Below, one piece after another: positions 1 through 27,679 of a DNA stretch of 27,679 nucleotides. Under the pieces are notes generated by a model. It saw only the letters and a list, made by a program, of their open reading frames with translations. It made no database searches and was not told the DNA's origin. Origin of the DNA: Sulfurimonadaceae bacterium (GTDB taxonomy: Bacteria > Campylobacterota > Campylobacteria > Campylobacterales > Sulfurimonadaceae); NCBI GenBank assembly GCA_041562555.1, contig JBFEXS010000017.1, forward strand, positions 1 through 27,679. The letters run 5' to 3'. The translations under genes were made by a program, and so were the position numbers. The stretch's first letter is position 1, and each line of letters opens with the position of its first letter.

Positions 1-423
1 GTATTGGCAGGAATCACAGCCACTATTTTAAATATTTCATCTAAAGCCAATAAACGTACCGAACATCTCTATTTTCAGGAACAAGCACAATTACTGGCAA
101 AAAGTGCCACAGAATTTGCTCTTTTAGCTGTTTCAGGACATGATAGACTCGGTAATTCATCCTGTATTCAGACTATCAATTCTCAATATCCCCCGGGAGC
201 TGACGCTTATTATGATATCAACACTACCATTCGTTACTTGGGACTTGATGTAGGAGCAGGAGCACCTACTGGAACATGTGCGACCAATAGTATTGGGCCC
301 GCTATTTCTACTACTCAATCTCAAGGGACGCTGCTTATTGATGTATATGTCACAAGTATCAATGCAAATTTAGGAATGAATGAGACAATATCCTATCACC
401 GTCGTACCATGCAGAAACCATAA
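1..423 (+). CDS. 5'-truncated pilin-like/type II secretion (PilX-like) protein, C-terminal part
   Basis: Frame is open from the window edge. Tail of a hydrophobic segment is followed by 'YFQEQAQLLAKSATEFALL', resembling the PilX/GspK-type helix. It has two Cys and ends RRTMQKP. True start lies upstream of the window. Confidence 0.5.
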   Translation, partial: VLAGITATILNISSKANKRTEHLYFQEQAQLLAKSATEFALLAVSGHDRLGNSSCIQTINSQYPPGADAYYDINTTIRYLGLDVGAGAPTGTCATNSIGPAISTTQSQGTLLIDVYVTSINANLGMNETISYHRRTMQKP

Positions 424-437
424 CCGGTTTCTACTTT
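414..437 (+). terminator. possible intrinsic terminator
   Basis: GAAACC-ataacc-GGTTTC inverted repeat spanning the stop codon, followed by TACTTT. Confidence 0.35.
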
Positions 438-482
438 AAAACAATTTCCTCTCCTCCTCTGGACATATTCCTCATAAGCTAC

Positions 483-527
483 CTTAAGAATTGTCTCGTT
501 ATAATCTAATAACTTTGTAACAAAGGA
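483..527 (+). promoter_or_regulatory. sigma70-type promoter and RBS of hpf
   Basis: CTTAAG at 483-488, TATAAT at 500-505, and AAGGA SD at 523-527 before ATG 533. Confidence 0.6.
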
Positions 528-532
528 TACCT

Positions 533-1078
533 ATGAATATTAGTATGGTTGGGCGTCATGTCGAATTAACTGACGCGATTAAGCAACAGATCGAGGCTTC
601 AATTGATTCATTAAGCAAATTTAACTTAGATATTATCTCCGTTCGTGCCATTGCCTCAGGCGAAGAGAAAAAAGGGCATAAAGGAAAAGGTGTAAGTATT
701 GAGTTCACTATCAACCTTCCTAACAAAAACACTATCGTGATCAAGCAAAGTGACGATGATCTCTATGCTGCTATCGATGTTGCGGCTTCACGTGCACAAA
801 AAGCACTGCGCCGTCATCATGATCGTATCCGAGATCATAAAAAAGAGGGGATCAATGAAGCGAAATCAGCTTCCGTCGGTATTAATATGAGTGCGGAAAG
901 AGAAGCTATCGAAGATGAGATCGTTCCCCATGATCTGGAACTTCACAAGCCCCTGGAAGTACAGGATGTCTTAGAGAATCTCAAAGCGACAGACAAACAG
1001 TTTGAAATCTTTAATGATATTGACGGTAAGACTCGTGTACTATATAAGCGTAATGACGGCAGGTTTGGACTCTACTGA
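533..1078 (+). CDS. hpf: ribosome hibernation promoting factor (long HPF / RaiA family)
   Basis: MNISMVGRHVELTDAIK and DDLYAAIDVA (S30AE domain), plus C-terminal VLYKRNDGRFGLY typical of long HPF. Confidence 0.93.
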   Translation: MNISMVGRHVELTDAIKQQIEASIDSLSKFNLDIISVRAIASGEEKKGHKGKGVSIEFTINLPNKNTIVIKQSDDDLYAAIDVAASRAQKALRRHHDRIRDHKKEGINEAKSASVGINMSAEREAIEDEIVPHDLELHKPLEVQDVLENLKATDKQFEIFNDIDGKTRVLYKRNDGRFGLY

Positions 1079-1103
1079 AGAGTAAACAAGAGTCTTTACT
1101 CTT
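1078..1103. terminator. hairpin between convergent hpf and recG
   Basis: Perfect 9-bp inverted repeat AAGAGTAAA (1078-1086) / TTTACTCTT (1095-1103) with an 8-nt loop. Confidence 0.55.
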
Positions 1104-2907
1104 GTTCCTTCATATACTTCTGAACCTTGGCTATTAACGCTTCATCCTCTGCCATATCTACAAATTTAAAACTTTCACCGCTTTGTTCATTACCGCTCAA
1201 AAGATCACCGCTCTTTCGATACTCTAAATCCAGCTTAGCTATATCAAAACCGCTCAATGTATTTGAAAATGATTCTAGACGTTTTGAGGTCTCGACATTG
1301 GTATAGAGATAGCAATAACCCTTTAATCCTGTTCGACTCACCCGCCCTCTGAGTTGGTGCAGTGTAGACAAGCCAAGACGTTCAGCACCTACGATAACCA
1401 CCGTCGTCAATTGGGGTAAAGAGATCCCAACTTCTACGACCGTAGTAGCCAAGAGGATAGTCCCCTTTTCTCTAAACTCATACAGTACTTTCTCTTTTTC
1501 TTTGTCCTTTCCATGCGTTACATAGACATTCTCAAAACGATGCTGCCAAAAGGCTTTTGCCTCGTCTATACTCTGATATGCAATAAACTCACTCTCTTCC
1601 ACCAGAGGATAGACGATCAATATCTGATGTCCCTTTGAAATCTCATCATTAATATGTTCTAAAAGCTCAGGAAAGTCCGCCTTATGGATGACTTCTGTAT
1701 CAATATCTTTGACAAAAGGTGTCTGCGTTATCAGGGAGACATCCAATAGTGCTGAGTTGATCATCGCCTGGGTACGGGGTATCGGAGTAGCTGAGAACTG
1801 TAAAAAATGCGGTCTGGCCTTGTGCCGCTGCATCATCTTCGAAAGCTTGTTGCGCTGTGCCGTGCCAAAACGATGCTGTTCATCAATCATGACCAAAGCA
1901 ACTTCTCTTAACTCTCTATATAAAAGAGCATGCGTTCCTATGGTGAAGTCATACTGATTCAGATCCTCTTTTTTACTTTTATTCGTCACCAAGGCGATCT
2001 TCATATCATTCGGCAAAAATTTTTGTGCTTCTTCATAAAGCTGATTTGCCAAAACCGTTGTCGGAGCCATCAAAAGTGAACCATGTTCTCTTGCCAAATA
2101 CGCCGATGCCAGAATAACCATCGTTTTTCCTGCACCGACATCTCCTACTATCATCCGTTTGGCAGCGGTATCCTTTCTCATATCCTTTTGTATCTTCTTA
2201 ATGGCCCGTAATTGATCCTCTGTGAGCTGAAAAGGTAGACTCTTAACCCATGGGTCTATATCCATATCTATTTGCTTGAGTGCTGGATATGACTCCTTTT
2301 TCTTGGAGAGAATATTCAAATGATTATAAAGCTCTGCAAACTTCAGTGCATCCAGATTAGTGCTATATGCCTCGCTTCCCTTCTTAGGTGGTAAGCCATG
2401 GGGAAAATGCAGCTCGATCAATCTTTCGCAGACATCTTCTGGAAGTCCCTCGGATAACAAGGTCTGAACAGACAGGTATTGCGCGACGAACTTGCTCATA
2501 AGATCGGTCCGGATGGCTGTTTTATATTTTGCAACTATACCTCCAGACTCACTCACAACTCTTGGTTGTATGATCTGAAGATTTGAAAAGTTCATCTCTA
2601 CTTTTCCAAATAAGAAGAGTCTTTGCTTGGGTATGAACTGCCGTTTGTGATAGGGTTTAGGTTGAAAGATGACAGCTTCCATCTGTGTGTTAAAATTGAA
2701 ACAGAAAAGCTTGAGTTTAATAAACTTTATAGACTGGGTAAACGACAGGATCTCGACATCCAGGAGTTGAGAATCACCGATGCGAGGCGTGGTATAAAGA
2801 TTTCGATCCTCATAGGAAACAGGGAGAATCAATGCGAGTTCAATGCAGTTTCGGATTCCTAGTTTGGAAAGTTTAGGAAGATCCTTCTCATCAACCCCAC
2901 ACTTCAT
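1096..2907 (-). CDS. recG: ATP-dependent DNA helicase RecG
   Basis: GDVGAGKT (Walker A), DEQHRFG, SATPIPRT, TTVVEVGI and LHQLRGRV motifs; N-terminal wedge domain. Confidence 0.96.
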   Translation of the reverse strand: MKCGVDEKDLPKLSKLGIRNCIELALILPVSYEDRNLYTTPRIGDSQLLDVEILSFTQSIKFIKLKLFCFNFNTQMEAVIFQPKPYHKRQFIPKQRLFLFGKVEMNFSNLQIIQPRVVSESGGIVAKYKTAIRTDLMSKFVAQYLSVQTLLSEGLPEDVCERLIELHFPHGLPPKKGSEAYSTNLDALKFAELYNHLNILSKKKESYPALKQIDMDIDPWVKSLPFQLTEDQLRAIKKIQKDMRKDTAAKRMIVGDVGAGKTMVILASAYLAREHGSLLMAPTTVLANQLYEEAQKFLPNDMKIALVTNKSKKEDLNQYDFTIGTHALLYRELREVALVMIDEQHRFGTAQRNKLSKMMQRHKARPHFLQFSATPIPRTQAMINSALLDVSLITQTPFVKDIDTEVIHKADFPELLEHINDEISKGHQILIVYPLVEESEFIAYQSIDEAKAFWQHRFENVYVTHGKDKEKEKVLYEFREKGTILLATTVVEVGISLPQLTTVVIVGAERLGLSTLHQLRGRVSRTGLKGYCYLYTNVETSKRLESFSNTLSGFDIAKLDLEYRKSGDLLSGNEQSGESFKFVDMAEDEALIAKVQKYMKEQE

Positions 2908-2911
2908 CTAT

Positions 2912-4195
2912 CTATTCAGTGACAATCGCATAAGAGAGGTCAAGTATCTCTTTATGCTTCGCAATAAAAGCATTGAGATCATTAAGTTCCAAGGCCTGGA
3001 TCTTTTCAAGTTCTAATTGAGCATTGTTGAGCGGTGCTCCTTTATAATAATCCATAAACGTACGTCCCAGACGCTGTGAAAGTGTCTCTACACGTAAGGG
3101 TTCACTTCCCAGCAGAAACTTCTTCGCCTGATCCAGTTCCTCTTGTGTCACACCCTTTTCTACAAAGGTCCTGATCACTTCGTTTACTGACTTCTGCGCC
3201 TCGTCCTGAGATTCAAGTTTTGTCTGAAGGTACCCAGAGAAATAAGCATTCGTCTTATTCACATGAAGACGTCCGTAAGCAGAATATGCAAGACCTTTTT
3301 TGACACGAATCTCTTCCATCAGACGTGAGCCAAATCCGCTGGATCCAAGGATAAAGATCGCGACGCGGGATTTGTAATACTCTTCATCCTCTGTTCTCAT
3401 ATGAAAAGGTGAACCAAAATATACATAAGCCTGCTCGGTCTTCTTACGTACGATCTCTTCTTGTGGTTTTGAGCTGACCTCGAAATAAGGAAGTGCTTCA
3501 TTCTCACCCTTTTTCATTCCCTCTAGTACTCTATGTACCGTCTGCTGCGCCTCACTCTGAGAGATATCACCGCCGATGACACAGATAGCACGTTCACTTA
3601 CAATATGTTCTTCAATAAATGATTTGATGGTCTTCAGATCGATCTTGCTCACACTCTCTTCCGTTCCCATATTCGGTAAAGCCATAACCGTGTTCTTAAA
3701 CAGAAGCTCTTTGAGTGTCTTGCCTGCTACATAATCAAAATCCGTATTTTTGCGCTGGATCTCTCCAAGAGTCTGCGTCTTGACTTTCTCTAAGGCCGTC
3801 ACATCTAGGTTTGGATCTTGCAAAAGTGAACGGAGTGCATCAACGCCCTCTTCAAAATGCTCTTTTAGACAGGAAAGCTCAAATACGAATGTCTCGCCTC
3901 CCGCCGTTGCCGAAATATGGATCGCCTTGGCATCCAAACGTTCAGAGAATGCTTTGCTTCCCAATGCTTTCGTCCCCTCACCGTACAGCTTTGAAACTGC
4001 ACGGGCCAATCCAGCATGCTTGGTATTGGCAATCGAACCGGCATTTTGAAAGACCAGTTGCATCGACACAATCGGCAACCGATTATCTTGTTCAAACACT
4101 AAAGGCACTTGCGTACCATTGACATCTACTTTTAAAACTTCACTTCCCATCATTACCTCACATATTAATACAAGCGCTAATATCACTCTTTTCAC
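2912..4195 (-). CDS. M16 family (pitrilysin-like) peptidase, exported, lacking HxxEH
   Basis: Signal-like N-terminus; LPIVSMQLVF..AGS; GFGSRLMEEIRVKKGLAYS motif. Lies between mqnC and recG as in other Campylobacterota. Confidence 0.9.
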   Translation of the reverse strand: MKRVILALVLICEVMMGSEVLKVDVNGTQVPLVFEQDNRLPIVSMQLVFQNAGSIANTKHAGLARAVSKLYGEGTKALGSKAFSERLDAKAIHISATAGGETFVFELSCLKEHFEEGVDALRSLLQDPNLDVTALEKVKTQTLGEIQRKNTDFDYVAGKTLKELLFKNTVMALPNMGTEESVSKIDLKTIKSFIEEHIVSERAICVIGGDISQSEAQQTVHRVLEGMKKGENEALPYFEVSSKPQEEIVRKKTEQAYVYFGSPFHMRTEDEEYYKSRVAIFILGSSGFGSRLMEEIRVKKGLAYSAYGRLHVNKTNAYFSGYLQTKLESQDEAQKSVNEVIRTFVEKGVTQEELDQAKKFLLGSEPLRVETLSQRLGRTFMDYYKGAPLNNAQLELEKIQALELNDLNAFIAKHKEILDLSYAIVTE

Positions 4196-5241
4196 GCAAA
4201 CATCTCCAATGTCTCATAAGCTGTATTGCGGATTGCCGGTGTCTCGCCAATATCTGCGATCAAACGGACCATCTCATCCTTGGCCATTCTAAACCCGGCT
4301 CCGGCGCTTCTGACAACATTCTCTTCCATCATCGTCGAACCCAGATCATTCGCTCCAAACTTCAATGCCATCTGACCGATATACGGACCCTGTGTCACCC
4401 AGGAGCTTTGAATGTTCGGTACATTGTCCAAAAACAGTCTTGATACCGCCAGGAGACGCAGATAACGGTTTGATGATGGTTTCTCGATGTCCGGGATCTC
4501 CTCAGCCAATTGAGTGTTTTTCCCTTGAAATGACCACATGATAAACGCCCTAAAACCGCCTGTCTCATCTTGAAGCTTGCGTACCATGTTCCAGTGTTCG
4601 ACAATCTCTTCATCGGTCTCAACGGTACCGAACATCATTGTCGCTGTCGATTTGATACCCAATTTATGTGCTTGTCTGTGCACATCGATCCAAACCTCTG
4701 AATCATGCTTCTTGGGTGCGATGATATCCCTGACCCTGTCTGAAAGTATTTCTGCACCGGCTCCCGGTATAGAGGAGAGTCCCTTGTCTTTCAAACGCTG
4801 AAGGACTTCCTGGATCGAGATCTTCGAAATCTTTGCGATAAAATCAAGTTCGATCGCCGAAAAGGCATGAATGGTGATCTGCGGATACTTCTCATGGATA
4901 TGTCCGACCAGATCCTCGTAAAAGTCGATCTTTAATTTTGGGTGCACACCCCCTTGGAAAAGTATCTGTGTCCCGCCAATGGCCACCAGTTCATCAATCT
5001 TCTGATCAATTTCCTCATGACTCAGTATGTATGCGTCATCATCTTTTGCATGGCGATAGAAGGCACAAAACTTACAATCTACCCAACAGACATTGGTGTA
5101 GTTGATATTTCTGTCGACAATAAACGTCGTGATGCCCTTTGGATGTAACTCTTTCTTCTTGGCACTTGCCATCTTCCCAAGCTCTTTTAAATCTGCATTA
5201 CGTATAAGATCGAGTGCCTCTTCAGGTGTCATTCTTGCCAC
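4192..5241 (-). CDS. mqnC: dehypoxanthine futalosine cyclase (radical SAM, futalosine menaquinone pathway)
   Basis: DRNINYTNVCWVDCKFCAF (CxxxCxxC), QGGVHP, SIPGAGAEIL and GSTMMEENVV; GTG start. Confidence 0.93.
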   Translation of the reverse strand: MARMTPEEALDLIRNADLKELGKMASAKKKELHPKGITTFIVDRNINYTNVCWVDCKFCAFYRHAKDDDAYILSHEEIDQKIDELVAIGGTQILFQGGVHPKLKIDFYEDLVGHIHEKYPQITIHAFSAIELDFIAKISKISIQEVLQRLKDKGLSSIPGAGAEILSDRVRDIIAPKKHDSEVWIDVHRQAHKLGIKSTATMMFGTVETDEEIVEHWNMVRKLQDETGGFRAFIMWSFQGKNTQLAEEIPDIEKPSSNRYLRLLAVSRLFLDNVPNIQSSWVTQGPYIGQMALKFGANDLGSTMMEENVVRSAGAGFRMAKDEMVRLIADIGETPAIRNTAYETLEMFA

Positions 5242-5687
5242 TATTTTTCCTTTCTACGCGATTTATCTGTTATGTTGTTCATTCCTGTATTGACCTTATT
5301 AGTCAGATCATCTGAAGCTAAAAAGTGATGATCTTTGATCCACGATCCATCTCTGTATACAATCTTAACCTTATCTTTCTCACGATAAACTAAAATTTTC
5401 AAAGGTAAGTCCAAAGCGATCTGGCTGTTTTCTTGCATAAGAAGTGTACCGATCTTTGGGTTTCCAAAGATGATCACCTGAGACTCATCCAGTTTAAGCC
5501 CTGCTTTAACGGCATTTGCTTGATGATCGATGACAGCAAAGACGCTGAATCCCTTTGCTTCAACGATCCTTTTGATATTTTCTATGGTCTGAGCAACTCC
5601 GAATTCACTCTCCTTGACAATCATATCATTCGCCATAAGTGATAGATTCACTACTATCATCAGAAAAAATGCTTTCATTACCATCAT
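5241..5687 (-). CDS. DUF302 domain-containing exported protein
   Basis: KGFSVFAVIDHQANA, IIFGNPKIGTLLMQ and ALDLPLKILV are the DUF302 signature. Signal peptide present; the true start may be the ATG at 5678 given SD spacing. Confidence 0.88.
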   Translation of the reverse strand: MMVMKAFFLMIVVNLSLMANDMIVKESEFGVAQTIENIKRIVEAKGFSVFAVIDHQANAVKAGLKLDESQVIIFGNPKIGTLLMQENSQIALDLPLKILVYREKDKVKIVYRDGSWIKDHHFLASDDLTNKVNTGMNNITDKSRRKEK

Positions 5688-5844
5688 CCTCTTTGGTTTC
5701 GTTGTTTAAAAAATATATAGAATATCCGGATGCTTACAAGTGCCCTAACATCTACAGCCAAACTCCTGGTTTGATGATCTTATCAAGCCTGGGACCATAA
5801 ACCTTCTGGAACAGGATAATACTCTTGGGGACCTTTATGACATA

Positions 5845-5868
5845 AGACACAAAGGATAGAAGATCCTT
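5845..5868 (-). terminator. possible terminator after nusB
   Basis: Minus strand AAGGAT-cttct-ATCCTT followed by TGTGTCTT, just downstream of the nusB stop. Confidence 0.4.
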
Positions 5869-5875
5869 CATGGAC

Positions 5876-6274
5876 TTACTTTGACTTGGAGATAGCGTCC
5901 AGAACACCATTTATAAATTTTGGGGATTGCTCTGTTCCAAAAGCTTTTGTGATCTCGATAGCCTCATTGATCACCACCGGTGCATCAAGGTTTCCAAAAA
6001 GGATTTCATAGGCTCCCAAACGAAGTGTTGCTCTCTCTATCGAACCCAAGCGATCAAAATCCCAATCTGTAAGATTGGCAATGATACTTTCATCAATCTT
6101 TTCAAGGTTATCCATCACACCTTTAAAAAGTGCCAGAGCAAACTCACGCTGTTTATTACGGATCTTCTTCTCTTCCAGGATCTCATCCGAAAAGTCGGCG
6201 ATACTTTGATTCCCAAGGTCATGGGCATATAATAGGCTTACTACGGCCATTCGAGCATGATGACGTGTCGCCAT
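5876..6274 (-). CDS. nusB: transcription antitermination factor NusB
   Basis: [29 protein letters not shown] and FINGVLD; overlaps the ribH stop. Confidence 0.96.
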   Translation of the reverse strand: MATRHHARMAVVSLLYAHDLGNQSIADFSDEILEEKKIRNKQREFALALFKGVMDNLEKIDESIIANLTDWDFDRLGSIERATLRLGAYEILFGNLDAPVVINEAIEITKAFGTEQSPKFINGVLDAISKSK

Positions 6275-6744
6275 TATGCATCAATCTCGGCATATAGGTT
6301 CAACATCTCAACTACAGTCAACATCGCTTCTGCACCTTTGTTTCCTGCTTTTGAACCTGCGCGTTCAATCGCTTGTTCTATCGTATCTACCGTCAAGACA
6401 CCGAAAGCGACCGGTTTTCCGTATTTAAGCGCAACTGATGCGACACCCTTTGTCGCTTCTGCTGAGATATAATCAAAGTGCGGTGTCGCACCACGGATAA
6501 CAGCACCTAAACAACACACTCCGTCATATTTACCTGAAGCCAAAGCCTTCTCTAAAGCAAGAGGTACTTCGAAGGCACCCGGAACAAGGATCAGATCAAG
6601 ATCTTCGGCATTACCGCCATGACGTACATAAGCATCTTTTGCACCCTCAACCAAACGGTCAGTGATAATGTGATTGAAACGACCATTGATAATCGCGACC
6701 TTTTTACCTTGCGGTACTTGGATTTTACCTTCTATGATATTCAT
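6274..6744 (-). CDS. ribH: 6,7-dimethyl-8-ribityllumazine synthase
   Basis: [29 protein letters not shown] and [10 protein letters not shown] motifs. Confidence 0.97.
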
Positions 6745-6866
6745 TCTACTTCCTTCGATCTAAAATATTTCATTGCCCAAAACAATGATGCGCACTGCTA
6801 TTCAAGCCTTATTGTCGCATTCTGTTAGAAGAGAAACACCCTTCTAATTAAAGTCATGTATTATAA

Positions 6867-7661
6867 CTAAGATACCTCTTTAATCTTCTGAAGCTTAATC
6901 ACAAGCTCCTGCAGCGCATCGAGTTTAATCATATTCGGACCATCCGAAAGTGCAATACTCGGGTCAAAGTGGGTCTCAAAGAAGTATCCATCGACACCGA
7001 CAGCCGCCGCTGCTTTAGCAAGATAAGGAACCATCGATGAATCCCCGCCTGTCTTGCCGCCCGCTGCTCCTGGCATCTGTACCGAGTGGGTCGCATCAAA
7101 GATCACCGGAGCATAGTTTCTCATGATCACCAGAGAGCGCATATCAACGACAAGATTACCATATCCAAAAGTCGAACCGCGTTCACATAAAAAGACCTTG
7201 TGCTTGAGGGAATTCTCATAACTTGCTTCCTTACACCCACGGGTGTTAAGTACCTTAAGTACGGGATACTGCATGTCTACAGGAGAGAGGAACTGCCCCT
7301 TTTTGATATTGATGATACAATCTGTTTTTGCCGCTGCTACCAGAAGATCGGTCTGACGACATAGGAATGCAGGGATCTGAAGGACATCCACGACTTTTGC
7401 CACTGCTTCCACCTGATGACTTTCGTGTATGTCTGTAACGATCTTATAACCAAACCTGTCTTTGACCTTTTGCAAGATTCGCATCCCCTCTTCAAGACCG
7501 GGACCTCTAAAGCTTTCCAAAGAGGTACGATTTGCTTTGTCGAAACTCGCTTTAAAATAAAAATCGATCTCAGGGTTGTCATGATAAGGCTTAAGCGCCT
7601 CAGCAATCTTCATAATGTTCTCTTCACTCTCGATGACACAAGGGCCTGCAAAAATTACCAT
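6867..7661 (-). CDS. kdsA: 3-deoxy-8-phosphooctulonate (KDO8P) synthase
   Basis: AGPCVIES (metal-dependent Cys), [21 protein letters not shown] and DATHSVQ. Confidence 0.97.
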
Positions 7662-7694
7662 TTCATATCCTTATTATAATCGTGTGATTATAGC

Positions 7695-8597
7695 TTATTT
7701 TTTGACGACTAATAAACCTGCCAAGAAAATAGCCCCTATTCCTAAGCTTGTCGTCAGATTTGGCAAGGCATCCCCCATAAAAAGACCTACGATGATGGCA
7801 AAAACAATATTGGAATACGAAATAGCCCCGACGATCCCTGCTTTTGTCTCACCATAGGCCTTTGTCATATAGACCTGGGCCAAGGTAGCAAAGAGTCCAA
7901 GACCGATAATATAACCCCATTCCTCCATTGAAGGCATAATAAAAGATGCAAACATGAAATCCAATTCAGAAATCTGTACATATGGTGCCAACCCGAGTAA
8001 AACCAAAGGGCCCAGCGTCCCAATCAGCATAAATGAAAGTACTATAGAACGTGTATCATAATAGGATTTCAATTCCCGTACCGAGGTATACGCCAAGGCT
8101 GCTCCAACCCCTGAAAAGATTCCAAGCAGATCCGTCTTCTTAAACAAAAGCCCTTCAGGCTGCATAATAAGGACAATACCTGCAAATCCTATGAACAAAG
8201 CCATCCACCCATATATGTTCATCTTCTCATGTAAAAACAGATACGCAAAAAATGCCGTAAACACAGGTGCCGTCTTGGAGAAGGTCATAGCATCTGCCAG
8301 GGAGATGTGGGCAATATTATAAAAAAATGCCAAGAGGGCCAAAAAACCCATCATACCCCTAAAGAAAAGTAAAAAAGGGCGTCCCCCTTCTTGCACCAGT
8401 GGTGTTTTGAACAGTGTGAATCCGATAAGAAAGACACCAAATACATTCCGAAAAAAGACCACTTCCAATGAGCTCATCGATTGACTCAGTTCTTTGGCAA
8501 AACCACCCATCAAGGCAAACATCAATGAGGCAAACAACATATACACGATGCCCTTATCGATCTTCGATATTTTCTCTTTCACACATTTTCCCAACAT
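7695..8597 (-). CDS. DMT/EamA family transporter
   Basis: About 10 hydrophobic segments in two EamA-like repeats (EVVFFRN, TAPVF). Start may be the GTG at 8582. Confidence 0.88.
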   Translation of the reverse strand: MLGKCVKEKISKIDKGIVYMLFASLMFALMGGFAKELSQSMSSLEVVFFRNVFGVFLIGFTLFKTPLVQEGGRPFLLFFRGMMGFLALLAFFYNIAHISLADAMTFSKTAPVFTAFFAYLFLHEKMNIYGWMALFIGFAGIVLIMQPEGLLFKKTDLLGIFSGVGAALAYTSVRELKSYYDTRSIVLSFMLIGTLGPLVLLGLAPYVQISELDFMFASFIMPSMEEWGYIIGLGLFATLAQVYMTKAYGETKAGIVGAISYSNIVFAIIVGLFMGDALPNLTTSLGIGAIFLAGLLVVKK

Positions 8598-8614
8598 TTA
8601 AAGTACAAAATTCT

Positions 8615-8622
8615 ATTATAAT
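8615..8622. promoter_or_regulatory. palindromic ATTATAAT giving a -10 box on both strands for the divergent DMT/djlA-like genes
   Basis: TATAAT on + (8617-8622) and on - (8615-8620) in a 58-bp divergent gap. Confidence 0.45.
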
Positions 8623-8655
8623 TCGTATTAGAAAGAACTATCATAAGGAAACTAT

Positions 8656-9414
8656 ATGCTTAACCTCATCATCTTTGGTATTTTGCTGTTTGTCTTTTAT
8701 CGTATATTCAAATCCTATCAGCGTTTTCAGCAGATCTATTATTCGAAAGAACAGTTTCAAAACATGCAGATCTCCAAAGAGGCAATTGCTGCCAGCGAAC
8801 TTGGGCTTTTTGTCGCCTTGTGTGCCAAAGTTGCAAAAGCAGATGGACGGATAGATGAATTGGAAGCCGAACTGATCGGAAACATGTTTACCGACATCTC
8901 AAAGGTATTTCCGGAGCCTCAACGTGTAAAAGAGTACCTGAAGGAGATCTTCTCCGAAGAAAAACAACGTCCTCGTAATGTAGACGCCGTTGTCTCACAA
9001 CTGTATATGCTTATACGCAATAACAGAGCCAAACGTCAGATGATGATGAGTTTTTTGATCAACATCGCCTTTATCGATGGAAAAGTCACCTCTTCTGAAG
9101 AGAACCTGCTGATGAAGATCGCCGCTTTTTTACACTTTAGCTCCAGCGAGTTCGAAACTATGATGGATCAGTTTCGATCCAGTTTTTCAGGGGCACAGGT
9201 ACATTCATCCCTCGAAGAAGCCTATAAGATTTTAGGAGCATCCCCTTCTGATGAACTCAAAGAAATCAAGAAGAAATATCGTTCTTTGGTCAAAAAATAT
9301 CACCCCGATATCATCCAGGCACAGGGGGCGAGCGATCATTACGTCCAAGATGCCACACGCAAGATCCAAGAGATCAATGATGCCTATGAAGTCATCAAAA
9401 AAGAGAGAGCTTAA
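8656..9414 (+). CDS. djlA: DjlA-like membrane co-chaperone (TM + TerB-like + C-terminal J domain)
   Basis: N-terminal TM; AKVAKADGRI (TerB-like); AYKILG...KKYHPD J-domain with HPD motif. Confidence 0.85.
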   Translation: MLNLIIFGILLFVFYRIFKSYQRFQQIYYSKEQFQNMQISKEAIAASELGLFVALCAKVAKADGRIDELEAELIGNMFTDISKVFPEPQRVKEYLKEIFSEEKQRPRNVDAVVSQLYMLIRNNRAKRQMMMSFLINIAFIDGKVTSSEENLLMKIAAFLHFSSSEFETMMDQFRSSFSGAQVHSSLEEAYKILGASPSDELKEIKKKYRSLVKKYHPDIIQAQGASDHYVQDATRKIQEINDAYEVIKKERA

Positions 9415-10394
9415 TATCTTTTGTGTATCTTTGCCTGATACGCCTCTATCTTCCCTTTCATCTTATTAAAATGGTCATATTCAAGATGAATCAGTGTCAG
9501 TGCAATATACAACGCTGCCATCAAGGTCCATACGATGACAAACTGTTGAGATCCCTTTTTAACAAGGTAGGATATCAATAGATTCAACTGTACAAAGTTT
9601 CCGACTGCCGATATCAGGTATAAAAAGAGATAGATCACAACGACTCCCGCCGTGGGGTCAATCCACACTATAAAGGCATTCAGTTCTCTCTCAAGTATGC
9701 TCTTTAGGTATTTGTAACTCACCAGACTTGTCAAAACCATCATCAAAAACTTGAAAAAAAGAATAAGCCCTCTGCTTACAAACAGGTTTCTGAGGTTCAT
9801 CTTCTCATGCAGAGCAAAAAGAACATCAAAGATCAAGAATGAGAAGAGCAGCGTAATGATGAACGCTTCAATCAGGTCTGAGGTAACAGAGAAGAACACC
9901 ATAAAAAGCAGCAGATGGTAGCCAAGCTTTTGATCCCACCTGTTTTTCTCATACTGCTGTGCGATGGTATCACGACTTTGCAACAGTTTATTCCCCAAAA
10001 AGGTCCAAAAAATAAAAACAACGACAAAGCCGCCCAGACCGAGAATAAGCAAGCGGGCGTTCATAGAGAAGAACACCGATGCCTTGATAAAAAGTAAAAA
10101 AAACGCTCCCGCCAAGATCGGCGCGCCAATGATAAAAAAAGGCAGTTTGATATAGAACATAATCATGCGTGAAGCGTCAGGGTCTTTGATCAATGCACTG
10201 TAGGTCATAGAGAGTTTCTTATTCGTGATGATCAGGCGCAAAGGGTAATAAAGTACGATAGTCAAAATCAAGAAAAGTGTTGTTGTCATCTGCCGTGTCG
10301 GCTCGTAAGCATTAAAAAGGGTCAAAGCGATAAAGGAGATCGCCAGGAAGAGAAATGAGAATGAGGCCAATTTTTTTGAAAAGCTGTTTATCAT
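9411..10394 (-). CDS. hypothetical polytopic membrane protein
   Basis: 327-aa ORF with about 9 hydrophobic segments filling the gap; TAAAAT 6 nt before the ATG; no family recognised. Confidence 0.7.
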   Translation of the reverse strand: MINSFSKKLASFSFLFLAISFIALTLFNAYEPTRQMTTTLFLILTIVLYYPLRLIITNKKLSMTYSALIKDPDASRMIMFYIKLPFFIIGAPILAGAFFLLFIKASVFFSMNARLLILGLGGFVVVFIFWTFLGNKLLQSRDTIAQQYEKNRWDQKLGYHLLLFMVFFSVTSDLIEAFIITLLFSFLIFDVLFALHEKMNLRNLFVSRGLILFFKFLMMVLTSLVSYKYLKSILERELNAFIVWIDPTAGVVVIYLFLYLISAVGNFVQLNLLISYLVKKGSQQFVIVWTLMAALYIALTLIHLEYDHFNKMKGKIEAYQAKIHKRY

Positions 10395-10452
10395 GGCAAG
10401 ATTTTACTATACTTTCATCAATAATTCTATTTTTTAGACAATAAGGGCTGCT

Positions 10453-11361
10453 TTGGGAACGCTTTTTCTCGCCATCTGTTCGATCTACATATTTATTGTC
10501 GTAGGATATACGGCCAAACATCTTTTCAAGGAGAAGATTGATCAAAAATCATTCAACCTTCTGTCTGTCTATTTTCTACAAGTCTTTTTGACCTTTTGGG
10601 GCTTGCTGCAACGCCCTATAGACACAGAACTTCTCTTGGCCCCATTGATCTATCTTGCGATTACTGCCCTTACCCTTATTATCACCTTCATACTTGCACA
10701 TAAACTTTTTACAGATACCAAGGAACAATCCATCGCTACCGTTGCAGCGTTAATAGGAAACACCGGAAACCTGGGCATACCCCTGGGCATCGCTATTTTC
10801 GGTACTGAGAGCATTCCCTTTACAACGCTCATCAACCTTATGAATGTTTTTGTCGTCTATACCCTTGGTGTATTTTTTTATTCACGGGGTGATTTCTCTA
10901 TCAAGGAGTCACTCAAGAACATCTTTAAACTTCCCGTGCTTTGGTTTGCGATCTTTGCACTCACCCTCAATGCCAATAAAGTGACCCTTCCGACTGAAGT
11001 GATGTCAGCTTTACAGATGGGTGCTTATGCAAGTATGGTGATACAACTGGTGATATTGGGGATGTACCTACACGAAGTCAAACTCAAAGAGCTCAATCAG
11101 AAGCTGCTTGTCTACGTCAACGGAATGAAGTTTCTCTTCATTCCCTTAATCACTTTTCTGGTACTGCAATGGACTACTTTCACACCGATGGTAAAAGGTA
11201 TTATCTTCATAGAGCTTTTGATGCCGCTGGCCGTTGCCAATGTTAATCTCGGTTCTTTATACAACTGTAGACCAAAGGACATTACTGCATTGATCTTTAT
11301 CTCTTCACTGCTCTTCTTGGGGATCAGTTTCCTTGCACCCTATATCCTGGAGCTGTTCTAG
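10453..11361 (+). CDS. AEC (auxin efflux carrier) family transporter
   Basis: GNTGNLGIPLG motif and LMPLAVAN; about 10 TM; TTG start with AAGGG SD. Confidence 0.9.
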   Translation: MGTLFLAICSIYIFIVVGYTAKHLFKEKIDQKSFNLLSVYFLQVFLTFWGLLQRPIDTELLLAPLIYLAITALTLIITFILAHKLFTDTKEQSIATVAALIGNTGNLGIPLGIAIFGTESIPFTTLINLMNVFVVYTLGVFFYSRGDFSIKESLKNIFKLPVLWFAIFALTLNANKVTLPTEVMSALQMGAYASMVIQLVILGMYLHEVKLKELNQKLLVYVNGMKFLFIPLITFLVLQWTTFTPMVKGIIFIELLMPLAVANVNLGSLYNCRPKDITALIFISSLLFLGISFLAPYILELF

Positions 11362-11846
11362 TCTTCCAGCTCATCCAGGATCTCCGGAGAGAGTGAAATG
11401 ATCCAGTCATAGGCAATGATTTTCGGTTTCTTATCCACTTCAACAAGATAAAAATGTCTGTTCCCTTCCATAAGTTCTTCAGAAACAAGTCTACTCTTTT
11501 TCACCTCATCCAAACGCATCTTCAACAATACCTGTCCCATGCTGAACATGGTATCTATCTTCGATGATGTCGGATCGGCATACTCTACACGGTCTCCTCT
11601 TCGAATAAGGGCACGTTTTACAAACATGAAACCCTGCAGACTTTTAAGAAAAAACACAAGCCCAAGAAAGACGAATCCGATCCCCACACCCCAGTGTATC
11701 ACCGAGAGTATGAATCCGATACTGAGAATAAACAGCAGGTAAAAGAAGAAAAAGACTGCCGTGAATTTTTCAAAGATCAGAACCCTTGATACATTGAACA
11801 GGGCTTGAACCAGATGTTTGTAGGCCCGAAGATTATCCTTGATCAC
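11358..11846 (-). CDS. hypothetical membrane protein (2 TM + small soluble C-terminal domain)
   Basis: GTGA overlap with the upstream PRT gene; two hydrophobic helices then a beta-rich tail. Confidence 0.7.
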   Translation of the reverse strand: MIKDNLRAYKHLVQALFNVSRVLIFEKFTAVFFFFYLLFILSIGFILSVIHWGVGIGFVFLGLVFFLKSLQGFMFVKRALIRRGDRVEYADPTSSKIDTMFSMGQVLLKMRLDEVKKSRLVSEELMEGNRHFYLVEVDKKPKIIAYDWIISLSPEILDELED

Positions 11847-12301
11847 CCCTGAACCTCTTCAGGTAAAAAGTCTTTTTCCCAAAAGAACTCTATCCACTCT
11901 TTTGCCTCATGCACACTGTAGTCAGGCTGAATCACGGCACTTGGCTTATAAAAAAGCGAAGCGATCTTGAACTCTATCTCAGGAAAACATTTCTGAAGCA
12001 ATTCCAGTACTTCTTTGACTGTCTGTCCTGTATCCACAATATCATCCAGAATCAGGACCTTTGAAGCTCCTTTTAACTCCGGGGTATTAAAGATCTCACA
12101 CTGTGTTCCCTTCTGGTCTTTCTCATATAAGATCGAATTAATCGCAAAAAGTCTTCGATTGTCCACCGCTTGAGAGAAGGCATGTCCCAGGGTCAGTCCT
12201 CCTCGGGCGATGGCCAAAAGGGTATCCGCCTGGAACCCTTCACATAAGCGGACCAGCTTTTTCGTATCTGTCACAAATTCTTCATAGGCATAATATTTCA
12301 T
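11843..12301 (-). CDS. type I phosphoribosyltransferase (purine-salvage-like)
   Basis: LAIARGG, PRPP-binding loop VLILDDIVDTGQT, and WIEFFWE C-terminus. Confidence 0.9.
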   Translation of the reverse strand: MKYYAYEEFVTDTKKLVRLCEGFQADTLLAIARGGLTLGHAFSQAVDNRRLFAINSILYEKDQKGTQCEIFNTPELKGASKVLILDDIVDTGQTVKEVLELLQKCFPEIEFKIASLFYKPSAVIQPDYSVHEAKEWIEFFWEKDFLPEEVQG

Positions 12302-12308
12302 AAATCAG

Positions 12309-12333
12309 ATTGTATCCCAAAATGTGATAAAAT
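12309..12333. promoter_or_regulatory. back-to-back -10 boxes for PRT (-) and the mscS-family gene (+)
   Basis: TACAAT on - at 12309-12314, 7 nt before ATG 12301; extended TGaTAAAAT on + at 12325-12333. Confidence 0.6.
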
Positions 12334-12359
12334 CCTGTTAAAACTCAACTGAGGAAACA

Positions 12360-13466
12360 ATGGATACTTTTACACAATTTCTACAGCAAGAATTCTATGA
12401 TAATACTGGAACACAGTGGCTTATCTCTTTTGGTATTTTGCTCTTTTTTATCTTTTTACGTTCACCCCTGGCCCATGGTTTCATCTCTCTTTTAAACAGG
12501 GCTTCATCCAAGACAAAAAACACCCTTGATGATGCTATCGTCAATGCAGTTGAACCACCGGTACGTCTTGTCTTTGTACTCTTAGGTCTGTACGGGATGC
12601 TTGCGTTTTTAAAACTTCCTTTGGAAGTTGATGCCTTCAACGCACACTTTTTTCATTCTATGTTTGCCTTTGCGATCTTCTGGGCACTTTACCGTATTGT
12701 AGGTATCTTCAGTGACTTTGTCGAAGAGTACCAAGGTAAAATTGCAAATCGTTTTTCTGCCGATCTGGCACTCTTTATGATCAAGGGCGTTCGGCTTGTC
12801 CTTCTTGTGATGGGTTTTGTCATCATCGTTCAAGAATGGGGATATAACTTCACAGGCTTCCTCGCCTCTTTAGGATTGGGAGGACTGGCATTTGCGCTGG
12901 CAGCCAAAGATACTGCGGCCAATCTGTTTGGCTCACTGGTCATCTTCTCCGACAAACCTTTTGATGTAGGGGACTGGATACAGACGCCAGCCGTAGAAGG
13001 AACGGTAGAAAGCATTGGTATCCGTTCCACCCGTGTACGGACCTTTGCCAAGGCACTTGTGGCTGTCCCTAATGCGACCTTGGCCAACAGCCCGATCACC
13101 AATTGGTCACGTATGAACATGCGCCGTATAAAGATGACGGTCGGACTGACCTATGCTACTTCCTCCACACAGATGCAAGCTATACTTTCCGACATACGAG
13201 AGATGTTGCGCAATGATCCGGATATCAATCAAAACACGATCCTTATTAATTTTACCGATTTTCAAGATTCCGCTCTGGGGATTTTTTGCTACTTTTTTAC
13301 CAATACGACGAATTGGCAAGAATATCTTATGGTAAAAGAGCGTATTAATTTATCCATCATGAAAATCGTCGAAAACCACCGGGCAAGCTTCGCTTTTCCG
13401 TCTCAGTCTCTTTATATCGAATCCCTTCCAAATGACCCAGTAGATGCGGCTATAGAAGCTTCTTAA
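12360..13466 (+). CDS. MscS family mechanosensitive channel (YnaI-like)
   Basis: LASLGLGGLAFALAAKDTAANLFGS, DKPFDVGDWI, GTVESIGIRSTRVR and FAFPSQSLY. Confidence 0.94.
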   Translation: MDTFTQFLQQEFYDNTGTQWLISFGILLFFIFLRSPLAHGFISLLNRASSKTKNTLDDAIVNAVEPPVRLVFVLLGLYGMLAFLKLPLEVDAFNAHFFHSMFAFAIFWALYRIVGIFSDFVEEYQGKIANRFSADLALFMIKGVRLVLLVMGFVIIVQEWGYNFTGFLASLGLGGLAFALAAKDTAANLFGSLVIFSDKPFDVGDWIQTPAVEGTVESIGIRSTRVRTFAKALVAVPNATLANSPITNWSRMNMRRIKMTVGLTYATSSTQMQAILSDIREMLRNDPDINQNTILINFTDFQDSALGIFCYFFTNTTNWQEYLMVKERINLSIMKIVENHRASFAFPSQSLYIESLPNDPVDAAIEAS

Positions 13467-13561
13467 TGAAGCATTCAGCGTCTTTTTCTTTGTGCATCAG
13501 ACAGCAAAAGGATTATCACTTTTAATAACACATTCCCTTCTTCTTATCACAAAGGATAGAC

Positions 13562-13589
13562 TTGACTCTCAAAAAAAATATGATACAAT
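13562..13589 (+). promoter_or_regulatory. sigma70 promoter of the LPP20 lipoprotein gene
   Basis: TTGACT (13562-13567), 16-bp spacer, extended TGaTACAAT (13581-13589); AGGAG SD before ATG 13619. Confidence 0.7.
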
Positions 13590-13618
13590 TATCGCAGAAA
13601 CAAACTTCAGGAGTATTC

Positions 13619-14209
13619 ATGAAAAAGTCATTGACATCAATTTTAGCTGCTTCATTATTAGCTGTTACGTTCGTAGGATGTGGGGATGGACCAAACCCTT
13701 CAGAGGAAGAAGCGGATTTCCGTTGTAGAAAAGGTGGTGTTCTAGCACCGAAGTGGGTATGTAAGCCTCAACTTGGTTATGAAGGTTTAGAGTATACTGA
13801 CCTGGGATCAGCTGAGCCGGGTACACTGGGGGACAGTTTTACACGTCGTGAAGCACTTGCAGTTGCACGTACAAACCTTGCGTTCCAGATGGAAACAAAA
13901 GTAAAAGCGAAGATCACTGACTGGGCACGTCAAACAGGTGCGGGCGCAGGTCAAGTGGGAGATAAGGTTGTTGAGCAAGTTGCAAAACAGACAGCTGAAC
14001 AGACATTAAGCGGGTCAAAACAGATTGATTCATGGAACCACCCTCAAACAGACACTCTGTATGTACTAGTGGGTATGAGTGAGAATACAGTCAATGCAGC
14101 AGTTAAAAGAAATGTGAAGACTTCATATAAAAATGATGAAGCATTATGGCAACAATTTCAAGCTAAAAATGCACTTGAAAGTCTTGAGAAAGAGTTCCCT
14201 ACAAAATAA
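13619..14209 (+). CDS. LPP20 family lipoprotein
   Basis: Start reassigned to ATG 13619 (AGGAG SD). Lipobox FVGC; APKWVC; A..AR..LA motif; TLYVLVG; DEALWQQFQAK C-terminus. Confidence 0.85.
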   Translation: MKKSLTSILAASLLAVTFVGCGDGPNPSEEEADFRCRKGGVLAPKWVCKPQLGYEGLEYTDLGSAEPGTLGDSFTRREALAVARTNLAFQMETKVKAKITDWARQTGAGAGQVGDKVVEQVAKQTAEQTLSGSKQIDSWNHPQTDTLYVLVGMSENTVNAAVKRNVKTSYKNDEALWQQFQAKNALESLEKEFPTK

Positions 14210-14219
14210 GACCTTTTCT

Positions 14220-14245
14220 TAGCGGGCTCTGCCTGCTACCTTTCC
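14220..14245 (+). terminator. hairpin after the LPP20 gene
   Basis: TAGCGGGC-tct-GCCTGCTA followed by CCTTTCC. Confidence 0.5.
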
Positions 14246-14305
14246 AATAAATACTTATAACTAAACACAATCTTTTGTCTTTATTTTTAAGTATCGGGGG
14301 CGATC

Positions 14306-14704
14306 ATGTACAAATCACTACTGAGTATATTTACTCTAATCCTAATGTTTTCAGGGTGTGGGAACCCAAAACCGGCACCTGTTGTCAAACCGGAATGGAT
14401 CAACAAACCGACCTATGATGGGAAAACCGGGGCTGTAGGAAGCTCACGGCCTCATGTCAAAGGCAAAGCCGAACAACGCCGTTTGGCGATCTCTCGTGCA
14501 TTGGACGAACTCTCCTTCCAATCGGGTATGAATGTCGGAACTCAGATCACCCGAAAAGAAAAACAGCAAGGCCAACACGCACGTACTTCGTCTGAACTGT
14601 TTACGGTGCAGACAAGCGATAATAAGACTATTCATGCGCATATCGAAGAGGTCTGGGAACATCCACGTACAGAAGAGCTTTTTGTATGGTTAGTCGTCGA
14701 TTAG
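14306..14704 (+). CDS. small lipoprotein, LPP20-like
   Basis: Lipobox FSGC; PEWI; GAVGS; QRRLAISRALDELS; ELFVWL. Same motif order as the upstream LPP20 protein. Confidence 0.75.
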   Translation: MYKSLLSIFTLILMFSGCGNPKPAPVVKPEWINKPTYDGKTGAVGSSRPHVKGKAEQRRLAISRALDELSFQSGMNVGTQITRKEKQQGQHARTSSELFTVQTSDNKTIHAHIEEVWEHPRTEELFVWLVVD

Positions 14705-15825
14705 GCCTTCTCCTTTTTCCCCTGCTCCTCCAAGCTGAACAAAGTTTTGAAGCCTATAAAAAACTTCAAGAAAGTCATTTTAAAAACGAAAAAGTCAAAT
14801 TTATTGATTTCAAGAAACAAGAGGATGCAGCCTTCAAGCGTTATTTAGCCCAGGAGCGAGAAGCTATTCTCAAGTATAAAAAAAAGGTCAAAGCATTCTG
14901 GCCTACGACAGATCTTGAAGATGCGAAAAAACATGTTATCTATTCTCAGGACCTAAGGACTAAATCCCTCATCGATTATGAAAAGAACGAGGTCTCTGTC
15001 TCCCGGATAGATTCTACCCGGCAAGTATCAAAACAACAATTGTTGCATACTCTTAAGCAGACCCTCTCCCTCAATAACAAAAAAGCATATGAGAAAAATG
15101 CACTTGAGCAAGATATTCATAAGCTTGCAAAAGATGAAAACTATATTCAAGATGGCAAGATCGACGACCAGCCTCTACTCTCTGACTCATTTTCCGCACA
15201 AAAGCTCAATGCCGACCAAATCACCTATTCTCAAAAAGGAGATGTACATACCATCAGATATAAACTTCCCGGAAATTCGACCTTCAAACGTTCTTATAAC
15301 TACCTTGTCGCTGCCAAGTCCAATGCGCAACGCTTCAAATTAAAAGCACAATGGCTACTGGCGATCATGCACTCGGAAAGCAGTTTTAATCCTATGGCAC
15401 GATCACATATCCCCGCATATGGCCTGATGCAAATCGTTCCCCGCACTGCCGGGATCGACTCATATAGGTTTCTGTATAACAAACGCCGTCTTCTCTCAGC
15501 ATCCTATCTCTACAATACCCAGAACAATATCGAAATCGGTTCAGCCTATTTTCATATCCTCTACTACAAATATCTCTCTTCCATTCAGGATCCGACGTCA
15601 AGACTCTATTGTGCTATTGCCGGGTATAACACAGGAGCCGGCAATGTGGCTCGGGCATTTGTGGGAACCAATAGTGTCCAATCTGCGGCAGAGCTTATCA
15701 ACACCATGTCTCCTGAGCAGGTTTATGACTATTTACTGCGTAACCTAAGACATGAAGAACCTAAACATTACCTCAAACGTGTGCGTGCACGAAGTACCCA
15801 ATATAAAGAGATTTACCAACTCTAA
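14686..15825 (+). CDS. lytic murein transglycosylase, MltC-like (DUF3393-like + SLT domain)
   Basis: AIMHSESSFNP (catalytic Glu), PAYGLMQIVP and AGYNTGAGNV; signal peptide; overlaps the upstream gene. Confidence 0.9.
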   Translation: MVSRRLGLLLFPLLLQAEQSFEAYKKLQESHFKNEKVKFIDFKKQEDAAFKRYLAQEREAILKYKKKVKAFWPTTDLEDAKKHVIYSQDLRTKSLIDYEKNEVSVSRIDSTRQVSKQQLLHTLKQTLSLNNKKAYEKNALEQDIHKLAKDENYIQDGKIDDQPLLSDSFSAQKLNADQITYSQKGDVHTIRYKLPGNSTFKRSYNYLVAAKSNAQRFKLKAQWLLAIMHSESSFNPMARSHIPAYGLMQIVPRTAGIDSYRFLYNKRRLLSASYLYNTQNNIEIGSAYFHILYYKYLSSIQDPTSRLYCAIAGYNTGAGNVARAFVGTNSVQSAAELINTMSPEQVYDYLLRNLRHEEPKHYLKRVRARSTQYKEIYQL

Positions 15826-15833
15826 GTCTTGGA

Positions 15834-15842
15834 TGCTATAAT
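15834..15842 (+). promoter_or_regulatory. extended -10 promoter of der
   Basis: TGcTATAAT preceded by a CTAAGT AT-rich element. Confidence 0.6.
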
Positions 15843-15874
15843 TACATCACGAAAACTACTATGAAGTACACATT

Positions 15875-17512
15875 ATGAAAAAACTTGCCATTATCGGTCG
15901 TCCCAATGTTGGAAAATCATCTCTTTTTAACCGCCTGTTAAAACATCGCGATGCGATTACCTCTGATCAGGCAGGTACTACCCGTGATGTCAAAAAACGC
16001 GTTGCACAGATCCTCGATAAAGAGGTACAGATCCTCGATACTGGCGGACTCGACAAAGGGTGTGAGCTCTTTGACAAGATCAAAGAAAAAGCGGTCAAAG
16101 CCGCCTATGAAGCAGATATCATCCTCTATGTCGTTGACGGAAAGACCATTGCGAATGATGAAGACAAAAAGTTTTTCTATGAGCTTCAAGCTATGGGAAA
16201 AGCCATGGCACTCGTTGTCAACAAGATCGACAATGACAAGATGAATGAACGCCTATGGGATTATTATGAGTTTGGCACCGATACAATCTTCGGTATCTCT
16301 GTCGCGCACAATCGAAATACGATCAAACTGATCGAATGGATTTATGAACAGCTCCCAAGCGATGAGGAAAAAGAAGCCGAAGCACAGGCTTTGCTTGAGG
16401 CGGAGGAGGATGTGGGCCATGATTATAATCTTCCTGAGTTTGATGAGCAGGAAGATGAAGTCCACGAAAGGCTACTCACCGAGGATGAAAAACTGGCCTT
16501 TGAAGAAAATGACCAGACCAGGTTTTATGACCCCGAGCGTCTCAACCAGGTCAAAGTCGCGATTATAGGCCGCGTGAATGTCGGAAAATCCTCTTTGCTG
16601 AATGCGCTTATCGGTGAAGACCGTTCTGTCGTCTCAGAGGTTGCCGGTACCACAATCGATCCCATAGATGAAATGATCGAAGTAGGTGATAAAAAAGTTA
16701 CCTTTGTCGATACTGCCGGTCTTCGTCGCCGTGGAAAGATCCTTGGTATTGAAAAGTTCGCACTCAACCGTACCAAAGAGATGCTCAAAAATGCGGATAT
16801 AGCCCTACTTGTCCTTGATGCATCACAACCCTTTAAAGACCTGGACGAGAAGATTGCAGGACTTATTGACGAAAACCGTCTTGGCTGTATCATCATCCTT
16901 AATAAATGGGATCTTACGGACAAAGATTATGAAAAGTTCACTGAACGCGTACGTAGCCGTTTCAAGTTTTTACATTATGCACCGATCCTCACGATCTCAG
17001 CACTGACCAAACAACGCGTTCATAAGATCATGGATAAGATCCTTGAGATCAATGACAATTACTCTCAGCGTATCGGGACTTCCAAACTCAACCGTGTGAT
17101 CGAGTTAGCACAGCGACGACACCACCTTCCATCGGTAAAAGGTAAGACTATTCGCCTATATTACGTTACTCAGTATGACATCCGTCCTCCGCGTATCGCA
17201 CTGGTTATGAACCGCCCTGAAGGTCTGCACTTTACCTACCGACGTTATCTGACAAATAAGTTGCGTGAAGCCTTTAATTTTGAAGGCACGCCTGTACTTT
17301 TTCATGCGCGAAGCAAAAAGCAGCGTACTATTGTCTCGGATGAACCAAACTTTGTCGAAGATATGTTTGGTGAAAGTGTCACAGAAGAAGAGATGGAAGA
17401 GATGTATCAAGAGTTTGAAGATGGTGAATATGAATCAGAGTTTGAGCATAATATGGAAGCAGACGCAAAGAGTGATGATGATATCGAAGAAGGATTTGTC
17501 GACATAGACTAG
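15875..17512 (+). CDS. der: ribosome biogenesis GTPase Der (EngA)
   Basis: Two G domains (GRPNVGKS/DTGG/NKID and GRVNVGKS/DTAG/NKWD) plus KH-like domain; extra acidic tail. Confidence 0.97.
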   Translation: MKKLAIIGRPNVGKSSLFNRLLKHRDAITSDQAGTTRDVKKRVAQILDKEVQILDTGGLDKGCELFDKIKEKAVKAAYEADIILYVVDGKTIANDEDKKFFYELQAMGKAMALVVNKIDNDKMNERLWDYYEFGTDTIFGISVAHNRNTIKLIEWIYEQLPSDEEKEAEAQALLEAEEDVGHDYNLPEFDEQEDEVHERLLTEDEKLAFEENDQTRFYDPERLNQVKVAIIGRVNVGKSSLLNALIGEDRSVVSEVAGTTIDPIDEMIEVGDKKVTFVDTAGLRRRGKILGIEKFALNRTKEMLKNADIALLVLDASQPFKDLDEKIAGLIDENRLGCIIILNKWDLTDKDYEKFTERVRSRFKFLHYAPILTISALTKQRVHKIMDKILEINDNYSQRIGTSKLNRVIELAQRRHHLPSVKGKTIRLYYVTQYDIRPPRIALVMNRPEGLHFTYRRYLTNKLREAFNFEGTPVLFHARSKKQRTIVSDEPNFVEDMFGESVTEEEMEEMYQEFEDGEYESEFEHNMEADAKSDDDIEEGFVDID

Positions 17513-17646
17513 CAAAGTCAGCCTAGTCTTCGAAACTTTTAACTTCCTAAACCACTTCCGCAGGTTTTCTAGAGCCTACTTCTCTTTATTCACTTATGAA
17601 ATTTTTCCTCGGCTCTACACCTTCTATTCAAGATTTATACTATATG

Positions 17647-17681
17647 ACAGCATTATGACTAAAGAAATAATGCTGTTTCTT
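17647..17681. terminator. hairpin between convergent der and the lipoprotein gene
   Basis: Perfect 10-bp inverted repeat ACAGCATTAT (17647-17656) / ATAATGCTGT (17667-17676), followed by TTCTT on +. Confidence 0.55.
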
Positions 17682-17696
17682 GTAAGACAATGATTA

Positions 17697-18161
17697 TTAA
17701 AGGTGAGGAACTAATTCCAAATAGATAGTATCTTCAAGTTTTGCAAGCTCTTTATTAAATGCTTCTTTTTGACGATTATTATCAAATGACTGTCCATACT
17801 CCTGTGACAGCTTGATCCTAAAAAACTTTTCATTTATATCAACATTAACAAATATTTCGTTTTTGACCACCCGTTTATAACGACGTTTTGCACGAAGTGC
17901 TGAAAATTCTCGTTTCTTTGTAAAATAGATCTTTTTCAGATTAATAGATTGGGATGCCGGATCGATGATATCCCAGTCATTTTTTTCAGCAGCCCGTGTG
18001 ATTGCGTTTTTAAGCACCTCGACATCAAAATTATTTGTAAATCTTTTTTGAATTGACGACACAGGTGTAGCAGATGGTGAATGACTACAACCTGAAATTA
18101 CAAGAGTTGAGAGTATTAACAATGTGACTAAAAGTTTATTAACTGTAGATTTTATTAGCAT
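17697..18161 (-). CDS. hypothetical lipoprotein
   Basis: AAGGA SD; basic-hydrophobic signal with lipobox ISGC; 154 aa. Confidence 0.78.
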   Translation of the reverse strand: MLIKSTVNKLLVTLLILSTLVISGCSHSPSATPVSSIQKRFTNNFDVEVLKNAITRAAEKNDWDIIDPASQSINLKKIYFTKKREFSALRAKRRYKRVVKNEIFVNVDINEKFFRIKLSQEYGQSFDNNRQKEAFNKELAKLEDTIYLELVPHL

Positions 18162-18219
18162 AGTTTTCCTTATATTGCTTATAGATATTTAAATATTATA
18201 TATTATGGATAAAACTATA
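18159..18219 (-). promoter_or_regulatory. mRNA stem pairing the leader-ORF stop region with the SD/AUG of the downstream lipoprotein
   Basis: Minus strand AUAGUUUU (18218-18211) pairs with AAAACUAU (18167-18160). CC (18208-18207) pairs with the GG of the SD (18169-18168) after a 2-nt bulge. Confidence 0.55.
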
Positions 18220-18496
18220 TTATGCGGGGAGGTTTGAAGATGTTCTTGGTGAGAGTAAAAAAGACAAAGTCCTTATCAGGAAATGACAAACTTTTACAAC
18301 AACTTTCTAATCTAGTCGGTTTTTCAACAAAGTCAACTATGTCGCCAATAGATTCACTTTCAGCATTTTCGACTTCACCCACAGACTCAACGGTAATCTC
18401 ATGCTGCACAAGTACTGAGCTATGATACTCAACAATATTTATAGTCATGACGAGAAAGGTCACAAGACTAAAAAAGAGTAAAAGTTTGATTTTCAT
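18215..18496 (-). CDS. small signal-anchored protein ending IFKPPRII; candidate arrest/leader peptide
   Basis: Start reassigned to ATG 18496, because the ORF-track TTG at 18532 is the -35 box. MKIK + hydrophobic helix, acidic linker, CC, C-terminal PP; 93 aa. Confidence 0.65.
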   Translation of the reverse strand: MKIKLLLFFSLVTFLVMTINIVEYHSSVLVQHEITVESVGEVENAESESIGDIVDFVEKPTRLESCCKSLSFPDKDFVFFTLTKNIFKPPRII

Positions 18497-18503
18497 GTTA
18501 GGA

Positions 18504-18532
18504 AGTATAAACATTCTTGTGTCAAAAGTCAA
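18504..18532 (-). promoter_or_regulatory. near-consensus sigma70 promoter implying a leaderless transcript
   Basis: TTGACT (18532-18527), 17 bp, TATACT (18509-18504), 7 nt, ATG; no SD. Confidence 0.7.
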
Positions 18533-18582
18533 GATTCATTAAAGATAGACTTTAGCTCCATGATGAATCCGGACAAAAGATA

Positions 18583-19017
18583 TTAAAATGGTTTAACGAT
18601 GACCATCGCTACGATCAGCAACATCAGTATTGTCGGTATCTCATTATACTTTCTAAAAAAACTTCCTGTTTTTTCACACCTGTCCTCTAGGAACTGTTTT
18701 CTGTAATATCCCATGGAAAAGAAAAAAGCGATCAGAAAGACCATCAAAGTCAATTTGGCATGCAGCCATCCCCCGCTTTGAAACAGGCCGGGATTAAGTG
18801 CGATCATCGCAATACCGGAAATCAACGTCGCCCAAAAAGCAGGAACCCCTATATATTTATACAATTTCATCTCCATGATCTTGACCACTTTTACGAATTC
18901 AGAATTGTCACTATTCTCTGCATGGTAGACAAACAGACGGGGCAGATAAAAGAGTACAGCAAACCAAGAGATCAATGAGACGACGTGAAACCACTTTATC
19001 CAATCATAATATTCCAT
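18583..19017 (-). CDS. hemJ: protoporphyrinogen IX oxidase HemJ
   Basis: KWFHVVSLISWFAVLFYLPRLFVYH, WLHAKL and YNEIPT..IVKPF; AAGGAG SD. Confidence 0.94.
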   Translation of the reverse strand: MEYYDWIKWFHVVSLISWFAVLFYLPRLFVYHAENSDNSEFVKVVKIMEMKLYKYIGVPAFWATLISGIAMIALNPGLFQSGGWLHAKLTLMVFLIAFFFSMGYYRKQFLEDRCEKTGSFFRKYNEIPTILMLLIVAMVIVKPF

Positions 19018-19088
19018 CCGTACTCCTTATGGTAATTTCTCATAAAACTTTTTGCAAGCAAAATCGCTTTCACTAGTTTTCAGCAAGT

Positions 19089-19112
19089 ATTATAATCAAT
19101 TAACCTATAATT
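19089..19112. promoter_or_regulatory. divergent hemJ/trpS -10 boxes
   Basis: Palindromic ATTATAAT at 19089-19096 and a second TATAAT just downstream on +. Confidence 0.45.
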
Positions 19113-19138
19113 CCACTAATTATATATGAGGATAAAAC

Positions 19139-20104
19139 GTGAAAGTATTAGCAGGGATTCAGCCCTCCGGTGATTTACATATAGGAAACTACTTCGGTTC
19201 TATCAAAAAGATGATTGACCGTCAAGACAGAGATAATGTTTATGCCTTTATCGCAAACTACCATGCTATGACATCAGTCAAAGACGGAGAGCTTCTCTCC
19301 AAACTCACGATGCAAGCAGCAACGGACTTCTTGGCATTGGGTATTGATCCTGCAAAGACGATGTTTTGGGTACAGTCTGATGTCAAAGAAGTGCTTGAGC
19401 TGTATTGGGTCCTTTCACAGTTTACCTCAATGGGCTTGCTCGAGCGTGCCCACTCCTATAAAGACAAGGTGGCCAAGGGGCTTAGTGCAAATCACTCTCT
19501 CTTCTCCTATCCTGTACTGATGGCGGCAGATATCATTCTCTTTGATACCGAGATCGTTCCCGTGGGTAAAGACCAGATACAGCACGTTGAGATGGCAAGA
19601 GACATCGCCATCAGATTCAATAATGAATATGGGGATATCTTTACCCTTCCAGAGCATCAGGTAGAAGCAGAAGTGGCGACTGTCCCGGGCATTGATGGAG
19701 CAAAGATGTCAAAATCCTACGGTAATACGATCAATATTTTCGGCGAAGAGAAAAAGATCCAGAAAGTCATCAAAAAGATCGTTACCGATACCACACCGCT
19801 GGATGAGCCAAAAGAGTATGAATCATGTAATATCTATGCGCTTGCCAAACTCTTTTTAGATCAAAATGGTCTGGAAGCCTTTGAAGAACGCTATCGAACT
19901 CCGGGAGAAGGATACGGCCACTTTAAGCTTTACCTGCATGATGTCATGTGGGAATACTTCAGACCTTACCGTGAAAAACGTGAACATTTCGCCAACAATC
20001 AGGATGAAGTGCGAGATATCCTCAAAACGGGTGCGGACAAGGCACGTGAGATTGCTGCCGCTAAAATGGAAATCATCCGTTCCAAAACCGGTATTTCTTA
20101 CTAA
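19139..20104 (+). CDS. trpS: tryptophan--tRNA ligase
   Basis: GIQPSGDLHIGNY (HIGH), YPVLMAADI, VPVGKDQ and KMSKS; GTG start with GAGGA SD. Confidence 0.97.
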   Translation: MKVLAGIQPSGDLHIGNYFGSIKKMIDRQDRDNVYAFIANYHAMTSVKDGELLSKLTMQAATDFLALGIDPAKTMFWVQSDVKEVLELYWVLSQFTSMGLLERAHSYKDKVAKGLSANHSLFSYPVLMAADIILFDTEIVPVGKDQIQHVEMARDIAIRFNNEYGDIFTLPEHQVEAEVATVPGIDGAKMSKSYGNTINIFGEEKKIQKVIKKIVTDTTPLDEPKEYESCNIYALAKLFLDQNGLEAFEERYRTPGEGYGHFKLYLHDVMWEYFRPYREKREHFANNQDEVRDILKTGADKAREIAAAKMEIIRSKTGISY

Positions 20105-20114
20105 ATCCTAAAAC

Positions 20115-20131
20115 GACAGGCTTAGCCTGTC
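20115..20131 (+). terminator. hairpin after trpS
   Basis: GACAGGC-tta-GCCTGTC; no clear U tract. Confidence 0.45.
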
Positions 20132-20193
20132 AATCCTGCCCTTCACTTATCTTACTTCAGTACAATTGCAAAAAATTAACAAGGATACAATAT

Positions 20194-20400
20194 ATGTTTC
20201 AAGTAACTGTAGCACAGCAATGTGGATGTTTTAGACGTAGTGGCCAAGAGGCTTCAAAAAACTTTGAGAGTAAAGATGATGCACTTATCCATGCCCAAGA
20301 GATAGCAAATATGATGAATGAAGAATTTTGTCAAAAACACAAGTTCAATGTTGCCGAAGACGGTAATAACTTCCTTATTCTAATGAATGCAGGACGCTAG
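20194..20400 (+). CDS. small Cys/His-containing hypothetical protein
   Basis: Own TACAAT (20161-20166) and AAGGA SD; CGCF and FCQKH motifs; 68 aa. Confidence 0.78.
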   Translation: MFQVTVAQQCGCFRRSGQEASKNFESKDDALIHAQEIANMMNEEFCQKHKFNVAEDGNNFLILMNAGR

Positions 20401-20456
20401 AACCATTTCGTCTATATATAATTTATGCACCTGAATACATGAAGCCTTATCTACAC

Positions 20457-21377
20457 CTAGCGGTGTAGGTCTAACCAGACCATAAGGCCTTTTTGCGCAT
20501 GAAGACGGTTCTCCGCCTCTTCAAAGATCAGACTTCTTGGTCCTTCAAGCAAGGCTTCACTTACCTCTTGTCCACGATAGGCAGGAAGACAGTGTAAAAA
20601 GACCGCATCCTCCCGTCCGAGATCCATCATAGTATCATCTACCATATATCCGGTAAAAGCCTTTTGACGTACCTCCTTCTCATCTTCTTGACCCATCGAA
20701 GCCCAGGTATCTGTTGTGATGACGCTTGCACCCTTAGCAGCTTCCTTTGGATCATTGGTGACAATGATCTTTCCACCGCTCTCTTCACAAAAGCCCAAAG
20801 CATCCTGTAAGATCGTCTCATCGACCTCATATCCCTTTGGTGTAGCAATACGTAATTCAAAACCAAGTTTCGCAGCCAGCATCATCCATGAGTGGGTCAT
20901 ATTATTACCGTCACCTACATACGCCACGATAGGATCCTTGTCCATTCCATGTTCGATCATTGTCATATAGTCTGCCAAGAGCTGTACAGGATGATAGGAG
21001 TCTGTCAGTCCATTGATAACCGGTACCGAAGAGTAGGAAGCAAACTCTTCTAGACGCGCATGCTCAAAGGTACGGATCATGATCATATCGGTCATACTGG
21101 AGATGACACGGGCGGTATCCTTTACAGGCTCTCCCCGGCCTAATTGAATATCTTTGTTTGACAGGAAAAGGCCATGGCCTCCGAGCTGAAAGATCCCTGA
21201 TTCAAAACTTACACGTGTACGTGTCGAACTCTTCTCAAATATCATCGATAGTGTCTGTCCATTAAGATAAGGAGGCTGAGCCTTGGCCTTAAACTCTTTT
21301 TTAATCTTCAGACCTAATTCAACAATCTCTAAGATCTCTTCTTTCGTATAATCTTTTAGTGTTAAAAAATGTCTCAT
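20457..21377 (-). CDS. argF: ornithine carbamoyltransferase
   Basis: [24 protein letters not shown] and AENRLH. Confidence 0.96.
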
Positions 21378-23809
21378 TCTTCACCTTTATTTCGTATTTG
21401 TAAAACTTCATCACAACTCATAACCGGTCCGATATAAAAACCTTGTACATACTCGATACCGATCTCTTTGACGATTTCATACAATTCATCTGAACTAACG
21501 AATTCAGCGATGACTTCAATTCCAAGATTGCTCGCGAAATTATAGATTCCCTCTACGATCTGTCGGTCCTGTTGACTTGTATGCATATGCTCGATCAGTG
21601 AGCCGTCTATCTTGATATAATCCGGCTTGATCTGACTCAAATAGGCAAAGTTCGAATACCCTGTACCAAAATCATCAATAGCAATCTTGAAACCGCTGTG
21701 TTTAATTTCTTGGATGATTGTAATATAGTTTTCTTTAAGTAGCTCTTCAGACTCGACCAACTCTAACACAACGGATTCGGGAGATATCTCATATTTGTTC
21801 GTTTTTGATATAAGATAATCGATCATATCCTCATCCAGGTCATCCCGCGTCATATTAATGGAAAGATCGACCTGGCACTGCTTATAAGACTGAAAACTCT
21901 GGTCGATGATCAGTTTGGTCAGCTCTTTTTCGTGGCCTGAGTTTTGCAAAACGCCCAGGAAATCCGCAGGAGAAACCATCAGTTCTTGAGCTTTGTCATA
22001 CATACGGATCAATACCTCATACTTTACTATATCACCGGTTTCAACCGAAGCAATAGGTTGAAAATGTACCGCGAAGAGCCCCTCTTGAAAGGCAGTGGCA
22101 ATCTTTTTTACCCATTCAAGGTTTGCCTTATGACGCTTCTCAAGCAGTGCCTCTTCATCATAATAGGCAAATCGCTTGTTGGTGCGGATCGCATAGCGCG
22201 AAGCAATCTCTGCACGGCTTAGCAGTGAGGCTTCCGAATGTTCAGTATCCGAAGCAGCAATCCCGAAGGTAAAAGACAGCGGCATATCGATGCCATCATG
22301 CTCGATGATATAGATCTCTTTGAGTTTGGCAATCAACAGATTAATGTATTGAGCATGGGAACAGACAATGACAAACTCATCAGAACCCATTCTGAAGACA
22401 GAAGTGCTCAACAAACTGTCTGAACTGATAGAACCGGCGATCTCTTTCAAGATCTGTGCCGTCTCTTTAAGATAAAAATCCCCCACATCCTGACCAAAGC
22501 TGTCATTGATATGCGAAAAGTTATGAATATCGATATAGATAATCGAAAAACGTTCTCCTATGCTTTGCAGACGTCCCATCTCTTCAAGAAGCTTGATACG
22601 GTTTGGTATATCCGTCAATTGATCGTTCTCATAGGTGTCTCTTATGATCTCTATCTGTTCATTGATCTTTTCATTAAAGGCGAACAAGGTACGGTAGATT
22701 ATTCCAAACTCACTCTTGGACTGCATCAACAAGACCTCGTTTTTACGTACGGGCTTTTGATTTTCATATAAAAAGTCCAACAGGGTCTGAAGGGCCTGTT
22801 TGATGTCAAAAAAGATAAACCATGCGATCAACAAGGCAATGATCAACGGAAATACGAGCATCAATATATTGTCATCAAAGTTTTCAGATGCGACAAGAAT
22901 GGCTTTTTCGATCTTCTCTTTGACCGTAGAACTGTTCAGATTCTCAATTCTTTTCAGATCCTCCATATAGATATCGTAATACCCCAGCCATTCCCGGATA
23001 TCAATACCACTGACCTTATGACCTACCTGCAGTTTCAACTCTTCCAACATCTGGTTAAGGTGAATAAATGAAGAGGTCGAATAAAGTGTGTAATAAGATT
23101 GTACCACTGAAGGCTTGGCAAAGGTCTTGAAGCGGTCCAGATAGGTCTGAGATTTGGCATCTTGAGTGATAATAAGATCGTACCAAAGCTGATCAAAGGC
23201 TTCATCCCTTCCTACTGCCACCTGAATAAGGGATTGCTGCAAGGCCGTGTATTCAATAGCATTGATCAGATTGAAATAGGCATTAAAATCATTAGACTCG
23301 ATCCGGGCTGTCATGAAGGCCATCAAATCAATAAAATGCTTGATAAGAGAATCCGTGTAGTATCGTACGATCTCATCTCCATCGATCTTGTGTTGATCTA
23401 CTTCTGCCCTGACATTATGCAGATTGTCGATCTCTTTGGTCAACAGAATGATTTTATCATTGATCTTTTGACTCGGAATGTTTTCAAGAGATTTCCGACA
23501 TGAGGAGAACATGACCAAAAGCTCATCCGTCGCATTGCGGACCTCCTGCAGTCTTTGCTTGTCATGACCATGCTCAACCGTAGCAATGGAGTAGGCGCGT
23601 TCTTTTTGCAGACTAAACAGAATCGTATTGATCTTCTGTGCCGTTTCAAAAGCAAAAAGGACCTTTTCCGTCTTCTCATTCTCTTTTATCGTATCTTGTA
23701 AATATGAGATATTCCAAAACAAGATCCCCGAGATCAGGAAAACAATGAGAAATGCGACCTTGATCTTGACACTGAAGCGGCTGAGGAAATAGAGAATAAG
23801 CTGAATCAT
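21374..23809 (-). CDS. membrane-bound NIT-HAMP-GGDEF(degenerate)-EAL protein, probable c-di-GMP phosphodiesterase
   Basis: TM, NIT-like periplasmic domain ([12 protein letters not shown]...LKRIE), TM, HAMP-like [13 protein letters not shown]...GSDEF, then EVLIR...ELVE...DDFGTGYS...KID...QGF. Confidence 0.88.
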
Positions 23810-23816
23810 TGAGAAC

Positions 23817-24788
23817 TTACTTAGCTAAAAGTGCTGCGACTTCTTTGGCATGATAGGAAATGATGATGCTGGCCCCTGCACGCTTGAACCCGATCATGGT
23901 CTCCATCATCACGCGGTCATAGTCGATAAGCCCTTCTTTACCCGCAAATTTCAACATCGCATATTCGCCGCTGACGTTGTAGACTGCAAGCGGACGGCTC
24001 GTATTCTCTTTAATATCACGGATGATGTCCAGATAAGCCAGAGCAGGCTTAACCATTAGGATATCTGCCCCCTGCGCCTCATCCTCTACACTCTCTGCGA
24101 TCGCCTCCATACGGTTAGCCGGGTCCATCTGATACGTCGAACGATTCCCAAAGCTTGGCACTGATTCTGCCACGTCCCTGAAAGGACCGTAATACCCACT
24201 TGAAAACTTCGTCGAGTAAGCCATGATCGGAAGATCCACATATCCTGCATCATCCAAAGCTTCGCGCAATGTCGTGATAATACCATCCATCATACCCGAT
24301 GGTGCGATCATATCTGCACCAGCCTTTGCATGGACAAGTGCCTGCTTGGCAGAAAGCTCCAGAGTAGGATCATTGTCTACCGTCTCACGTTCCATGTCCA
24401 GGATGCCGCAATGCCCATGATCCGTATATTCACAAAAACATAGATCTGTTACAACAAACATGTCCGGATGGGCCGCTTTGATCTCTCTTACTGCCTTGGC
24501 GATGATACCATGCTCACATAATGCATCTGAACCAACCGAGTCCTTTACCTCCGGTATACCAAACAGGATGATCGAGTACAATCCCAGTGACTTTAGGACT
24601 TCACACTCTTTTACAGCTTCATCTATACTCATCTGATACACACCCGGCATAGAAGCCACTTCCGTCTTTATCCCGCTTCCCGGACGTACAAAGAGAGGAT
24701 AAATAAAATCATCTGTCGACAGAGTGGTCTCTCTTACGAGATTTTGTAATTTTGGATTAATACGCAGACGACGAAAACGATGGAACAT
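23817..24788 (-). CDS. hemB: porphobilinogen synthase (ALA dehydratase)
   Basis: [14 protein letters not shown] (Zn site), [19 protein letters not shown] and YNVSGEY. Confidence 0.97.
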
Positions 24789-24829
24789 GATAAGCCTTGA
24801 TAATATCTCATATTAGTGAGATTAAAAGA

Positions 24830-24838
24830 TGATATAAT
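24830..24838 (+). promoter_or_regulatory. extended -10 promoter of ribA
   Basis: TGaTATAAT upstream of ATG 24894. Confidence 0.55.
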
Positions 24839-24893
24839 TTCATTAAAATTTATACATCATTCTAACAAATCAATATACAAAAAGCAGTTAAAC

Positions 24894-25457
24894 ATGAACC
24901 TAGAGATATCGGAAGTTGCCAATCTACCCACTAAACACGGGATATTCAAGATTCAGACCTTCAAAGAACATCATAAAGAGCATTTAGTCATCTTTACCGA
25001 TGAACTCAATGATACTCCTATCGTCCGTGTACACTCCGAATGTCTTACGGGAGATGCCCTTGGTTCACTCAAATGTGACTGCGGTGATCAACTCGATTTT
25101 GCTCTCAAAACGATCGCGGAGCAAGGAGGAATGGTCCTTTACCTTCGTCAAGAAGGACGTAATATCGGTTTGTTGAACAAGGTGAATGCCTATGCCCTTC
25201 AGGACAAGGGATTTGATACGGTCGCGGCAAACCATCAGCTCGGTTTTCCTGCAGATGCACGCTCCTATGAGATCGTCCATGACATCTTGAAGTTTTACCA
25301 TATCAACAAGATCAAGCTGCTTACCAATAACCCTGAAAAGATCAAATCTCTTCAAGCCATAGAGATCGTAGAACGACTTCCGATTATCGTCGAAACTAAT
25401 GAGTTTAATGAAGGCTACCTGGAAGTCAAAAAAGATCAGATGGGACATTTACTTTAG
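24894..25457 (+). CDS. ribA: GTP cyclohydrolase II
   Basis: [32 protein letters not shown] and LLTNNPEK. Start reassigned to ATG 24894 ([13 protein letters not shown]). Confidence 0.96.
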
Positions 25458-25492
25458 GGGATCTCCCATTCCAAATCTGTAGTTATATTCTC

Positions 25493-26230
25493 TTATGTAA
25501 TCTTTTGCCGCCACTTGCCGAGTCTAAAAGCCTCGAGGATCTTTTGGACCTGTTTATCCTTTAGATCATGAAAACTATTACTATTCTGAAAAAAATCATT
25601 CATCCCCTCAATACTCTGAAGATCCTCTTTTCGTATATCGACATATCCCATAGACCAATCGGAAAAACTTTTTTCACGTGTTTTGAATTCTGTAATTTTT
25701 GCAATATTTCGGTGTCGTTTGTCTGCACATATCTTTTTATACAGTGCTCGTACAGGGCGAGGTTTCCCTTCCAATAATTGAAAAAACGATCCTTCATCAT
25801 ACAGCAATATACCCGTTATATCCAATTTTTCATTACGGATGCGCGATTTTTCTAAAAGCTTGTTCAATGCTTCCTTATCCGTTACGGATGTCTCTTCACT
25901 CACGTAGACAATCGTCAGGAGCTCATCTTCCTCTTGTAGCATCTGTTGGGCTTGATAAGGTTCAAGGGGCACTAAATTGTACGTTACAATCCCTTTCTTG
26001 ACAAGGGGCATGGATTTCAAAACTTTTTTCACCGACTCAAGTGAATCAACTTCCAGCATCAATACCGTTCCAGCCCGATCCCCCCGTGACCAATATGCCT
26101 GAATAATACCCCGCTTATGGCATTCAAGTATATACCTGTCATTTTTTCGAAGGTAGGCCTTTGCATTCTTTGCATACCTGTCATCTGTAAAACGTTCAAT
26201 CGCTAATATCTGCATGTCTAATCCACTCAC
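25493..26230 (-). CDS. muconolactone-isomerase-like domain fused to a BLUF (flavin blue-light sensor) domain
   Basis: BLUF motifs IVYVS, SRIRN, ITGILL, FFQLLEG, DKRH and FSDWSM. N-terminal GII..W.R.DR..TVLMLE...MPLVK.G...VPL.PY. Start is GTG 26230 or ATG 26215. Confidence 0.85.
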   Translation of the reverse strand: MSGLDMQILAIERFTDDRYAKNAKAYLRKNDRYILECHKRGIIQAYWSRGDRAGTVLMLEVDSLESVKKVLKSMPLVKKGIVTYNLVPLEPYQAQQMLQEEDELLTIVYVSEETSVTDKEALNKLLEKSRIRNEKLDITGILLYDEGSFFQLLEGKPRPVRALYKKICADKRHRNIAKITEFKTREKSFSDWSMGYVDIRKEDLQSIEGMNDFFQNSNSFHDLKDKQVQKILEAFRLGKWRQKIT

Positions 26231-26349
26231 AATAGTATACCAACACTAAAAGCAGTATATCATATTCATTTAGACTGATATGAAAAATATTATAGAAAAA
26301 GGCAGGAAGTAATCGAAGAGTGCCGTGTGTAGTGGTGTGAATAAGTCCA

Positions 26350-26399
26350 TCCGTCTCCCAAAGAAGACGGAAAACTTAAAAGCTTAAGAAGTCAAGCTT
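26350..26399 (-). terminator. tandem hairpins downstream of the porin gene
   Basis: Minus strand AAGCTTGA-cttc-TTAAGCTT followed by TTAAGTTTT, then a TCCGTCT/AGACGGA stem (26371-26350). Confidence 0.55.
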
Positions 26400-26402
26400 A
26401 AC

Positions 26403-27632
26403 TTAGAAGTTATACGTTAGGTAAACTTGGATCATGTTCTCTGCATCAGCAGTACCCGCAGCACCTGTTACTACTTCGTCTGTGTTGATAAATGCGATTG
26501 AAGTATCAACCGGACCATATGATTTAGATGCAGTAATTTCAAGCTGGTTAAGATCAGCAGCTGGTGTCGCACCGTCTATCATACCGTAACCAACATACAG
26601 ATCTACACCAGCAACCGTAGTCTCAGCAGAAACAAGGATAGTATCCGTCTCACCTGCAGCTACTCTACCATAGTTCCACGATAGTTCAGTATACAGTTTA
26701 GATTGTGCACCCGCCATGTTTTGACCTGCACCGATATCAGATGTTGTTGAGTATGCAACTTTGAACGTCGCTACGTCTTTCATCTCATACCCGATCATTG
26801 CAGCTACTGCATCACCGTCTAGACCTGCAGCAGCAGAAGGTGCTGAGTCAGAAATGTCAAGAGTTGCATATTGAACACCTGCTAAAAGGCCATTCATATT
26901 TAGATCAGCTTGTGCCCAGATAGCATTTGCCAAAGTTGGAGCTTCGTAATACCAGGCTTGAACAGTCAAACCTTCCATTGAGTTATTGATTGCACCGAAT
27001 GCATACGCACCCTTCTGACCAAATGTTGCGAAACGACTGTCATTATTGAAGACACCAGGAGCAGCTACAACGCCACCGATACCAGCACCAGTACCAAGAC
27101 CTGCAGCACCACCAGATGAGTTAGAGTTACCAATCCAAGCACCTACTAGTGTAGTGTTTGCGATATCTTCGTTGATTAATACAGCTGACTCAAATGTATT
27201 TTCAACGATTGACCATGTCTCAGTAAATGCAAGAGGTGTATCTAAAGTCTGACGACCAAGCTTAGCAGTCGTGTTTCCAAGCTTTGTAGCCATCCATGCT
27301 TCTGAGAACCAGTGATCACTTGTAGTACCTGCACCAGCTGCAGCTTCCCAAACTTGACCTACTAGGTTGTTTTCTAATCCTAAAGTAGAAAGAGCAGTAA
27401 GTTTTACACCTGCAGATACACCTTCTGTAAGGTCAGCAGTCATACCGATATTTAAAGCAGCATTTGCAGCACTTGATTGCTTATCAAATAGTCCACCTTC
27501 ACCAGCAGCAGTTTCACCATCATCAGTATGGTAGAAAAGTTTTGCATCACCATCAATCTTTACATTATCAATCGCATATGCATTTACACCTAATAATAGT
27601 GCCGCTGCTAAACTCATTTTCGCTAATTTCAT
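26403..27632 (-). CDS. major outer-membrane porin (Campylobacterota MOMP/OprD-like beta-barrel)
   Basis: MKLAKMSLAAALLLG signal; KLGRQTLDTPLAFTE; alternating beta strands; C-terminal YLTYNF (Bam signal); AAGGAG SD. Confidence 0.9.
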   Translation of the reverse strand: MKLAKMSLAAALLLGVNAYAIDNVKIDGDAKLFYHTDDGETAAGEGGLFDKQSSAANAALNIGMTADLTEGVSAGVKLTALSTLGLENNLVGQVWEAAAGAGTTSDHWFSEAWMATKLGNTTAKLGRQTLDTPLAFTETWSIVENTFESAVLINEDIANTTLVGAWIGNSNSSGGAAGLGTGAGIGGVVAAPGVFNNDSRFATFGQKGAYAFGAINNSMEGLTVQAWYYEAPTLANAIWAQADLNMNGLLAGVQYATLDISDSAPSAAAGLDGDAVAAMIGYEMKDVATFKVAYSTTSDIGAGQNMAGAQSKLYTELSWNYGRVAAGETDTILVSAETTVAGVDLYVGYGMIDGATPAADLNQLEITASKSYGPVDTSIAFINTDEVVTGAAGTADAENMIQVYLTYNF

Positions 27633-27679
27633 TCAATCTCCTTAAGACTAGCTTTTACTAAACATTTTGTTTTGTAAGA

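Follow-up and report, generated by a model that had tools for sequence, protein, structure and literature searches.

The window, by which we mean the whole 27,679-nucleotide stretch of Sulfurimonadaceae DNA that was analysed, contains on its reverse strand a gene in which a muconolactone-isomerase-like (MIase-like) domain is fused to a BLUF photoreceptor. Its open reading frame runs without interruption across 25493..26230 (-), and the coding sequence is most likely the 240-aa form at 25493..26215 (-), with its stop codon at 25493-25495 and an ATG at 26215, rather than the 245-aa form that would begin at the GTG at 26230. The ATG is preferred because 16 of the 17 members of the fusion family described below begin with MQ/MK-(I/V/L)-LA in the alignment; P0002 is two residues longer. 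Residue numbers for the fusion protein count from this ATG throughout. The motifs that an earlier note on this DNA had singled out (IVYVS, RIRN, FFQLLEG, DWSM, GKWR and QAQQMLQEED) are all present in the translation, and the host lineage it had named, Campylobacterota, is the correct one. The 172-bp gap upstream of the gene holds two overlapping sigma-70-like promoter matches (26234..26286 (-)), which are matches to the consensus only; six such matches were found in the region, as compared with 3.3 expected. Further features of the window are a 409-aa outer-membrane-like protein without a Pfam match on the upstream side and, downstream, ribA, hemB and a NIT-GGDEF-EAL gene 1.7 kb away. The ribA gene converges on the 3′ end of the fusion gene with 35 bases between them, and as this riboflavin-synthesis gene is convergent only in the window, we treat the arrangement as coincidence.

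With respect to domain content, an HMMER search against Pfam, the check that the earlier note had proposed, returned BLUF (PF04940) at E 2e-29 and 102 bits (cut-off 25), spanning the model from position 1 to position 92 of 92 (101.3 bits in a whole-genome scan). The match to MIase (PF02426; E 6.7e-6) spans residues 14-88 (25952..26176 (-)) and scores 26.6 bits versus a cut-off of 26.7, and that to YCII (PF03795; E 0.025) reaches 15.5 bits versus a cut-off of 24, over residues 53-83 of the 245-aa form only. An NCBIfam scan of the fusion protein gave nothing meaningful. The N-terminal domain itself occupies residues 1-95 (25931..26215 (-)) and, when folded with 49 relatives, yields an AF2 model with a pLDDT of 94.4 and the ferredoxin-like beta-alpha-beta-beta-alpha-beta topology of the MIase/YCII type. 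Foldseek ranks its structural neighbours in the order ClcF (E 1.4e-6, TM 0.68-0.83), TftG, HI0828 and MIase 1mli (E 9.5e-4, TM 0.68). A VIA-align comparison with 48,161 chains likewise places ClcF at the top (Z 12.8, rmsd 3.2, 88 residues aligned), ahead of TftG (12.0) and HI0828 (11.3). The MIase/YCII-like fold that had been suggested for this region from the letters alone is thus well borne out. It is followed by a short acidic linker, AQQMLQEEDE (residues 89-98, 25922..25951 (-)), which is variable in the alignment and coincides with a fall in pLDDT to 69 in the block 91-100 of the full-length model.

The relatives of the N-terminal domain are mostly stand-alone proteins of ~96-105 aa, together with a few tandem doubles of 212-309 aa. 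HMMER with residues 1-95 against 1.84 billion representatives found 190 proteins at E<=1e-3, six of them at E<=1e-10. Pfam, run on 50 of the 150 listed matches, assigned MIase at E<=0.01 to 30 (5 above the cut-off) and no family to 16. The stand-alone relatives are uncharacterised; their database names include "hypothetical protein", "YciI family protein" and "muconolactone delta-isomerase". In the ESM Atlas the whole protein retrieved BLUF clusters only, with scores of 0.80 or less, and the N-terminal domain retrieved uncharacterised ~96-aa clusters at 0.93 in which 15-21% of members carry MIase.

A profile of the stand-alone relatives aligns with ClcF (E 4.5e-4) and with MIase (E 1.5e-3), and in doing so places a near-invariant Glu of the relatives on Glu27 of both enzymes and on the Ala of a ClcF E27A entry. 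We take Glu27 to be catalytic, the entry title 'ClcFE27A with substrate' being the sole support for this that we saw. The corresponding residue of the window's protein is Asn25 (codon 26141..26143 (-)). Specifically, position 25 is Glu in 47 of 49 stand-alone relatives and in 0 of 17 fusions, which have Asn (14) or His (3) instead; either residue could serve other chemistry. Position 39 is Arg in 46/49 relatives as opposed to 7/17 fusions, whereas position 42 shows the reverse trend, with Trp in 11/49 relatives and in all 17 fusions. This Trp opens the WSRGD motif (W42-D46, 26078..26092 (-)), which supplies the invariant polar residues of the fusion N-domains (W42, S43, R44 and D46). The fusion alignment is shallow, at 17 sequences. 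Over its 120 pairs, the N-domain averages an identity of 0.487, the BLUF core 0.472 and the C-terminal cap 0.521, so the N-domain is conserved as much as the BLUF core, which argues that it is functional, though probably not as an isomerase. On the strength of these alignments, the N-domain appears to be a pseudo-enzyme whose parent family is large, consists of proteins of ~100 aa and is uncharacterised, and we have moderate confidence that it acts as a non-catalytic scaffold or partner-binding module.

These observations weaken the suggestion in the earlier note that the protein might be a light-switched small enzyme. In such an enzyme, Asn or His at position 25 and the invariant WSRGD would make up an altered active site that the BLUF half switches. 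In its favour, the solved structures closest in fold (ClcF, TftG and MIase) belong to enzymes, the N-domain is under purifying selection and has invariant W42, S43, R44 and D46 of its own, and the linker is short enough to fit allosteric coupling. Nonetheless, the Glu at the E27 position of ClcF and MIase is missing from 17/17 fusions, Arg39 is variable, the stand-alone relatives are themselves uncharacterised, and genes of catabolism or aromatic degradation adjoin none of the five loci with genomic context. As the equivalent of Glu27 is gone from every fusion, we consider a light-gated isomerase less likely than a scaffold or partner-binding role, and a light-gated enzyme of any kind unlikely.

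A similarly improbable reading is that of a dual-input sensor, in which the N-domain would bind a small-molecule ligand and a chemical cue would be integrated with blue light. Below the MIase/YCII group, the next tier of VIA-align matches (Z about 7-9) consists of generic ferredoxin-like regulatory modules, and the ligand-binding ones among them (the NikR C-domain, Lrp/AsnC RAM and ACT domains) lie at Z about 7-8.6; values of 7-8 are, however, at the level that VIA-align calls common among unrelated folds. Judging by their entry titles, TftG and HI0828, which are of the YCII type, possess pockets for small molecules. Against this stand the lack of a candidate ligand and gene neighbourhoods that are not conserved and point to no metabolite.

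The C-terminal half of the protein is a more familiar object. The BLUF core spans residues 99-190 (25646..25921 (-)), with the same coordinates in Pfam and in the whole-genome scan and in agreement with the alignment to PixD. In the profile alignment, Y104 (25904-25906), N128 (25832-25834), Q146 (25778-25780), W187 (25655-25657) and M189 (25649-25651), all on the minus strand, match PixD Y8, N32, Q50, W91 and M93. The photocycle Tyr thus falls on strand 1, the photocycle Gln on strand 3 and the photocycle Trp and Met on strand 5; N128 is the Asn that contacts the flavin. The closest solved sequences to this half are PixD, BlsA and bPAC, and the profile of the fusion family detects PixD/Slr1694 (8.8e-22) and BlsA (1.3e-21), as well as bPAC, TePixD and AppA.

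Beyond the core, residues 191-240 (25496..25645 (-)) form a C-terminal helical cap, with helices at 196-200 and 220-231 in the AlphaFold model of the full-length protein (pLDDT 83.5, pTM 0.56, so that the relative placement of the domains is not fixed by the model). By Foldseek, the BLUF half superimposes on TePixD 1x0p with E 2e-10, a target-normalised TM of 0.82 and an rmsd of 2.5 over 137 columns, and on other short BLUF proteins, cap included, with TM values of 0.79 (PixD), 0.79 (BlsA) and 0.80 (BlrB). It is also colinear to the last residues with the abundant stand-alone BLUF proteins of 146-152 aa, and the cap motifs G-x-NDFF and AF-x-x-G-x-W-R (with K or R before the Trp in its conserved form, AF-x-x-G-K/R-W-R) are common to the fusion and 12 stand-alone BLUF sequences. 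Both parts of the original assignment of this half hold up: the five photocycle residues that had been named are all in place within an end-to-end Pfam match, and the cap ending in GKWR is a two-helix cap following the core, as in PixD, BlsA and BlrB.

Across the family, the photocycle Tyr is found in 16/17 members, Asn and Gln in 17/17 each, and Trp and Met in 14/16; D165, R167 and H168 are invariant. All five photocycle residues are present in the window's protein and 13 other members. The exceptions are P0011 and P0275, which lack Trp and Met (P0011 also lacks Tyr) and which are sisters on a long branch of the tree. Given this pattern of residues, flavin binding and a BLUF photocycle can be predicted for the fusion protein with high confidence. 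Non-light roles have been put forward for some degenerate BLUF domains, and the BLUF half could in principle have lost light sensing and persist as a redox, temperature or purely structural module. The host family comprises chemolithotrophs, often of dark habitats, and the two degenerate sisters would fit such a loss, but the five intact residues in 14 members and the invariance of Asn, Gln, D165, R167 and H168 make it very unlikely.

In terms of distribution, a search of 5.8 billion protein clusters yielded 344 candidates, 93 of which reached E<=1e-3. Of these 93 proteins, eleven are full length (237-243 aa), query included, the ten others being 46-59% identical to the query; PF02426 and PF04940 are both precomputed for 8 of the 11, the window's protein among them. 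The remaining 82 cover 38-67% of the query, over the BLUF half. Additional members came from the representative library (P0095, and P0275 via its cluster), from the same-genus genome G063, where a 63%-identical orthologue is cut by the contig end, from Glaciecola petra P117, which was the one full-length fusion among the best 80 matches in species genomes, and from metagenome contigs, with two full-length fusions among the best 80 loci. The result is a fusion family of 17 colinear sequences from separate assemblies. Within the window's own family the fusion occurs in 2 of 353 genomes (G063 and the window's genome, G000), and the N-domain in three, the third instance being a weak 98-aa stand-alone frame (E 9.9e-4). 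Elsewhere the fusion is found on about a dozen metagenome contigs and in the gammaproteobacterium Glaciecola petra, a cultured, non-pathogenic marine isolate whose protein (WP_311369574.1) bears just the label "BLUF domain-containing protein" in RefSeq and UniRef.

Two related arrangements were also sought. Longer proteins (421-2000 aa) sharing the N-domain were not found, which the search itself rates as weak evidence. A split form, encoded by neighbouring genes, was rejected: in 13,714 stop-to-stop frames from 168 loci (1.31 Mb), HMMs of the stand-alone relatives and of the fusion N-domains matched nothing but the 5 fusion genes, and a separate MIase-like gene was present in 0 of the 163 BLUF-only loci within the DNA covered.

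The fusion gene is real, and its architecture is rare yet recurrent, since 17 colinear sequences from separate assemblies share the junction without a stop or frameshift. The earlier note had raised a stop codon between two separate genes as a concern, and this is absent from the junction in 17/17 related sequences. An artefact, whether a contaminant in the bin or a mistake of sequencing or assembly that merged two adjacent genes, might be suspected in a genome that is metagenome-assembled (137 contigs, 88.9% complete, 4.3% contamination), but is refuted for practical purposes by the identity of the junction across separate assemblies that include a cultured isolate, by a contig GC of 0.420 close to the 0.427 of the genome (sd of contigs 0.011), by the G063 orthologue, and by a separately assembled contig from an independent assembler (run X1) that bridges the domain junction, spanning 25561-26420 with 0 differences and 0 gaps, although this run is possibly the source sample, in which case its contig is no independent confirmation. 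Among the runs listed as containing the stretch there was no RNA dataset. The single run that contains it carries the label marine metagenome, which is uninformative on light exposure.

To place the BLUF halves phylogenetically, we used a tree of 148 BLUF sequences, comprising the 17 fusion halves, 83 loci from named and family genomes and 48 stand-alone database matches; two tblastn matches that were too short or contained a stop were left out, and the method was a quick one with SH-aLRT as its only support. All 17 fusion halves form one clade (SH-aLRT 100, stem 0.67) with no resolved sister group, and the BLUF domains of other family genomes, BLUF-EAL proteins included, are placed elsewhere. 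Within the clade, the window, G063 and four metagenome sequences group together with a support of 98, and Glaciecola pairs with P0009. The single clade indicates one fusion event, after which the gene spread patchily through Campylobacterota and Gammaproteobacteria.

The earlier note had judged the gene to be AT-rich and hence acquired, a view that composition does little to uphold. With a GC of 0.398, the fusion gene sits at the 5.5th percentile of 1312 ORFs, whose mean is 0.438 (sd 0.025), and its GC3 is at the 9th percentile, but its codon usage is ordinary (31st percentile of 613 ORFs). In four other hosts, gene and flank GC are 0.367/0.390, 0.325/0.311, 0.297/0.301 and 0.412/0.421, so that the gene follows its flanks. 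Composition gives no significant evidence of recent acquisition. The patchy distribution, with the fusion in two of the family's 353 genomes and in a gammaproteobacterium, instead suggests an older horizontal transfer.

The surroundings of the gene differ from host to host, and the five loci that have context (G063, the window, Glaciecola petra, L090 and L091) share no conserved neighbour. In Glaciecola petra the neighbours are MipA, DUF3019 and a two-component pair, in L090 an ars operon, and in L091 a penicillin-binding-protein fragment and exbD. In G063, the fusion gene is preceded on the same strand, at a distance of 12 bases, by the end of an EAL-only gene of 366 aa (L083 564..1664), which makes an EAL gene the immediate upstream neighbour in one of the five loci. 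The window's genome has 19 EAL matches, among which no homologue of the G063 EAL protein above 33% identity was found, G000 being 88.9% complete.

The wider family does possess BLUF sensors. A BLUF match is present in 29 of 201 sampled genomes of the window's family, and BLUF-EAL proteins with lengths of 408, 457 and 717 aa occur among them; this weakens the view that the lineage is not known for light sensing, although the literature searches found no paper describing these sensors. The G063 gene arrangement and the family's BLUF-EAL proteins hint at a cyclic-di-GMP output, and our leading candidate for the partner, put forward tentatively, is an EAL-domain cyclic-di-GMP phosphodiesterase, a choice that draws on one operon and a family-level association. 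There is a precedent in PapB-PapA, in which a short BLUF protein regulates an EAL-only partner via its C-terminal helices (PMC8846402).

Taken together, these sequence-based observations lead us to favour, with a probability of roughly 0.55, a light sensor of the short-BLUF type whose N-domain is not an isomerase and acts by oligomerisation or partner binding. The fusion protein would be a cytoplasmic blue-light sensor whose C-terminal 142 residues correspond to an entire short BLUF protein like PixD, BlsA, BlrB and PapB, with a flavin-binding core and a two-helix cap. The BLUF half would bind FAD or FMN and undergo the usual photocycle, in which a Tyr-Gln hydrogen-bond switch operates. A once free-standing protein of ~100 aa with the MIase/YCII fold was joined to the BLUF N-terminus in a single event through a 10-residue linker, and in the fusion lineage the N-domain lost two residues of its stand-alone relatives, the near-invariant Glu (the equivalent of Glu27 in ClcF and MIase) and the Arg. 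The N-domain would now serve as an oligomerisation or partner-binding module, most likely without isomerase activity. Output would proceed via light-dependent protein-protein contacts, as with other short BLUF proteins, conceivably with an EAL cyclic-di-GMP phosphodiesterase as the partner.

A more specific proposal, which we regard as doubtful, is that the fusion forms a natural light-switchable decamer, in which a catalytically dead isomerase-like core would hold BLUF rings and blue light would alter either the state of assembly or how a partner, for example an EAL phosphodiesterase, is bound. The proposal arises because both parent families, MIase/ClcF and PixD/TePixD, form ten-subunit assemblies with five-fold symmetry. 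The entry chain counts are consistent with this and are all multiples of ten: 1mli, 3zo7 and 1x0p contain 10 each, 4fpi and 8i98 contain 20 each, 2hfn and 2hfo together contain 20, and 3znj and 3znu together contain 50. If the proposal were true, it would represent a new BLUF wiring, with the output module N-terminal, and a ready-made optogenetic oligomerisation tool.

BLUF sensors are models of flavin photochemistry and building blocks for optogenetics, and almost all of those studied are stand-alone or N-terminal to an effector. In the fusion, a folded domain lies ahead of the BLUF core, beside strand 1, and any coupling would therefore take a different route. The earlier note had called the architecture unfamiliar, and it is indeed both rare and uncharacterised: full-text searches for BLUF with muconolactone isomerase or YCII, judged by title and the start of the abstract, found no paper on the fusion, and searches for BLUF with Sulfurimonas, Epsilonproteobacteria and Campylobacterota, judged by listing, found none describing a BLUF sensor in the phylum. 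Our results add to the genomic evidence for blue-light sensors with a link to cyclic-di-GMP in sulfur-oxidising Campylobacterota, a point on which we found no paper. Moreover, the member in the cultured marine Glaciecola petra makes the questions of flavin binding, photocycle, oligomerisation and EAL control directly testable. The BLUF sensor is itself ordinary-looking; its N-terminal, apparently pseudo-enzymatic partner is unprecedented, and the loss of the Glu is a new observation.

Among known systems, the C-terminal half is most like the short BLUF proteins PixD/Slr1694, TePixD/Tll0078, BlsA, BlrB and PapB, with which it shares a BLUF core, a two-helix C-terminal cap and a full set of photocycle residues, the structural similarity to TePixD, PixD, BlsA and BlrB amounting to TM 0.79-0.82. 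Short BLUF proteins signal by protein-protein contacts, and the partner contacts of PixD with PixE and of BlsA are examples. Signalling by contact is also described for PapB-PapA (PMC8846402). These proteins have no second domain, whereas in the fusion a folded domain of 95 residues sits immediately N-terminal to BLUF strand 1.

The N-terminal domain, for its part, shares the ferredoxin-like fold and length of CatC (1mli) and ClcF (3znj, 3zo7 and 4fpi), with Z 12.8 over 88 residues, and its sequence similarity to muconolactone isomerase and ClcF is weak but consistent (MIase at 26.6 bits; the relatives' profile to ClcF at E 4.5e-4). It differs from these enzymes in having Asn in place of Glu27, a fused photoreceptor, no catabolic context and an identity of 17-20%. 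The fold match to the YCII/YciI-type proteins TftG (4lbh) and HI0828 (1mwq) is nearly equal to that with ClcF (Z 12.0 and 11.3), and the name 'YciI family protein' is attached to some of the close stand-alone relatives; in contrast, the Pfam YCII score is 15.5 bits versus a cut-off of 24, and identity is 10-16%. Finally, there is a resemblance to BLUF-EAL phosphodiesterases of the BlrP1 type, as the family has BLUF-EAL proteins and the G063 orthologue sits behind an EAL gene, although the fusion protein has no Pfam EAL match and its BLUF half stands apart from the family's BLUF-EAL proteins in the tree.

With respect to genomic context, the fusion gene of G063, a genome of the same genus, is accompanied by an EAL-only gene (L083 564..1664 on contig C160, minus strand). 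Its 366-aa product matches Pfam EAL at residues 126-351 (E 9.6e-56), preceded by an N-terminus of about 125 residues that carries no assigned domain. The EAL-only gene lies upstream on the same strand and ends 12 bases before the start of the fusion gene, an arrangement that looks like an operon. The closest relative of this EAL-only protein in G000, the genome of the window, shares only 33% identity with it.

In the window itself, a gene for an 811-aa NIT-GGDEF-EAL protein (21377..23809, minus strand; NIT denotes a nitrate/nitrite-sensing domain) is found on the same strand as the fusion gene and 1.7 kb from it, with hemB and ribA in between. The latter (24816..25457, plus strand) encodes GTP cyclohydrolase II, which catalyzes the first step of riboflavin synthesis, and is convergent with the flavin photoreceptor gene, the two stop codons being separated by 35 bases. 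As this convergence was seen at the window locus only, the pairing is probably a coincidence. The gene directly upstream of the fusion gene (26403..27632, minus strand) has a 409-aa product whose N-terminus resembles a signal peptide and whose C-terminus ends in TYNF, as in outer-membrane beta-barrels; no Pfam match was obtained for this protein at E ≤ 0.001. The GC minimum of the window falls at about 17500..18900 (0.32-0.37 versus about 0.42), where two small ORFs (17697..18161 and 18215..18532, both minus strand) without a Pfam match adjoin the gene for a UPF0093/CopD-like membrane protein.

Within the fusion clade, the metagenomic sequences P0011 and P0275 form a sister pair in which the strand-5 Trp is replaced by Tyr and the strand-5 Met by Thr or Phe. 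P0011 has additionally exchanged the photoactive Tyr for Phe. Judged from these substitutions, the pair may represent a light-blind branch of the family. Among relatives of the MIase/YCII-like N-domain, P0096, P0097, P0098, P0100, P0102, P0108, P0114 and P0156 are tandem duplications of the stand-alone type (212-309 aa, each with two stretches matched in the N-domain search) that would build a two-domain barrel from a single chain.

Across the sulfur-oxidizing family to which the window belongs, 29 of 201 sampled genomes contain a BLUF match, and blue-light control of cyclic-di-GMP seems to be widespread. BLUF-EAL proteins are encoded in G090 (L085 586..2739; 717 aa, with about 315 unassigned residues N-terminal to BLUF-EAL), G083 (L084 1504..2730; 408 aa) and G018 (L086 1369..2742; 457 aa), and the latter two resemble BlrP1.
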